Shown: positions 1 through 64,000 of the stretch, in pieces
Numbering within the stretch: position 1 is the stretch's first letter
Layout: each line of letters begins with the position of its first letter
NCBI GenBank assembly: GCA_013152945.1
Contig: JAADFL010000158.1
Coordinates: forward strand, 399 to 64,398
Source: Deltaproteobacteria bacterium
GTDB lineage: Bacteria > Myxococcota_A > JAADFL01
Direction: 5' to 3'
Length of the DNA: 64,000 nucleotides
The notes under the pieces: generated by a model
What the model was told of the DNA's origin: nothing
The model's database searches: none
Seen by the model: the letters and a program-made list of their open reading frames with translations, nothing else
Program-made: the position numbers and the translations under genes

Positions 1-70
1 CATATCAACACATTGTTTTATTGTACCACTTTCTATAATAGCAGACCAAGCCGAATGAGGAAACAGCATC

Positions 71-2446
71 CTATTCGACCAACTTGGGTACCAAGGTCTT
101 TTCGCCCTTTATGGCCCTGAGCACCTCTTCCGCCGTAACAGGAACTTTTTCGAACCTCACTCCTATGGCATCGTACAAGGCATTTAATATTGCCGGGATG
201 GTGGGCATTATAGCTCCCTCGCCGACCTCCTTGGCGCCGAACGGTCCGTTGGGTTCGTTCGTCTCCACTACAACCGTGTTGACACAGGGCATGTCCATTG
301 ATGTAGGAATCTTGTAATCCGCAAGGTTTGCATTCAACACGCGGCCCTTTTCATCGAACTTGACGGCTTCCAGCAATGCCTCGCCCAGGCCCATGCTAAG
401 CGACCCCTGCATCTGTCCTTCCACTGACGTCTTGTTGATTGCCCTTCCACAATCGTGTGCATCGGTCATTCGGTCCACCGATACCCGGCCGGTTTCCATG
501 TCGACCGAAACCTCCACCACCTGAGCGGAACAGCCATAGGCAGGGGACGTCCCCACTGTGGCGCCCTTGTACTTGCCGCCTAAAGGAGGCGGCTTGTACT
601 TGCCTGTTCCGACAATGGTTCCCTTTTCGAGAAACGCCAACCTTGAAGCCTCCCTGAAGGTGAGTGGCCCGTCTTTCGGATTGTCGCTCCATCCCCTGTG
701 TTCCTTGGTATATTTCGTTCTCAAGCCGGCAATATCCAGGTCCCTGCCTTCACGATGCAATATTAATCCGTCTTCTATGGTAAGATCATCGGCCGGGATT
801 CCAAGGATATTTCCAACAACATCAAGGACTTGGGCTCTTACCGATTCAGCCGCCTCCTTGACCGCGTGGCCGCTCATCAATGTCTGTCGTGATGAGTACG
901 CGCCAAGATCCACACCGTAATCAGTATCACCGGACAACACCCGTACAGCATCGAGAGGGATACCCAGGGCTTCGGCTGCAATCATTGCCAGGGCCGTGTC
1001 AGAGCCCTGTCCTATCTCTGCCGAAGCCGTCTCAAGCAAGACCGTGCCTCCATCCTCCTGTAACTTGATCTGTGCTGTGGAATGGAATGTGTCGGAACGG
1101 TATATGGGGTAACCGGCACCGCTCACGAAAAATCCGCAAGACATGCCGATTCCCTTACCCTTCGACAAATTGCCCCTCTTCTCTTTCCAATTCGATCCGT
1201 CCCGGACAGCCTCGATGCATTCTTTCATGCCAAGAGACGACATGTTGAAGTCGTTGCAGGTAACATCCCCTGCCTCCATCATGTTCTTGAGCCTCAATTC
1301 CATCGGATCCATGTCCAGTTCTTCCGCCAATTCATCCATGAGTCTTTCGAACAAGGCCCTGGCCACTACACCCCCATGCCCTCTCTGGGCCCCGGATGCA
1401 GGCTTGTTGGTAACAGCCCGTATTCCATGGTACCTCATGTTGGGAAGCTTGTACGGACCACCAAGCAATGAACCGGCATAATAGACCGTGGCGATTCCAA
1501 AACTGGAATAGGCTCCGCCGTCAAGCAAGGCATGGTGATCCAGGTATAACAACCGGCCCTCCTTGTCCGTGCCGATCTCCATTTGGTGCACGAACTTGTG
1601 GCGGCCCCTGGAGTGCAGGAAAACCTGTTCCCTTGAAAATGTCATCTTGACCGGCTTACCTGTCTTCATGGAAAGGAAACAGGCAGCAAGTTCCAGGGTG
1701 GATGTTCCGGCCTTTGGGCCGAAGCCTCCACCCACGTAAGGTTTCACAACCCTTACCTTGCCTATGGACAGGCCGAGCACCATGGCAACTATTCTTTGCA
1801 CATAATGTACTGATTGAGTCGAGGAATAGAGCGTGAGATTGCCGTGAAGATCGTAGTTTGCAACAACCGCCTGCGGCTCCAGGAAAGCGCCCTCGGTCAT
1901 TTCGTTCTCCATTACGCCGTTTTTTACGACCTGAGCCGCCGCCTTGGCCGCTTCCACGTCACCGAATTCCTGGCTCACCTCGGCACTTACATTGCCGGGA
2001 TATTTTTCGTGTATCTGCACGGCACCTTGTTCCAGGGCCTTGCGCGCATCCAATATCACGGGCAATTCTTCGTAATCGATTTCTACGAGTTCGGCTGCTT
2101 TCAACGCTGTTTCCCTGTCAACTGCTGCGACAGCAGCGATTTCATCCCCAAAGTAGAGCACTTTATCCCGGACGAACATTTTTTCATCGTACCTGGCCGG
2201 GCTGACGCCGAACCACACGTCAGGCGCATCATCTGCAGTGACCACCGCCTCGACGCCCGGCAGTGCCCCGGCCTTTGTAACATCGATTTTATTTATCCTG
2301 GCATGACCAACCGGACTCTGGACCAATGCGCCGTACAACATGCCCGGTAATTTTATATCGTCCGTGTACACGGCTTGACCCGTTACCTTTGCAGCGGCAT
2401 CCAACCTGGGAGGCCTCGTGGAAAGCACCCTGAATCGATTTTCCAT
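71..2446 (-). CDS. Xanthine dehydrogenase family molybdopterin-binding subunit, 4-hydroxybenzoyl-CoA reductase alpha (HcrA)-like
   Basis: 791 aa; KVTGQAVYTDD N-terminus, VGGGFGPK, GAQRGHG, EIGQGS, VEGQMQG and GPFGAKEVGEG Moco motifs; C-terminal half resembles HcrA as I recall it. Confidence 0.9.
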   Translation of the reverse strand: MENRFRVLSTRPPRLDAAAKVTGQAVYTDDIKLPGMLYGALVQSPVGHARINKIDVTKAGALPGVEAVVTADDAPDVWFGVSPARYDEKMFVRDKVLYFGDEIAAVAAVDRETALKAAELVEIDYEELPVILDARKALEQGAVQIHEKYPGNVSAEVSQEFGDVEAAKAAAQVVKNGVMENEMTEGAFLEPQAVVANYDLHGNLTLYSSTQSVHYVQRIVAMVLGLSIGKVRVVKPYVGGGFGPKAGTSTLELAACFLSMKTGKPVKMTFSREQVFLHSRGRHKFVHQMEIGTDKEGRLLYLDHHALLDGGAYSSFGIATVYYAGSLLGGPYKLPNMRYHGIRAVTNKPASGAQRGHGGVVARALFERLMDELAEELDMDPMELRLKNMMEAGDVTCNDFNMSSLGMKECIEAVRDGSNWKEKRGNLSKGKGIGMSCGFFVSGAGYPIYRSDTFHSTAQIKLQEDGGTVLLETASAEIGQGSDTALAMIAAEALGIPLDAVRVLSGDTDYGVDLGAYSSRQTLMSGHAVKEAAESVRAQVLDVVGNILGIPADDLTIEDGLILHREGRDLDIAGLRTKYTKEHRGWSDNPKDGPLTFREASRLAFLEKGTIVGTGKYKPPPLGGKYKGATVGTSPAYGCSAQVVEVSVDMETGRVSVDRMTDAHDCGRAINKTSVEGQMQGSLSMGLGEALLEAVKFDEKGRVLNANLADYKIPTSMDMPCVNTVVVETNEPNGPFGAKEVGEGAIMPTIPAILNALYDAIGVRFEKVPVTAEEVLRAIKGEKTLVPKLVE

Positions 2447-2448
2447 TG

Positions 2449-2958
2449 TTATGCCCTCCTCTTGTCCGCAGTGTTCCCGGTCTTACCCGTGCCCATCTTT
2501 TCGGCAGCGTCAAGAACAGCCTCCACTATTTTCTGGTATCCCGTGCAACGGCAAAGGTTGCCGGAAAGGGCTTGTCTCACCTCTTCTTCCGTAGGCTTTG
2601 GATTGCTTTGGAGCAGGCTGACGGCGGAAATGACCATTCCGGGCGTACAGAAACCGCACTGTATCGCGCCCAAGTCCACGAAGGATTGCTGGACAGGATG
2701 AAGTCGGTCGTGATCCGCCGCCACGCCCTCGATGGTAGTGACTTCCCTCCCATTTGCCTGTAAAGCCAGAACCAGGCACGAATTTACAGGCTGGCCGTCA
2801 AGAAGGACCGTACATGCGCCGCAATCGCCTTCTCCGCATCCATGCTTGGTTCCAGTCAGTCCCAGGTCTTCCCTAAGTACATCCAGCAATGTTTCGGTCG
2901 GTTCAACTGCGATTTGGCGTTGAACCCTGTTTACGGTCAGTTCCAGCAATTTTTTCAA
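2449..2958 (-). CDS. 2x[2Fe-2S] subunit of XDH/CoxS family
   Basis: GCGEGDCGACTV, NSCL, QCGFCTPG, GNLCRCTGY. Confidence 0.95.
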   Translation of the reverse strand: MKKLLELTVNRVQRQIAVEPTETLLDVLREDLGLTGTKHGCGEGDCGACTVLLDGQPVNSCLVLALQANGREVTTIEGVAADHDRLHPVQQSFVDLGAIQCGFCTPGMVISAVSLLQSNPKPTEEEVRQALSGNLCRCTGYQKIVEAVLDAAEKMGTGKTGNTADKRRA

Positions 2959-3836
2959 AATTCGCCTCCCCGGGCTCTTTCAAAAGCAGAACGTAGTGCG
3001 CGCATAGTCAAACTCTGTACGAGCCATTTTCTGAATTGGGAAGTTCCTCTGAAATCGTCTATGGGCTTGCTATCTTCGATTGCAGCAATGGCGGCCTTCT
3101 TGAAAGTCTCCGGGCCGGGTGATTTTCCAATAAGCTGTGAGACCGCCTTTGGCGCAGTCAGGGGAACAGGTCCTACAGCACCGAGGCACAACGACGCATC
3201 CTTGATTTTGCCGTCCAAAGATTCGAGCGTGATCCTGGCAGTCACCGATGTTACGGTGATCTCCGCCGATTTCCTGTTGGTCATTGTAACAAAGGCTGTT
3301 CCGGTATTCGGCGGTAACCGGGGGAACCTTATGGCCCGCAACAGGTCGCTCGACCTCATCACGGTCTTGCCCGGCCCGAGGAAAAACTTATGGCTGGGAA
3401 CCGTCTTGCTCCTATCCTTGCCTATCAGTTCCATTATTCCACCCGCAACTATTGCGGGCGGCGCCGTGTCCGCAGCCGGCCTGGCATTGCAAAGGTTGCC
3501 CCCAAAGGTCGCCCTGTTCCTAACCTGAGGTGTTCCCATCCTGGATGCAGCTTCCTTGAGCGCAGCCAGCCTTGTTTTAACTTCGCTGCTTTTTGCTATT
3601 GCGCTCATTGTTGTCAATGGGCCAATTATCATTTCACCCGCTTCCACCCTGATGCCTTGAAGCTCGCCGATTCTGGCAAGTGAAACAACCAGCGTTGGTT
3701 TCTTCTTACCAAGGTCGATGTCTCTAATCAGGTCCGTTCCTCCGGCAATGGGAATTGCACCATCATTTTCGAACAAGGCATCCAATGCCTCGTCCAGGGT
3801 TTCGGGTTCCAGGAAATCGAAGTTGGCTGCCAGCAT
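2955..3836 (-). CDS. FAD-binding subunit of XDH/CoxM family
   Basis: PIAGGTDL, QVRNRATFGGNLCNARPAADT, PIDDFRGT; start set at MLAANFDF (GGAG upstream); ORF track extends to 3893. Confidence 0.92.
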   Translation of the reverse strand: MLAANFDFLEPETLDEALDALFENDGAIPIAGGTDLIRDIDLGKKKPTLVVSLARIGELQGIRVEAGEMIIGPLTTMSAIAKSSEVKTRLAALKEAASRMGTPQVRNRATFGGNLCNARPAADTAPPAIVAGGIMELIGKDRSKTVPSHKFFLGPGKTVMRSSDLLRAIRFPRLPPNTGTAFVTMTNRKSAEITVTSVTARITLESLDGKIKDASLCLGAVGPVPLTAPKAVSQLIGKSPGPETFKKAAIAAIEDSKPIDDFRGTSQFRKWLVQSLTMRALRSAFERARGGEF

Positions 3837-3955
3837 TTCAATATCTCCTTGTTCCGATGCACGATGAGAGCATATATCTTTTTCAGGTGTCAAGGCGTGA
3901 TATCGGAGCGCTTCGGGCTGGCAATTTTAAAATCAGAGGGCCAAATTGACGCCGA

Positions 3956-5920
3956 TTAGGATCCTTTTCGATATTTCCGGCCGAGAGTTCGTCCGGTGTA
4001 ACTGGACCGTTTTTTCTCTAGCCTTGCAGCAAGCATGAAAAAAGCCGCAACAAGCAAAGTCCAAGATACCTGACCCTGACCGGACACGCTGCAACCGGAA
4101 TCCCTATTTGAGCCGGTCTTGCCTGTGTCGGTGTTGCTGTCCGTATCCAGATCCGTGTCACTGTCCGTATCAGCATCGGTATCTGCGTCTCCCGCAGGAT
4201 AGCCGCCTACGGGCATGTGAGTCCGTGCATTGGGTGAAAGGTGCACATCCCCGGGGACGGTTCGCTCCATGAACCTGCCGATCCAGTAAGTTGCGAGCAG
4301 GTCACCGCCAGGGTTGAGCAGGCGGCCGTTTCCGCCCCCGTTCACCACGAATGGATGGGACCTGGAGTCGAAATTACTCGGCGGCCTGATGCGTGGATCC
4401 AGTGCCTCGCTTGCAAACCACTCTCCGTTTGCATTTTTGCCTATGAGATCAAGCTCTGTCTTCCCGTCCACTGCAATACAGTGCCTGGCTGCGATCTCTT
4501 GTTCGTCGCAGTTGATCCTCTTGTCGTTCCAGTAAGGTCCAAGCGAAAAGCCTTCCAGTAGATGGGCGGTGGCATCTATCAATTCTTGGGTCGTACCCTT
4601 GTCGGTAGAGGTCATGTACAGCATGTTCCACAAGGGTTGCTTTGCCTTGCCGGCCGTGAAGACCTCGCCTTTCTTGTTCCACCAGCCCTTTTCGAGGTAT
4701 TGCCGCAGCACATTGCTCACCTCGGGGTCCTTTTCCACGAATAGTGATATCCACAGGGCCACGCCGACCATGTCCGGGTCGTCGATGTTCGTTTTCATTC
4801 CCATGTACACGTAATCGATGACATTTCTGTCATTGAGAACCTTGTCTAGAAATCCACGGTCGTGCAGGAGATCCTTGTACAGGTACTCTTCTATCACCGG
4901 GTCGCCTGTAACATGAAAGAGTGCTTCAAATACGCCAATCGTGAGCAGCAGGTTGAACCTGTTGAAGCTGGTCTCCATGTACCAGGACTCGAGCGACGCC
5001 GGGTTTAGATCGTGATACTTGGTGGGCCTGCCGTCTGCATCCATTATGATCAGGTCATACATGCCCGGTTTTCCACTGAGCTGGCCCGACTCGATCCACT
5101 TACCAATGTCACGCTTGGTCATCAGGGATGCCGCCACTTCCTCTGCGTCCTGAACAAGCTCGCTCACCAGGGACCGGCTTATATCCGGGTCGTCCTTCAT
5201 TGCCTCGTACAGCACGACCATTGCGAACATCTGGCCTATGAGCTGGTCCTTTGAACAACTGTCGATCCATTCCCACCCGCCTTCGGGCAATGCGCCATTC
5301 GAGTTGTCGGCCCGCAGCACTCCGTTGTTCTTGGGCTCGGGCAAGGGGTTGCCATTCTTGTCGAACAGGGGCACCACATCTTCCTGGTTCATGGGAATTT
5401 CAGGGGCGCCCGGTTCGTCGCTGTTGAGCTTTCTGATGCCCCGGGCAACCACACCGTGGCCGCCGGTCACCACGTAGAAAACGTGGCAGGCCTTGGCCGC
5501 CCTTATGAGTCTTTCCCTGGCCTTTTTGATAACTTTCTCTGGAGCGCCGTCCCTTTTCAGTACCATGTACTCGAAGGCAGTACCAGCCATGGCAACACCA
5601 CCAAAGAAACCCAGGTCTCCGAATTCACCGTACATGGATATCAAGTCGTACGGATGCACACCTGTGACTGCCTCAAAGTCTTCCGATTCTTCCTGGGCCA
5701 AGAACTCTTCTATTTTCTTGCGGGCTTCCATGTCCTTGACGTGGACGTCCAGGGACCAGCCGAACGGCCGGGCGTTCAAGGTATAAAACTGCCGGCTGTG
5801 GCGGGCCATATCAGCGTCAAGGCCGGGATACTTGCCCCTTGGAAAAATAGGCTCTGCACGAGCCTCGACACCTGCAGTGAATGTATAGATCAATAGTAAC
5901 AAACCGACTTTGCCGCGCAT
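3956..5920 (-). CDS. Secreted surface protein with Asp/Thr linker and MYXO-CTERM-like sorting signal
   Basis: N-terminal signal peptide; C-terminus DADTDADTDSDTD...SGCSVSG followed by a hydrophobic helix and LEKKR; function unknown. Confidence 0.75.
   Translation of the reverse strand: MRGKVGLLLLIYTFTAGVEARAEPIFPRGKYPGLDADMARHSRQFYTLNARPFGWSLDVHVKDMEARKKIEEFLAQEESEDFEAVTGVHPYDLISMYGEFGDLGFFGGVAMAGTAFEYMVLKRDGAPEKVIKKARERLIRAAKACHVFYVVTGGHGVVARGIRKLNSDEPGAPEIPMNQEDVVPLFDKNGNPLPEPKNNGVLRADNSNGALPEGGWEWIDSCSKDQLIGQMFAMVVLYEAMKDDPDISRSLVSELVQDAEEVAASLMTKRDIGKWIESGQLSGKPGMYDLIIMDADGRPTKYHDLNPASLESWYMETSFNRFNLLLTIGVFEALFHVTGDPVIEEYLYKDLLHDRGFLDKVLNDRNVIDYVYMGMKTNIDDPDMVGVALWISLFVEKDPEVSNVLRQYLEKGWWNKKGEVFTAGKAKQPLWNMLYMTSTDKGTTQELIDATAHLLEGFSLGPYWNDKRINCDEQEIAARHCIAVDGKTELDLIGKNANGEWFASEALDPRIRPPSNFDSRSHPFVVNGGGNGRLLNPGGDLLATYWIGRFMERTVPGDVHLSPNARTHMPVGGYPAGDADTDADTDSDTDLDTDSNTDTGKTGSNRDSGCSVSGQGQVSWTLLVAAFFMLAARLEKKRSSYTGRTLGRKYRKGS
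4124..4189 (-). repeat. Degenerate (D-x-D-T)n low-complexity coding repeat
   Basis: Encodes DADTDADTDSDTDLDTDSNTDT just before the sorting signal. Confidence 0.85.
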
Positions 5921-6155
5921 GCCGTCAACCCCTTTACGATCGTTGAAGCCTTGTCTCCTTGTACATTAGAGTTACTTTGTTGGCAAATTCCCCTGGCCGG
6001 GAGAACGTGTCCCCTTATTGTTCGAGGCCCATGGATCGAGCAAAAAATTATAATCCTGCAACTGTCAGGTTGACCGATGGCGCCTGAATGCAAACAGAGC
6101 GATAATTACGGGAGAAGAAAGGAACCGGGACAGGCGAATCACACGGAGGGACCTG

Positions 6156-7025
6156 GTGAAAGCAGGAATAAAGGCTTTAATCAACTGGTACACAAAGAAG
6201 AGGCCCCTGTCCGACGATGACGGCCAGGCCGCAGTCGAATCCGCACTCGTTTTACCGCTCATGACATTTCTGGTGCTTGGCACCATACAGATGACCATGA
6301 TGCAACAGGCCAGGATAATGAACGAGTACGCGGCATTCCAGGCATGCCGGGCCGGTATAGTGTGGAACGCGGACCGGGACAAGATGCGAAAGGCGGCTAC
6401 GGTCGCCTTGCTGCCGACCCTGGCCAATACGAGTGATGCCGTCCACCTTGCAAAAACATGGGCCATGTTCGAGGCTGCAGGCACGCTTGGAGATGCGCTT
6501 TCCAAGCTGCTTGGCTTTCTGCCCGGCGGCATTTCTAATGCTGTAAAAATAGTTGATGTAGACATCATGCACCCGACCAAGCAGGAGTTCGACAGCGCTG
6601 GGCCCCTTCCCGGCGGCAAGGAACTGGACTTCGACAAAGTAGACGACGACAAGGCAAGAGACGCAAACAGGCTGCAGATAAGGGTTACTTACCTTTACTG
6701 GATGAAGATACCGTTCGCCAACTGGATAATTCACGATGCATGGATGGCCACTAGGGCGGGTATACGATACTCCGGGCCTGTGGATAAACCCATGAGCAGG
6801 CCGGATCCGAACCATTGGTACAATCCTTCAGGAGGCAGGAACAGGAATGCTACATATGCTGCGGCCCTTGCAAAAGAGGCCATGAGCAAGGACTGGGAGA
6901 GATTGGCAAGGATGACCGCAATAGCATTGCTGGCCACAAAGGCAGGCGTTTACCTGATTCCTTTGGAAAGCACTTATTCCATGAGGATGCAATCAAACGT
7001 TTACAGGGATAACTTGCAGTACTGA
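6156..7025 (+). CDS. TadE-family minor pilin (Tad/Kil pseudopilin)
   Basis: Prepilin motif G|QAAVESALVLP with Glu+5, then EYAAFQACRAG; GGAGG before a GTG start. Confidence 0.88.
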   Translation: MKAGIKALINWYTKKRPLSDDDGQAAVESALVLPLMTFLVLGTIQMTMMQQARIMNEYAAFQACRAGIVWNADRDKMRKAATVALLPTLANTSDAVHLAKTWAMFEAAGTLGDALSKLLGFLPGGISNAVKIVDVDIMHPTKQEFDSAGPLPGGKELDFDKVDDDKARDANRLQIRVTYLYWMKIPFANWIIHDAWMATRAGIRYSGPVDKPMSRPDPNHWYNPSGGRNRNATYAAALAKEAMSKDWERLARMTAIALLATKAGVYLIPLESTYSMRMQSNVYRDNLQY

Positions 7026-7093
7026 AGAAAAAAGGGAGTTGGATTGTTACTCGGATTGCATGAACCATCGGGCACAGGGAAGACCCGGATGCC

Positions 7094-8779
7094 ATGAATA
7101 AGGCGGCAAGACTCAAGAGGAGCCTGCGAAAACGCAACAAGGGCCAGGCCATGGTGCTTGCTGCGGTAAGCATGCTGATCCTGGCTCTCGGCATACTCGT
7201 GACGGTGAACCTTGGCCATGCTGTTCACCAGAGGATCAGGCTGCAGAATGCCGCAGATGCGGGTGCGTACTCGCTTGCAGCAATGGAGGCAAGGACTTTC
7301 AATTACTTTGCCTTCACTAACAGGGCACAGGTGGTGAACTACAATGCCATGATGACATTGAACGCATACATCGCACTGCTGACAAGGGCGGAATCGATGT
7401 TCGGTGTTGCGTCCGACAACATGTACTACATACACACTTATTTATGTTGGTTGTGCAGGGTCGGATGCAAGCCTCCCATAACTACGTTCGGTTGCTGGGC
7501 CTGCCCGTTGAAGAGTGTCGTTGCCGGACTGGGAAATGCTGCCAGGGCTGTTGCAAACGGGTTTGGAGCCATGTTGAACGTGGCGGATCCCGCCCTGGCC
7601 ATGCTTGTCTCTTTGTCCTCCATGGCAAACTATGTGGGTACGTTCACTTCCCAGTACGTCATGGGATCGGCGGTCTTGAGCCACATAGCAGACTCCATGA
7701 AGAGCATAACGAGCAAGGACAGCGAGGAAGTGGATTTCAATGCGTTCCAGATGCTGGTCGGTGCATATAACTACAACGAATACAAAAAGGCCTTTGACCC
7801 GGCAGTGGGCTCCCCTCCGGCCTGGCCGAGAGGCTGGACCCCGCCGGCAAGCGATTCGAATGTGAAAAAAGCAAAGAGGGTCATGGCGGAAATTGTCAAT
7901 GCCACGCGGTATCCTGCAAACCACCTGACATGGCAGACCATTCCGGGTTTCGCCTTCTCTGCTTCATGGATAGGCGGCCAGACAAAGCTTATAGACGAGG
8001 CAAAGTTCAATCCGTCCACGGACTTGAGAGGAAAGTACATCGGCCCCGGCCCGGGCTGGGGGGTAAGGGACACCAGGACAAAGGCCCAGGATGAATCCAA
8101 GCTGAGTCCCGGAGATACGCTGGCAAGCGACTCGTGGTACAGGTTTTCCCTCCCTGCGCCGGGCGGTTTCAATGCAGGAACCATGTATTCCCTGTACGTG
8201 GTTGCGAGTCACGATAAGAACAAGAGGAGACATCTTAGGTGGAAGGCACACACGTTCAACCAGGCAGCTTGTAACTATACCTACGGCATGATACAGGTCG
8301 GTCATTTCGGGCTTGCAAAAGACCCGCATCCAAAGGCAGGTTCGAATGACGATATAGATACGCGCCATGCATTCCAGGGCATAACGCCCTTCATGAAGTT
8401 CGCTGCACTGGCCGATGCAAAGCAGGACTTTCACCAGCCGAGTGCGTACGTGATGCTGAACAAGAAGCCGGAAAAGCTGAAGAGGATCTTTACAAAGAAA
8501 TTTAACTACAGGACAGGCGCAGGCTCTTCAACCAAGGTGGACATGAACATAGGAAGGAAAGGACTCATGGGTACGGGCGCTTTCAAGGGCTTGACGTCCC
8601 TGTCCAGGGCCATGGCGTACTACCACAGGCCGGGTGACTGGCAGGAACAGCCCAATTTTTTCAACCCGTTCTGGCGGGCAAAGCTGGCGCCGCTAGCAAC
8701 AGACAAGGAACTGGCCGGGCTCTTGGGCTCGGTTCCGGGCCTGGGAAACCTGCTGAAAGACAACCTATTGCTCCATTGA
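7094..8779 (+). CDS. Tad-domain (TadG-like) large minor pilin, putative pilus tip protein
   Basis: KG|QAMVLAAVSML hydrophobic helix, RLQNAADAGAYS, C-terminal YYHRPGDWQEQPNFFNPFWRAKL. Confidence 0.85.
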   Translation: MNKAARLKRSLRKRNKGQAMVLAAVSMLILALGILVTVNLGHAVHQRIRLQNAADAGAYSLAAMEARTFNYFAFTNRAQVVNYNAMMTLNAYIALLTRAESMFGVASDNMYYIHTYLCWLCRVGCKPPITTFGCWACPLKSVVAGLGNAARAVANGFGAMLNVADPALAMLVSLSSMANYVGTFTSQYVMGSAVLSHIADSMKSITSKDSEEVDFNAFQMLVGAYNYNEYKKAFDPAVGSPPAWPRGWTPPASDSNVKKAKRVMAEIVNATRYPANHLTWQTIPGFAFSASWIGGQTKLIDEAKFNPSTDLRGKYIGPGPGWGVRDTRTKAQDESKLSPGDTLASDSWYRFSLPAPGGFNAGTMYSLYVVASHDKNKRRHLRWKAHTFNQAACNYTYGMIQVGHFGLAKDPHPKAGSNDDIDTRHAFQGITPFMKFAALADAKQDFHQPSAYVMLNKKPEKLKRIFTKKFNYRTGAGSSTKVDMNIGRKGLMGTGAFKGLTSLSRAMAYYHRPGDWQEQPNFFNPFWRAKLAPLATDKELAGLLGSVPGLGNLLKDNLLLH

Positions 8780-8813
8780 CGGGAAACGGCATGAAAGTGA
8801 CGAGAGAAAGAAA

Positions 8814-9998
8814 ATGAAAAGGCGGCAGGAAAAACAAGAACCCGGTATTGGGCGAATTTTCCCGCCACGGCTCTGTACCGCCGTGTATACAGGAATTGTT
8901 CGCGTATCCAGGCGGTTTTCCTGCAGGGACCATGGTCGATCGAAGGTGCGTGCTCCTTTGGTCCGGGGCAGCGCTGTGACAGAAATGGCCCTTCTCTCGA
9001 TCGTGCTGGTTCCTGCATTGCTTTATGCAGTGTACTTTTTCGATATCATACACGTGATGCTCAAGGTCCAGGAAGCGGCCAGATATGCTGTATGGGAGTT
9101 CACGGGGTATAATCTGCACGATTACAATTCCAGCAAGGGCAAAGGTCACAAGGCAAAGTTCGACTCGGCCAAGTCTGCAATAGAGCAGGATGTAAAAGAT
9201 AGGTTCGCAAACCTGGTCTCAACAGACAAGGAGGCAAAAAGCAAGTCCAAGAAGCTGGCCATAGACTGGAATCTAAGCAAGGTGGACATTTCGTCTTCAA
9301 AGATTCCGGTGGTTTCCAAGAACCTGGCCGACGTGTTTCAAAACAACGGCGGAGGTGCTGGCTTTGGTCAGGTGCTGGACAGATTCAACATGGGAATGAA
9401 CAAAATTCTTCAGGACCAGATGAACTTCAATTCCGGGGGCCAGGTTACAGCCAAGATTACTATTCAGGCCAGGGCTACGATTTTTCCGCAGAGGTACTTG
9501 AGCAGGCAGTGGGGCCTTGCTGATTCTATGCTTCCGAGGAAACTTGCAAGGCTGGATTTCACAGAGGATGTTACGCTTGTGGCGGATTCGTGGAAGCTCT
9601 TCGATGGTTCCAACTATGTGACGGCAGGCAAGGGTAAAGATGATCAGAGCAACAAGACGTACTTCAACCAGCTTAAAAACGTGGCCTTTTTCGGACTCGA
9701 GGCAGGTCTGACAAACCAGATGCAGCAGGCCTTGGCCGTGATGGATACCAACCATATACCAAACCCGTGGACCGTGGTGCTTCGTTCCAGGGCCTACAAG
9801 GGAGGAGACCACAATTCAGGCAGGTTCAAATTCAAATCAGGGTACTATTCCGGCGACATAGACGGAGGTATAGACACATACAACACGAGTCCCATGGAAG
9901 ACGGCCCGGGCCAGAGCGAGTACATGAAGACATTCGACAAGCGGGGTGATTATTACATGGGATGCAAGAGCGCAGGAGAAAAGGAATGCTCCTTTTAA
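8814..9998 (+). CDS. TadE-family minor pilin
   Basis: RG|SAVTEMALLSIVLVP then KVQEAARYAVWE; true start may be downstream of 8814. Confidence 0.82.
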   Translation: MKRRQEKQEPGIGRIFPPRLCTAVYTGIVRVSRRFSCRDHGRSKVRAPLVRGSAVTEMALLSIVLVPALLYAVYFFDIIHVMLKVQEAARYAVWEFTGYNLHDYNSSKGKGHKAKFDSAKSAIEQDVKDRFANLVSTDKEAKSKSKKLAIDWNLSKVDISSSKIPVVSKNLADVFQNNGGGAGFGQVLDRFNMGMNKILQDQMNFNSGGQVTAKITIQARATIFPQRYLSRQWGLADSMLPRKLARLDFTEDVTLVADSWKLFDGSNYVTAGKGKDDQSNKTYFNQLKNVAFFGLEAGLTNQMQQALAVMDTNHIPNPWTVVLRSRAYKGGDHNSGRFKFKSGYYSGDIDGGIDTYNTSPMEDGPGQSEYMKTFDKRGDYYMGCKSAGEKECSF

Positions 9999-10750
9999 GA
10001 GAAAGGCCCAGCAGAATAACGGGTGCCGGGTTTTATTTCGTTGCCTTGCTTTCCGCATTCGTATTATTTTTAGCAAGCATTGCACAGGCCAAAGACGCGG
10101 AAGATACACCCGGGTTCGCCTACCCGGGAGCAATGGAACGGCCCCTTGCGGATGACATGCGGCTGAACGGCCTGCCGGTTCTGGAAACGTATTTTTTCAC
10201 GAGCGATGAAATAGACCATGTTGCCGACTACTACTTTGAAGCCATGACCAGGTCGGGATTGATGGTGGCTGAATCCGGTTCCAAAGGCAGGAGAACATTG
10301 ATTGGAGTAAGGCCTAACGGAAGTATGGTATTCAGCGTGAACATGTACGATTACGGCGGGAAGGTGGCTGTCTTTCCCTCCAGGATGCCAATGCATCTTC
10401 TTGCACGAAAACAAGATGCACGAAACAAGTCGTCCGGTTCAACCCTGGTCCCGATATTTCCGGGTGCCGATGGGGTTTCGAACCTTGAAACGAACGACCG
10501 GCAAATGGTCACACAAACAATCGGGTACCAAGACAGGCGAAGTCTAACGGATAATATAAGGTTCTACCTGTCCCAAATGAGAGCCAAGGGCTGGAAAGTG
10601 GTTCCACGGGCAAGCCGCGTACAGGGCAATGTCGCTGTAATGTCTTTTGAGAGAACCCGCATGTCCTGCACCATTACAGTGACAAGGGACGAGAAAAAGA
10701 GGTTGACCCTGGTGACAGCCGTATTGAACAAAAGATTGGCGGGAGAGTAG
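9986..10750 (+). CDS. Exported hypothetical protein of the Tad/Kil locus
   Basis: Signal peptide ending AQA; two similar alpha/beta halves (DHVADYYFEAMTRSGL and TDNIRFYLSQMRAKGW); overlaps the upstream pilin gene. Confidence 0.7.
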   Translation: MLLLRERPSRITGAGFYFVALLSAFVLFLASIAQAKDAEDTPGFAYPGAMERPLADDMRLNGLPVLETYFFTSDEIDHVADYYFEAMTRSGLMVAESGSKGRRTLIGVRPNGSMVFSVNMYDYGGKVAVFPSRMPMHLLARKQDARNKSSGSTLVPIFPGADGVSNLETNDRQMVTQTIGYQDRRSLTDNIRFYLSQMRAKGWKVVPRASRVQGNVAVMSFERTRMSCTITVTRDEKKRLTLVTAVLNKRLAGE

Positions 10751-10762
10751 CAGGAGAATAAT

Positions 10763-10969
10763 ATGAAAGACCTGTATTTCTTGCTGGCATCATTACCGGG
10801 CCGGGCTGCTGGAGAAAAAGGCCAGTCCATGGTGGAATATACATTGATTACATTTTTCCTGCTCATTGCCGCGGGCGGCGTGGCCTTTGCCTTCTTGCCC
10901 GATATGTTGAGTGCGTACCAGGACTATATCGACAGTTTCTCGTTCGTGCTCAACCTGCCCATCCCCTGA
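10763..10969 (+). CDS. Flp-type major pilin
   Basis: 68 aa; Flp motif KG|QSMVEY followed by a hydrophobic helix; AGGAG RBS. Confidence 0.88.
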   Translation: MKDLYFLLASLPGRAAGEKGQSMVEYTLITFFLLIAAGGVAFAFLPDMLSAYQDYIDSFSFVLNLPIP

Positions 10970-10994
10970 ATTATCGAACCTGTTCAATCTGGCA

Positions 10995-11858
10995 TTACGG
11001 GGGTAATCGTGATCCCTTGCTCTCGTCCCGCACTCCTGTAGGAGGAGTTTTTGGATTTACCATTTTTTTGGGCATGGGCATTTTTTCGAGCCGGGGCATT
11101 GCCAAAGTTTTCACCACCGGGCCGTTAATGGCTGACTTGGCGCCTTTCCCAAAGCCCTTCAAGATCCAGATGCCTATGGCACTGTCGGACTTGACTATTC
11201 CCATAACAGGAACCTTTTTCGAGAACCAGTAATGCATGTCCGAGCCGTCCATGAACTTTGTGACTACGTGCCTGGCCTTGAAAGTGCCCGCCGGAACCTT
11301 TATGGTCTGGACACCCAGGTTTCTTGTCTTGGACCCGGCTGCTTCCTGACCACATTGGGAAGGGCCGGAAAATCCCGAGTTATTCCTGGTATCGATTTCC
11401 ATGGCAGGCCCGTTTTTGAAACTAATCAGTGATTTCACAGCTCGCAGCCCCCCCTTCCCGTCATTTACCAAAAGCGTCTTTGTTACAATGCCGCCCATGG
11501 GGCCGGTCGTCCTGAACTCGAACCAGGCACCCTTTGCATTGTTTTCCAACCTTTCCTTGGCAACAACGCCCATCCAGATTATAAAAGGGCTTGGTTTTGG
11601 GTCGCCGTGCGTCCGGATTTCGTACTCTACCCATGTTCCGAGAGGAATGTCGGTTATGGCTTTCCCGATTCTTACGGGCAGACTCCAAAGACCCGTGGAT
11701 GGCAGGCACCGGCTCTCACCAGGGACCTTCTTGTCTGACATTTTATTAGGAGTTTCACGCTCTCTCGCATACGTGTTCGGGATTGTTACAGGCAACAAGA
11801 GAAACAGCCAGGAAGCAATTATAAAAAATACTAAAGCTCTGGTGGAAGCTGTACCCAT
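10995..11858 (-). CDS. Exported hypothetical protein (DUF3108-like beta-rich fold)
   Basis: N-terminal hydrophobic segment; GTWVEY, TIKVPAGTFKA and YWFSKKVPVMGIVK motifs. Confidence 0.65.
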   Translation of the reverse strand: MGTASTRALVFFIIASWLFLLLPVTIPNTYARERETPNKMSDKKVPGESRCLPSTGLWSLPVRIGKAITDIPLGTWVEYEIRTHGDPKPSPFIIWMGVVAKERLENNAKGAWFEFRTTGPMGGIVTKTLLVNDGKGGLRAVKSLISFKNGPAMEIDTRNNSGFSGPSQCGQEAAGSKTRNLGVQTIKVPAGTFKARHVVTKFMDGSDMHYWFSKKVPVMGIVKSDSAIGIWILKGFGKGAKSAINGPVVKTLAMPRLEKMPMPKKMVNPKTPPTGVRDESKGSRLPP

Positions 11859-12024
11859 ATCCTGATGAAAACGGAAAAGAAGATCAAAGTAAATCGGTCA
11901 ATCCGCCATGTAAAAGTACCGGCCTCGAGATAGCAACCATAGCATGCTTGAAGATGCCACTCGATTACTGTGACCGTGAATGCCTCCCGGCCCGGAAAAT
12001 CACCAATACCAATATTTTCCGTAT

Positions 12025-12053
12025 TTGACAGTGACCCATGCTCGTGTTATTAA
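12025..12053 (+). promoter_or_regulatory. Sigma70-type promoter for the cpaB-tadB-tadC-FHA operon
   Basis: TTGACA (12025-12030), 17 nt spacer, TATTAA with an extended -10 TG. Confidence 0.55.
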
Positions 12054-12177
12054 AATTCCTTGAATTATAGGCGGTTCGGCCGTTCTGGCCAAAGGGGTAC
12101 AGAAGCGTACCTAAAGCCGTCTTGGAATTTTTAGGGCCGGATGGTTGCAGATCCGGGTAATGTGAGGTTTTCCAGTC

Positions 12178-12999
12178 ATGCTCAAGGGTCGCACACCACT
12201 AATTCTTGCCGTTGTGCTGGCCGCCATGGCCGGGCTTTTGGCATATGTTTCTCTGGTCAGTTCGGAAAAGGCGGTACGTGCAGGGTGGGAACTTGTGCCG
12301 GCTGTGGTGGCGAACGAGGATCTTGATGCCGGGACAGAAATAGACGTTGATAACATTGCTGTACGCAAAGTTCCCGAAGACTTTGTGACCAAATCGGTAA
12401 TAAGGCCTGAAAATGTGCAGCACATCCTGGGACAAAGGCTTGCAGTAACGATAAAAAGAGGAGATCTCCTTCTCTGGTCGCACTTCCAGGAATCCAGGGA
12501 ATTTGAAAGATTATCCACGCTGGTACAGCCTAAGTACAGGGCCATATCAATACGGGTCAGTGAAGAATCTTCTGTCAGCCAGTGGATAAGACCGAACGAT
12601 CACGTAGATATTCTCGGGACCTTCCGGGATCCCCAGAACAACGAGATGATGACTGTCACCCTGTTACAGAACGTAATCGTCCTGGCAACCGGCAAGATTG
12701 CGCCCACTACTGCTACAGCAGGACTCATGACCGGTGAAAAGAAATATCCATCGATTACCCTGTTGGTCCTTCCGGAAGAAGCGGAGATTCTCACCCTGGC
12801 CCAGGACATGGGTAACATCTATGCCACGTTGAGAAACCCGGACGACATCTCGGTTCAAAGAGAACGCGGTAAGGCTACAATAAAGACACTACTGACCGGC
12901 GAGAGATTGAACACTCTCGGAAGAATAAGGCAAAAGGACCAGGTGATAATCATCCGGGGAACCCAGGCCAAGAGGGCCAGAGGGGCCACAGGGGAGTAG
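12178..12999 (+). CDS. cpaB: Flp pilus assembly protein CpaB/RcpC
   Basis: N-terminal TM helix, SAF-like VVANEDLDAGT, RAISIRV, PNDHVDILGT, TLLQNVIVLATG, TLRNPDD. Confidence 0.93.
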   Translation: MLKGRTPLILAVVLAAMAGLLAYVSLVSSEKAVRAGWELVPAVVANEDLDAGTEIDVDNIAVRKVPEDFVTKSVIRPENVQHILGQRLAVTIKRGDLLLWSHFQESREFERLSTLVQPKYRAISIRVSEESSVSQWIRPNDHVDILGTFRDPQNNEMMTVTLLQNVIVLATGKIAPTTATAGLMTGEKKYPSITLLVLPEEAEILTLAQDMGNIYATLRNPDDISVQRERGKATIKTLLTGERLNTLGRIRQKDQVIIIRGTQAKRARGATGE

Positions 13000-13002
13000 A
13001 GC

Positions 13003-13860
13003 GTGCTTTTTCAGACAGCAGCAGTGCTGGTTTTCATATTGGTGGCTGCGTCGGTGTTTTTTGTTGTTGCGGTTGTCCACAACATTCTTGCAAGGGCGTG
13101 GGACAAGTACCAGGATAGGTACACGGTCAGGACCCTGGATGATTTCAGTGAACTGGTCCTGGTTCTCGAACCCAGGCAAATTGCAGTTCTTTCCGTATGT
13201 GGGGCTGTCCTTGGATTGATGCTTGGAATACTGTTCTTCGGCAAGATTTGGACAGGCATGTTGACTGTAGCAGGTGCTGCCGTACCTCCATTGCTGGTCA
13301 GAAGGTACAGAATAAAAAGGCTGGAGAAGTTCAACCGGCAACTGGTGGATGCATTGAACCAAATTGCAAATGCACTCAAGGCCGGCCTGACCCTGCCCCA
13401 GGCTGCGGAGGATGTGGCCGCCGAGTCACAGGCCCCGCTCGCTCAAGAGTTCGGAGTAATGGTCAGGGAACTGAAACTTGGAGTTTCATTGGACAATGCC
13501 ATGGAAAATATGGCCCGGCGGGTGGGAAGCGAGGATCTCGACTTGGTGGTGACCTCGACCACTGTGGCCAGGACCCTGGGGGGAAACATGGCCGAGATGT
13601 ATGAGACAGTAGCCGGCACGATTAGGGAACGATTCAGGTTGGAGGGAAGGATCAAGGCCGTGACTTCCCAGGGCAAGCTCCAGGGCTGGATCGTGGCATC
13701 GCTTCCCTTTGCGCTCTGGCTCGTAATGGATTACATGCGGCCCGATTTGATGGAACCCCTGTTTTCATCCTGGCACGGTTACATCGTCATCGGCCTGATC
13801 CTGTTTTTCGAAGGTATCGGTATCATGCTGATCAGAAGGATTGTAAATATAGACGTGTAA
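13003..13860 (+). CDS. tadB: Tad inner-membrane platform protein TadB (T2SS F family)
   Basis: QLVDALNQIANALKAGLTL, GGNMAE, TIRERFRLEGRIKAVTSQGKLQG, RRIVNIDV. Confidence 0.92.
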   Translation: MLFQTAAVLVFILVAASVFFVVAVVHNILARAWDKYQDRYTVRTLDDFSELVLVLEPRQIAVLSVCGAVLGLMLGILFFGKIWTGMLTVAGAAVPPLLVRRYRIKRLEKFNRQLVDALNQIANALKAGLTLPQAAEDVAAESQAPLAQEFGVMVRELKLGVSLDNAMENMARRVGSEDLDLVVTSTTVARTLGGNMAEMYETVAGTIRERFRLEGRIKAVTSQGKLQGWIVASLPFALWLVMDYMRPDLMEPLFSSWHGYIVIGLILFFEGIGIMLIRRIVNIDV

Positions 13861-13878
13861 GATAGGAGGAAGGCCCCG

Positions 13879-14772
13879 GTGATCTTCAAGGTGCTATTAG
13901 GAATATCCGCCCTCTTGTTCGGCGTGGCGGTTTATTACTTTGTAATATGGGCCTGGACCAAGGTACTGGGAACACTGTCAGGCGGTCCTGAAAAAAGGGA
14001 TAAGGTCCGTGTCGGAGGCGGGCAAATCGTCCGGAAACTGATCAAGATGACCGGCGGGCTGGTTGCCGGTTTTCTAAAGCAGGATTATGAACAGCGAATA
14101 GCCGCCAAGCTGGTAATGGCGGGAGAGCCCGAGGGTGTGGGGCCATTGGACTTTTTCGCAACCCAATTTCTGTCTGCCGTGGCCTTTCTTATCTTTGCAC
14201 TTATCTTCAGCCTGTTTTTTGCATTCAGACCGGTAAATTTCGTGCTTGTAGTCGTAACATTGACTTTTTTCGGATTTACCTTCCCCCATGTGTGGTTGCG
14301 GGACAAGGTGGCGCAAAGGCACCAGGAAATAGCAAGGGCCTTACCATATGCGCTCGACCTGTTGACCTTGTCGGTGGAGGCGGGGATGGATTTTGCGGCT
14401 GCTGTGTCAAAGGTGGTCGAAAAGGGACGGGCCAGCGCCCTGGTCGAAGAATTAAGATTGATGCTCAACCATCTTCGCATGGGAAAAACAAGGGAGGAAG
14501 CCCTCAAGACGCTGGCCGATCGTGTCAATATGCCCCAGTTACACCAGTTCACGAGTGCCTTGATCCAGGCGGACCGAATGGGAACTTCACTTGGACATAT
14601 ATTACGCATACAATCCAACCAGCTTCGCATGGACAGGACACAACGCGCGGAAAAATTGGCAAACGAGGCTCCGGTTAAGATGCTGTTTCCCTTGATATTT
14701 TGTATTTTCCCAACGGTTTTTATAGTACTCTTCGCCCCGATAATCTATCAGTTCGTCGTGGGCGGAGTGTAA
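13879..14772 (+). CDS. tadC: Tad inner-membrane platform protein TadC
   Basis: LPYALDLLTLSVEAGMDF, LIQADRMGTSL, AEKLANEAPVKMLFPLIFCIFP. Confidence 0.93.
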   Translation: MIFKVLLGISALLFGVAVYYFVIWAWTKVLGTLSGGPEKRDKVRVGGGQIVRKLIKMTGGLVAGFLKQDYEQRIAAKLVMAGEPEGVGPLDFFATQFLSAVAFLIFALIFSLFFAFRPVNFVLVVVTLTFFGFTFPHVWLRDKVAQRHQEIARALPYALDLLTLSVEAGMDFAAAVSKVVEKGRASALVEELRLMLNHLRMGKTREEALKTLADRVNMPQLHQFTSALIQADRMGTSLGHILRIQSNQLRMDRTQRAEKLANEAPVKMLFPLIFCIFPTVFIVLFAPIIYQFVVGGV

Positions 14773-14782
14773 GAAACCAAAG

Positions 14783-16213
14783 GTGGCCGGACAAGTGAGC
14801 TACTTGGACACAGGCGAAGGCAGCGCACCCGAATTCTCCTTGACCATTACCGAAGGGGATGGCAAGGGAGAAAAATTCGAGTTCGACCGGGTGGAAATCA
14901 GTGTTGGGAGAAATCCGGAAAACGACATGGTTCTCTCCAGCTCCAAGGTATCAAGATGCCATTTCAACATTAGGTATGCAGGGACCAAGTACATAATCAG
15001 GGATGAGGGCAGCAGCAACGGCACCCTTGTAAATGGTAAGCCTATCAAGAAGGCCCTTCTGTCCAACGGCGACAAGATCAGGGTCGGGCCTTTCGTTCTG
15101 CTTTTCGGTACCGGCCAACAAACACCCGAAGGAGATCTCTACGGTTCCAAGTCCGACACCAACAGGACTCCCACGGGCGCAAGAACTCTTCCTCCCGGAG
15201 GTGTCGGCTCGGTGAGAGGAGCCAAGCCCTTGGCCCGCGCAGGTGAAAGGCCTGGAAGAATACCCGGCAGGGTGGCAAAAATAGAGCCGATAAGACGGAG
15301 AAGGGTTTCAGGCAGAATACGGGTCGTGGTGGAACGCGCGGGCGTGTTCTTCGGTCCATTAAAGCAGTGGCTGGACAGGCAGGACAAGCTGACCCGCATG
15401 TTGTTCTATTCAACGGCCGGTGCGATTGGATTTCTGCTCCTGGTATTATTGGTAATAGTATTCGTTCAATCCATCGGGGAAGAGGAGAATCTTTCGGCCC
15501 GGGTGTACGAGGCTCCGCTGTCCGGTCCTCTTGGTTATTGTGACGAGGATCGGTCTCATCCTGACGAATTGAGGATTCGCTTCAAGTACGGTAGTGGACG
15601 GGCCACTCTGGAATACTCTGTTTACAATGTCACATCCGGAGGAGAGATTAAAATAAAGGTTAATGGCGTGGATGTTTCCGAGGCGCCTTTGAGCCCGGGT
15701 AAATGGACGGAAGGGATCAGGATGGTTATACCGAAAACTCACCTGCTCGAAAATGCGGACAATCTGCTTGTGTTCGACAACACGTTCAATCCTCCGAAAC
15801 GCAGAGAATGGGCGGTAGGCGATATCAAGGTTACGGAAGAACCTCTGCCTAAGGGCAATATCCGCAAGGCGAGGGAATACATGGAAAGAGCCCGGAAACG
15901 GTACCAGAGCAGGAAGATAGGGTTCGAAAACCTGTACAGAGCATGGGAATACTTCAGATTGGCGAGGGACTACATGGAGAACCTCGAAAACAAGCCCGAT
16001 CTCTATCAGGAAGCCGATACAATGGTGGAAACATGCCGCCGTGAACTCGAAGAAGAATATTCAGGTGGCATGTTTAGGATCCACAGGGCTTTGGAATATG
16101 ATAACCTGGATGAGGCTCGTCGTGAGGCGGAACGATTGCTCAAATTCTTCCCTGAGCCGGATGATCGCCGACACAGGGAAATCAAGCAGCTCTTGGAGCA
16201 GTTGAATGAATAA
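14783..16213 (+). CDS. FHA domain - TM - periplasmic beta/TPR protein
   Basis: FHA residues VGR, VSRCH, SSNGTLVNG; single TM helix; helical TPR-like C-terminus. Confidence 0.85.
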   Translation: MAGQVSYLDTGEGSAPEFSLTITEGDGKGEKFEFDRVEISVGRNPENDMVLSSSKVSRCHFNIRYAGTKYIIRDEGSSNGTLVNGKPIKKALLSNGDKIRVGPFVLLFGTGQQTPEGDLYGSKSDTNRTPTGARTLPPGGVGSVRGAKPLARAGERPGRIPGRVAKIEPIRRRRVSGRIRVVVERAGVFFGPLKQWLDRQDKLTRMLFYSTAGAIGFLLLVLLVIVFVQSIGEEENLSARVYEAPLSGPLGYCDEDRSHPDELRIRFKYGSGRATLEYSVYNVTSGGEIKIKVNGVDVSEAPLSPGKWTEGIRMVIPKTHLLENADNLLVFDNTFNPPKRREWAVGDIKVTEEPLPKGNIRKAREYMERARKRYQSRKIGFENLYRAWEYFRLARDYMENLENKPDLYQEADTMVETCRRELEEEYSGGMFRIHRALEYDNLDEARREAERLLKFFPEPDDRRHREIKQLLEQLNE

Positions 16214-16246
16214 TATCAATCGCGACGGTTATGCTGGAGTAATGCA

Positions 16247-18925
16247 ATGACCAGGAAACCAGGAGACAAGGACGACGACCTGTTTGATACTCTCTTCGGA
16301 GAGGAAGATCACAAACAACGGCCGGACGAAAAAGGGGATATCGATCTGGAAGAACTGGACCGCAAGGTCGGTATCAATTCTGATGAGGATGAAAGCGACG
16401 GCTTTGGGCCTGAAGATTTAATAGACGACTTGGAAACACAAGACGAGCCTCAAGGTGAAATAGAGGATGAAACAGTCGATGAATTCGAAGAAGTGTCCGA
16501 CGACGATGTAATGTTTGCCGATGAAGGTGATGTTCAACTTATAGATAGCGACGAGCTGGAAAAGACTGATCCGCAGACCCGCAGGTCAGCGCCAATCAAG
16601 GCGGAGAAAATAAAAGAAGAAGATGAGCAAGAAGAGGGACAAGATCAACAGATTAGTGATGAACTTCTTGGTGACGATTTTCTGGATGATGAGATGAAAG
16701 CCTTGGCCGAAGGCTCACTGGAAACAAACGACGATATAAGCGGAACAGCAAAAAGTGACATTGCCGATACAGGTGAAGACCTGGAACCTGCCGACGAAGA
16801 AGAGATATTTGGGGAGGTGTCTTCAGGTCCCAAGAATTCACCTGTCCGCCCGGGAGGCATGGCGCCTACCATGGAGATGGAATATCCGGAAGGGCGGGAT
16901 ATTCCCGGCTTTGAAGAAAGTCCGGAAGATAAAGCGGCCCAGGAAGATATCAAGGTCGCTGGTTTCGGTATTTCCCATCGGAGAGAGATTGATGAGCAAC
17001 CGCTATTCGGCGCACCTGATCCGGAAATGGAAGAACAAGAGCCACGGGATGCAAATGATGATTTCCTTTTGGGCCCAAGTAGCCGGCAAGCCAGGCCCGT
17101 TGGTAGAAGAAAAGGCGGACTGGTGGATGATATCGTGGGTTACGAAGCATTCAAGGATAAACCGGGAGCCGCGGGTGGAAGAGGTCCCGGCGGTGCGAAA
17201 TCCTCTTCCGAGTCGGAATTGGCTGACGAGGCCACACAGATAATAGATATTCGTGAAGCAAGAGCCAGGACCGATTTGCCGAGGCTTGTGGTACATACAT
17301 CTGACCGGGGGGATGTGGAGTACATGGTCGAGGATGGGGGACTGACAATAGGTCGCGGAGTAGACAATGATGTAATCATTTCGGATTTGGCGGCTTCAAG
17401 GCAACATGCGATTGTTCAAGTCAGGGACGGTAGTTACTTTCTTGCCGATCTGGGCAGTGGAAACGGCACCCGCGTAAATGGACGGAGGATAGACGAGGTG
17501 CCGTTGAAGGGTGGGGAAGAGATAGAGATCGGGACGGTAAGATGTCATTTCGTTATTCCGTCTGCAAAAAACGGACAACCTCATGTTTTCACGCCAAAGA
17601 AGAAATCAGGGAGCATGGCAAAGGCGCTGCTGGCATTGTCATTGGTGTTGTTACTTGCCATCGGGATCGGCTTGGTCGTCAAGTTCGGTATGAAGAAAGG
17701 ATGGTTCGGGAAGAGGGGAAATACAGGAGTGACCGAGCTAGCCAGGAAGAATGATAGCGGTACAGCCAAAAAATTCTTCGACCAGGGTGTGGTGAAATTC
17801 AGAGAAAAAGAGTGGAAAGAGGCATTGAACAAGTTCCAGGTCGCTGCTCAATTGGACCCCCGGTTTCCGAACATTGACAAGTACCTGCAACGTTGCAAGG
17901 AAGAGGAGGACAATGCTCGCTGGTTCGAGGAAGGCAAAGCCGCTTTCAAAAAAAGAGATCTCCGGAAAGCCAGGGAATTTTTGTCCAAGGTTACATTGGA
18001 GAGTGTATATCGTACCGATGCTCAACAATTTCTGGCCAGAACCGAAGATGCCTTGGTGGATCAAATGCTGAAAAAGGCCGAGCAGATTCTCGACGCAAAT
18101 CCTTCAGAAGCATTGAAGCTTGCAAAGGAAGTCATCGAGATTATGCCGACCAATACGCGGGCCTTCAACATACAGACAAAAGCCGAAGATCGCCTGGACA
18201 AGAAGGGAACCAGGGTGGCTGCGGTGGAAAGGCCTTCATCAACGAACAGATCTTGGCATCCAAGACGGCATTACAGGCCCAAAAGCAAGGTGGAAACAAG
18301 ACCGGTCAAAACCGAGAAAAATACAGAAGAGGAGGCGCCCGGCCAGTCATCGGCTACTGGAGGCATTGCCGATGGTTTACGCCTTTTCGACCAGAAGAAA
18401 TTTTCAGATGCCATTGCGTTCATGAACAACCTGAGCCGGTCATCCAGGAGAAGGGCAACAAGGCGCAAAGCATCCAAGCTTGTAAAGAAATTGAAGGCAT
18501 TCAATGCAGCATGGAACAGTGGAACAAATCAATTGAAGAAAAGATCCTTTGGAGGAGCCATAAGGGCATTCGAGAAGGCACTGAGGATTGGGAAAACCAT
18601 CAAGTCGAGCAGCCCCATAATCGACGAGGTCAAGAAACGACTCGCACCATCCTATGTCCTGTACGGCAATGCTTCCCTCAAGAATACAAAGTATTCCGAA
18701 GCATATCAGAGCTTCAAGAAAGCCTTGAAGTACAGGCCTGGATATACGCTGGCAAAAAGAGGTATGCAGCAACTGGCCTCAAAAGCCAAGAAGCTCTACT
18801 ACGAAGGTTATGTTGCCAAGTACTCGGATCCGGACACGGCAAAGAAAAAATGGCGTATCGTGGTCCAGATAACGCCGCCTGACAACGAGTGGCATCAAAA
18901 GGCGGAGAAACGCCTGGAAGAATAA
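16247..18925 (+). CDS. Acidic N-terminus - FHA - TM - TPR protein
   Basis: D/E-rich first ~300 aa; FHA IGR, ASRQH, SGNGTRVNG; TM helix; multiple TPRs. Confidence 0.85.
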   Translation: MTRKPGDKDDDLFDTLFGEEDHKQRPDEKGDIDLEELDRKVGINSDEDESDGFGPEDLIDDLETQDEPQGEIEDETVDEFEEVSDDDVMFADEGDVQLIDSDELEKTDPQTRRSAPIKAEKIKEEDEQEEGQDQQISDELLGDDFLDDEMKALAEGSLETNDDISGTAKSDIADTGEDLEPADEEEIFGEVSSGPKNSPVRPGGMAPTMEMEYPEGRDIPGFEESPEDKAAQEDIKVAGFGISHRREIDEQPLFGAPDPEMEEQEPRDANDDFLLGPSSRQARPVGRRKGGLVDDIVGYEAFKDKPGAAGGRGPGGAKSSSESELADEATQIIDIREARARTDLPRLVVHTSDRGDVEYMVEDGGLTIGRGVDNDVIISDLAASRQHAIVQVRDGSYFLADLGSGNGTRVNGRRIDEVPLKGGEEIEIGTVRCHFVIPSAKNGQPHVFTPKKKSGSMAKALLALSLVLLLAIGIGLVVKFGMKKGWFGKRGNTGVTELARKNDSGTAKKFFDQGVVKFREKEWKEALNKFQVAAQLDPRFPNIDKYLQRCKEEEDNARWFEEGKAAFKKRDLRKAREFLSKVTLESVYRTDAQQFLARTEDALVDQMLKKAEQILDANPSEALKLAKEVIEIMPTNTRAFNIQTKAEDRLDKKGTRVAAVERPSSTNRSWHPRRHYRPKSKVETRPVKTEKNTEEEAPGQSSATGGIADGLRLFDQKKFSDAIAFMNNLSRSSRRRATRRKASKLVKKLKAFNAAWNSGTNQLKKRSFGGAIRAFEKALRIGKTIKSSSPIIDEVKKRLAPSYVLYGNASLKNTKYSEAYQSFKKALKYRPGYTLAKRGMQQLASKAKKLYYEGYVAKYSDPDTAKKKWRIVVQITPPDNEWHQKAEKRLEE

Positions 18926-19149
18926 TGGCTTTTTGCTTCTTTTGTTTTTTTTAAAGCAGTTCGAGTCATTCGTTTTATTCGGCCGAGCGTCAACAGGAAA
19001 GCTCCCGGTTATTTCAGAGTCGTTGCCGATAGTTCCTTTCAGACGAATTTTCAGGCAAAGACCGTGTAATCATGAACAGGTTCGTATGATTATTTGATAA
19101 GCCTGACAATAAGATTGGAATGTACTATTGAACGAGCTGTTTACTATGT

Positions 19150-19851
19150 TCAGTGAGCCTCATGCAGGCGCTTTCCCATTTTTTTGCCTGCTTCTTTTAG
19201 CTTTTTCTGTTGCTTTTTCTGGTGTTTCTTCTTTTTGTCGTCTTTTTTCGGCACTACCCTTAGAGTCGGCGGCTGTTTAATCTTCAATTCCGGTTTCTTC
19301 CAAGTGTAACAATCATGTGCTGAATCCTTCTTGTAGTTCTCGGGCCAGCCTGGAGGATCGCCTATCCAATAATGACGATTCTGTTTTTTATACATTTTCC
19401 TATACATTTTCCTGCCCTTGATCGGATGCTGGCCGCAAAGCCAGTGCAAGGGCCTGCTGAAATGGTAACATTTCTTATCATTGTCAAATTGGTAGAAAGA
19501 CGGGAACTTCGGTGGTCTCTTGAGCAGCATGTGTTTATCGTTCATTTCGTACAGCTTGTTCCTGTCCAATGGATGCCGGCCACATACCCAGTAAACCTTT
19601 CCCCTGAATTTGTATGCCTTGATGTACCTTGTTTTGTACTGTCCTTTTGACGGAACCGGACCATAATCATGAAAGTGAAGGCCCTGTTCGGAACACCATC
19701 CATTGCCTTTGGCGGGATGAGGTCCATCGTACAGCACTTTGGTTTTTTTCAATTTCAGTAATTTGGGTTCCTTTGCCTGTGAAGCAGCCGGGTAAACCAC
19801 TGCACAAAGAAAGAATGCCGATGCGAACATAAGTAGAATGTTTTTTCTCAT
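19150..19851 (-). CDS. Exported basic protein with three G-x-H-P repeats
   Basis: Signal peptide MRKNILLMF...ASQA after an AAGGAGG RBS; YDGPHP, VCGRHP, LCGQHP repeats; Lys-rich tail. Confidence 0.7.
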   Translation of the reverse strand: MRKNILLMFASAFFLCAVVYPAASQAKEPKLLKLKKTKVLYDGPHPAKGNGWCSEQGLHFHDYGPVPSKGQYKTRYIKAYKFRGKVYWVCGRHPLDRNKLYEMNDKHMLLKRPPKFPSFYQFDNDKKCYHFSRPLHWLCGQHPIKGRKMYRKMYKKQNRHYWIGDPPGWPENYKKDSAHDCYTWKKPELKIKQPPTLRVVPKKDDKKKKHQKKQQKKLKEAGKKMGKRLHEAH

Positions 19852-19909
19852 GCTAACCTCCTTGACGGTTTGGACCCTTTCGCAAGGGTTCCTATTCAAT
19901 AAATTTAGA

Positions 19910-21943
19910 TCAGCGACTCAATTTGGCCTGGACCAGCCTTACATAATTCAAGGCCAATCGATTCTCGTCGTTGATCTTCAAAACGGTTTGGAATTCTTTG
20001 AGGCTGGCCTTTAACTTGTTTTGAGTATAGTAAACGAGGCCCAATCCCAAATGTGACTCTTCGTTACGCGGGTATTCTTTCAAGATGGCCTTGTATAGTT
20101 CAACGGCATCATCGAGTTTCCCCTTTTTTCTATGTTCATGGGCCTCTTCTACAAGGGCCGACGGCTTCAAATCGTCGTATGCCTGCCTTGGATTCCTGAT
20201 AAAGCTCCTGGCTGTCTTCCGGAGCTTACCTCTTACATTTCGCCACGATGCCTTGGCAGCCCTTTGTCTCCCTAAAATAAGATAGGCATTACCCAGTTGG
20301 AAAGCTGTTTCATCATCATCGGGTACTTCTCTGATTTGAGCCTCGAAGGCGGTTGCCGCTCTTTTGATAAGAGATTGATTATTTTTCTTCAGGCCCACCT
20401 TCATACATGCCATGCCGAGCCAGTAGTTGGATCTCATGAATCCATGAGACGGGAACATCTCGGATATTGCGGAAAATGTCTCGAATGCTTTTTCATAGTC
20501 CCTGGTTTCGAACTGTTTTTGACCCTGGGCCAGGAGTTTGATAGCCCGTTTTGCATTCCGAACCTTGGCCCTTATGGAAGCATCAGTGGATTCCATGTAA
20601 GAGCCTGATTTGAAATTCTTGTTGCCAATCCTGTACATAACCAGGGAATAATCCCGTCTTGCCTTGATATTGGGAGCATACTGGGAAAAACTTACGAGTC
20701 CGACACCTGGGCAAAAGACGTATTCATCTCTCCGGGGATTGCTCTTTCCTCCGGATGCTATCAAAAGGCAGCGGGTCAGCCTCCTCCCCGACCAGTTGAT
20801 GGTCTTGCTGACAGTGGCGACTCTTAAAGAAGCATTGCCTGAAAAGCCCGGGCCCAGTTCAGTTCCTGGTCTTATCGGTATCTTCAGGATGTATCTTCCG
20901 CTTTCCTGTATTTTTAGACCATTAGAAGACAGCTTCCAGGTTTCCTTGTGGCTGTCCTTGTTCGGGGTTTCCGTGTAATAACGAAGCCTTGTTCTTTGTA
21001 CACTGAAATCCCTGCCCGCGCCGGCCGTAATTTCAATAATGACCTTTTCATAAATATCACCCGGCTTTTTAGGCCTGTGAAAGTATTCCCAGCGGTTGCC
21101 CGACTCAAGCGGAAAGAAAAGTTTCAACTGTTTTTCCTCGGGAGTCTCCCTGGGAGCCGCTGGCGGTGGCGGTGGTGGCGGAGCAGTTGGAGGAGGCGGC
21201 TTGTAGCTCAAAGGGCTGGTTTCCTGTTGTTGTTGTGGTGGTGAAACAGGGGTCACGACCCTGCCCTTTGGTTCATTTATGTTGGCCGGCTCCGCGTCTC
21301 CCCGGGGCAGGCCTGAATAATTATCGGAAATGGCGTTTTGTGGAGGATAAGGTGGTGGTGGCGGTGGCGGCGGAGTGATTGGAGCAGGCTGGTTTACCGA
21401 CATTCCTCCAGAAGGGTTTTCTCCCCTTAACGTCTTTTTGACTGCGGACATGAGAAACTCGTCAAGGTCTTCTTTGAAACCGGCTGCGCTGAATGTAATT
21501 TGCCCGTCATTGTTTATTACGAAAACGCCAGGTGCCGAGTTTACGCCGTATCTCCTTGCAACCTTCTTATTATGATCATGCAAAACAGGTATTCGAATGC
21601 CACGAATCGCCCCACGGAGCTTGGACGTCCTGCCCCTGTCCATGAGTATGACCACGGTCCTTAAGCCCTTCTTTTTAAGTCTTGCCATTGCATAGGTGAT
21701 GAAATCCATATCTTGCTGCCATCCTGGATCGGAAAATGACATGAAGTATAGAACAAGAGCCTTCGTATTCTCCAAGGCGTCTTCTCCGATATACATGGAC
21801 AAAGAAACCATGGGAGGAATTCCCCTTCCGGGATTCAATGTTTTTAAGAGAAATTCAGGCGCCTCTGTTGCGACGGATACGCTGGATGCCGAACACAAAG
21901 ACACAGCAATGAATGCTGAAAACAACCATCTTGCAGGTTTCAT
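19910..21943 (-). CDS. Exported multidomain protein: thioredoxin-like fold without CxxC, Pro-rich linker, beta-rich domain, TPRs
   Basis: Signal peptide; APEFLLKTL, VLHDHNKKVARRYGVNSAPGVFVI; poly-Pro tracts; FFPLESGNRWEY; TPR C-terminus. Confidence 0.75.
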   Translation of the reverse strand: MKPARWLFSAFIAVSLCSASSVSVATEAPEFLLKTLNPGRGIPPMVSLSMYIGEDALENTKALVLYFMSFSDPGWQQDMDFITYAMARLKKKGLRTVVILMDRGRTSKLRGAIRGIRIPVLHDHNKKVARRYGVNSAPGVFVINNDGQITFSAAGFKEDLDEFLMSAVKKTLRGENPSGGMSVNQPAPITPPPPPPPPYPPQNAISDNYSGLPRGDAEPANINEPKGRVVTPVSPPQQQQETSPLSYKPPPPTAPPPPPPPAAPRETPEEKQLKLFFPLESGNRWEYFHRPKKPGDIYEKVIIEITAGAGRDFSVQRTRLRYYTETPNKDSHKETWKLSSNGLKIQESGRYILKIPIRPGTELGPGFSGNASLRVATVSKTINWSGRRLTRCLLIASGGKSNPRRDEYVFCPGVGLVSFSQYAPNIKARRDYSLVMYRIGNKNFKSGSYMESTDASIRAKVRNAKRAIKLLAQGQKQFETRDYEKAFETFSAISEMFPSHGFMRSNYWLGMACMKVGLKKNNQSLIKRAATAFEAQIREVPDDDETAFQLGNAYLILGRQRAAKASWRNVRGKLRKTARSFIRNPRQAYDDLKPSALVEEAHEHRKKGKLDDAVELYKAILKEYPRNEESHLGLGLVYYTQNKLKASLKEFQTVLKINDENRLALNYVRLVQAKLSR

Positions 21944-22187
21944 TTATTACTCCGACCGTAACAACCCGGAATGATGCCCGGGAGGATAATATGTCGATAA
22001 GTTGCTCATTGCGGATGGAGAATAAAAAAAACCGGTGTCAGTGTCAATCACGTCTGTTCATTTGGTGAATATGAGGCAGGGTTCGTGTATTACCGCGGTT
22101 CCGTAAGAGTCTTTTCCCCAGCTTTCTTTTTGTTGCCAACTGAAGAAAATCAGGTTATAGCTTTTGTGCAATAGGGATGATAATTTT

Positions 22188-22676
22188 ATGGGCGTTAAGG
22201 GAAAAACACAGGTAGGGCAACGTGACATATTGGTTGCACATCAACAAACTAGCCGGATAACGGTAGTAGCCGGCGTGATAATAAAGAATGGCCTGGTGCT
22301 GGTAGCGAAAAAGGCCGGAGGTGAACTTGCAGGTAAATGGGAGTTTCCCGGTGGCAAGGTGGAGCCGGGAGAAACACTCGAGGAGTCTTTGGCCAGGGAA
22401 CTCATGGAAGAACTTTCTATTGACGTATCAGTCAAAAGGCGGCTCAATACTACTCTATTCGATTATTCACATGTATCGATCGAGCTGAATACATATTTGT
22501 GTGAAATAAAATATGGCGAGCTGCAAGGAAACGGTGACCATATGGAGATTCTATTCGTACCCTGGTCGAGGTTGAAGGAAATGGATCTTGCAGACGCGGA
22601 CAGGATTGCGGTTGAGAAAATAAACGACTCGCTTGGAGAAGATTTATTATTGAATGTTTTAGGGGTTGTCTGGTAA
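22188..22676 (+). CDS. NUDIX (MutT/NudG-like) dNTP pyrophosphohydrolase
   Basis: WEFPGGKVEPGETLEESLARELMEEL Nudix box; start uncertain. Confidence 0.9.
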   Translation: MGVKGKTQVGQRDILVAHQQTSRITVVAGVIIKNGLVLVAKKAGGELAGKWEFPGGKVEPGETLEESLARELMEELSIDVSVKRRLNTTLFDYSHVSIELNTYLCEIKYGELQGNGDHMEILFVPWSRLKEMDLADADRIAVEKINDSLGEDLLLNVLGVVW

Positions 22677-23886
22677 CGATTTGAATAAGTCTGACACGAA
22701 GACATTGCCCGATGGTATTATCCCGCTGATGGTCAAGTCGGCCGATCTCATGAAGCGCCGTCTCGAGCCCAGGGAGGCCTTTTTGTTGAGTCGCTTGGAT
22801 GGCGTATCATCACTCAAGGATATTTGCTTGATGACCGGCATGTCCGCCTCTTCCGTGTCAAAGATACTTTTGAAGCTCAACAGGCTGGCCCTCGTATACT
22901 GGGAAGGTTCTCCCCTGCCGTACTCGAGCATGGATCTGGAGGAGGAAAGGGAAGATGTGGAGCCGCCTCCTGATGTACACTCCACAGATGATAGAGACAT
23001 AGAACTGGATGCCGATACCAGAAACATGATCAATTCCAAGTATTGGGATATCATTGGCCAGGATTTGTACCGCGTGCTCGAGATAAGAAAGAATGCAACA
23101 AAGGAAGAAATACGTAGAGCATATAGGAAATTGGCCGCTCTTTATCATCCTGATCATTTTTTCAGGATGAATATAGGCTCTTATCGTCCCAAATTGGAAG
23201 AAATATGCAGAAAGCTGAGGGTTGCAAGCGAGTTGCTCGGGGATGATCGTGCAAGAAGGATATATAATGAAAAACTCAAAGAAGCCAGAAAAACCAGTAT
23301 AATCCGGCCAAACCGGACCAGGCGCAAGAAAGGCGGTATCTCGGCACATCCTGTGGCGAAAAAGGTAAAAAAGGCAAAGCGGCTCTATGAGAGCGCAATC
23401 GAGGCCAACAGGTCGGGTAATATCAAGGAAGCATACAATGCGATCAAATTGGCCTTGATGAATGATCCGAAAAAGCCCGAATACAAGGAGTTCGCGGCTA
23501 TCCTCGAAAAAGAAGTCAACAAGGGAAAGGCCCAATCTTACTATGCCAGGGCAAAAAACGCTTCAATCCAGGGAGACATGGAGCAAAGCTTGGAACTTCT
23601 TCGACATGCGGCAAAGCTGGATCCTGATTCCTGGCAGTACAGTTACGAACTGGCCGGGGCAATCGTGGATATGGGCGGCGATTTGGAAGAAGCGGTCAGG
23701 AGGGCAAAACGTGCTGTTTTCCTGTCAGGTGGGAACCCGGATTGCAGGTATTTTTTGGCAATGTTATTGGAAAAGACTGGAAGGTCCGGGGACGCGGAGA
23801 TGGAATACAAGAAACTGGTAAGCAAGAAGCAAAAAGTCCAGGAAGCCAAGGAACGTCTTGCCATAATCGGCAAGGGCCGAAAATAG
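22666..23886 (+). CDS. DnaJ-domain TPR protein
   Basis: N-terminal wHTH-like EAFLLSRLDG; J-domain DLYRVLEI...YRKLAALYHPD; TPRs. Confidence 0.85.
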   Translation: MSGNDLNKSDTKTLPDGIIPLMVKSADLMKRRLEPREAFLLSRLDGVSSLKDICLMTGMSASSVSKILLKLNRLALVYWEGSPLPYSSMDLEEEREDVEPPPDVHSTDDRDIELDADTRNMINSKYWDIIGQDLYRVLEIRKNATKEEIRRAYRKLAALYHPDHFFRMNIGSYRPKLEEICRKLRVASELLGDDRARRIYNEKLKEARKTSIIRPNRTRRKKGGISAHPVAKKVKKAKRLYESAIEANRSGNIKEAYNAIKLALMNDPKKPEYKEFAAILEKEVNKGKAQSYYARAKNASIQGDMEQSLELLRHAAKLDPDSWQYSYELAGAIVDMGGDLEEAVRRAKRAVFLSGGNPDCRYFLAMLLEKTGRSGDAEMEYKKLVSKKQKVQEAKERLAIIGKGRK

Positions 23887-23993
23887 TTTTTTCTTTTTTT
23901 CACAGCCCCCACACACAGCCAGGCTTGGGTGGGGAGGCTTGGAAGCTATGGACATGATTTTCTTCCTCTGCTAATGTTACCTCGCTTTTAACA

Positions 23994-24689
23994 ATGTTTC
24001 GTTCAGGTCGTGCCATGGAACTTAAACAAATGGGGACAAATGATTCGACGAGACGATTGTCTGCTCACTTGTTGGAACTCAAACTGCATTTGATGCATTT
24101 GAAGAGGTTGGGCCTCTATGGTCTAAAAAAGGGAGGCCTGTCCGGTGTGCGGTCCAGCCTCGGAGAATGTCATAGATGTGAATTGGCGCAGACCAGGAGA
24201 AACATCGTGTTCGGTAACGGTAATCCCAGGGCAAGAGTGGTCCTGGTAGGTGAGGCTCCGGGCGCGGAAGAAGACAGGACCGGGATAGCGTTCGTCGGTG
24301 CTGCCGGGAAGTTACTTACAAGAATGCTGGCTGCTATCGGTCTGGACAGGGATGATGTCTATATTTGCAATGTCTTGAAATGCAGGCCTCCCAACAACCG
24401 TGACCCATTACCGGAAGAGGTCGCGGTATGCAGCCCGTTTCTAAAGGCTCAATTGGAAACGATACACCCCGATCTGGTATTGACGCTTGGTGCCTATGCT
24501 GCAAGGACTCTTTTGGGCAGGGAAGGGGCCCTATCCAGGTTGAGGGGCCGCCGACTGCAATACAGCGGCATGAAATTGATTGCAACCTATCATCCGAGCT
24601 ACCTGCTGAGAAATCCTGGGGCCAAGGCCGAGGCATGGAAAGACCTGAAGCTTGTGGCCGGCGAGTTGGACAGGAGAAAAATGACATGA
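23994..24689 (+). CDS. Uracil-DNA glycosylase family 4 (Fe-S)
   Basis: CHRCEL, GEAPGAEED, NVLKCRPPNNR, TYHPSYLLR. Confidence 0.95.
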   Translation: MFRSGRAMELKQMGTNDSTRRLSAHLLELKLHLMHLKRLGLYGLKKGGLSGVRSSLGECHRCELAQTRRNIVFGNGNPRARVVLVGEAPGAEEDRTGIAFVGAAGKLLTRMLAAIGLDRDDVYICNVLKCRPPNNRDPLPEEVAVCSPFLKAQLETIHPDLVLTLGAYAARTLLGREGALSRLRGRRLQYSGMKLIATYHPSYLLRNPGAKAEAWKDLKLVAGELDRRKMT

Positions 24690-26083
24690 AACCATCAATC
24701 GTCATAGCAGTTCTATCCGCGGTTTTAACAACAGGCCAGTACCAGGCAACCAACAAGGACCAGGATGGGAGCCGAAACGTAATACAGACTTTCGAAGGCC
24801 ATGAAGGCGTATTGTTGCTCGATGTGGCCGATACCATCAACCCCGGGGTGGCGGAATATATTTCCGACGGCATATCAAAGGCATCAAAAGGAAATATGGC
24901 TGCGGTCATTATAAGGTTGGATACACCGGGAGGCCTGCTTGATGCTACGAGAAGCATAGTGCAATCCATCATGGAATCCCCTGTCCCTGTGATAGTCTAT
25001 GTGGCGCCCGGTGGGGCCAGGGCCGGATCGGCCGGCACATTCATAACACTTGCGGCCAATATTGCCGCAATGGCTCCAGGTGCAAATATCGGGGCGGCCC
25101 ACCCGGTTGGAGGCGGAGGAGAAGATCCGGAAAAAGGGGGAAAACACATAGCACAAAAAATCGAGAACGATGCAGTTGCATTCATTGAGTCGATTGCCGA
25201 GCGCCGCGGAAGGAACAAAGAATGGGCAAAGAAGGCGGTTACACAGTCGGTGTCGGTGCCGACCAATGAGGCTCTGAAGCTCCACATAATCGACCTGACT
25301 GCATCAACTCTGGATGAGTTGTTGAAAAAGGCGGACGGTATGATCGTAGAGCTTAACGGGAAAAAGTATCGGCTGGGTCTGGGGTCTCAGGTTATTCACC
25401 GTTTTCCAATGAGTTCGGTGCAGAGATTCGTATCCACTTTCTCCCATCCAAACATACTGTATATCCTCATGATGATCGGCGTACTTGGAATACTTGGAGA
25501 GATTTACCATCCAGGGGCGATCTTCCCGGGTGTCATCGGCGGTATTTGCTTGATCCTTGCATTTATTGGAATGCAAACGCTTCCAATCAACCTGGGCGGC
25601 CTGGCTCTCATCCTGTTGGCAATTGCAATGTTCGTCGGGGAACTATTCGTAACCTCGCATGGGTTACTTGCCATAGGTGGTTCCATAGCCCTGGCCATCG
25701 GATCGATTTTACTGATTGACTCCGAGGATCCCGCTTTGAGAATTTCCCGTTCCGCCATATTCGCGGCAAGTGGAACCATGCTCGCATTTTCTTTGTTCAT
25801 AGTATACAAGGTGTTGAAAACCCATGGCATGAGGTTCGCAACAGGCATACAGGGCCTGGATGGTGAAGAGGGAATAGTAAAGAAATCTTTAGAGCCCGGA
25901 GTGGAGGGAACGGTCCTGGTTCACGGGGAGTATTGGCGTGCAAAAGCCGATCGGGAAATCAAGGAAAACGACAAGGTAATCGTGACTGCGGTGCACGGAA
26001 TGGTCTTGGATGTGACTGCAAAGAAAGCATTATCCAAAGGTGACGACCAGGGAAACGGCAAAGAGGGAAATAATAAAGATTAA
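24686..26083 (+). CDS. nfeD: NfeD family membrane-bound serine protease (ClpP class)
   Basis: LDTPGGL, ARAGSAGTF, NIGAAHPV, TM bundle, C-terminal VHGEYWRA OB domain; ATGA overlap with UDG. Confidence 0.92.
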   Translation: MKPSIVIAVLSAVLTTGQYQATNKDQDGSRNVIQTFEGHEGVLLLDVADTINPGVAEYISDGISKASKGNMAAVIIRLDTPGGLLDATRSIVQSIMESPVPVIVYVAPGGARAGSAGTFITLAANIAAMAPGANIGAAHPVGGGGEDPEKGGKHIAQKIENDAVAFIESIAERRGRNKEWAKKAVTQSVSVPTNEALKLHIIDLTASTLDELLKKADGMIVELNGKKYRLGLGSQVIHRFPMSSVQRFVSTFSHPNILYILMMIGVLGILGEIYHPGAIFPGVIGGICLILAFIGMQTLPINLGGLALILLAIAMFVGELFVTSHGLLAIGGSIALAIGSILLIDSEDPALRISRSAIFAASGTMLAFSLFIVYKVLKTHGMRFATGIQGLDGEEGIVKKSLEPGVEGTVLVHGEYWRAKADREIKENDKVIVTAVHGMVLDVTAKKALSKGDDQGNGKEGNNKD

Positions 26084-26134
26084 TAAATCTGGAAAAAGAT
26101 AACGGGTTGTCCACGGAACAAGGGAGGTTTCAAT

Positions 26135-26875
26135 ATGGTACCCATAGTAATCGTTGCCGGGTTCGTTCTTTTTTTCTTTTTCATGGGAGTAAGAGTCCTC
26201 AATGAATACGAGCGAGGAGTAATATTCAGGTTGGGCAGAATTTCGGACAGCAAGATGCCAGGATTTCGCTGGATCATTCCCTTCATCGATCGAATGGTAA
26301 AGGTTTCGCTTAGAACCGTCGTTATGGATGTGCCCCCGCAAGATGTAATTACCAAGGACAATGTCTCGGTCAAGGTGAATGCTGTTGTATATTTCAGGGT
26401 CATGGATGAGCGCAAGGCCATCCTCGAGGTGGAGAATTTTCTTTATGCCACATCACAGCTTTCACAGACCACGTTGAGAAGTGTCCTCGGCGAGTCAGAG
26501 CTGGATGAATTGCTCTCTCACAGAGAAAAGATAAACATGAAGCTTGCAGCCATTCTCGATCAACATACAGACCCTTGGGGCATCAAGGTATCCAATGTCG
26601 AAGTAAAACACGTGGACCTGCCGCAGGACATGGTCAGGGCCATGGCGCGTCAGGCCGAGGCCGAGCGTGAAAGACGGGCCAAGGTCATTGCTGCACAAGG
26701 GGAGTTTCAGGCTGCAGCCAATTTGAATGAAGCATCAGGCGTCCTGTCGCAGAATCCAATGGCATTACAACTTAGATACTTGCAAACCCTGGTGGAAGTT
26801 GCTTCCGAAAACAGCTCCACAATCGTGTTTCCCTTGCCGATGGATCTGTTGAAACCATTGCTGACCAAGGATTGA
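26135..26875 (+). CDS. SPFH/stomatin (slipin) family protein
   Basis: [48 protein letters not shown]. Confidence 0.95.
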
Positions 26876-27005
26876 TTTCTGGGCGGCATGACTCGAATGT
26901 CGTAAAATTGAAACATAAACAACCCGGAAATGCCTTTAATTCGTGTATATGAAGGAGGTCTATACTCGCATATGTATATTTTTCAAGGGTGATATGATTT
27001 TATGC

Positions 27006-27035
27006 TTGACAAAACCCGCTTGTTGTCTCAATATT
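27006..27035 (+). promoter_or_regulatory. Putative sigma70 promoter of the HU gene
   Basis: TTGACA at 27006-27011 with an AT-rich, imperfect -10 (CAATAT/AATATT) 17-18 nt downstream. Confidence 0.4.
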
Positions 27036-27106
27036 CTTGACCAACTGGATGCCGAATGGACGGCATCAGTTCGAGACCCCGAGGGGGGTTTTTGGAGGGA
27101 GTTAGT

Positions 27107-27385
27107 ATGACGAAGGCAGAGCTTATTGAAAAGGTGCTTTCTGCAAAGGGTATGCCCGAGCTTTCCAAGAAGGCGATGGGCCAGGTGGTAGACCAGGTAT
27201 TCGACACCATCAGCGTGGCAATCAAGAAGGAAAAGAAGTTCAGCTACCCCGGCTTTGGAACCTTCAAGGTAAGGACCCGTAAGGCCCGCACAGGCCGTAA
27301 CCCCAAGACCGGAGAAAAAATCCGGATCAAGGCCAGCCGCACCGTGGCTTTCAAGCCGGCGCCGAAGTTGAAAAAACGCGTCTGA
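27107..27385 (+). CDS. hup: HU family DNA-binding protein
   Basis: MTKAELI, GFGTFKV, RKARTGRNPKTGE, VAFKPA; GGAGG RBS. Confidence 0.95.
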   Translation: MTKAELIEKVLSAKGMPELSKKAMGQVVDQVFDTISVAIKKEKKFSYPGFGTFKVRTRKARTGRNPKTGEKIRIKASRTVAFKPAPKLKKRV

Positions 27386-27414
27386 TTTCAGATCAAGGCT
27401 TGATGTAGCAGATG

Positions 27415-27444
27415 AAAAGCCGGTCCGTTTGGGCCGGCTTTTTT
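27415..27444 (+). terminator. Rho-independent terminator after hup
   Basis: AAAA-GCCGGTCC-GTTT-GGGCCGGC-TTTTTT. Confidence 0.85.
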
Positions 27445-27492
27445 CTCTGAATCTGTTGACGCTCCACCCGGGCGTATGGTCTCATTCAAGAC

Positions 27493-28362
27493 ATGGCGAT
27501 GTATATCAAAGTTGCTTTGGCTGTATTGGTGTGGACATCAACTGCAGGTTCGAAAGACTTGAACCGTGGACCGTTTTTAAAGGTTCTTTATAGAAATAAA
27601 ACAATTTCAATTTCCATGGAAAGCTATCTCGAACGGGTTGTATCGGCCGAAACCTGGCCCGGTTGGCACATAGAAGCATTAAAGGCCCAGGCTGTAGCAT
27701 CCAGAAGTTATGCTCTTCGAAAGCTTCTCCACGCAAAGGGCGGTTTTGACTTGAAGGCAACCGTGCAGGATCAGGTGATGTCGAAGAAAGTAAGGCCGGA
27801 TGCCGTTCAGGCCGTCAGGCTGACAAGAGGTTTGGTATTGACATACAAGGGTGTACCTATAAGGGCCTTGTTCCATTCCACTTGCGGGGGCAAGACAACC
27901 TATGCAGAACGTGTTTGGCCCGGAGAGGGCGTTCCTTACCTTCGCCCGGTTGAATGTCATTATTGTGAAATTTCTCCAAGGTTTCTATGGCAATCGCGCG
28001 TACCGGTCGGCAAGGCCAGGAAAAAACTCGCAAGATTGGGCCTGTCACCAGGGTCTCCAATTAAAATCGAACCATTGGATCCGGATGAGGCAGGCAGGTG
28101 CAGTAAGGTCAGGTTGGGCGGGAAAGATGGGATAATAGTACCTGTCCAGAAGCTTAGGAAGGTCCTTGGATTTGATGTCTTGCGCAGCGCTATATTTTCA
28201 GCCAAGGTTAAAGACGGGTACCTGGTCCTGGAAGGAAGGGGTGCAGGCCATGGCGTCGGCATGTGCCAATGGGGTGCGGAAGGCATGGCGCGTAAAGGGA
28301 AGAATTTCAGGGAAATCCTGGAACATTACTATCCCGGGACCAGAATCAGGCGTGCCTACTGA
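27493..28362 (+). CDS. SpoIID/LytB domain protein (peptidoglycan lytic transglycosylase family)
   Basis: EALKAQAVASRSYA, FHSTCGGKT, GAGHGVGMCQWGA, ILEHYYPGT. Confidence 0.93.
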   Translation: MAMYIKVALAVLVWTSTAGSKDLNRGPFLKVLYRNKTISISMESYLERVVSAETWPGWHIEALKAQAVASRSYALRKLLHAKGGFDLKATVQDQVMSKKVRPDAVQAVRLTRGLVLTYKGVPIRALFHSTCGGKTTYAERVWPGEGVPYLRPVECHYCEISPRFLWQSRVPVGKARKKLARLGLSPGSPIKIEPLDPDEAGRCSKVRLGGKDGIIVPVQKLRKVLGFDVLRSAIFSAKVKDGYLVLEGRGAGHGVGMCQWGAEGMARKGKNFREILEHYYPGTRIRRAY

Positions 28363-28385
28363 AAAAAGAGGAGGAGGGGGAAAGA

Positions 28386-29480
28386 ATGGAAAAAGAAAAG
28401 ATTCCCAGAGAAGAGCTGGAGACAAGGATAAGAGATCTTGAAAAGAGAGTCGTCGAACTCTATACCTTGTACAACATCAGCAGGAATTTAAGCGTTACCT
28501 TGCAGTTGGACGAATTGTTCAAGAGATCCATGGATCTCATAGCCGATTCGCTTAGTCTGGAGCAATTTTTCCTGGTGCTCCTGGAAGAGGACGGCTTGAA
28601 CTTGTCTGTCCAGGCGTTTCACGGCTTCGCGGCGGAGAAGCTCGCCGGCTTGCGTTTCAAGCTGGACGATGGATTACTTGGAAAAGCCGTGTCCACAGGT
28701 GAAACACTGTCATTGAACGAGGGGGAGCGCGATAAAAAAGACCCTTTGACGGAACTGGGTTGCAATGGATCATTGTTGATACTTCCGTTGAAGGTGGAGG
28801 ACCAACCGGCCATCGGAGCACTTGTTGCCCACAACAAAGATGGCAGTGGATTTTCCGCGAAGGACCGCAGCCTTATAGCCGAAATAGCCGGCCAGGTAGC
28901 CAACGCGATACACAAGGCCAGGATTTATCAAAAGGCAAGGGATCTTTCATATCGTGACGAACTGACCGGCTTGTTCAACAGGCGGTACCTTTTTGAAAGA
29001 CTCGAGGCAGAGGTCGAGAGAGCAAGGAGATACAAGAGAAACCTGTCCTTCATCATTTTCGATGTTGATCATTTCAAGCGTTTCAATGACAACTATGGTC
29101 ATCTTGTAGGGGACGATGCACTTAGAGCTGTTGCAACTGCCATGGCCGGGGCTTTACGGCGCCATGATGTAATAGCACGATTCGGGGGCGAGGAATTCGT
29201 CGTACTCTTACCGGAGACTAAAGGGCCGGCAGCCAGGGCAGTGGCCGAAAAGCTGAGAAAAAGGGTCTCTGGTATTGAATTGCGGGATCCGAAGGGAGAA
29301 AAACTACAAGGTCTCACAATTACAGCAGGCGTTTCAGTGTTCCCTGATAATGCGCCGGAAGCCCTTCTCTTGATCGGTGAGGCTGACAGGGCGCTTTATG
29401 CAGGAAAGAAAGGCGGCAGAAATCGCGTGACGGCTGCGGACGACCTCGGAGACGAGGCAGGAGAGGATATGCCGATTTGA
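28386..29480 (+). CDS. GAF-GGDEF diguanylate cyclase
   Basis: DELTGLFNRR, DVDHFKRFND, RxxD I-site (RRHD), GGEEF. Confidence 0.93.
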   Translation: MEKEKIPREELETRIRDLEKRVVELYTLYNISRNLSVTLQLDELFKRSMDLIADSLSLEQFFLVLLEEDGLNLSVQAFHGFAAEKLAGLRFKLDDGLLGKAVSTGETLSLNEGERDKKDPLTELGCNGSLLILPLKVEDQPAIGALVAHNKDGSGFSAKDRSLIAEIAGQVANAIHKARIYQKARDLSYRDELTGLFNRRYLFERLEAEVERARRYKRNLSFIIFDVDHFKRFNDNYGHLVGDDALRAVATAMAGALRRHDVIARFGGEEFVVLLPETKGPAARAVAEKLRKRVSGIELRDPKGEKLQGLTITAGVSVFPDNAPEALLLIGEADRALYAGKKGGRNRVTAADDLGDEAGEDMPI

Positions 29481-30535
29481 GTTCAAGGCTCCACGATTAT
29501 GACTATCACCTGCCGGAAAATTTGATCGCCGCCTATCCTCTCCAGCATCGCGATTCCTCGCGAGTCCTCTTGTTGGACAGGAAATCTGGTGAAATCAGGC
29601 ATAAACGGTTCAAGGAAATTCCCGACTTGGTCAGGCCCGGTGATGTGGTGGTAGTGAACAATGTACGGGTAATTCCCGCCAGGATAGAAGCCAGGAGGCC
29701 CGGAGGCGGCAAGGTTGAAATTCTGCTCGTAGAACGAAGGGAACAAGAAGGAGCCGTGGAGGAACGATGGACTTGCCTGATCAATCCTTCCAGGAGATTG
29801 CGCAGTGATCTGAAATTGACATTGCCAGGGGGATTCACGGCTACATACGCCGGGCCGGGAACAGAGAAAGGGACTCATGTTATCGATATTGCAGGCCCGG
29901 GCATTTTCATGGACATGTTAATGGAAAAGGGAAGGGTGCCTCTCCCGCCGTATATTATTAGAAGACGCGGATCAAAGGATGAGCCCTTGGATCGCGAGAG
30001 ATACCAGACAGTATATGCACGTACCGGTCTTGCGGTGGCGGCCCCTACGGCAGGGCTGCATTTCACCAGGAAAATCATGGCGAAGATCGAGGAAAAGGCA
30101 CTGATCAGGGAAATTACCCTGGATGTCGGTCCCGGTACATTCCTGCCGGTAAGAACCGAGGATATTCGACAGCATGACATGCATTCCGAAAGATACCATA
30201 TACCAAAGGATACGGCAGAAACGATCACAGAGGCCAAAAACACGGGGAAACGGGTGGTTGCCGTGGGAACCACCGTGGTCAGGACTTTGGAGTCGGCATG
30301 GAAAGCCGATAACTCCATCAGGGCCGGGGCGGATCAAACCAGGCTGTTTATCTATCCGGGATATGAATTCCATGTTGTTGATGCCTTGCTGACCAATTTT
30401 CATCTTCCGAAATCAACCTTATTGATGCTGGTCTCTGCATTTGCCGGCAGGGAGTCTATCCTTGAAGCATACAAACAAGCCATAAAGCAGGGATACAGGT
30501 TCTACAGCTATGGTGATGCCATGTTCATTGCATGA
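29477..30535 (+). CDS. queA: S-adenosylmethionine:tRNA ribosyltransferase-isomerase
   Basis: DYDYHLPENLIA, ERYQTVYA, AAPTAGLHF, AVGTTVVRTLE, TNFHLPKSTL, YRFYSYGDAM. Confidence 0.97.
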   Translation: MSSRLHDYDYHLPENLIAAYPLQHRDSSRVLLLDRKSGEIRHKRFKEIPDLVRPGDVVVVNNVRVIPARIEARRPGGGKVEILLVERREQEGAVEERWTCLINPSRRLRSDLKLTLPGGFTATYAGPGTEKGTHVIDIAGPGIFMDMLMEKGRVPLPPYIIRRRGSKDEPLDRERYQTVYARTGLAVAAPTAGLHFTRKIMAKIEEKALIREITLDVGPGTFLPVRTEDIRQHDMHSERYHIPKDTAETITEAKNTGKRVVAVGTTVVRTLESAWKADNSIRAGADQTRLFIYPGYEFHVVDALLTNFHLPKSTLLMLVSAFAGRESILEAYKQAIKQGYRFYSYGDAMFIA

Positions 30536-30653
30536 TGGAATCCGATTGGCTGGAGAAACGCCGGTGATAACAAATTGCGGATTGACTTGTGGTCCGGCCG
30601 GTGATACGCCGAATCAAAGAAAGAAAGCTTCGTAAAAAGTCGGAGCATGCACT

Positions 30654-32201
30654 ATGGATCGTACGATTCCGGTTCCTGACAAAAGCTTGGTGACAGCGCT
30701 CCGCCGGAGCCTCGGACAACATCAGGTATCCGTATCTGATACGGACATTACCGCCTATTCCAGGGATCTGTGGCCAAGGGGAATGATATGGGCCATGCAC
30801 GGCCGTCCTGCTGTTCACAAACCGGTTGTAGTCGTATGGCCCAAAGATTTGGAACAAGTCAGGGCCGTGATGAAGATTGCCTCCAGGCATTCCGTGCCTG
30901 TTATTCCGTACGGCGCCGGTTCGGGAGTGTGTGCCGGTACATTGGCGTTGGCACCCTCGATAATGATGGACTTGAAAAAACTCGACAAGGTGAGCTTGGA
31001 CAAGGATTCGTGGACCGTCCATGCAGGCGCTGGATGTATGGGCCAAGTATTGGAAGATTTTCTCAACCAGGCCGGATGTACTCTCGGCCATTTCCCATCT
31101 TCCATTTACTGTTCTTCTGTAGGCGGTTGGTTGGCGACCCGCTCGGCAGGCCAGATGTCGGGCAAGTACGGAAAGATAGAAGACATGGTCCTTGGTTTCG
31201 AGGCAGTAACATCCGATGGTGAAGTGATCGATATTCGTGACGAGCAGGAGGCCCCGGGCCTGGTTCAGCTTCTCATTGGAAATGAAGGAATCCTTTGTGC
31301 CTTTACAAAGGCCAGGCTTCGGGTCCATCCTTTGCCGGAGAGCAGAATATTCCAGGCCTTTGGCTTCGATGGAATCGAGGCGGGCTTGGAAGCGATAAGG
31401 CTCATATACCGGGCCGGATTAAGGCCCAGCGTCACAAGGCTGTACGATGAACTGGATTCGCTCGTGGCTCGCTCGTACGGCATTGGCAGGGGAAAGGAAT
31501 CGAGGTTCCGTGACGTGAAACTTCCCGGTGTTTTGGCCAGGGCGCTTCCCGACCTGTCCATGAAGGCGGTAAAAGCCGTGCTGGGAAGACCGGTTGTAAT
31601 AAACAAGGCGATAAGGCTTCTTCCTTCTGATTGCATGTTGATACTGGGAAGTGAAGGGGCAAAGGCATGCTCTGATGAAGAATCACGAAGCATGGCAAGT
31701 ATTTGCGAATCCCTTGGCGGAAGAAATTTAGGACCCGAACCGGGAGAACACTGGTTCAAGCATAGGTATTCGGTGTCTTACAAACAATCCAAGGTTTTCA
31801 GGTCAGGCGCATTTGTCGATACCATGGAGGTGGCCGCACCATGGAACAAAGTGGCTGATGTCTATCACGAGGTCAAGAAGGCGCTGGAACAATCCGCTTT
31901 CATAATGGCCCATTTTTCGCATGCATACATGGATGGCTGTTCCATCTACTTTACATTTTCTGCAGCGCCGTGGGGAGGGGCTACTCTCGAAGAAGTTTAC
32001 AAGCAAGCATGGCGGACGGCCCTTGATGCGGCCAGCAGGGCCGGTGCCACCATCAGCCATCATCACGGAATTGGTTACAGCAAATCAGCCTTTATGAAAG
32101 AAGAGGTTAAAGGCGGGCAGGTCCTGTTATCAGCCCTGAAAAGGGAATTGGATAAGAGAGGAATCATGAACCCAGGCAAGTTGGGAATGGATTTTGATTA
32201 A
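30654..32201 (+). CDS. FAD-binding oxidoreductase, alkyl-dihydroxyacetonephosphate synthase-like (VAO/PCMH family)
   Basis: PYGAGSGVC, GHFPSSIYCSSVGGWLATRSAGQMSGKYGKIEDMV, AHFSHAYMDGCSIYFTF, ISHHHGIG, MNPGKL. Confidence 0.82.
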   Translation: MDRTIPVPDKSLVTALRRSLGQHQVSVSDTDITAYSRDLWPRGMIWAMHGRPAVHKPVVVVWPKDLEQVRAVMKIASRHSVPVIPYGAGSGVCAGTLALAPSIMMDLKKLDKVSLDKDSWTVHAGAGCMGQVLEDFLNQAGCTLGHFPSSIYCSSVGGWLATRSAGQMSGKYGKIEDMVLGFEAVTSDGEVIDIRDEQEAPGLVQLLIGNEGILCAFTKARLRVHPLPESRIFQAFGFDGIEAGLEAIRLIYRAGLRPSVTRLYDELDSLVARSYGIGRGKESRFRDVKLPGVLARALPDLSMKAVKAVLGRPVVINKAIRLLPSDCMLILGSEGAKACSDEESRSMASICESLGGRNLGPEPGEHWFKHRYSVSYKQSKVFRSGAFVDTMEVAAPWNKVADVYHEVKKALEQSAFIMAHFSHAYMDGCSIYFTFSAAPWGGATLEEVYKQAWRTALDAASRAGATISHHHGIGYSKSAFMKEEVKGGQVLLSALKRELDKRGIMNPGKLGMDFD

Positions 32202-33162
32202 GACCGGTACAAGACACGGGCTTTTAGACAAGGATATAGGCGCCCTGGAAGCGCTCCTCGGTCCTGAAAATGTGGAGGCCGGCACAAAAGGAAACTGCGT
32301 TTGGGTCAGGCCCGGTTCATCCGCAGAGGTGTCTGCCTTATTCAGGTTTTCCGCAACATACAGGTTGCCGATTAATGTGAAGGCCGGGAAGGGGAAAAAG
32401 CCCGTCGCTTCGAGTGCCCTGGTCTTGAGTCTCGAACGCTTCGACAAGGTGAAACGTGTGGAGCCCAGGTCCATGCTCATGGAAGCCGGTGCCGGAGTAA
32501 CCGGAAGTACCATTGAAGATGAAGCTGCATCGTTCGGTTTGGTGCCGATTCAACGACTGGCGCCTGTTGATTCGATAGGTGCCTTTCTCTCGAGGACACC
32601 CGTAATTCCCTCGGCATACAGAGGAGGAGAATCGGAATTCTGTTGCGCCTTGAATGCCGTGTTGGCCGACGGCAGGGAGGTGAGGACACGTATTACTCCC
32701 AGGTCTGCAACCGGTCCGGATATTAAACATCTCCTGCTCGGGACAAGGGGAATGATTGGAGTAATCCTGCATGCAGTCATAAGGTTGGAACCGGTCGGTC
32801 TTGGCAGGGCCGACCTTTTGTGGAGTTTCGAAGATAAGGAGTCCGCGCTCGGAACAGCCGCCAAGTTGCAGGGCGACGGCATCCTGTGGCCCGGCGCATA
32901 TAGACTTACCCAGGAATCGAAGGAAACCGTTCTTGCCATCAGGCTGAAGGGTGACAAGGCCGTGGTATCGGTCATTGCATCAAGGATTGCCGAAACCGCC
33001 CGTGCAAACAAGGGCAAGGAAGTAAGGCCCGGCAAGGAGAAGACTCTTGAAAGGTATTTTGATGCCCCCCGTTTAAAGTATGAGGGATTTTTTGCCTTGG
33101 CCAGGAGGATAAAGAGGCAACTGGATCCTTCGAACCTGCTGAATGCCGGGGAATCATCTTGA
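32194..33162 (+). CDS. FAD-binding oxidoreductase subunit (GlcE-like, shortened)
   Basis: VRPGSSAEV, PRSATGPDIKHLLLGTRGMIGVI, IKRQLDPSNLLNAG; no HHG motif. Confidence 0.78.
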   Translation: MIKTGTRHGLLDKDIGALEALLGPENVEAGTKGNCVWVRPGSSAEVSALFRFSATYRLPINVKAGKGKKPVASSALVLSLERFDKVKRVEPRSMLMEAGAGVTGSTIEDEAASFGLVPIQRLAPVDSIGAFLSRTPVIPSAYRGGESEFCCALNAVLADGREVRTRITPRSATGPDIKHLLLGTRGMIGVILHAVIRLEPVGLGRADLLWSFEDKESALGTAAKLQGDGILWPGAYRLTQESKETVLAIRLKGDKAVVSVIASRIAETARANKGKEVRPGKEKTLERYFDAPRLKYEGFFALARRIKRQLDPSNLLNAGESS

Positions 33163-34307
33163 AAAGTAAGAAAGATATTATTCCCGGCCCGGATGGATTG
33201 AGGACATATCTCGACCAGATCGAAACATGTGCCTATTGCCCGAAGTTGTGCAGGTTTTCTTGCCCGGTGGCTGAAGCGGACAAACGTGAGACAACGACGC
33301 CATGGGGAAGGCAGTCCATGTTGCACCAGGTCTTGCTGGGCGGAATCAAGCTGGATAGCGAGCTGGCCGGGCTGTCGTACATGTGCCTGTCTTGTGAAAG
33401 GTGTGCAGAATTTTGCGAACACGGCGATGTCCTGGTGCCGCAGGTTATGAGGGTTGCCAGAGAGGTGTTTAGAAAACAAGGGTTTGAACCCGAACCTGTC
33501 ATGGAATTGCGTTACACGTTCAAGAAATACGGCAATCCAAAGGGAAAGAATCTTTCTGCAAGGGTGAGGAGCCTCGTTCCGGATCGATTTTTGGCGGAAG
33601 GCGCAAAGGCAGGGCTTTTTCTTGGCTGTGAAGTGCTGACCGGCGCATCAGACATGATTGGGCCTGCATTGGAGTTGCTGGATGCAGCTTTGATAGACTA
33701 CGTGGCAGTGCATGAAGGCAATGAGCAGTGTTGCGGTCTTCCCTTGTATGAGGCCGGTGATAAAGATGCGTTTTATGAACACGCCGAAAGGGTCTTGTAT
33801 GAACTTGCAGGCTATCGAATGGTCGTGAGCCTTTGCCCTGCGTGTACATATACATTAAAGGTGCTTTATCCGGAGCAAGGGCTTGATCACAAAATAGAAG
33901 TTTTGCATATCACGGAATTGCTGGCCAGGCATGGCTCCAACCTGAAAATCTCGGCTGAAGCCGGGAAGGCCGTGTATTTCGATCCTTGTTACCTTGGGCG
34001 TTACCTCGGCGTGTACGACCAGCCGCGCGCATTGGCGGCCAAGGCCCTGGGCGGGGAACCCATGGAGTTGTTCAGGAACAAGAGAGAGGCTTACTGTTGC
34101 GGTGGAGGTTCGCTTTTGAACCTTGTGTCACCCGGGACCGCATCCGCTGCATCTGCAGAAGTACATCGTCAGGCGGACCTGGTGGAGGCCGACAAGCTGG
34201 TAACCGCGTGCCCCAGGTGCAGGTCTATGCTGAAAAAGGAGTCAAAGGGAATCGAAGTCGAGGACGTGGTAGAATTGCTTGCTTCGAGGCTCACATCGGA
34301 TCCGTAG
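33159..34307 (+). CDS. (Fe-S)-binding CCG-domain protein (GlcF/HdrD family)
   Basis: CAYCPKLCRFSCP, CLSCERCAEFC, two CCG motifs (QCCG, YCCGGG), DPCYLGR, TACPRC. Confidence 0.9.
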   Translation: MKSKKDIIPGPDGLRTYLDQIETCAYCPKLCRFSCPVAEADKRETTTPWGRQSMLHQVLLGGIKLDSELAGLSYMCLSCERCAEFCEHGDVLVPQVMRVAREVFRKQGFEPEPVMELRYTFKKYGNPKGKNLSARVRSLVPDRFLAEGAKAGLFLGCEVLTGASDMIGPALELLDAALIDYVAVHEGNEQCCGLPLYEAGDKDAFYEHAERVLYELAGYRMVVSLCPACTYTLKVLYPEQGLDHKIEVLHITELLARHGSNLKISAEAGKAVYFDPCYLGRYLGVYDQPRALAAKALGGEPMELFRNKREAYCCGGGSLLNLVSPGTASAASAEVHRQADLVEADKLVTACPRCRSMLKKESKGIEVEDVVELLASRLTSDP

Positions 34308-34379
34308 TCCATGCCCCGGCTCTTGCAAAGCCGTCAATCCCCGCAGCACGCCTCATTATCACTGGAACAATGATTCATA

Positions 34380-36554
34380 TTGAATTACAACATATTCAAC
34401 AGGACACGGAGGCTTGGGAAAATCTTGCACCGCGAGTATTCTAACGGACAATTGCGGAACCCGGGTTCAATCCTTGCCTCGTTGTTGTTTCTAATGCTCG
34501 CGGATGTCGTAGTGACATCTGAATGCCCGTTGATTGAATTTTCCTTCAACTATGGATTTCACTTGCATTCCAACCCAAGATCCCTGCTGTTGTTTATTCA
34601 GCATCCTTCGGTATCGGCCCTGGAATTCGGACTTTTCCTGCTTGCAGGCCTGCTCTGGATTACGTGGGCGGCTTTCGTATCATGGATGTCAAGACATCTA
34701 AAATTAATCAAGGGGCATCCTGTCTTGTTCAATATGCTCCAATTATTCATACCAATCGCGACAATCCTCGGTTTTTTCTTTAGGCAGGACGGTTACACTA
34801 CAAACTATTGGCCTGCCTGGTCCTTGTTGTTCGGCCTGGCCCTGTCGGTTTTCTCAATCATCCTTTCTACTGTTGGAAACAGGATTCCGTCCGGCGGCGC
34901 AAATACCATCCAGGCTTTCATGTTGCTCCTGCTGTCATTGATTGTCCTTTGGCCTGTTGCAGGATTCAGGGCCGGCCAGTACGTGGCGCCCAGGGCTCTT
35001 GCATGTGTCTTAGCCCTGGTCCTGGCATATTCGGGAATAGATTCACTGGTCGCAGGCATTCGACCGCATTTCATTGAAATTCAACCCGGATTTCTGCTCA
35101 AGGTGATAACACCGTGCTTGCTGATTCTGATCGCTATCGGCCTGGGCCCCTTGAAAGATCCGGGAGCAAGGGCATCAATCCTTACCCGTACCATGGTGGG
35201 TCAACGACTTGCCGATCTCTTTGCCTTTGTTGCTGGCTGCCGCCAGGAACGACTCGAGGACGATACCTGCCACTGGCTAGGAAAGAGCGGGATAAAGGGC
35301 GGGATAAAGGGCGGGATAAAGGGCGGGATAAAGAGCGGGATAAAGAGCGGGATAAAAAAAAATAAAAAAGGGATGCTGGACAACGGGCCCGGGAACATGG
35401 GATCAGGCAATTACGAGCAGCAGGAAGAAATCGCAGGGATCCTGCTCGTCAGCATCGATGCATTGAGACATGATAGGATGTCAGGCGGAACAGCCACGGC
35501 AAGGTACCTGAAAAGCTTGGCGGAACGTTGCATAAATTTTACCAGGACTTACGCATATTTTCCCAATACCATTGGATCTTTAATGTCTCTTACCAGGATG
35601 AAGCCGCTTGTAGATTACACGAAGATCGAGGATTTTGGGGAAAGGGGCGGGGGAAAAAACGCCAGTATCTTTGAACTGCTGGACAAGGAAGGCTTCGTAA
35701 CTGCCGGTGCTTTTCCAATGAAGTACTTTACTCCAGACTCTCCTGTCCTGAAGGGCATGGAGGAATTGCAATTGGCACCGGGATTCGACATCAGGCCGGG
35801 AGAATCATCCCATGCACCGTGGCAGGTCAAAAAAGCCTTGTCCGACATCCGCAATATTGCTGAATCCGGGAATAAGTTCCTGTATTGGGTCCATTTGTAC
35901 GAGCCTCACTATGGATACGTTGTCCACCATGATTTTTCCTATGGTAACCGTTTGGCACAGAGGTACGATTCAGAGGTTGCATATTCGGATTCGAATCTGA
36001 AGAATCTCATTAAGGGTATCGAAGATTTGCACCTGGTAAAAAGGACCGTGATCGCGGTTTTCGCAGACCACGGAGAGGAACTCTTCGACCATGGAGGACA
36101 GTTTCACGGCAAGAGTCTGTACGAGGAAGAAATTCGTGTACCCATGGTCATGTGCCTTCCCGGTCTCGGCCACAAAAGCATCGAGACTCCTGTATCATTG
36201 TTGTCTCTGTTTCCCACAATTCTAGACTTTATGGGCATTGGTATTCATCGCGATGTGGATATCATTGCGGGATCCTTGCTTCCACTCGTTCTGGATATAT
36301 CTTCTCCGGGTTTGAAAAGGCCGGCCTGCATTGTGTCCTATTGCTACAACGCGCCTGTACTGAACGCAGGCGGCGCGTCTTTCGCTGCTGTACGCGACCG
36401 GTACAAGCTGGTCGTTCATCACAGGTTTGCAGGCAGGGAACTGTACGACCTTCAGGAAGATCCGAAAGAAAGGGAAAATCTCGCAGGACGTGGCCTTGAT
36501 GTGGAAAACAAATTGTTCGGCTGCCTCATGGATTTTCTCGGGAGGCAGCAATAA
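34380..36554 (+). CDS. Membrane-anchored sulfatase-like hydrolase/transferase (alkaline phosphatase superfamily)
   Basis: Multi-TM N-terminus; ILLVSIDALRHD, WVHLYEPH, FADHGEE, HGKSLYEEEIRVP, ELYDLQEDPKERENL; start uncertain. Confidence 0.85.
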   Translation: MNYNIFNRTRRLGKILHREYSNGQLRNPGSILASLLFLMLADVVVTSECPLIEFSFNYGFHLHSNPRSLLLFIQHPSVSALEFGLFLLAGLLWITWAAFVSWMSRHLKLIKGHPVLFNMLQLFIPIATILGFFFRQDGYTTNYWPAWSLLFGLALSVFSIILSTVGNRIPSGGANTIQAFMLLLLSLIVLWPVAGFRAGQYVAPRALACVLALVLAYSGIDSLVAGIRPHFIEIQPGFLLKVITPCLLILIAIGLGPLKDPGARASILTRTMVGQRLADLFAFVAGCRQERLEDDTCHWLGKSGIKGGIKGGIKGGIKSGIKSGIKKNKKGMLDNGPGNMGSGNYEQQEEIAGILLVSIDALRHDRMSGGTATARYLKSLAERCINFTRTYAYFPNTIGSLMSLTRMKPLVDYTKIEDFGERGGGKNASIFELLDKEGFVTAGAFPMKYFTPDSPVLKGMEELQLAPGFDIRPGESSHAPWQVKKALSDIRNIAESGNKFLYWVHLYEPHYGYVVHHDFSYGNRLAQRYDSEVAYSDSNLKNLIKGIEDLHLVKRTVIAVFADHGEELFDHGGQFHGKSLYEEEIRVPMVMCLPGLGHKSIETPVSLLSLFPTILDFMGIGIHRDVDIIAGSLLPLVLDISSPGLKRPACIVSYCYNAPVLNAGGASFAAVRDRYKLVVHHRFAGRELYDLQEDPKERENLAGRGLDVENKLFGCLMDFLGRQQ
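35286..35357 (+). repeat. 12-bp in-frame tandem repeat x6 (RGCGGGATAAAR)
   Basis: Encodes SGIK-GGIK-GGIK-GGIK-SGIK-SGIK between the TM and catalytic domains. Confidence 0.95.
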
Positions 36555-36787
36555 AAGGCGGGACCAGGCTTGGTTAAACACGATTTTCGGCTCACTTCCA
36601 TGACACAAGCCTGTTATCGGTTATACTGCCGAATTCCCCCTTGTCGAAAGGTGTTTGTGTGCTTAATTTATTTATTGAAAAGATCAGCCGGCCGAAAATC
36701 AGCGACCCGGAGCAGTGCATCCGGTTCTGATGAACGGTCAAATCGCTTCATTGGTCTGGTGATGACGGAACAAGGGAGGAAACATAA

Positions 36788-39481
36788 ATGGTTAACTTCG
36801 ATAAATTGACGATAAAGGCAAGAGAGGCCCTGGCGACCGCACAGGATTTGGCACGTGCCAGGGGACATCAGGCACTCGAGCCCGAGCACCTTCTTCTGGC
36901 GCTTATTGGTCAGCCTGATGGAGTCGTGCCCGGTCTTCTCGGCAAACTTGGATCCGACGCCGGGAACATCAGGTCCGACCTGGAATCGTACCTCGACAGG
37001 CAGCCCAAGGTTAGCGGCGGAGAACTCTATCTGGACAACCGTACCAGATCGGCAATCGAAAAGGCTCAAAAAGAGGCCGACCGAATGAAGGACGAGTACG
37101 TCTCCACCGAGCACCTGTTCCTGGGGGTGTTCGAGTCAGGGGGCGCGGCAGGTACGGCCCTGAAGAACGCAGGAGTAACAAAAGACAGGCTGTTTGCTGT
37201 TTTAAAAGACGTGAGGGGAGGCACCCGGATAACCGACGAAAACCCGGAAGGAAAGTACGAGGCATTGAAAAAATACGGGCGTGACCTTACCGAAGAGGCA
37301 AGAAAGGGAAAACTCGATCCTGTGATAGGCAGGGATGAAGAGCAGAGGAGGGTTATGCAGGTCCTGTCCAGGAGGACCAAGAATAACCCTGTATTGATAG
37401 GCGATCCCGGGGTGGGCAAAACAGCCGTGGTCGAGGGCCTGGCCGGAAGAATAGTCGATGGTGACGTGCCCGAACCTCTGAAAGACAAGAAACTCATTGC
37501 ACTGGATCTCGGTGCATTGATAGCAGGCGCAAAGTACAGGGGAGAATTCGAAGACAGGCTCAAGGCTGTTCTCAAGGAAATCCGGGCTGCAGAGGGTAAT
37601 ATCATACTGTTCATCGACGAGATGCACACCCTGGTCGGCGCAGGCAGTGCAGAAGGCGCTATTGATGCAGCCAACCTGCTGAAACCCATGCTCGCAAGGG
37701 GAGAGCTTCACTGCATCGGCGCCACTACGCTCGACGAGTACAGGAAGTACGTTGAAAAGGACGCGGCACTGGAGCGCAGATTTCAGCCGGTCCCCATAGG
37801 CGAGCCCACAGTGGAAGACACCATATCCATCCTACGGGGCCTAAAGGAGCGGTACGAAGTCCACCACGGCGTGAGAATACGCGACGAAGCCCTGGTTTCG
37901 GCTGCAACCTTGTCGAATAGGTACATCACGGACAGGTTCCTGCCGGACAAGGCTATCGACCTTGTCGACGAGGCAGCGAGCAGGCTTAGGATGCAGATAG
38001 ACTCGATGCCGGTCGAGATAGACGAGCTTATTAGGAAGAAGACTCAGCTCGAGATGGAGAAAACCGCGCTCAAGAAAGAGCGGGGAAAGAAATCAAAGGA
38101 CAGGCTCGCCAAGCTGGAAAAGGAAATAGCCGACCTGACAGAGAAGATGGACGGTCTGACAGCTTTGTGGCAGAAGGAAAAAGAACTTATTGGTTCCGTA
38201 AGGGACATCAAGGCTCAAATCGAAGCGGCCAGATCGGAACAGGAAAGGGCATTGAGGCAAGGCGACTATGACAAGGCCTCGGAACTCAAGTTCGGAACCA
38301 TAGTCAGGCTGGAGCAGGAACTCAAGGATAACAGAAGCAAGCTCGAATCGCTCCAGTCGGAAAACAGGATGCTCAAGGAAGAAGTCGAGGCTGAAGATAT
38401 AGCCGAAGTGGTTGCCAAGTGGACCAACATCCCTGTGTCCAAACTGCTGGAAGGCGAAGTGGAAAAGCTCCTGAACATGGAGGAACAGCTCCAAAAAAGG
38501 GTTATCGGCCAGGATGAGGCGTTGAAGGTGGTTGCTTCCACGGTCCGCAGGGCCAGGGCCGGAATCCAGGATCCAAACCGGCCCCTTGGCAGCTTCATCT
38601 TTCTCGGTCCCACAGGGGTGGGAAAGACCGAGACCGCCCGTGCGTTGGCGGATTTCCTGTTCGATGACGAGCGGGCCATGATTAGGCTGGACATGAGTGA
38701 ATTCATGGAAAAGCATGCAACGGCCAGGCTCATCGGTGCGCCGCCGGGTTATGTCGGTTACGAGGAAGGCGGGTACCTTACTGAAGCAGTGCGCCGAAAA
38801 CCTTACTCTGTTGTACTGCTGGACGAAATAGAAAAGGCTCATCCGGATGTGTTCAACGTGCTTCTGCAGATACTCGATGACGGCAGGCTTACAGACGGCA
38901 AAGGAAGGACGGTGGATTTCAGGAACACCATTGTGATCATGACCAGCAACCTGGCAGGCCGTGAAATATACGATGCGGCCAGGCTTGGAAACAACCAGGC
39001 CGACATCAAGGAACAGGCGGTCGAGGCGTTGAAGGCGCATTTCAGGCCGGAGTTCCTGAATAGGGTTGATGATGTAATATTGTACAGGCCGCTCAAAAAG
39101 CAGGATCTCGTGAGAATTGTAGACCTGCAAATGGAGCAACTAAGACACAGGTTGGAGGAACGGAGAATCAGAATCGAGCTTACTGAAAAGGCAAAGGAAT
39201 TTATTTCTGATGCAGGTTGGGATCCGGCATTCGGCGCAAGGCCCTTGAGGCGGGCCATCGAAAGGTTGGTCCAGGATCCCCTGGCGGTGAAATTACTGAA
39301 AGGCGACATACAGGAAGGCTCCCACGTAAGAGTAGACCGTTCAGGAGACAATCTCGTGTTCGAGATCGAGGCCCAGGACCTTGATGAATCAAGTAACGGC
39401 GATAATCATGATGATCGTGACATGGATGAAACTTCGGCAGAAGAAGAGGAAGAGGTTGTACAAGGCGAAATCGTGGAGTGA
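36788..39481 (+). CDS. clpB: ATP-dependent chaperone ClpB
   Basis: Clp N domain, two AAA+ modules ([16 protein letters not shown]), coiled-coil M domain, [13 protein letters not shown]. Confidence 0.97.
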
Positions 39482-39542
39482 TGCGCGCACATGAACATGC
39501 CTTATTCGCGCTGAATGCTAAAAAGTACTATTGGCGGCGGCT

Positions 39543-40925
39543 TTAGTAGGTATATCCGTACCTCTTCAAGAGTTCGGGGTAGGGCATGGTCCTGACCTCT
39601 TCCTTGATGCCTTCCTTTTCTCCTTCCTTTGGAGGCCTGCCCGGACAAACCCATGTCACATCCGGAGGCTGGGAGGCCTTTGCATAAGTGTCTTTCAGGA
39701 TCTTACGATCCTCAGCCGTAAGGGTACGCAGTTGTTGGTAAGATACGCTTTTAAGGTCTCCCAACCTGGTGATCACCTTTGCGATGACTTTTTCCACGTC
39801 GAATACCGGACCGGAGGCGCCGTTCGTAACCGTACCATCCAGTTGCTCGTAGTTTCCGTATCCCTTGGCCCAACCTCCCGCCTTGTTGTTTTTTCCTTCT
39901 TTCTTTATCTTTTCTGTTTGAGGTTCGACTGCGAGTTCGTCTTTCAATAGAGGGTAACGCATGGCTCCATCTTTAAAAATTCTGCCCTGATCATCCCTCA
40001 AGCCCGTTTTGAGTGAAAAAGGAAATTCCTTGGCCGTAAGCGGTTCCTTGAACATCTTGTTTGCCTTGAGAGTGAGGAGGACGCCCTTTTCAATAGTATA
40101 GTCATTGAAACAACGAACCGGAAAATCCACGCTGGGCTCAAGTGTCAACTTGTTGTACATGCCGAGAAGAAAGTTGACATCCGCCATGGACAAATTTTTT
40201 GCATCATCAAGGGTGAACGGCCGCCCCGAAAGGCTCTCGACAAATCCAGCCAATGTGACCGCCGGAAGGAGTGCTCCGTTTTTCTTAACCCTTGGATCTG
40301 CATAACGTCCAATATGAAAGCCTGCTTTCGGCATATCAAGAATAGCCTCTTTCCTGCCGTCCTCTGTTCCCCTCGGCAGAGTAACCTTGAACTTTCCCGT
40401 AAAACCTTCCGGTTTGTTTTTCTTTCCCCAGACCTTGCCCGGGGTGTTGAGTTGCTTGAAATCCTGCCTTGCCGCCTTTTGTGCAAGCCAAACGAGAAAA
40501 TTATAATCTACTGCATAAAGATCGCCGACCATCTTTGGGGTGGGATTTTTCTTGCCTGCCAATTCGTACAGCAGCCCGGTTATGTAATACAATTTTTTTG
40601 CCCTCGGGTTCTTTTTTACATCAGGATTGATGACGTACCTGGCCTCCTCGTTCACCCTTGGAATACGCATTATACCGGTATTACCGTCTTTGGTTCCTAT
40701 GGGCAGTATGAATCTCACGGCTATGCCGGGATCCTTTGCCTCGAGTTTCTTGATCTCGCTCTTGGTCAGGATGATCTTATCGAAGGGCTGTTCTTGATTT
40801 TTGTTGCTGCATCCTGCGAGCAACAAGAGTATTGTCGTGTACATGCTGATAGACAAGATAATTGAGAACCGATTACGCGATATCAGAACTTTTTTCAAGC
40901 TTTTTTCACCGTGCATGTATATCAT
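39543..40925 (-). CDS. Lipoprotein with three tandem phage/CIS tail-assembly-chaperone-like domains
   Basis: GGAGG RBS; lipobox LLAG|C39; three related repeats at about aa 70-150, 179-272 and 300-428. Confidence 0.7.
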   Translation of the reverse strand: MIYMHGEKSLKKVLISRNRFSIILSISMYTTILLLLAGCSNKNQEQPFDKIILTKSEIKKLEAKDPGIAVRFILPIGTKDGNTGIMRIPRVNEEARYVINPDVKKNPRAKKLYYITGLLYELAGKKNPTPKMVGDLYAVDYNFLVWLAQKAARQDFKQLNTPGKVWGKKNKPEGFTGKFKVTLPRGTEDGRKEAILDMPKAGFHIGRYADPRVKKNGALLPAVTLAGFVESLSGRPFTLDDAKNLSMADVNFLLGMYNKLTLEPSVDFPVRCFNDYTIEKGVLLTLKANKMFKEPLTAKEFPFSLKTGLRDDQGRIFKDGAMRYPLLKDELAVEPQTEKIKKEGKNNKAGGWAKGYGNYEQLDGTVTNGASGPVFDVEKVIAKVITRLGDLKSVSYQQLRTLTAEDRKILKDTYAKASQPPDVTWVCPGRPPKEGEKEGIKEEVRTMPYPELLKRYGYTY

Positions 40926-41034
40926 CTTAATCCTCCCTGGGCTAAAAAAGGATAATGCTTGATTGTTTTCTTAACACAATGACATTGTTGACTCAAGGTA
41001 ATGATTCGCGCCACAATCCCGGGGTGGAGGTCAA

Positions 41035-42924
41035 ATGTCCCAGGAAAAAATACATGACTCGTCCGCAAGCTCCATGTTTACGCTGGCGCTTATACTGATA
41101 TTTACGTTTCTCTCGTTATCGTCGTCAGGGCTTGGTTGCAGTTTGGCAGCAACAAGGCAGGACCTGCATTCCAAAAACGGGAAAGATTCGGCTGATAAGG
41201 CTGCGTCCGAAAACCCAACCGACTATGAGTCACCTGAAATGTTGCCCAATCCCAGGGCCTATTCCCATTATTTAAGGTCAAGACTTTTTGATCTGGACGG
41301 AAAGCCGGACCCGGCGATAAGAGAAATGAAAACAGCGCTCCTATACGATGACAGAGCAGCCCTGCATGTTGCGCTTGGCAGGTTGTACTGGAAGAAAGGC
41401 GATGATAAAAAGGCACTCGAAGAAGCAGGCCTGGCAATTTCCAGGGACCCAAACTACCCGGAAGCATTCAGGCTGTTGGCTGACTGCAACAGGGACCTCA
41501 AGGAATTCGCAAAAGCGGTGAAGGATTATGAAACAGCACTTGATTTGACGATTAGGCGAATTGAAAATTTAAAAAACTGCTCATGTAAGGCCACGCCCGG
41601 AAACGGCACATGTGCCGAATCATGTCAACTTGCAAATTCCTTGTTCTTCGATCTCGGCAGATTGCACATGGTTCTTTCCGGCTTCAATGAGGCCGAAAAG
41701 GTTTACAAGAGGTGGGCAAATTTCAGCCCTGAAAGGTCGGAACCCAGGTTCCAGCTCGGACGGCTTGCAGAAGAAAAGAAGGATTTCGATGCGGCTGAAA
41801 AATGGTATCAAGAGGCACTGGATGCGGATCCGTATGATTCCATGGCCTTCACGGCATTGGCCTCCCTGCTCGAAAGAAAAAAAGAATACAAAAAGGCTAT
41901 TGAACTATATCTGGACAACCTCCAGAGAGGAGGAGATGAAGTCCAAACCAAGTTACACATCGGCGAGCTTTATTTGAAGCTTAAGGATAACAAAAATTCA
42001 AATGCCTATTTCGAGGACGCGGCGAGCTCGATGCCGGGATCGAGCAACATCAGGTTCAAGATAGGCGCAATCCTTTACGACTCGGGCCTCTTCGAGAAGG
42101 CCGAGCAGGAATTCAGGAAAGGTTTGGCTCTGACGGCAAACGACTACAAGGGCCGGTACTTGTTGGCGTTGACACTGTACCAGATAGGAAGATTCAGCGA
42201 TGCGCTCAAGGAGGTTTCCAAGATAGACAAGTCCGCAGGTGACGTGTACATCGATTCAGTACGGCTGCAGGCGGAACTTCTTCGCAGGTCGGAAAGATCC
42301 CGTGAAGCAGTCGAGTTGCTGGTCCCGGTATACGAAGAACACAAAACAAACGTGGATGTCGCATCAGACCTTGCAATGGCATTGTTCGACCTGGGGAAAA
42401 CAGATGAGGCCCTGAAAAAGATTGAAAGGCTTATGAGCCTTCCATCATTGGAACGTGACGACCTTCGATCCTTGAGCTTCACATACTCCATCCTCCTGGA
42501 GCGGGCGGGAAAGAAAGCAAAGAGTCTGGCCCTCCTGAAGAAGCTCCTCGCCCAGTCGCCGGACGACCCTGTTGCCTTGAATTTCCTAGGTTACACATTG
42601 GCGGAACGCGGCCAGGACCTGGACAAGGCCGAAGAATTGATTCGCAAGGCTTTGGAGAAGAAGCCGGAAAGCGGATATATAATTGACAGCCTGGGATGGG
42701 TATTGTTCAAAAAGGGCAAATTGGAACGAGCTCTCCAAACCTTCGAGGAGGCGGACAGAAAGGCCCCGCGAAACCCGGAAATCCTGGAACATATTGCGGC
42801 ATGTAAGCTTGCACAGGGAAAAAAGTCAGAAGCGGCGAAGATATTGAAAAAGGCGTTGAAGTTCTGGCCCGAGCCGTTTGTCAGGACCAGGATAAAGTCA
42901 AAGCTCAAGGAACTTGTACATTGA
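41035..42924 (+). CDS. Tetratricopeptide repeat lipoprotein
   Basis: Lipobox-like GLGC; many TPRs; ALNFLGYTLAE and YIIDSLGWVLFK motifs typical of the TPR protein encoded next to lolB. Confidence 0.85.
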   Translation: MSQEKIHDSSASSMFTLALILIFTFLSLSSSGLGCSLAATRQDLHSKNGKDSADKAASENPTDYESPEMLPNPRAYSHYLRSRLFDLDGKPDPAIREMKTALLYDDRAALHVALGRLYWKKGDDKKALEEAGLAISRDPNYPEAFRLLADCNRDLKEFAKAVKDYETALDLTIRRIENLKNCSCKATPGNGTCAESCQLANSLFFDLGRLHMVLSGFNEAEKVYKRWANFSPERSEPRFQLGRLAEEKKDFDAAEKWYQEALDADPYDSMAFTALASLLERKKEYKKAIELYLDNLQRGGDEVQTKLHIGELYLKLKDNKNSNAYFEDAASSMPGSSNIRFKIGAILYDSGLFEKAEQEFRKGLALTANDYKGRYLLALTLYQIGRFSDALKEVSKIDKSAGDVYIDSVRLQAELLRRSERSREAVELLVPVYEEHKTNVDVASDLAMALFDLGKTDEALKKIERLMSLPSLERDDLRSLSFTYSILLERAGKKAKSLALLKKLLAQSPDDPVALNFLGYTLAERGQDLDKAEELIRKALEKKPESGYIIDSLGWVLFKKGKLERALQTFEEADRKAPRNPEILEHIAACKLAQGKKSEAAKILKKALKFWPEPFVRTRIKSKLKELVH

Positions 42925-43697
42925 AACACAAACCTGCAGCCAGGATGATGATAGTGATATCATGCATTATTTGCATGGGATGCTCCGGGGTCCAGGTAAG
43001 TCAAAACAGGGATGTCCCGGCTTCCCGGGTCGACTTGGCCAAGGCCCTCGAAGCCCGCCGACTGGCAATACAAACGCTGTGGGCCAGGGCCTCGGTGCAG
43101 AGAACCAAGTTGAACAGGAGACGCAGGATAGTGGTAAAAATCTGGGTCCAACGCCCGGATCATATCCGTATGGAGGCCACGGGGCCCCTGAATCAGGCTA
43201 TAGGGGTCCTTGTCGCACATGACGGATTTTTCCAGATGCTCTCGGCTGAAGAGGGCGTGCTGTACGAAGGCCCTGCGACTTCGAACAACATGGCCCGGTT
43301 GTTCGGACTGGCTGTACAACCCCCGCAGATAATCGATATTCTGCTCGCCCAGGCCCCGTCCCCAAAGGGGGAGGTATCAAGGGATTCGAACGGCCTGTTT
43401 CGATACCGGGAAAGGCTCGGATCCAATCTAATCGAAGTATGGTTGGACCCCAAAAACATGTGCATGAAGAAGGCTATGTTCCTTGATTTTGAATCCAAGC
43501 CCTTTTACGAGGCCGAGGTGACTTCTTTTTATTCGGTACAGGGCAGGAACATACCCAAGAGACTCTCTTGCAGGGCTTTTCAAGACGATGATGTTGTAAA
43601 GATAAAAGTTCGGAAGGCCAAGCTGAATATGTCCTTTCCACCAGGCACGTTTCAAATCGAGCAGCCCGAGGGCGTACGCATCGAGGAAGTTCCTTGA
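42921..43697 (+). CDS. LolB-like/DUF4292 outer-membrane lipoprotein
   Basis: Lipobox CMG|C; VQRPDHIRMEATGP; LolA/LolB-like ending FPPGTFQIEQPEG. Confidence 0.7.
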   Translation: MKHKPAARMMIVISCIICMGCSGVQVSQNRDVPASRVDLAKALEARRLAIQTLWARASVQRTKLNRRRRIVVKIWVQRPDHIRMEATGPLNQAIGVLVAHDGFFQMLSAEEGVLYEGPATSNNMARLFGLAVQPPQIIDILLAQAPSPKGEVSRDSNGLFRYRERLGSNLIEVWLDPKNMCMKKAMFLDFESKPFYEAEVTSFYSVQGRNIPKRLSCRAFQDDDVVKIKVRKAKLNMSFPPGTFQIEQPEGVRIEEVP

Positions 43698-43749
43698 CCC
43701 GATGTTACAAATTGGGCAAAGTTGCATACTTGCAACTGTGTAAAGGTGT

Positions 43750-44463
43750 ATGGCACATCAATTGTCTGCACCGAAGGAGCCATGCTTTCAGGGAGCTGTC
43801 GAGTTGAAATCGAAAAAAAACAGGATCAAAAAGCTTCCCAAAGCGTCAGTGCATATAGAGGACCTGTCCGGGATGGAGGACGAGGACCTACTGGAGATGT
43901 TCGTGCGAGGAGAACAACTGGCTTTCAACGTGCTGTTGGCCAGGTACAAGCGGCCGTTGATGGGTTTCATATTTCGCTTTCTCCAGGATAGGGAGGCGAG
44001 TGAGGACATATTCCAGGAGACATATCTGAAAATCATTAAGAATGCCGCCACGTTCAAGGGGCAAAGCAGGTTCAAGACATGGTTGTTCAAGATAGCCAGG
44101 AACCTTTGTATCGACAGGCTGAGGCATCTCGGGGTGCTTACCATGGTGTCTGCGGACCAGCCTTTATCAGGAGATGACGGTGCATCCATCCTGGACAGGC
44201 TTCAAAGTCCTGCAATGGGTCCCTTGGACGAGGTCGAGCAGCATAATTTGGTATCAAGGATAGAGGCTGTCCTTACTGATGTTCCCATTGAACAAAGGGA
44301 GGTATTTATTTTAAGGGCGGTCCTGGATATGCCGTTTGCAGAGATAGCGCATGTAACGGGTGTTTCGGAAAACACTGTTAAAAGCAGGATGAGGTACGCC
44401 ATGGAAGGCTTGCGTAAGAGGCTTGCCGATTTGGGCGCCCAATCCGCTTCGGAGGCAAGGTGA
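43750..44463 (+). CDS. ECF RNA polymerase sigma factor
   Basis: SEDIFQETYL, FKTWLFKIARNLCIDRLR, EIAHVTGVSENTVKSRMRYA; true start may be further downstream. Confidence 0.93.
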   Translation: MAHQLSAPKEPCFQGAVELKSKKNRIKKLPKASVHIEDLSGMEDEDLLEMFVRGEQLAFNVLLARYKRPLMGFIFRFLQDREASEDIFQETYLKIIKNAATFKGQSRFKTWLFKIARNLCIDRLRHLGVLTMVSADQPLSGDDGASILDRLQSPAMGPLDEVEQHNLVSRIEAVLTDVPIEQREVFILRAVLDMPFAEIAHVTGVSENTVKSRMRYAMEGLRKRLADLGAQSASEAR

Positions 44464-45677
44464 GCGACTGCAGCCGATTCAGGGACCTGATGGTCGAGAA
44501 GTTATACGGAGAACTCGACCCGCGGGACCAGGAGGCATTGTCCTTACATTTAGCTGTATGCGAAGACTGCGAAAAAGCCTGGACTGATTTTTCAGCCATA
44601 CGCGATGCTTCTTCCAGGCTCGTTCAACCCGAACCGCAGGATGGTACTGTTTCTTTTCTTCTTGAGCAGGCGGGAGCCGAAACAAAAGCAATCAATAACC
44701 GGCGATATCGGACATATTTCAGGAAGGTAACGCTGTCCGGCCTCGCACTTGCAGCAGGTGCACTGCTTGTGTACGGCGTGACCGGCAAGCTCCTTTCCGG
44801 CGCGGTTCAACCATCCCGGGAACCGGCGCGAAAATGGGCGACCTCGATTAAGACAGCGCAAGAAAAAGCGGTAAAGAAAGCCGAAGCAGAAAAGATACAT
44901 ACGGTACAGAATGTGCTGAATGAACGAACGGCTGTTGTTGGACCAAAAAAGAAAGAACAAGCGGCGGGCAAAGGTGGGATTTCCATAGGAGGCGAAATCG
45001 AAAGTCGCACAATAGCCAGTGTCAAAAGCGGCAAGCTTGTTTCCAAAGGGGTGTTCGAACCTGAAAAGAAAAGAAAATACAAAACAAGGACCGGGAGAAC
45101 AGGCAATAAGCCAAGAGCATCTACGAGATCAAGGGCGACAAGGAGAAAAATTCTACTTGAGAGACCGGCACCAAAGGCTGAAAACAAGGCCAAGAGCAGG
45201 CCAAAAAAAAATATCGACAAGACACTTTCTCTGGCAGTGAAAGAGTCAGAACCGGCGGTGTCCAGGGGGGCTGCGATGCCTCCGGCAGCCCCAAGTATGA
45301 CACCTGCTGCAGCAAGCGGGATCAAACGGGACGAAGAGACTACCGGAACAGCCAGGTACAGAAGGAAGAGAAGAAGGAATGCGCCCGTGTCAGCCGACCG
45401 AGAGCAAGCTGAAGAGGGCTTTCTTGGAACAGATTATTCAAACCTGTTGTCCATGGCAAGAAAGGCCGGGAAATCAGGTGATTACGAAAAGGCTCTATCC
45501 TTGTACTTGAAAGCGCTTGGTGGGCTTGAAGGTAAAGACGAGGAGGACGCGTACTTCGAAGCTGCAACCTGCGCCCTGAAATTGAAGAAAAAAAGCCAGG
45601 CAAAGAGACTGTTGAACAACATGGTGAAGAAATTTCCGGAATCCGGAAAAAGGGCCAAATCACTTGGAATAGAGTAG
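44460..45677 (+). CDS. Zinc-binding (zf-HC2) anti-sigma factor with TM helix and C-terminal TPR
   Basis: HxxxCxxC (HLAVCEDC), TM helix, basic low-complexity linker, TPR; overlaps the sigma stop. Confidence 0.88.
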   Translation: MSDCSRFRDLMVEKLYGELDPRDQEALSLHLAVCEDCEKAWTDFSAIRDASSRLVQPEPQDGTVSFLLEQAGAETKAINNRRYRTYFRKVTLSGLALAAGALLVYGVTGKLLSGAVQPSREPARKWATSIKTAQEKAVKKAEAEKIHTVQNVLNERTAVVGPKKKEQAAGKGGISIGGEIESRTIASVKSGKLVSKGVFEPEKKRKYKTRTGRTGNKPRASTRSRATRRKILLERPAPKAENKAKSRPKKNIDKTLSLAVKESEPAVSRGAAMPPAAPSMTPAAASGIKRDEETTGTARYRRKRRRNAPVSADREQAEEGFLGTDYSNLLSMARKAGKSGDYEKALSLYLKALGGLEGKDEEDAYFEAATCALKLKKKSQAKRLLNNMVKKFPESGKRAKSLGIE

Positions 45678-45786
45678 CTATGTAGATTATGAAAGGCTAC
45701 CGGTAATTCTCTTTATCTATCGGTAGAATCCGGATTTCAACCCTTGGGCAGGATGATTTTTTACCAGTGAAAAGCGGGATTTGTCC

Positions 45787-45814
45787 TTGACAAGCGTTTC
45801 ATCGTTTCTAGGAT
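45787..45814 (+). promoter_or_regulatory. Putative sigma70 promoter of the gcv operon
   Basis: TTGACA, 16 nt spacer, TAGGAT, about 60 nt upstream of gcvH. Confidence 0.5.
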
Positions 45815-45873
45815 ACGATCAAATGTGCGATCAGAGGAGAATATGGTTTGAAGTCGAAAAAGGGAGAGAGCAA

Positions 45874-46287
45874 ATGAATATTCCCGAGGATTTGAAGTAC
45901 AGCAGGACACATGAATGGGTGCGGATCGAGAATGACGAGATTGCCGTTGTGGGCATTACAGACCATGCCCAGGAACAACTGGGGGACGTTGTCTACTTGG
46001 GCTTTGAGGACGAAGAAGGCCTGACCATTGAGGAGGGGACGGAAATCGTGAAAGGAAGGCAATTCGGCGTGGTGGAGTCCAGCAAGACCCTGGCCGAGCT
46101 ATATGCCCCGGTTGGGGGAGAAGTCGTTGAGGTCAACCATACCCTGACCAACAACCTGGAGACTATAAATGACGATCCTTACGAGGATGGTTGGATGGTC
46201 AAGATAAGGGTCAGCGATCCCGGGGACCTGGATGATCTCATGAATGCCGCGGAATACAAACAGTTCCTGGAAGAAGAAGCTCACTGA
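45874..46287 (+). CDS. gcvH: Glycine cleavage system H protein
   Basis: PEDLKYSRTHEWV, GITDHAQEQLGDVVY, lipoyl-Lys VESSK, INDDPYEDGWMVKI. Confidence 0.95.
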   Translation: MNIPEDLKYSRTHEWVRIENDEIAVVGITDHAQEQLGDVVYLGFEDEEGLTIEEGTEIVKGRQFGVVESSKTLAELYAPVGGEVVEVNHTLTNNLETINDDPYEDGWMVKIRVSDPGDLDDLMNAAEYKQFLEEEAH

Positions 46288-46335
46288 AAAGGCCGGACAG
46301 CCTTAAGCCGCCCGGGTCTTAAGGGAAAACCAGAA

Positions 46336-47682
46336 ATGAGATACCTGCCGCACACTACTCAAGATATTTCAATCATGCTCCACGAACTGGGATTTGAAGG
46401 CATAGAAGACCTGTTTGCCGGGATCCCGCATAGCTTGATGTTGCAGAGAGACCTGCACCTGCCCGGTCCCATGAGTGAGCCGGAGCTTAACCGGCACCTG
46501 GAAAACCTGGAAAAAGCCAACCCTGCTGCTTCCTGCATATCTTTCCTGGGAGCCGGCGCGTATAGCCATGCTGTTCCGGCGGCGGTGGACGCAATCGTAT
46601 CCAGGTCGGAGTTCAGCACTGCCTATACTCCGTACCAGCCCGAGGTGAGCCAGGGCACATTGCAGTCCATATTCGAATTCCAAACCGTAACCGCCGGGCT
46701 GCTGGGCATGGACGTAGCCAATGCCTCAATGTACGACGGTGCATCCGCTGCTGCGGAAGCTGTTCTAATGGCCAAACGCGTACGCCGAAATATTACCAGG
46801 ATAGTTCTTTCCGCCGGATTGCTTCCAGAGGTTGGACGGACCATTGAGACATATGTGTCTGCCTTGGACCTGGAAATAATTGAGGCACCTCTTTCTGGTG
46901 AAGGCATTCTGGATTTGGGCGCCCTTTCCGCGGCGCTTGACAAAGACACGGCACTGGTGGTGCAAACACCCAATTTCCTTGGTTGCATAGAGGACATGAG
47001 GAGCCTCGCCGGCTTGGCCGGGGAGAAAAATGCATTTTTTATTTCATTCACTGCAGAACCTTACTCACTGGCCGTGCTCGAGCCGCCGGGAAGTTTTGGA
47101 GTGGACGTGGCGACCGCCGAGGGACAGGCATTTGGTAACCCTGTATCATTCGGCGGCCCTTACCTGGGCCTCTTTGCCACGAGTAAAAAATACGTTCGCC
47201 GCATGCCGGGTAGACTTGTCGGACTCACAAGGGATGGTGCCGGAAAACAAGGTTTCGTGCTGACCCTGGCCACCAGGGAGCAGCATATCAGGAGAGCAAG
47301 GGCCACCAGTAACATATGCTCAAACGAGGGACTCTGCGCCCTTGCATCGCTCGTGCATCTTTGTTGCCTCGGCCCGGAAGGCTTGGCCCGGGCCGCGCGT
47401 ATCTCCAGGGCAAACGCGGAATACCTGAAAGCCGGCATTGCAGAAATTCCCGGGTTTTCAATTCCGTACAAGGCGTCCACCTTCAACGAGTTTGTTGTGG
47501 AAACGCCGGTTCCTGCAAATGACCTGGTACAGGAATCAACACGCCATGGCATACTTCCGGGAGTTCCCCTCAACAGGTTGAAAAACGGCAACGAGAACCG
47601 GCTCTTGATCTGTACCTCGGAATTGCACACCAGGCAAGACCTGGACAATCTAATCCGGGTCCTGAAACAAAGGGGGGCTTGA
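46336..47682 (+). CDS. gcvPA: Glycine dehydrogenase subunit 1
   Basis: MRYLPHT, TAYTPYQPEVSQG, NASMYDGAS, TREQHIRRARATSNICSN. Confidence 0.96.
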   Translation: MRYLPHTTQDISIMLHELGFEGIEDLFAGIPHSLMLQRDLHLPGPMSEPELNRHLENLEKANPAASCISFLGAGAYSHAVPAAVDAIVSRSEFSTAYTPYQPEVSQGTLQSIFEFQTVTAGLLGMDVANASMYDGASAAAEAVLMAKRVRRNITRIVLSAGLLPEVGRTIETYVSALDLEIIEAPLSGEGILDLGALSAALDKDTALVVQTPNFLGCIEDMRSLAGLAGEKNAFFISFTAEPYSLAVLEPPGSFGVDVATAEGQAFGNPVSFGGPYLGLFATSKKYVRRMPGRLVGLTRDGAGKQGFVLTLATREQHIRRARATSNICSNEGLCALASLVHLCCLGPEGLARAARISRANAEYLKAGIAEIPGFSIPYKASTFNEFVVETPVPANDLVQESTRHGILPGVPLNRLKNGNENRLLICTSELHTRQDLDNLIRVLKQRGA

Positions 47683-47684
47683 AC

Positions 47685-49178
47685 ATGGCTAAAGTTCCGG
47701 GAACCAAGGGACTCAACTTGGACGAGTCCTTGATATTCGAGAGATCGCGAAAAGGCCGCACAGGTTTCTCTCTGCCGGTTGAGGACCAGGATTTGCGAGA
47801 GATAAGCACCTCCCATGTTCCTGCTCCGCTCGAGAGGAAAGACGGCCTGGACTTTCTTCCTTCTGTAAGCGAAGTGGACGTGGTCAGGCATTTCACCAGG
47901 CTTTCCTCCTGGAATTACGGCGTGGACAGCGGTATGTATCCCCTCGGCTCGTGCACCATGAAGTACAATCCAAAGATAAGCGAGGCCGCCGCCAGGAGGC
48001 CTGGATTCGCAAACCTCCACCCGCTTGCACCCGAAAGTCTTTCCCAGGGCGCCTTACAACTCATGTACGAGTTGCAACAATTTTTGGCAGAGATAGGAGG
48101 ATTCGCCGCGGTTACGCTCCAGCCCGCAGCCGGTGCTCACGGCGAATTAACAGGAATAAAAATGGTGCGGGCCTTCCACCTCGATGTTCACGGACGTCCC
48201 AGGAAAAAGGTCATTATTCCGGACACAGCTCATGGCACCAACCCGGCCTCGAGTGCGCTGAACGGGTACGAAGTAGTCGAAATCTCTTCCGGCGATGACG
48301 GAGTTCTTCATGCTGAACAAGTAAGGGAGGCCATGGACGAAGAGGTGGCGGCCTTGATGCTGACAAATCCGAACACCCTTGGTCTCTTCGAGGAGCACAT
48401 CGCTGAAATAGCCGGGATCGTCCATGAAAAGGGAGGATTGTTGTATTGTGACGGGGCCAACATGAATGCACTCTTGGGCAAGGCCAGGCCGGGTGACATG
48501 GGGGTCGATGTACTGCAGTTCAACTTGCACAAGACTTTTTCAACACCTCATGGAGGAGGCGGACCAGGCTCGGGTCCGGTAGGAGTGGGCAAGGTCCTAG
48601 AACCCTATTTACCCGTTCCCGTGGTCACGCACAAGGGCGATCGTTATCATCTCGACAATGACCGGCCCAAGTCCGTGGGCAAGATGCGCTCCTTTTTCGG
48701 CAATTTCGGGGTAATGGTCCGTGCCTACACCTATCTGCTGGAGATGGGGCCGGCCGGTTTGACTCGTGCCGCGGAATTGGCTGTTTTGAATGCAAATTAC
48801 GTGAAATCCAGGCTGGAGAAATATTACCACCTTCCTTACAAGAAAATCTGCATGCACGAGTGCGTATTAAGCGACAAGATGCAAAAGGCAAACGGTGTAA
48901 AGACCATTGATATTGCAAAACGCTTGATCGACCTGGGCTTCCATCCTCCTACGATATACTTCCCATTGGTTGTGGACGGCGCCATGATGATAGAGCCGAC
49001 CGAAACAGAATCCCTGGAAAGCCTCGAGTCGTTCGTGTCTGCAATGAAGCAAATAGCAAAAGAGGCAAAAACAGATCCCGGGATCGTGAAATCCGCGCCA
49101 CACAATACCAGGTTATCGAGGCTGGACGAGACCCTTGCCGCAAGGAATCCCGTGCTCACGTGGTCCAAGCACGATTAG
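47685..49178 (+). CDS. gcvPB: Glycine dehydrogenase subunit 2
   Basis: YPLGSCTMKYNPK, QPAAGAHGE, NLHKTFSTPHGGGGPG, MIEPTETE. Confidence 0.96.
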   Translation: MAKVPGTKGLNLDESLIFERSRKGRTGFSLPVEDQDLREISTSHVPAPLERKDGLDFLPSVSEVDVVRHFTRLSSWNYGVDSGMYPLGSCTMKYNPKISEAAARRPGFANLHPLAPESLSQGALQLMYELQQFLAEIGGFAAVTLQPAAGAHGELTGIKMVRAFHLDVHGRPRKKVIIPDTAHGTNPASSALNGYEVVEISSGDDGVLHAEQVREAMDEEVAALMLTNPNTLGLFEEHIAEIAGIVHEKGGLLYCDGANMNALLGKARPGDMGVDVLQFNLHKTFSTPHGGGGPGSGPVGVGKVLEPYLPVPVVTHKGDRYHLDNDRPKSVGKMRSFFGNFGVMVRAYTYLLEMGPAGLTRAAELAVLNANYVKSRLEKYYHLPYKKICMHECVLSDKMQKANGVKTIDIAKRLIDLGFHPPTIYFPLVVDGAMMIEPTETESLESLESFVSAMKQIAKEAKTDPGIVKSAPHNTRLSRLDETLAARNPVLTWSKHD

Positions 49179-49399
49179 GTTCATTGCCGGTAGTTCTCTT
49201 CCCGGTGTTCCATCCAAACAGGCGAAGCCAAAGTGATTGCCAGGGCGCGACGGCGAAGCCGCACCCTACGACGAAGCCGTACCTTACAGTATTCGCGTAG
49301 GAGCAAAGCAGCCCCAAGCATTTCGAAAGCCGGTAGGATGCGGAAATTGTTTTTGGTGACAGCTCCAGCCAATCAGTTCGGGACGGTGCTCCTCCTCGC

Positions 49400-50677
49400 C
49401 TATCGCGGCGGCAACAGTCCCCGCCTGTAAGGGTTAAGCCATCCCTCTGCAGCAGGACTTAATGTCAACTGAAACAACGGCCTCGAGGCCCCGGCCAGGA
49501 GCAAGGCAAAGGAAAAGTTAAATCTTATCATGCCGTCAGGGCCTTTGATTTTCGGCGGAGGGTTTGGAAACGAGCCGGCTTCCTCAAAAGCTGAAAGGCC
49601 TGCCTGGTCGAATTCGTCGATTCCAGAACCATTGGTCAGGCTAAGCTTGTGCAAACTGCCGTCCGGGTTCAGTTCCACGTACAGCTCTGTTACATAGTCT
49701 CTTGGTGAAAGGATTTCTCTGTTCCTTACCGCCTTGTACAACGCTGCTCTCGGCCTCCAGAACTGACTTACAGTTCGTTTGACCCTGTTTATGTATGCGG
49801 CCAGGTAACTTTTCCTCGTATTCAGCCTGGTGGCCTCATCTTCATCAACGTCCGGAAGATAGTCGTTTGCCGGGTCTCCCCGGATGTGATCCAGCACCTC
49901 AAGATCAGGCATGAGATCGGCCAGCTTGGGCATGTTGTCCCGGTCGACTCCTCCCTTGCCTTCGGGGTTGGGCTTTTCGAACAGGTTTGGACTGATCTGT
50001 AGCTTGTTCCTGTTGTTTCCCTCCAATCTTTCCGATGGAGTCCTGTTTGCAAGCTCTCCGTTTTCTTTGTTCTCTATGTCAAGGGCGCTTCTTTGTTCCT
50101 GCATTGGAATCAGGAGTCTCTTTTTCTCTTCTTGTAGTCCTTTTTTCTTGTGTTCCTGCCTGGCGCCCAGGACAATTCGATTATTGTCACCCCCGGAATT
50201 CAATCGCATCGCCTCCTTAACCTCCTGCTTGGTCCTGGACGGTTTTTCAGTGGCGTTTTGATAGTCCTTTTTCCTGTACCTGCTCTTGGTTTCCTTTTCC
50301 ACCCTGGATGCATATTCGCTTACATACTTGGATTCTTCAGGCTCTTCTTCCTTTGCAGGCTTCTGGATGTCCACGACTTGGCCATGAAGGCCCTGTTCTT
50401 CATTGTCTTTTTTTTCCTTTTTAACTTTTTGCCTCTGAAGAACCTTTGTACTTGCAATGCTGGTGGACTTGATTTCCCGGTTTTCCTTCCATTGTTTTCT
50501 GGATAACGCAAGGGTTTCTACTTCACTGAACGGCCCGGCCCCTTCGATTCTAGGTAAAAGATAACCGGCCCATGGCAAAAAAGCGGCATGAATCACCAAG
50601 GCAATCCCGATGTAGAGAATCAGCCTCCTGGTTCCTTGTCGCCTATCTTGCAAAACAGGCCTCCTTTTTAGCCCCAT
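49400..50677 (-). CDS. TonB/TolA family energy transducer-like protein
   Basis: N-terminal TM (IALVIHA), charged linker, C-terminal YINRVKRTVSQFW...SGIDEFDQAGLSAFEEAGSFPNPP. Confidence 0.85.
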   Translation of the reverse strand: MGLKRRPVLQDRRQGTRRLILYIGIALVIHAAFLPWAGYLLPRIEGAGPFSEVETLALSRKQWKENREIKSTSIASTKVLQRQKVKKEKKDNEEQGLHGQVVDIQKPAKEEEPEESKYVSEYASRVEKETKSRYRKKDYQNATEKPSRTKQEVKEAMRLNSGGDNNRIVLGARQEHKKKGLQEEKKRLLIPMQEQRSALDIENKENGELANRTPSERLEGNNRNKLQISPNLFEKPNPEGKGGVDRDNMPKLADLMPDLEVLDHIRGDPANDYLPDVDEDEATRLNTRKSYLAAYINRVKRTVSQFWRPRAALYKAVRNREILSPRDYVTELYVELNPDGSLHKLSLTNGSGIDEFDQAGLSAFEEAGSFPNPPPKIKGPDGMIRFNFSFALLLAGASRPLFQLTLSPAAEGWLNPYRRGLLPPR

Positions 50678-50829
50678 CCTTTCAATATCATAGCATAAGC
50701 CTTGTTTGAGCCCGAGGCAACCCCGGTAAATCATTGGTGTTGTATATTTTGAAAATGTTGATAGCCTTTGAAGCATTAAGTGGCAAGAAATCTTTTGTTC
50801 TATGGCTCATCGCGTCCTAGAATGCGGCC

Positions 50830-52116
50830 ATGAAGATGAAACTCTCACCAAGATTGCTATATGCCGATGAAAAAGGCCGGATCTATGATCACCCCGAACT
50901 GCTGGCTTTGGGTGAGACCAACGACACCTTGTTTCCACTTGGTTCCGCTGATCTCATAGATGTTCCTCAAGGCAGCGAGTTGTTCACTCTACCCGGAAGA
51001 TTGCCTGTAGGTTTGAATCCTGTAACAGGAAAAAATGTAATCCTGAAAGAGGATCCATTGCATCCCGGGCATCCTGTTTCCGCTGTATCTGCATTCCTGT
51101 CCCCTGCATATACAAGGATTCTCAACCCTGCATATGCCATTACCCCAAAATCGGTTCATCTCCCCTTATTTGCATACACTGCTGTTGGATTCGCTAATGG
51201 CAATTTCGTGGCGCCTGCTTGGAGAGTCGATCCGGATCAAAGGCAGGATTTCAGACACTTTGAAAACAAGGATTATAAAAAAGCAGTGGTTGAAGCGCTT
51301 GATGAACTTCCGGGCAACAAGCTGGTCGAGCAACTTTCGACCTGTGTGCTGGAATATGGATGTGCAGCGGCAAAGAACTATGTACTGCACCGGTGGGAGT
51401 GCCCTCTTCCCACTTCACCGGCCTGTAATGCCGAATGTCTTGGTTGTGTGTCCAGTCAGCCGTCGGGATGTTGTCCCGCGCCCCAGAGGAGACTTCAGGC
51501 TCCTCCGGGGGCAAAAGACGTGGCGGATGTGGCTGTGCTTCATATATCCAGGGCGAAAAGGCCGGTGGTATCGTTCGGCCAGGGATGTGAGGGCGAGCCG
51601 CTGCTCAAATTCGACGTCCTGGAGAAGTCAATAGGTCTCATAAGGGAAAGCACCAAAAAGGGAACCATCAACCTTAACACCAATGCTAGTCTCCCCGGAA
51701 AGGTTCGGGCCCTGGCAGAGGCGGGGCTGGACGCCATGCGTGTCACCATGATTTCCGCCAGGCGGAAAGTTTACAATGCGTACCATAAACCCAGGGGTTA
51801 CACCCTGGATGATGTGTTCGAATCCATCAGGATCGCTGCTTCAGCCGGTGTCCACGTGTCGTTGAACCTGTTGACATTTCCCGGGTTGACAGACTCGACG
51901 ATCGAATTAGACAAGCTCCGCGCGCTCCTGGACAAGGGATGGATAAAAGGCATTCAGCTTCGTAACCTGAATATCGACCCGGAGTTGCTCAAAGCCGAAC
52001 TCGGGCGTTTCCTTCCGCCTGGAAAGCCGGGTGGAATGAAAAAAATCGCCGGGAAGTTGAAACGCTCATATCCCGGCCTCTGGCTGGGATACTACAATCC
52101 CTATCTTGGTGAATAG
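50830..52116 (+). CDS. Radical SAM protein
   Basis: CxxxCxxC (CNAECLGC), SFGQGCEGEPL, INLNTNAS. Confidence 0.9.
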   Translation: MKMKLSPRLLYADEKGRIYDHPELLALGETNDTLFPLGSADLIDVPQGSELFTLPGRLPVGLNPVTGKNVILKEDPLHPGHPVSAVSAFLSPAYTRILNPAYAITPKSVHLPLFAYTAVGFANGNFVAPAWRVDPDQRQDFRHFENKDYKKAVVEALDELPGNKLVEQLSTCVLEYGCAAAKNYVLHRWECPLPTSPACNAECLGCVSSQPSGCCPAPQRRLQAPPGAKDVADVAVLHISRAKRPVVSFGQGCEGEPLLKFDVLEKSIGLIRESTKKGTINLNTNASLPGKVRALAEAGLDAMRVTMISARRKVYNAYHKPRGYTLDDVFESIRIAASAGVHVSLNLLTFPGLTDSTIELDKLRALLDKGWIKGIQLRNLNIDPELLKAELGRFLPPGKPGGMKKIAGKLKRSYPGLWLGYYNPYLGE

Positions 52117-52289
52117 CCGTTCAAAATTACATTTGGATATATTCCTAAACTCTTTGACGACGACAACCAAGTGAGATTCCCCGGGGGATAGAAATAACGA
52201 ACACTTGAGAACTGACAAGAAACGATTACACCGGGTCCGGTTTTCCAAATGTCAATACATGGGAAACACAATCACCCGGGATTATTTCT

Positions 52290-52718
52290 CTAATCCATGA
52301 GCTGAATGTCTACAAAAGGCTGGAGATCTCCATCTATATCCTCGAATTCCAGGACGTGTTTCTTGCACCCCTTTCTCATGCATACCTGTATGTACCCGCC
52401 ACTGGCCAACTTCATCTTGGCCATGGGAGCTCCGCACAGGTCGCATTTCCTGGTGCTCTCCAGACTCTTACCGCAGGACCTGCAGTATAAATTGACGAGA
52501 GATCCTTGTGGTATGGGAAATTCCGATTCCAAATTGTAGCTTCCGTACAAGGTCGAAAGCCTAATGAAACCCTTCCGGCCGTCGACTTCCATTTTCAAAA
52601 GTATGCTGGGAAAATCGTCTATCAGGTGCGAAGGGTCATTGAAGCTGGTATCACAATGCGGACATCCGACATGAAGACGTAACATGTTAAATTGTTCTCC
52701 CTGTTTTCCAAGTTCCAT
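52290..52718 (-). CDS. Small Cys-rich (zinc-ribbon-like) hypothetical protein
   Basis: CPHC, CRSC, CDLC and CMRKGC motifs; start may be at MLRLH. Confidence 0.7.
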   Translation of the reverse strand: MELGKQGEQFNMLRLHVGCPHCDTSFNDPSHLIDDFPSILLKMEVDGRKGFIRLSTLYGSYNLESEFPIPQGSLVNLYCRSCGKSLESTRKCDLCGAPMAKMKLASGGYIQVCMRKGCKKHVLEFEDIDGDLQPFVDIQLMD

Positions 52719-52836
52719 GGTTAAAGAAAATTATCACTGAATTTCGAAACAGGCAAGTGAGGAATTCAAGAATCGCAGCAATCAAAGAATGCAAACAGGG
52801 TGACAGAAAGACCTGTTTGTCGTATTGTAATGCTCC

Positions 52837-53826
52837 ATGAAGAGGATAGATATCATAGTGCCGGCCTACAATGAGGCAGAGGGCCTGGATGATTTTTACA
52901 AAGCCTTGTGTATGACTATAGACAACCTGGCCTATGATTTCAGGATCCTGTTCGTGGATGACGGAAGTACAGACTCTACCCTGGAAAAGTGCAAGGCAAT
53001 CGAGGCAGCAGACAAAAGGGTGGGGCACATCAGGCTGTCCCGGAATTTCGGTCACCAGGCCGCGCTTACTGCAGGCCTGGACAAGGCGGGTGGAGATGCG
53101 GTCATCACCATGGATGCGGACCTGGAACACCCACCTTCCACGATCCCAGCATTCCTCGATGCATGGGAAAAAGGGGCCATGGTGGTTACGGGGATAAGAA
53201 AAGGTCAACTGCATGTCCGGGCTTTCAAGCGAATATCTTCCAAGGGCTTCTATGCACTTTTCAACAGGCTTTCGAATGTACCCGGCACCATAGAGTCTGC
53301 AGATTTCAGACTCCTGGATCGCCGTGTCGTCGAAGCAATAGGCAGAATGAGGGAGCAGAGCAGGTTCCTGCGTGGAATGTTCGCGTGGGCAGGGTTCAGG
53401 CAGGCAGTTGTCCAATATGAGCAGGGACAAAGGAGGGTAGGCACACCGGGTTATACTCCGGCAAAGAGCTTCAAGTTGGCACTTGAAGCTTTGCTTAGTT
53501 TCTCAAGGACTCCTTTGCGTATTTCGATATACCTGGGAATAACCGTATCCATGCTTGCCTTTTTATATGGGATCTACGCCATGGCCCAGTACTTCGTGTT
53601 CCAAAGAGCTCTGCCGGGCTGGACGTCACTTGCTGTGTTGATCTCCTTTCTTTCCGGAATCCAGCTTTTCACCATAGGTGTTCTCGGAGAGTACCTGGGG
53701 CAAGTATTGGAGGAAGTAAAGCAAAGGCCCCTTTACATTGTCGAAGAGGAAAGCCTGCCCGGGGAAGAAAAACAAACAGGAAATGCTGCCCATACCCGGG
53801 GACGGATACGAGTTGAAGATCGATAG
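52837..53826 (+). CDS. GT2 polyprenyl-phosphate glycosyltransferase (GtrB/ArnC-like)
   Basis: IIVPAYNE, VDDGSTD, LSRNFGHQAA, MDADLEHPP, two C-terminal TMs, EVKQRPLYIV. Confidence 0.93.
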   Translation: MKRIDIIVPAYNEAEGLDDFYKALCMTIDNLAYDFRILFVDDGSTDSTLEKCKAIEAADKRVGHIRLSRNFGHQAALTAGLDKAGGDAVITMDADLEHPPSTIPAFLDAWEKGAMVVTGIRKGQLHVRAFKRISSKGFYALFNRLSNVPGTIESADFRLLDRRVVEAIGRMREQSRFLRGMFAWAGFRQAVVQYEQGQRRVGTPGYTPAKSFKLALEALLSFSRTPLRISIYLGITVSMLAFLYGIYAMAQYFVFQRALPGWTSLAVLISFLSGIQLFTIGVLGEYLGQVLEEVKQRPLYIVEEESLPGEEKQTGNAAHTRGRIRVEDR

Positions 53827-54508
53827 AAAAGCCATGTATTTCGAACGCATGGCCGAAAGCCATGAATGGGATGACTTTGCAAATCCCAGGGAAACAACAA
53901 GGAGATTGCAAATAATATTCGATTTTTTCCTGAAAGATCTGGATTTGAAAGGATTGCTTCTGCTGGATGCCGGGAGCGGCGGCGGACATTTCTCGGCTCG
54001 TGCCCGAAAAGGCGGTGCTCATATCGTGGCCATGGACCTTGGCAAAAGCCTGCTTACAAAAGTGCGGGCCAAAACCGGGTGCAGAACGGTTCTCGGCGAC
54101 TTGGCCGAGCCGCCCTTTTCCCCCGGTTGTTTCGACGTGGTCCTGTGTACCGAAGTAATCGAGCACACAAGGCATCCCGAGTCTGTACTGATTTCGCTTT
54201 CTTCCCTGGTTAAACCAGGCGGAAGACTCGTATTGACCTCTCCGGGCAAACCCTGGCAGCCGGTTGTCCGATTGGCTACCAGGTTGGGTTTCAGGAGACA
54301 CGAAGGTTACGAAAATTTCTTATGGCCGGGTAGATGCGTTTCTGTACTGGAATCAACCGGTCTTATGGTAAAGGAGGTGCAAGGTTTCAACATCCTGCCT
54401 TTGTTCCACCCGTGGCTCGATCCATTGCATACATGGTGCGAGATGACTGCAGGAAAAAAAATCCCCTGGTTGTTCGTCAATTACGGGATTTTGGCGTACA
54501 GGCCTTGA
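53783..54508 (+). CDS. Class I SAM-dependent methyltransferase
   Basis: LLDAGSGGG, FDVVLCTEVIEH, VKPGGRLVLT; start uncertain. Confidence 0.9.
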   Translation: MLPIPGDGYELKIDRKAMYFERMAESHEWDDFANPRETTRRLQIIFDFFLKDLDLKGLLLLDAGSGGGHFSARARKGGAHIVAMDLGKSLLTKVRAKTGCRTVLGDLAEPPFSPGCFDVVLCTEVIEHTRHPESVLISLSSLVKPGGRLVLTSPGKPWQPVVRLATRLGFRRHEGYENFLWPGRCVSVLESTGLMVKEVQGFNILPLFHPWLDPLHTWCEMTAGKKIPWLFVNYGILAYRP

Positions 54509-54521
54509 TAAAGAGGAATTC

Positions 54522-56231
54522 ATGAACCGATCTAAAATGGATCGAAGTACTTATCTCTGGATAGTATTCGGATCCATCGTGATCATGCTGGGCAAGGGAT
54601 TATTTTTTCTTCATTCCAACCAGCATCAATACTTTTTGCTCGGCCTGCGGTTATCTGATCCGGGGTTCCTGCCAAAAGATTGGTTCACGTGGCATACGAC
54701 TCACTATCACCAGGCCTTTGGTTATCTTTTGTGGCTGTTGAACCTGGTCGGCCCGCTCAAGGTCACAACCTTGGCCGCACAATTTGGTTTAACTCTTCTC
54801 TTGTGCTTCGGCCTGGTTGTCTTGTCTCGAACCATTGCCGGCGCCGGATGGCGGCTGGTGTTCATGGCAAGCGTGCTCTGGATTGCAATTGCATCGATTT
54901 TCGACATGGACCTGGGATTTCTCAACTTTTTTTCAGGATACCTCCAGCCTTCCGAAGTAGCGGCGGCTTTTCTGGTTGCAGGCGTGGCCTTGTTCGCCAC
55001 GGACAGGATGCTGGCGGCCGGTATCCTGACCGGGCTGTCCGGGCTCTTCCATGGCAGTTTTTTGTTGTCCCTTTCTCCTGTCGTGGCCGTATTGGCGCTT
55101 GTAAGGGCCAAGGACCTTGGCCTGCGTAAAACAGTCTCGTTCCTCTTGCCGGTGGCTCTTCTATGGGGAATAAACGTTACATTCGTCCTGTGGGCAAGGG
55201 CCGGTATGTCAAGTGTGGACGACAGGTTCCTGAATATTCTTTTTCATTTTCGCTCACCCCATCACTATGATGTATCTTACTGGCCCCTGGCCCAGATCGC
55301 CGGTTATTTCCTTTTCGCCGTTTTGGGCGGCATCGCCTTATTGATGATTTATTTAAAGAACAGGCAACCCGGTTTGAAGGTTTTGCTGGCAGCCGGTGTC
55401 ACGTCGATCATCGTCACAACTCTTGGCATGTTGGCGGTGATGATTCACTTGAATAAGACGATAACTCTGGCCGTGCCCTGGAGGATAGGCCCCTTGGCCT
55501 TCCTTTTGGGCCTCATGGCTTTGATCCATGTATTCGACAAGCTTGGAAATTATACGAACAGGTCTTCCGTCGTAAAAACAATGGGAAAGGTTTTCGCCAG
55601 GACCGGCATCCTGGCTGCAGGCGGTTTTTGGGCATGGAGGGCGCCGAAGGGATTGGAATCGCTATTGAGGTTCGGTTGGCTCGCTTTCGTTCCTGCCTGT
55701 AATGCTCTCAAGACATGGATGGGAAAGAAGGGAATAACTTTCAAACCCGTTCTATCAGTAGAATTGGTTCTTGCCGTTTCTCTGGCCTCGGGAGCCGCCT
55801 ACAATGGACTAAAAAACAGGTCGAACATTTTCAAAGCCAACCAGCCAAAGGCTATAGAACTGGTGGAGCCCGTGAAAAACATGCTCCCAAAAGATGCTGT
55901 GTTGGTGGTTCCCCCTACAGCCGATTTCGTAGTCTTGAGGATCCTGGCGAGACGTGCCTTGGTGGTGGATTTCAAGTGTTTTCCGGTAGTACCTTCCCAA
56001 ATCAAGGAGTGGTACAAAAGACTCTCCGATGTGTGTGGGATTTCCGGAGCGGCTCCACCGTGGCGATTCCTGCTTGGTTATTTGAACATGGATACGAACC
56101 GGGCGGTCATGCTCAGGAGGCTCTATGGCGCCACACATGTAATCGTGTTCTCCCAAGGGCACAGGGGAGACTTGTCAGGCATGGAGGAAGTTGTCAAGAC
56201 CAGGCATTTCCGGATCTATAAAATTCCATAA
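54522..56231 (+). CDS. Polytopic membrane protein (DUF6798-like, putative GT-C fold)
   Basis: DPGFLPKDWF, many TMs, FRSPHH, RRALVVDFKCFP, EWYKRL. Confidence 0.65.
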   Translation: MNRSKMDRSTYLWIVFGSIVIMLGKGLFFLHSNQHQYFLLGLRLSDPGFLPKDWFTWHTTHYHQAFGYLLWLLNLVGPLKVTTLAAQFGLTLLLCFGLVVLSRTIAGAGWRLVFMASVLWIAIASIFDMDLGFLNFFSGYLQPSEVAAAFLVAGVALFATDRMLAAGILTGLSGLFHGSFLLSLSPVVAVLALVRAKDLGLRKTVSFLLPVALLWGINVTFVLWARAGMSSVDDRFLNILFHFRSPHHYDVSYWPLAQIAGYFLFAVLGGIALLMIYLKNRQPGLKVLLAAGVTSIIVTTLGMLAVMIHLNKTITLAVPWRIGPLAFLLGLMALIHVFDKLGNYTNRSSVVKTMGKVFARTGILAAGGFWAWRAPKGLESLLRFGWLAFVPACNALKTWMGKKGITFKPVLSVELVLAVSLASGAAYNGLKNRSNIFKANQPKAIELVEPVKNMLPKDAVLVVPPTADFVVLRILARRALVVDFKCFPVVPSQIKEWYKRLSDVCGISGAAPPWRFLLGYLNMDTNRAVMLRRLYGATHVIVFSQGHRGDLSGMEEVVKTRHFRIYKIP

Positions 56232-56244
56232 CGAGAGAATAATA

Positions 56245-57294
56245 TTAATCTTTTGGTCCTGTTACCTTGATGTATTCGTTGCCGTCCGTTATCATGCCGT
56301 TCAATAGGGTTTCTTTTTTAATCTTGGAACCGGAAAGAATCACAGAGTCCATTATCGAGCAGTCCCGGCTAACCTGGCACCCGTTGCCCACAATTGCGCC
56401 CGGTCCCAGACGCGTTCCCTTGCCGATTTTACAGTTGGTTCCGATCATCACGGGTGGTTCGAAGGATGCGGTTTCCTCCAGGGTGACGTTCTTCCCGAGA
56501 ATGATCATTCCCGCTTCTTCTGTCTTGGGTTTGAACTCCGCATCGGCAAGTGGATCGAAATGATTCAATATTATCTTTCTCGACAAGACATCTAGGTTGG
56601 CCTGCAGCAGGCGTTCCGGAGTACCCAGGTCGCACCAGTAACCGTTCATCCTCCAAACATATACCGGTTCATTGTTGGCGATCATCTTTGGGTATGCGTA
56701 TTCGTTGATACAACTATATATGTCCGGAGGTATGTACTCGAGCGCCCTGGGCTCGAGAACGTGCACTCCCGTGAAGACGGCTTTTTGAAGCAAGCCTTCG
56801 AATACAGGAGGGCTTGATATTTTTCCTGCCAGTTGAATGAGCCTGAAATGTTCATCGTACTCGATGGCACCGAATTCATCAGCCTGTGGAGATTCCTTGA
56901 CCACCATGGTAGCAAGTGCGCGGTGTTCCCTGTGGGCGCGTATCGCTGCCGTCAAATCCGCATCGGAAATGATATCTGCATTCATTACGACGAACGTCGA
57001 TGGTCCCAGCAAAGATTCGAGTTTTTTTATACCTCCACCGGTTCCGAGGAGCTCTCCCTCATGGGAATAGGTGATAGAAACTTCGTACCTGGAGCCATCT
57101 CCGAGATAGTCTTCGATATCATCGCCCAAATGAAAGAGGTTGATGAAAACCTTGTCTATTCCGTGACTCTTCATGAGTCTTAAATTGTACTCGATTACCG
57201 GTACATTGACCACGGGCATAAGCGGCTTTGGTGTCTTTTCGGACAAGGGTCTAAGCCTGGTCCCCAGTCCTGCCGCCAGTAACATTCCTTTCAT
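56245..57294 (-). CDS. NDP-sugar pyrophosphorylase (MurU/mannose-1-P guanylyltransferase family) with C-terminal beta-helix
   Basis: MLLAAGLGTRLRPL, PKPL, LGTGGGI, YWCDLGTPE, hexapeptide repeats; 4-nt overlap with the kinase. Confidence 0.9.
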   Translation of the reverse strand: MKGMLLAAGLGTRLRPLSEKTPKPLMPVVNVPVIEYNLRLMKSHGIDKVFINLFHLGDDIEDYLGDGSRYEVSITYSHEGELLGTGGGIKKLESLLGPSTFVVMNADIISDADLTAAIRAHREHRALATMVVKESPQADEFGAIEYDEHFRLIQLAGKISSPPVFEGLLQKAVFTGVHVLEPRALEYIPPDIYSCINEYAYPKMIANNEPVYVWRMNGYWCDLGTPERLLQANLDVLSRKIILNHFDPLADAEFKPKTEEAGMIILGKNVTLEETASFEPPVMIGTNCKIGKGTRLGPGAIVGNGCQVSRDCSIMDSVILSGSKIKKETLLNGMITDGNEYIKVTGPKD

Positions 57295-58421
57295 CTGTCT
57301 TTTGCTCCCTCGGCCATGCCGCCAGCATCTTTCTTTGCGCCAGTGGCCCTGTTTTTTTCCAGGTCTCCCCATTTCAGGTCTTTGCCCAACTTTTCCTCAA
57401 GCAGGTAATGGAGATCATCGAATCCCTCAATAGAGTTGAGGGCCCAGTTCACATATGAAAGGCTGGTTGGAATGTGCTTTAAAAAAGACGGGTTATTTTT
57501 TACCTTGTCGATAAAGACGAACCGGCCTGCGTCCTTGAGCTTTCTTTGGAGCGTCACCAGTGCGAACTGTTCAAAAAACACATCTTTGTCTAAAAGGTTT
57601 CCTTCTCTTGCAGACAGGTCGATATAGGTTCCAATCAGGTTTTCCAATTCCACGGCCGTTAATTCCACGTATGAATCACGCAACAAGGCTACCAGGTCGT
57701 ATGGCAGCGGGCCCAACAAGGCGTCCTGGAAATCCAGGATTCCGATAGAACCGCCGGGTTGTACCATCAGGTTGCGACTCTGGAAATCACGATGGACCAG
57801 AACTTGGTCCATTCGGTAAATCTTTTGTACCAGTGATGCAAAGGATTCCTCCATGAGTCCGGATTCACCCGGCGTCAAAGGGATATTTCTTTTTTCCAGC
57901 ATCCATTCCCTGAAATGATTCAGCTCCCAGAGTAGAAGTTTCGGATTGAATTCCCGCTTGAAGGCAATACAATTTCGCCTTTGATCCATCCTGGTCGTTT
58001 TCTGGAAATCAACGAGAAGAGAAACCGCCTTTTTATAAATGGCGAGAGTGTCTACGCCACGGGTAATTGCCATGGACTCCAGCGTTACATCTCCAAAGTC
58101 TTCAAGGTATAGGAGTCCATTTTTACGGTCGGTTGCGTACAATCTGGGAACAGGCAGGCCCTGGTCTTCGAGGTACTGCCTTATTTCCAGAAAAGGAGGT
58201 TCTGCCGGGTCGGGTCCATCCGTAACCTCTTCCGCTGACATTCCCATGCCCGGTCCCAGTTCCATCACGATCATGGATGAAGGGTCATTATTGTCCCCGA
58301 GTAATGACAACCGGTAATAGGTTCTCGCGGATGCATCTTTCGGCAGCCTGACTATCTCCACCCTTTGTTGCATTTTACCGGTTATACGGGCGGCCTCTGC
58401 TTTCACTACTTCGATATCCAT
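57291..58421 (-). CDS. APH-family phosphotransferase, AmgK-like anomeric MurNAc/GlcNAc kinase
   Basis: DASARTYYR, LEDFGD, VHRDFQSRNLM, LDFQDALLGPLPYDLVALLRD, QRKLKDAGRF. Confidence 0.88.
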   Translation of the reverse strand: MDIEVVKAEAARITGKMQQRVEIVRLPKDASARTYYRLSLLGDNNDPSSMIVMELGPGMGMSAEEVTDGPDPAEPPFLEIRQYLEDQGLPVPRLYATDRKNGLLYLEDFGDVTLESMAITRGVDTLAIYKKAVSLLVDFQKTTRMDQRRNCIAFKREFNPKLLLWELNHFREWMLEKRNIPLTPGESGLMEESFASLVQKIYRMDQVLVHRDFQSRNLMVQPGGSIGILDFQDALLGPLPYDLVALLRDSYVELTAVELENLIGTYIDLSAREGNLLDKDVFFEQFALVTLQRKLKDAGRFVFIDKVKNNPSFLKHIPTSLSYVNWALNSIEGFDDLHYLLEEKLGKDLKWGDLEKNRATGAKKDAGGMAEGAKDR

Positions 58422-58481
58422 TCGGCCTCCCGGGATAGGTAGGTTAGCATGCAGGGCAATGCAGGGTCAAACCATGCCCGT

Positions 58482-59582
58482 TTAGAGCTTGCTCTGAGTC
58501 GGAAAACCACTTTGCATGCCCTTGTCCGCGATAAAAACCTTGAAGTATGCACCAAGGCCCCGAGGAAAGACCAAGGACATGAGAGACATCTTTGCCCGGA
58601 TCGAATCCCGGTCTGATTTCAAGGCCAAGCCTGCAGCCATTTCAACCGCGCCCAAGACCATTGCCGCCTTGGTAAGAGATAGGCAGGCCACCGGGTGCCA
58701 ACCCGCCAGGACAGCCTCATTTTTCAATGCAGTGAAATCCACACTGGCTGTGATATCTCTCGAACCGGGATTTTCAAGCGGGTCTGCCAAACGGTGTTTC
58801 TCATATGCCCGCACCGTTCCATTCAAGCGATTGGGGCCATACAACAATTCAGCTTCATCCCCATAGTCTATGAGCATCAGCACACCTTGGCCGGTAACTC
58901 GCGAAAGCTCACCCATGACATCTTTCAATCCGGGCCGGCTTTCGAACATGCAGTTGTCAGGCAGGTACGAAAAGGCTTGTCCTATGGTCATGTTTTTATT
59001 TTCGTCTGCCTCGCATTCCACCATCTCCAACCTGCCGTCGTCCCTGGCTGCGACAAAGATCTCCATCAATTTGCCGCCCTTCCTGACGAATCGTTTAACC
59101 GGTAATGCATCGATGAACTCGTTGCCGAAAATAAACGAGGGTTTTGTAGAATTTTTCATATCACAAAGCTCTAACCAAGATATCCTGGATTCGAATTTAT
59201 GGAGAACTTTTTTTTGGCTCTCGAGCATGGAGCGGCCCTTTTCTATTGATAGCACTTCCAGATTTTCGAACAGGTTGGGATCATTCTTGAGGATTATGTC
59301 GAGAATACCGGCCAGGACCTTGCCCGAGCCGGGTCCGAGTTCAATGATTCTAATACCTCGCTCCGGCCTGAACAACTTCATTATCTGGTTCGCGAGAAGT
59401 TGCGACAGTCCCGGGCCAATATCCGCAGCCGTAAAGAAATCTCCCCTTGTTCCAGGCGGCCGGTTGTTTTGGTAATAACCATGCTCCCTGGAAAAAAGCG
59501 CCTTTTCCATGAACACGTCAAAAGGCACGGGACCTGTTTCAGCTATTTCGCAAACGATTGGATTATGTAAAGCCGCGTCCAA
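58482..59582 (-). CDS. SAM-dependent methyltransferase, MidA/NDUFAF7 family
   Basis: FMEKAL..GYY, GDFFTA, IELGPGSG, GNEFIDALP, IDYG, DITASVDF; TTG start after GGAGG chosen. Confidence 0.9.
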   Translation of the reverse strand: MDAALHNPIVCEIAETGPVPFDVFMEKALFSREHGYYQNNRPPGTRGDFFTAADIGPGLSQLLANQIMKLFRPERGIRIIELGPGSGKVLAGILDIILKNDPNLFENLEVLSIEKGRSMLESQKKVLHKFESRISWLELCDMKNSTKPSFIFGNEFIDALPVKRFVRKGGKLMEIFVAARDDGRLEMVECEADENKNMTIGQAFSYLPDNCMFESRPGLKDVMGELSRVTGQGVLMLIDYGDEAELLYGPNRLNGTVRAYEKHRLADPLENPGSRDITASVDFTALKNEAVLAGWHPVACLSLTKAAMVLGAVEMAAGLALKSDRDSIRAKMSLMSLVFPRGLGAYFKVFIADKGMQSGFPTQSKL

Positions 59583-59598
59583 AGAACCTCCACGGTTT

Positions 59599-60744
59599 TC
59601 AACGGGTATGCTCGGATTGCAAATCTTTGGACTTCTCAATGAAAGGCCCGAGGAAACCGTACAAGCGTTTTGCAACAACACCGCATCCATGCTCGTTCAA
59701 ATGTGTATTTCGTTTGAGGTACAACACTTCGCCCCTTTCGATCCTCTGCCTGAATTCATCAGAGAAATCGACAAACGGAACCTGCAGTTCTTTAAATAAA
59801 ACAGCCAATCTTTTTTGCACCAGGGTCAAATCGATACCATCCCTTTTAGTACCCGGAAATCGTTTAAAAAATCGAATCAATAAACTGTGATCTACTTGGA
59901 TCTCGGCCGGAATGATACATGTCAAGAAACGGATTCCCTTGGCTTCGAGCAACCCGGCCATGCGCCTGAATGAACGGGCGGTCTTTTGCCAGGCCTTTTT
60001 CAAGTACCTCGGTTGATCCTTCTTAAAAGATTCCAGGATGGTTTTTTGAATATCCAGAAAAGTCTCTATCGAAAAACCATCTTTCAAGCCATGGTTTTTT
60101 TCCAACGAGAGCCGGTACCTGTATAGATATTCAGCGAGTCTTACCAGGTGCATTTTCCTTGCCGCTGAAAGAAACCTGCTCTTTTGTGAATTGGCGGAAA
60201 CGAGGTGGCCGTTGAATACGCCAAGTTCCCGCCCACTGTCATAGATATCATTCCCGGCATAGAAACACAGCAATACCATGTCAGGAGAAAGATTCAGCCC
60301 TGTTTTTTCAAGGAGAGCCAATTCCTGACTGGTGCCGAACCCGGGCACTCCGGCCGGAATCACCTCGAACTTCCAGGGATTCTTTGACCACGGCGAGGAA
60401 TTTTGATTCAGCGACGATTCCAACAATGAAGGAAAATTGTCTTTGACATCAACAGCGCCGAAGACGAATGAATCGCCAAGCACCAATATCCTGTAGGTGC
60501 CTTGGGGCTTTTTCCGCATCCTGGGCCTGTCCCTGAATCCAAAGGAGTTGATACTAATCGCGCCTGATTTGAAACCCGGCTTCAACAATGCTCCACATTT
60601 TGAATCCGGGACAAACAGTCCGCCCTGACCTGCGAGCCTTTCATAAACCCTTACTCCCGCCTCCAGCAGGGCTATCGTTACAACTACCAAGACGAAAGTC
60701 AGAGCCGTTTTTTTGATTACAAGCTTCATACAAAACCACATCAT
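59599..60744 (-). CDS. SGNH/GDSL hydrolase (AlgX/AlgJ-like)
   Basis: INSFGFRD, RILVLGDSFVFG, GVPGFGT, AGND, THLNEHG. Confidence 0.85.
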   Translation of the reverse strand: MMWFCMKLVIKKTALTFVLVVVTIALLEAGVRVYERLAGQGGLFVPDSKCGALLKPGFKSGAISINSFGFRDRPRMRKKPQGTYRILVLGDSFVFGAVDVKDNFPSLLESSLNQNSSPWSKNPWKFEVIPAGVPGFGTSQELALLEKTGLNLSPDMVLLCFYAGNDIYDSGRELGVFNGHLVSANSQKSRFLSAARKMHLVRLAEYLYRYRLSLEKNHGLKDGFSIETFLDIQKTILESFKKDQPRYLKKAWQKTARSFRRMAGLLEAKGIRFLTCIIPAEIQVDHSLLIRFFKRFPGTKRDGIDLTLVQKRLAVLFKELQVPFVDFSDEFRQRIERGEVLYLKRNTHLNEHGCGVVAKRLYGFLGPFIEKSKDLQSEHTR

Positions 60745-60772
60745 GTCAAAACAGGAATCGAGCTTGAACAGC

Positions 60773-61438
60773 CTACAATTCTATCAGGCCATGTCTCAAA
60801 CCTTCAGTTATTGCTTCCACCCGGTTGGTAACATCCAACTTCTGGTATATGTGCTCCAGGTGGGTCCTGATCGTGGCCCGGCTGACCCCCAAAACCCTTG
60901 CCGCCTCCTTGTTCGACAACCCCTTTGCAATGAGTTCCAGGACTTCCCGCTCCCTATTGGTCAGCTTCGGCACCTCCTCGGCCACATCCGCCTTTTGAGC
61001 AGCCTCGGCCGCCCTTCTGAAATGCTCGAGCAGACTTCTTGCAAGATTAGGCTGTATTACACTTCCGCCGCTTCGAATTTCTTCGATGGCTTCTATTATT
61101 TTATCCGTCGGAACTCCCTTGAGCAAATAGCCGCTGGCCCCGGCCCTTACAGCTTCCATGACCCTGACCTCGTCGTCGAACACAGTGAAAATCAGAATCT
61201 CCAAGTCCGGAAGCTTATTCTTTACCCTCTTTGTAACTTCTATCCCATCGATTCCCGGAAGGCCGAGATCCAGTATCATTACTTGTGGCTTGAGCTTGAA
61301 CGCAAGCTCGATAGCCTCCTCGCCGTTCATGGCGCTGCCCAGTATTTCGATTTCCTTTTTTCTGCCCAGCATTCTTAAAAGTTGTTTCAAGACCTTGGGC
61401 TCGTCTTCCACCACCAACACAGTAGTTTTTTCCTGCAT
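60773..61438 (-). CDS. NarL/LuxR family response regulator
   Basis: VLVVED, ILDLGLPGIDG, GASGYLLK, LTNREREVL HTH. Confidence 0.95.
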   Translation of the reverse strand: MQEKTTVLVVEDEPKVLKQLLRMLGRKKEIEILGSAMNGEEAIELAFKLKPQVMILDLGLPGIDGIEVTKRVKNKLPDLEILIFTVFDDEVRVMEAVRAGASGYLLKGVPTDKIIEAIEEIRSGGSVIQPNLARSLLEHFRRAAEAAQKADVAEEVPKLTNREREVLELIAKGLSNKEAARVLGVSRATIRTHLEHIYQKLDVTNRVEAITEGLRHGLIEL

Positions 61439-61449
61439 CCCGGGATCCT

Positions 61450-61497
61450 TTCTTGTTCCGGCCGGTTCTTGTTCCGGCCGGTTCTTGTTCCGGCCGG
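61450..61497. repeat. 16-bp perfect tandem repeat x3 (TTCTTGTTCCGGCCGG)
   Basis: Copies at 61450-61465, 61466-61481 and 61482-61497, in the kinase-regulator spacer. Confidence 0.95.
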
Positions 61498-61504
61498 CCG
61501 ATTA

Positions 61505-62794
61505 TCAATCAGGCGCGGGAGATATTTTCGGATTCGGTTGAGAATTATAGGGTATTTTGACCTTCACCTGAGTGCCCTGTCCCGGCCTTGATTCCAACTC
61601 AAAAGAACCATTAACCTGTTTCGCCCGTTCACGCATGTGTAAAAGACCGAAGTGGCCCGATGCAACGTTCTCGGGAATAAAACCTTTTCCATTGTCCTTC
61701 ACGACAAGGACCACCTCTTCTTCAAAGAATGTAATACTCACTTCAACAATGCAGGAACCGGCATGTTTGTGCGCATTGTTCAGTGCCTCCTGGAGAACCC
61801 TGAAGATTCCGAGTTGAGCATCGGGTTCAAGGAGCCTTTCCCTGCCGATTCTCTTGAACTCCACGTCAAGACCTGTACGTTCCCTGAAGGAGGCGCAATA
61901 ATCTTCCATTGCGTCACCCAGTGCAAGGCCCTCACGCATCATCTGGACGGAACGTCTAAGCTCGTCGATGCTCTCCTCTACCGTGGTCTTCAATTCCTGT
62001 ATTTCATCGGTAAGTTCCTCGATGGAACCCGAGGACGCCAACTCGGCCAAGTAGTCAGCCTGGAGCACGACAGACGACAAATTGGCGCCGAGTCCGTCAT
62101 GGATTTCCCTTGCTATACGGTTGCGCTCTTCCCTGACCTCCATCTCACGCAGTTCTCCCTGCAGTTTGATAATCTCCCCTGTCTGACTCTGGTCCCGCTC
62201 GTTGAGGTACACGATAACGTACACCACAATAAAATTTAACGCAGTGTAATACAATAATATAAAGATATCGGATACAGGCATTTGAACCGTTACAAAGAGC
62301 TGTTGGATCCGGGCCACCACGGGCAGCGTAAGCAATGGCGGTAGTATGGCCAGGGGCTTTGGAAACAAGAGTGCGAAGAAAATGGTAAACACCACTTGTG
62401 TGGGCATAACAGGACTTCTCAGGCCGCCGGATGCGCTGATAAGGTAAACCAGGGTAATCAAATCCAGGCATAATGTGACAAAGGTCAACGGCCTGGCAAA
62501 CCTTCTGCCTATAGCCAGGAAACAGGCAGATGAATAAGCCAGCATGATGCCGTACCATATAAAAGAAAACGGCCCCAAGACTCCGAGTTCGGCTGCCCAT
62601 GGTCTAATGGCAAGAACCCCCAGGCCGATTGCCAAAAAGGCCATCCTTGCAAAGAACAACGCCCTGCTCCTTGTGGCGAACCTGTAGATAACACTCGCTT
62701 CCAAATCATCAGAAGCGGTTTCCCTTGCCGCCAAGCCCTTGAGCCTTGCAGTCAAAGTCTTCATGACTCTCCTGTTCCATGTCGATCCCTGCAC
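61505..62794 (-). CDS. Membrane sensor histidine kinase (HisKA_3 type)
   Basis: Multi-TM N-terminus, EERNRIAREIHDGLG, QEALNNAHKHA, DNGKGF, GLLHMRER. Confidence 0.94.
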   Translation of the reverse strand: MQGSTWNRRVMKTLTARLKGLAARETASDDLEASVIYRFATRSRALFFARMAFLAIGLGVLAIRPWAAELGVLGPFSFIWYGIMLAYSSACFLAIGRRFARPLTFVTLCLDLITLVYLISASGGLRSPVMPTQVVFTIFFALLFPKPLAILPPLLTLPVVARIQQLFVTVQMPVSDIFILLYYTALNFIVVYVIVYLNERDQSQTGEIIKLQGELREMEVREERNRIAREIHDGLGANLSSVVLQADYLAELASSGSIEELTDEIQELKTTVEESIDELRRSVQMMREGLALGDAMEDYCASFRERTGLDVEFKRIGRERLLEPDAQLGIFRVLQEALNNAHKHAGSCIVEVSITFFEEEVVLVVKDNGKGFIPENVASGHFGLLHMRERAKQVNGSFELESRPGQGTQVKVKIPYNSQPNPKISPAPD

Positions 62795-62893
62795 CCATTC
62801 ACATGGATCATATTATTACATGATGTTCCGCTTATTCGAAAGGCAAGAAGAAAATCTTCCGTTGCCGGGACATATAGCCCCGGACGATCATGT

Positions 62894-64000
62894 TTAAGCA
62901 GCAGGCTCGTTTCCAAGCCAGGCGTTTAGGCCCCGGGCCTTGCAAAAGGATTGGTATTTTGCCATTGCTGCAATCGCCCTGACTCCACGCTCCGGGGAGG
63001 AGTACACAACTAGTCTTTGTCCGCTGGAAGAACCATCCTGGAGATCCTCGTTCTTCATGGACACGCCGATGATGGGTTTCCTGGATTTTTCTATCAAATC
63101 TGAAATACGTTCCCTGAAGGCTGCATCAGCAGCCTCGGCCGCAGCTATTAGCGCCCTGCCGAACACCGACCCTGAAGAGTTCTTGATCAGGGTGGCTCCC
63201 CCAATGGTTCCCAGAGTCAATACAGCATCCACATTGGGTGAAAGGGCCACAGCTTCCAATGCCTTCATGTGCGCGTTCAAATCGAGGGAACCGACAAGGT
63301 CCACCGGGTTTCCCCTGCTCCAGTACTCGGGCAGCACCTTGTCCAATTTCTCCAGTGTCTCCTGATCCAACCGGGGAACTTGTAGGCCGGCTTTCCGGCA
63401 CAGATCTGTTGTTACCACGCCCCAGCCTCCGCCCCAGCTCACTATTCCCACTCTCAAGCCCTTGGGTAACGGCAAGTACAGGAAAGCCCTTGCAAAGTCC
63501 ACTATGTGTTCAGTGCCATAGGCCCTGACAATTCCGGCTTGGTCGAGAGCACCCTGGAATATCCTGGGACTGCTTGCCATGGCACCGCAATGTGAACCCG
63601 CGGCTCTCGCACCTTCCATGCTTTCGCCGGACTTGTAGATGACCAGGGGTTTCTTGCCGGTTACCCGCTTGGCCGCCTCGTAAAACGCCCTGCCGTCTGT
63701 TACGCCTTCAATATACGCGCCAACTACCTTTACTTCAGGGTCAGATGCAAAAAAGTCCAGGTAATCATGGATGGCAAGATCAGCCTCGTTCCCCGAACTG
63801 ACATAGTACCTGAATCCGACCTGGTTTATTCCCCCAAGGGCCAACGTCTGTGTTCCGATGTTACCACTTTGAGAAAGAAAGGCGAATCCTCCGACCGGCG
63901 GCCTGACCGGAGGCATGAGTGCATGCAGTCCTGTGCCGCCACTGAAGATGCCCATGGTATTGGGTCCTACGATCTTTACATTGCTGGCCCTGGCCGCCTC
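62894..64000 (-). CDS. ADP-forming acyl-CoA synthetase alpha subunit (CoA-binding), 5' end outside the window
   Basis: SQSGN, VSSGNEADL, YIEGV, KSG..GARAAGSHCG, GGGWGVVTTD, GNPVDL; frame stays open to the window edge (IVGPNTMG). Confidence 0.9.
   Translation of the reverse strand, partial: EAARASNVKIVGPNTMGIFSGGTGLHALMPPVRPPVGGFAFLSQSGNIGTQTLALGGINQVGFRYYVSSGNEADLAIHDYLDFFASDPEVKVVGAYIEGVTDGRAFYEAAKRVTGKKPLVIYKSGESMEGARAAGSHCGAMASSPRIFQGALDQAGIVRAYGTEHIVDFARAFLYLPLPKGLRVGIVSWGGGWGVVTTDLCRKAGLQVPRLDQETLEKLDKVLPEYWSRGNPVDLVGSLDLNAHMKALEAVALSPNVDAVLTLGTIGGATLIKNSSGSVFGRALIAAAEAADAAFRERISDLIEKSRKPIIGVSMKNEDLQDGSSSGQRLVVYSSPERGVRAIAAMAKYQSFCKARGLNAWLGNEPAA

Follow-up and report, generated by a model that had tools for sequence, protein, structure and literature searches.

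A predicted lipoprotein built from three tandem domains related to tail assembly chaperones

INTRODUCTION

To our knowledge, every tail assembly chaperone (TAC) described so far works in the cytoplasm as a helper of tail assembly and is discarded in the process. These proteins keep the long, aggregation-prone tape-measure protein (TMP) extended and soluble, as is established for lambda gpG/GT, and their hallmark is an extension (the T part) made by programmed −1 frameshifting. Hub assembly chaperones of the T4 gp26 type (PF12322, phrog_150; ~260 aa) are cytoplasmic phage proteins with two tandem TAC-like domains and two CxxC motifs; gp26 is listed as a hub assembly chaperone in Table 2 of a review of the T4 tail (PMC3004832). 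A different kind of precedent is Ltp of the Streptococcus thermophilus phage TP-J34, a prophage-encoded protein of a Gram-positive host that carries tandem repeats on a lipid anchor outside the cytoplasmic membrane. The fold of its repeats is not known to be related to that of the repeats described below. The function of Ltp has been shown experimentally, and its repeats interact with the tape-measure protein of the incoming phage (PMC3952083). For extracellular contractile injection systems (eCIS), the dbeCIS survey reports subtype-specific genes of lineage II without a known domain (PMC6899500).

Here we analyze a gene in the window, a 64,000-nucleotide stretch of a deltaproteobacterial contig. 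A sequence-only reading had described its product as a lipoprotein made of three TAC-like domains and had proposed that it is a domesticated tail chaperone moved to the cell envelope. We compared this protein, P0001, with eCIS and phage chaperones, searched its genome for a contractile machine, and examined its orthologues and gene neighborhood.

RESULTS

The chaperone-like family of eCIS operons. The motif pattern given in the sequence-only reading proved to be the consensus of a real and widespread family of ~120-aa, single-domain proteins. In all 12 contractile-injection operons sampled, the gene for this protein lies between the tube gene and the presumed tape-measure gene. The canonical eCIS proteins are acidic (median net charge −6, n = 31), lack a signal peptide, and end in C-P-x-C. 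The domain itself has no Pfam family and matches phrog_508, and its −1-frame extension corresponds to Pfam DUF6760. By a strict regular expression, this extension lies in the −1 frame in 58 of 80 canonical eCIS loci, in frame 0 in one, and in the +1 frame in none; for 4 of the 21 loci missed by the expression, a hidden Markov model (HMM) placed it in the −1 frame, and this HMM was positive in 4/4 control loci at E ≤ 3.7e-22. A 186-aa open reading frame (ORF) of locus L011 looked like the domain fused in frame to DUF6760, a reading that we rejected, since the ORF is the overlapping −1 frame. Together, these patterns show that the small unnamed gene carried by many eCIS operons encodes a G/GT-type chaperone with DUF6760 as its −1-frame extension. 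We found no mention of DUF6760 in the literature searched.

The gene and its export signal. The gene lies at 39543 to 40925 on the reverse strand and encodes 460 aa plus a stop in an intact frame; a Shine-Dalgarno sequence, GGGAGGA, can be read at 40931 to 40937 on the same strand, 6 nt before the ATG at 40925. The lipobox LLAG|C39 and all motif strings quoted in the earlier reading are indeed present in the translation. Canonical lipoprotein signals combine a positively charged n-region, a hydrophobic h-region, and a cysteine closing the lipobox. P0001 has this arrangement: its signal peptide (residues 1 to 38), encoded together with the lipobox at 40809 to 40925 (reverse strand), has a K/R-rich n-region (K8, K11, K12, R17, and R19), then a hydrophobic stretch, and then LLAG|C39. 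Conservation of the lipobox bears this out, with the cysteine and the glycine at −1 invariant in 3/3 sequences (P0001 and the orthologues P0002 and P0003) and leucine at −3 also kept in both orthologues, whose lipobox, LLPG|C, has an atypical proline at −2. The genome contains one match to LspA (PF01252, E = 2.8e-38) and two to Lgt (PF01790, best E = 2.3e-59), all over the Pfam cut-offs. P0001 thus has the sequence features of a Sec/signal peptidase II lipoprotein; the export signal is evident at this level, and lipidation is predicted from it.

Pfam returned no family for P0001 at E ≤ 10. Matches to Cas6 in NCBIfam and PADLOC were rejected, as they reach 15 bits over residues 7 to 102, with the signal peptide included. 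The GC content dips modestly across the gene (0.46 to 0.49, versus 0.50 to 0.55 in the flanks); we rejected a recent transfer on this basis because the dip is small and the conserved synteny described below speaks against such an event.

Three related repeats. The mature protein contains three TAC-like domains, R1 (aa 65 to 158; 40452 to 40733), R2 (aa 173 to 275; 40101 to 40409), and R3 (aa 295 to 430; 39636 to 40043), all encoded on the reverse strand. R1 resembles R2 (29% identity over 78 aa, pairwise BLASTP E = 2e-6; z of 8 to 10 versus 100 shuffles) and is basic in all three orthologues. Pairwise comparison of R1 or R2 with R3 was not significant in the shuffle test (z of 0.2 to 1.0). R3 is the best-preserved copy, keeping MR, DEL, and VITRLGDL, and the MR and DE motifs are lost in R2. 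R2 ends at the invariant Cys272 and R3 at the invariant Cys427, each a single cysteine where the canonical CxxC stands. The insertion described in R3 is present and close to the claimed length of about 40 aa, measuring ~34 aa (aa 338 to 371; 39813 to 39914, reverse strand). It replaces the DPRV..N loop, contains GWAKGYGNYE.LDGT, and has low pLDDT in the model; 16 of its 34 positions are invariant in 3/3 sequences. A C-terminal tail (aa 431 to 460; 39546 to 39635, reverse strand) has a conserved ...ELLKRYGY end, with 16/30 positions invariant. Among the three orthologous sequences, 41 to 57% of positions are invariant in domains, insert, and tail alike.

Homology to the TAC domain. The claims that the three repeats are related to each other and to TAC and eCIS chaperones held up, the former through the R1-R2 similarity and both through profile matches over R1, R2, and R3. 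An independent HMM, trained on nine domains taken from proteins outside the P0001 family, matched R1 at 69 to 149 (24.8 bits) and R2 at 177 to 268 (22.5 bits), and its match to R3 is split in two, at 298 to 337 (22.0 bits) and 372 to 420 (29.4 bits); the same pattern recurs in both orthologues. With an eCIS-only HMM, built from 31 single-domain eCIS proteins, the P0001 ORF was the sole match among 50,245 six-frame genome ORFs of at least 50 aa (full E = 4.8e-23), and the matching stretches cover R1, R2, and R3, the last in both of its halves. Against one eCIS protein (P0123), z was 8.5 for R1, 9.1 for R2, and 15.5 for R3, and R3 reached 15.5 to 19.3 against single-domain proteins. The phrog_508 profile, annotated as a tail assembly chaperone, matched at E = 6e-7 with the whole protein and 1.3e-7 with R3 alone. 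Pfam TAC families reached E = 0.22 at best (Gp41_Mu), PF12322 (T4_baseplate) did not match P0001, and a PDB sequence search with the domain profile gave nothing credible (best E = 0.021, a TALE repeat). These results support homology of all three repeats to the eCIS TAC-like family, as judged from profiles and motifs; the family consensus, F.LPRGY.D..G..HREGVMRLATA.DE....DPRV..N...LLARVITRLG...L...DLA.LQ..Y..IN, is recognizable in each repeat.

P0001 and the eCIS chaperones share this domain and differ in most other respects. The eCIS protein is a single acidic domain without a signal peptide, whereas P0001 has three domains, a lipoprotein signal, and a net charge of +21. The former ends in CPxC and has a frameshift extension; the latter has single cysteines and no extension. 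Finally, the eCIS gene is found amid tail genes, and P0001 has none nearby but has a conserved insert and tail.

Predicted fold. The AlphaFold model of R2 (pLDDT 87.5) found its best PDB match in the HK97 TAC, 2ob9 (Foldseek probability 0.97, TM 0.56, E = 0.069), and no PDB match reached E ≤ 1e-3. In a comparison with VIA, the R2 model gave Z = 6.5 with YqbN (3klu) and Z = 5.7 with 2ob9 (rmsd 4.0 over 86 residues), the latter below the tool's level for a safe shared fold; the top values (6.5, 5.7, and 5.7, versus 4.5 for the next best) are middling on the tool's own calibration. HK97 TAC is thus the best solved-structure match; like lambda gpG/GT-type TACs, it functions in cytoplasmic tail assembly, and it has no sequence similarity to R2 (13 to 14% identity). 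Against BFVD, the R2 model had three matches at E ≤ 1e-3, in addition to rows named TAC and Mu FS-gp41; among viral proteins, T4-like hub assembly proteins match it best (E = 2.7e-5 to 6.8e-4). The full-length model had eight BFVD matches at E ≤ 1e-3 (best, 4.9e-9), and its closest structural neighbors are two-domain hub assembly chaperones of the T4 gp26 type. P0001 has its domains in tandem like these proteins; unlike them, it is exported, has a third domain, and lacks a PF12322 match. The models thus support a predicted fold of the tail assembly chaperone type, in agreement with the earlier suggestion, with HK97 TAC and T4 gp26-like hub chaperones as the best matches of R2.

Orthologues and distant relatives. 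The P0001 family comprises three sequences among ~15 billion searched. A search for longer homologues with the domain profile also returned only P0001 to P0003, which is weak evidence by the tool's own account. The two orthologues are 54 to 56% identical to P0001 and keep the full length, the lipobox cysteine, both further cysteines, the insert, and the tail. The net charge of the mature proteins is +21 in P0001 and −5 and 0 in its orthologues. In an exhaustive search, distant relatives (P0004, P0007, and P0009) aligned to residues ~171 to 336, that is, R2 and the start of R3; all three carry PF12322 at 41 to 53 bits, versus a cut-off of 24.5.

No description of the P0001 architecture was known to the earlier reading, and here the claim stands in part: the architecture is undescribed but not unique, since two further undescribed proteins in databases have an extracytoplasmic anchor followed by tandem TAC-like domains. 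P0008 (243 aa) has a lipobox and two domains, the first of which pairs with R2 (z = 18.5) and the second with R3 (z of 9.6 to 13.9); P0006 (417 aa) has an N-terminal transmembrane helix and three domains. Although P0006 aligns collinearly with P0001 at 24% identity (MAFFT), we rejected a positional orthology of its domains to R1, R2, and R3, as the score matrix has no diagonal. Both proteins are acidic and lack the R3 insert, the C-terminal tail, and the extra cysteines of P0001, and they look like independently evolved membrane-anchored forms. Families of these two types are tiny and sporadic, in clusters of one to three members.

Neither P0001 nor P0006 had a tblastn match in 50,697 phage records. 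A pattern search based on alignment A1 yielded 591 metagenome-contig and 27 genome-contig pattern matches, none of which encodes a relative, and a search of viral contigs with P0011 gave no locus. In PADLOC-DB 2.0, a library dating from 2023 that does not include newer systems, P0001 had no credible match, and P0002, P0003, P0005, P0006, P0008, and P0010 had none.

Gene neighborhood. The gene is arranged tail to tail with clpB (36788 to 39481, forward strand), as it is in the orthologous locus L004. On its other side, a divergent operon on the forward strand opens with a gene for a tetratricopeptide repeat (TPR) protein with a lipobox-like N-terminus (41035 to 42924), followed by genes for a 258-aa lipoprotein (42921 to 43697) and, at 43750 to 45677, an extracytoplasmic function (ECF) sigma factor (43750 to 44463) and a zf-HC2 anti-sigma factor (44460 to 45677). 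The neighbors also include a sulfatase-like membrane protein. The flanking genes clpB and TPR were correctly named in the earlier reading; its "LolB-like" neighbor is plausible, as the 258-aa protein has sub-threshold matches only (LolA_like, DUF4292, and LolB) and a PDB sequence search with it returned nothing. The same gene order is found in L004, with identities of 77% for clpB, 56% for the gene itself, 47% for the TPR protein, 40% for the 258-aa lipoprotein, 48% for the ECF sigma factor, and 59% for the anti-sigma factor. This synteny is a single comparison; the contig encoding P0003 is 2.7 kb long. Among 40 genomes of the same phylum, the 258-aa lipoprotein is present in 19 and the P0001 gene in none; in L097, a BamD-like gene adjoins the TPR/lipoprotein/ECF module in its place. 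Since the module occurs elsewhere without it, the gene appears to be an add-on rather than an obligatory part.

The gene and the TPR operon share a divergent control region of 109 bp (40926 to 41034; 107 bp in L004). It contains an 11-bp element, GTTGACTCAAG (40987 to 40997, forward strand), that is identical in L004 and occurs at nearly the same offset in the two intergenic regions (41 in the window and 40 in L004). The element includes the palindrome TTGA-N-TCAA and can be read as back-to-back −35-like hexamers; it may be no more than the TPR operon's −35 promoter box. We rejected it as a regulon marker, with 5 copies in the genome versus ~2.3 expected. No ECF-type promoter (GAAC-like, 14 to 19 nt, CGT-like) was found on either strand of the divergent region of either locus.

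Search for a contractile machine. The assembly, in 218 contigs, is 94.27% complete. Pfam families for sheath, tube, and gp25 had no matches in the genome, nor did eCIS-derived HMMs for tube, cap, gp25, and TMP; the eCIS-derived sheath HMM reached E = 0.37 at best. Weak matches of eCIS-derived CIS_tube/LysM and spike HMMs were rejected, representing a LysM domain and a partial match of 41 residues. The DUF6760-like extension HMM found nothing among 109,812 six-frame genome segments (best E = 3.6), and no second TAC domain was detected in the genome. The observation that the window lacks tail genes therefore extends from the scanned neighbors to the whole genome, with a contractile machine undetected by both Pfam and eCIS-derived HMMs. 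In L004, the ORFs scanned within 10 kb on either side likewise include no tail genes. P0001 thus departs from a canonical TAC in its neighborhood, in its lack of a frameshift extension, and in not being a small, acidic, cytoplasmic, single-domain protein.

DISCUSSION

Because its repeats are homologous to TAC domains, its predicted fold matches theirs, and it has an export and lipidation signal with an invariant cysteine, P0001 supports the proposal of a TAC domain moved to the cell envelope, which holds as far as sequence can tell. Since the genome has no detectable tail machine, the domain has apparently been co-opted for a novel role at the envelope. We propose that P0001 is a vertically inherited envelope lipoprotein built from three exapted TAC domains, in which R2 and R3 would form a two-domain core, like that of T4 gp26-type hub chaperones and of P0008, and R1 would be an additional R2-type copy. 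Being exported, presumably lipid anchored, and devoid of the CxxC knuckle, the −1-frame extension, and any detected contractile machine, P0001 would no longer take part in tail assembly. By analogy with TACs, it could act as a nonenzymatic periplasmic holdase or scaffold for some endogenous envelope protein, of which it would bind an extended or helical segment, and it may work, or be co-regulated, with the adjacent operon encoding the TPR protein, the LolA/LolB-like lipoprotein, and the ECF sigma and anti-sigma factors. The binding function, the partner, and the operon link are all putative. Our tentative preference, at somewhat less than even confidence, is for a holdase or scaffold of the envelope that is linked to this module. 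Against a holdase, the orthologues differ in net charge, which would be odd for one fixed endogenous client, and the tiny size of the family and the separately evolved anchored forms also fit an accessory or defense role.

Such a role could be that of a tape-measure decoy: periplasmic TAC domains would bind the ejected TMP of an infecting long-tailed phage, a tailocin, or an eCIS and block channel formation and the entry of DNA or effectors, an immunity akin to superinfection exclusion in which a chaperone of the attacker would have been turned against it. Judged from gene position and the frameshift hallmark, the family has a tape-measure protein as its ancestral ligand, and P0001 would be placed where tape measures emerge. 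Ltp offers a precedent, as it combines a lipid anchor with repeats and excludes phages through TMP interaction (PMC3952083). Membrane-anchored multidomain forms seemingly arose more than once (P0006 and P0008), in sporadic families of very few members, and the strong differences in surface charge between orthologues are expected with changing targets. However, the gene lies outside any prophage or defense island, is surrounded by housekeeping and envelope genes whose order is conserved, and has no PADLOC match; canonical TAC domains are acidic, while the P0001 family ranges from neutral to strongly basic; and R2 lacks the MR and DE motifs. On balance, we regard the decoy as possible but unlikely. 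The broader idea of a host-encoded "chaperone mimic" providing fixed chromosomal superinfection exclusion, with the P0006 and P0008 types as further members of the class, is similarly doubtful.

The earlier suggestion that P0001 could help an injection machine of its own cell to dock fared worse. An assembly or docking factor for a contractile injection system or prophage tail could have its partner genes in the unassembled part of a genome that is incomplete and fragmented. But sheath, tube, cap, gp25, a tape-measure-like protein, a second TAC domain, and the extension all went undetected in an assembly that is 94% complete, and tail genes are missing around the L004 gene as well; moreover, P0001 has a signal peptide, unlike canonical TACs, which act in the cytoplasm ahead of export. 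We consider this reading very improbable. Less likely still is that the gene is a functionless relic, a phage or eCIS chaperone gene in decay whose hydrophobic N-terminus arose by chance. The empty Pfam result and the modest GC dip would suit it; the intact 460-aa frame, the strong Shine-Dalgarno sequence, two orthologues at 54 to 56% identity with full length, cysteines, insert, and tail preserved, the even conservation across regions, and the conserved gene order bring it close to refuted.

No exported or lipidated protein with a TAC domain turned up in the literature searched. In P0001, this domain is triplicated, exported, and predicted to be lipid anchored, and it is under even purifying selection without a tail machine, in a gene that adjoins outer-membrane-biogenesis and envelope stress genes. 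If P0001 binds endogenous clients, as in the envelope holdase that we tentatively favor, it would represent a novel kind of periplasmic holdase. Should tape measures be its target instead, it would embody a new defense principle and would provide a ready-made reagent for a poorly understood step, the crossing of the envelope by tape measures.

Domain architecture

The gene at 39543..40925 (minus strand), defined as an ORF and by its translation, encodes a protein of 460 aa (P0001). A GGGAGGA sequence lies 6 nt upstream of the ATG, which favours M1 as the initiation site and implies a signal peptide of 38 residues; this peptide has Lys/Arg at positions 8, 11, 12, 17, and 19, followed by a hydrophobic run up to LLAG-C39. 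Lgt and LspA are both encoded in the host genome.

A sequence-only reading had described three related tandem repeats resembling tail assembly chaperones (TACs), with an insertion of about 40 aa in the third. Searched whole, the protein matched no Pfam family at an E value of ≤10 and gave only noise against NCBIfam; its PHROGs match was phrog_508, “tail assembly chaperone” (E = 6.1e-7). The third repeat (R3, aa 295-430) matched phrog_508 by itself (E = 1.3e-7) and Gp41_Mu weakly (E = 0.22). The first and second repeats (R1, aa 65-158; R2, aa 173-275) align with a pairwise E value of 2e-6, 29% identity across 78 aa, and z scores of 8 to 10, and R3 has no significant pairwise similarity to either (z = 0.2 to 1.0).

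Across 1.84 billion cluster representatives, phmmer run exhaustively returned just eight proteins at E ≤ 1e-3: an orthologue with 56% identity (P0002), three T4_baseplate/phrog_150 proteins of ~260 aa (P0004, P0007, and P0009), P0005 with two domains, P0006 with three domains and an N-terminal TM helix, P0008 with two domains and a lipobox, and P0010, a single-domain protein of 135 aa. An HMM built from nine domain instances in these relatives, with the window-protein family left out, detected R1 at 69-149 (24.8 bits), R2 at 177-268 (22.5 bits), and R3 split between 298-337 (22.0 bits) and 372-420 (29.4 bits), and the same pattern recurred in P0002 and in a further orthologue, P0003. The three related repeats are thus borne out, as is the insertion in R3, which measures ~34 aa. 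With phrog_508 and the domain HMMs, this gene is the only match in the host genome.

A single-domain family in injection systems

A profile of the repeats gathered 338 proteins at E ≤ 1e-3, mainly of ~120 aa; among the 120 of these listed, none had a precomputed Pfam domain, and one carried the source name “phage tail assembly protein.” The motif pattern that the earlier reading had put forward proved to be the consensus of this ~120-aa family. With each species represented by one genome, at least 597 loci carrying the domain were detected in bacteria and archaea. From 12 loci spread across this set, 135 ORFs on the same strand were annotated: 12/12 loci have sheath domains, 11/12 a Pvc16-like cap, and 10/12 a gp19-like tube, the other two being high-GC loci in which ORF selection failed; CIS_tube/LysM, VgrG-like, gp25, and PAAR genes lie downstream. 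In these extracellular contractile injection system (eCIS) loci, the domain gene is directly 3' of a tube gene, and in most a second tube gene comes next, ahead of an ORF of 458 to 1788 aa without Pfam families, which, from its position and size only, we take to be the tape measure.

A G/GT-type frameshift is a defining trait of tail assembly chaperones, established for lambda. In 80 eCIS loci (L005-L084), a conserved DUF6760-like peptide overlaps the 3' end of the ~120-aa domain gene (~8300-8560 where the match starts at 8001). A strict regular expression placed the peptide in the -1 frame in 58 loci, in the 0 frame in 1, and in the +1 frame in 0, and missed 21, of which 4 were checked by HMM and all 4 had it in the -1 frame. 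The -1 frame is open through the stop codon in 58/58 loci; 23 of these have no ATG, GTG, or TTG before the conserved part, 47 have no ATG, and 29 have an XXXYYYZ slippery heptamer within the overlap. The arrangement looks like a G/GT-type programmed frameshift joining the domain gene to the DUF6760-like peptide. In PMC3952083, such a frameshift arrangement is reported 5' of a tape-measure gene. No mention of DUF6760 was found in the full-text literature searched, which excludes most subscription journals. The extension itself is absent from the host genome (HMM, 109,812 segments, best E = 3.6; 4/4 controls matched).

Structure models agree with the TAC identity of the domain. The AlphaFold model of R2 (116 sequences; pLDDT 87.5, pTM 0.76) had as its best Foldseek match in the PDB the HK97 tail assembly chaperone 2ob9 (probability 0.97, TM 0.56, E = 0.069), with nothing in the PDB reaching E = 1e-3. 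VIA, which is independent of Foldseek, returned YqbN (3klu; Z 6.5, rmsd 3.8 across 88 residues), 2ob9 (Z 5.7), and 3fgx (Z 5.7), values that are middling by the tool's own calibration, and the next row scored 4.5. In BFVD, three matches reached E ≤ 1e-3, including a “baseplate protein” and a T4-like “baseplate hub assembly protein,” and the weaker rows included some named TAC as well as Mu FS-gp41. The full-length model (pLDDT 68.3, pTM 0.71; insert and linkers below 50 pLDDT) has secondary-structure elements in the same order across R1, R2, and R3 and resembles two-domain T4-like hub proteins (eight matches at E ≤ 1e-3, best 4.9e-9), in agreement with its ESM Atlas neighbours. In the T4 tail review PMC3004832, gp26 is classed as a hub assembly chaperone.

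Departures from canonical chaperones

The canonical eCIS chaperone has one domain, whereas the window protein has three and a predicted lipoprotein signal. C-P-x-C is nearly invariant in the single-domain family; the window protein instead keeps single cysteines, C272 following R2 and C427 following R3, each invariant in 3/3 sequences (P0001-P0003), and we infer that a disulfide may replace the zinc site after export. Canonical domains are acidic (median net charge -6, range -9 to 0, n = 31), whereas the mature window protein carries a net charge of +21 (pI 9.55) and its orthologues -5 and 0, with R1 basic in all three family members.

Because the first and second domains of P0008 pair with R2 (z = 18.5) and R3 (z = 9.6 to 13.9), respectively, and R1 resembles R2, the window protein looks to be an exported core of two domains to which one more copy was later added. 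Pairwise scores reveal no positional orthology between the domains of P0006 and R1, R2, or R3; therefore, the triplication in P0006 looks independent. Databases hold further undescribed membrane-anchored tandem TAC-like proteins, one type with a TM helix and three domains (P0006/P0011/P0012; 417 aa, acidic) and another with a lipobox and two domains (P0008/P0013; 243 aa).

Neighbourhood and inheritance

Housekeeping or envelope genes surround the window-protein gene: those for GlcDEF-like oxidase subunits and for a sulfatase-type membrane protein, as well as clpB, which lies tail-to-tail with it. The ORF of the sulfatase-type protein (34380-36554, plus strand) contains a 12-nt tandem repeat (35282-35356; 6.2 copies, 96% matches) encoding GIKG/GIKS peptides between the membrane part and the sulfatase domain. 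On the divergent side, the genes encode a TPR protein, a lipoprotein of 258 aa, an ECF sigma factor, and a zf-HC2 anti-sigma factor, and glycine-cleavage genes come next. LolA_like/DUF4292/LolB matches occur in 3/5 scanned among the 258-aa protein and its homologues, below Pfam cutoffs except for one DUF4292 match (23.1 bits versus 23). The N terminus is lipobox-like in both the TPR protein (41035-42924; SSGLG-C) and the 258-aa protein (42921-43697; ICMG-C); with the window protein, this would make three lipoproteins encoded around a single ECF sigma/anti-sigma pair.

Gene order and orientations are the same in L004, a much GC-richer metagenome contig and the sole orthologue with context, so that synteny rests on this one comparison in a family of three known members. 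Identity is 77% for ClpB, 56% for the three-domain gene, 47% for TPR, 40% for the lipoprotein, 48% for sigma, and 59% for anti-sigma (start only). The divergent intergenic regions, of 109 bp (window) and 107 bp (L004), share the identical 11-mer GTTGACTCAAG (40987-40997 on the window plus strand; ~9931-9941 in L004; offsets 41 and 40). It contains the palindrome TTGA-N-TCAA, is also readable as back-to-back -35-like hexamers, and could serve as an operator or as a pair of overlapping -35 boxes for the divergent genes. The host genome has 5 copies versus ~2.3 expected, and none of the other module-bearing loci has its 9-mer core.

The closest relatives of the host in the collection compared are at phylum level only, and among 40 such genomes the three-domain gene was found in 0 and the 258-aa lipoprotein in 19. 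Nor was the domain detected in 1,836 six-frame ORFs of 19 module-bearing loci (best E = 0.61). Given these distributions, the three-domain gene is a lineage-specific addition beside an older outer-membrane-biogenesis/envelope-stress neighbourhood, since inherited vertically. L097, in the same-phylum genome G010, has the TPR/lipoprotein/sigma module without the three-domain gene, whose position is held by a gene (10463-11851, plus strand), divergent from the TPR/LolB-like/ECF sigma module, for a BamD-like TPR lipoprotein, so named by reading its translation; this neighbour points to an outer-membrane-biogenesis setting.

Possible functions

That the window protein serves an injection machine of the cell itself is poorly supported and very improbable. 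The earlier reading saw no tail genes in the window, and this holds for the scanned neighbours and for the host genome (4.84 Mb, 218 contigs, 94.27% complete), in which Pfam detects no sheath, tube, or gp25. Profiles from the 12 eCIS loci found no tube, cap, gp25, or tape-measure-like protein there, and the sheath profile reached a best E of 0.37. Two weak eCIS-profile matches were rejected, one being a LysM domain and the other a fragment of 41 residues. A decaying remnant is likewise poorly supported and would be more improbable still; across domains, insert, and tail, 41 to 57% of positions are invariant, a similar constraint throughout the mature protein (R3 insert, 16/34; C-terminal tail, 16/30; three sequences).

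A decoy for the tape measures of phages, tailocins, or eCIS is the chief competing reading, and we consider it rather unlikely. It is mechanistically attractive because the ancestral ligand of the domain is, judging by gene position and the frameshift, a tape measure, and Ltp, the superinfection-exclusion lipoprotein of phage TP-J34, offers a precedent in which, according to PMC3952083, a lipid anchor and repeats are aimed at an incoming tape measure. Anchored multidomain forms also seem to arise repeatedly, in tiny sporadic families. The nonconserved, partly basic charge of the family cuts both ways, and functions outside these readings and the one below take the remaining probability. Exported or lipidated proteins with a TAC domain were not described anywhere in the full-text literature searched, from which most subscription journals are missing.

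Tentatively, and at somewhat less than an even chance, we favour a periplasmic holdase or scaffold, because synteny is stable, a control element is shared, purifying selection is even, and the gene shows no defence-island, prophage, or PADLOC signal. The window protein would hold or scaffold an extended or helical endogenous client in the periplasm, an activity that would be coupled to the adjacent TPR/lipoprotein/ECF operon.
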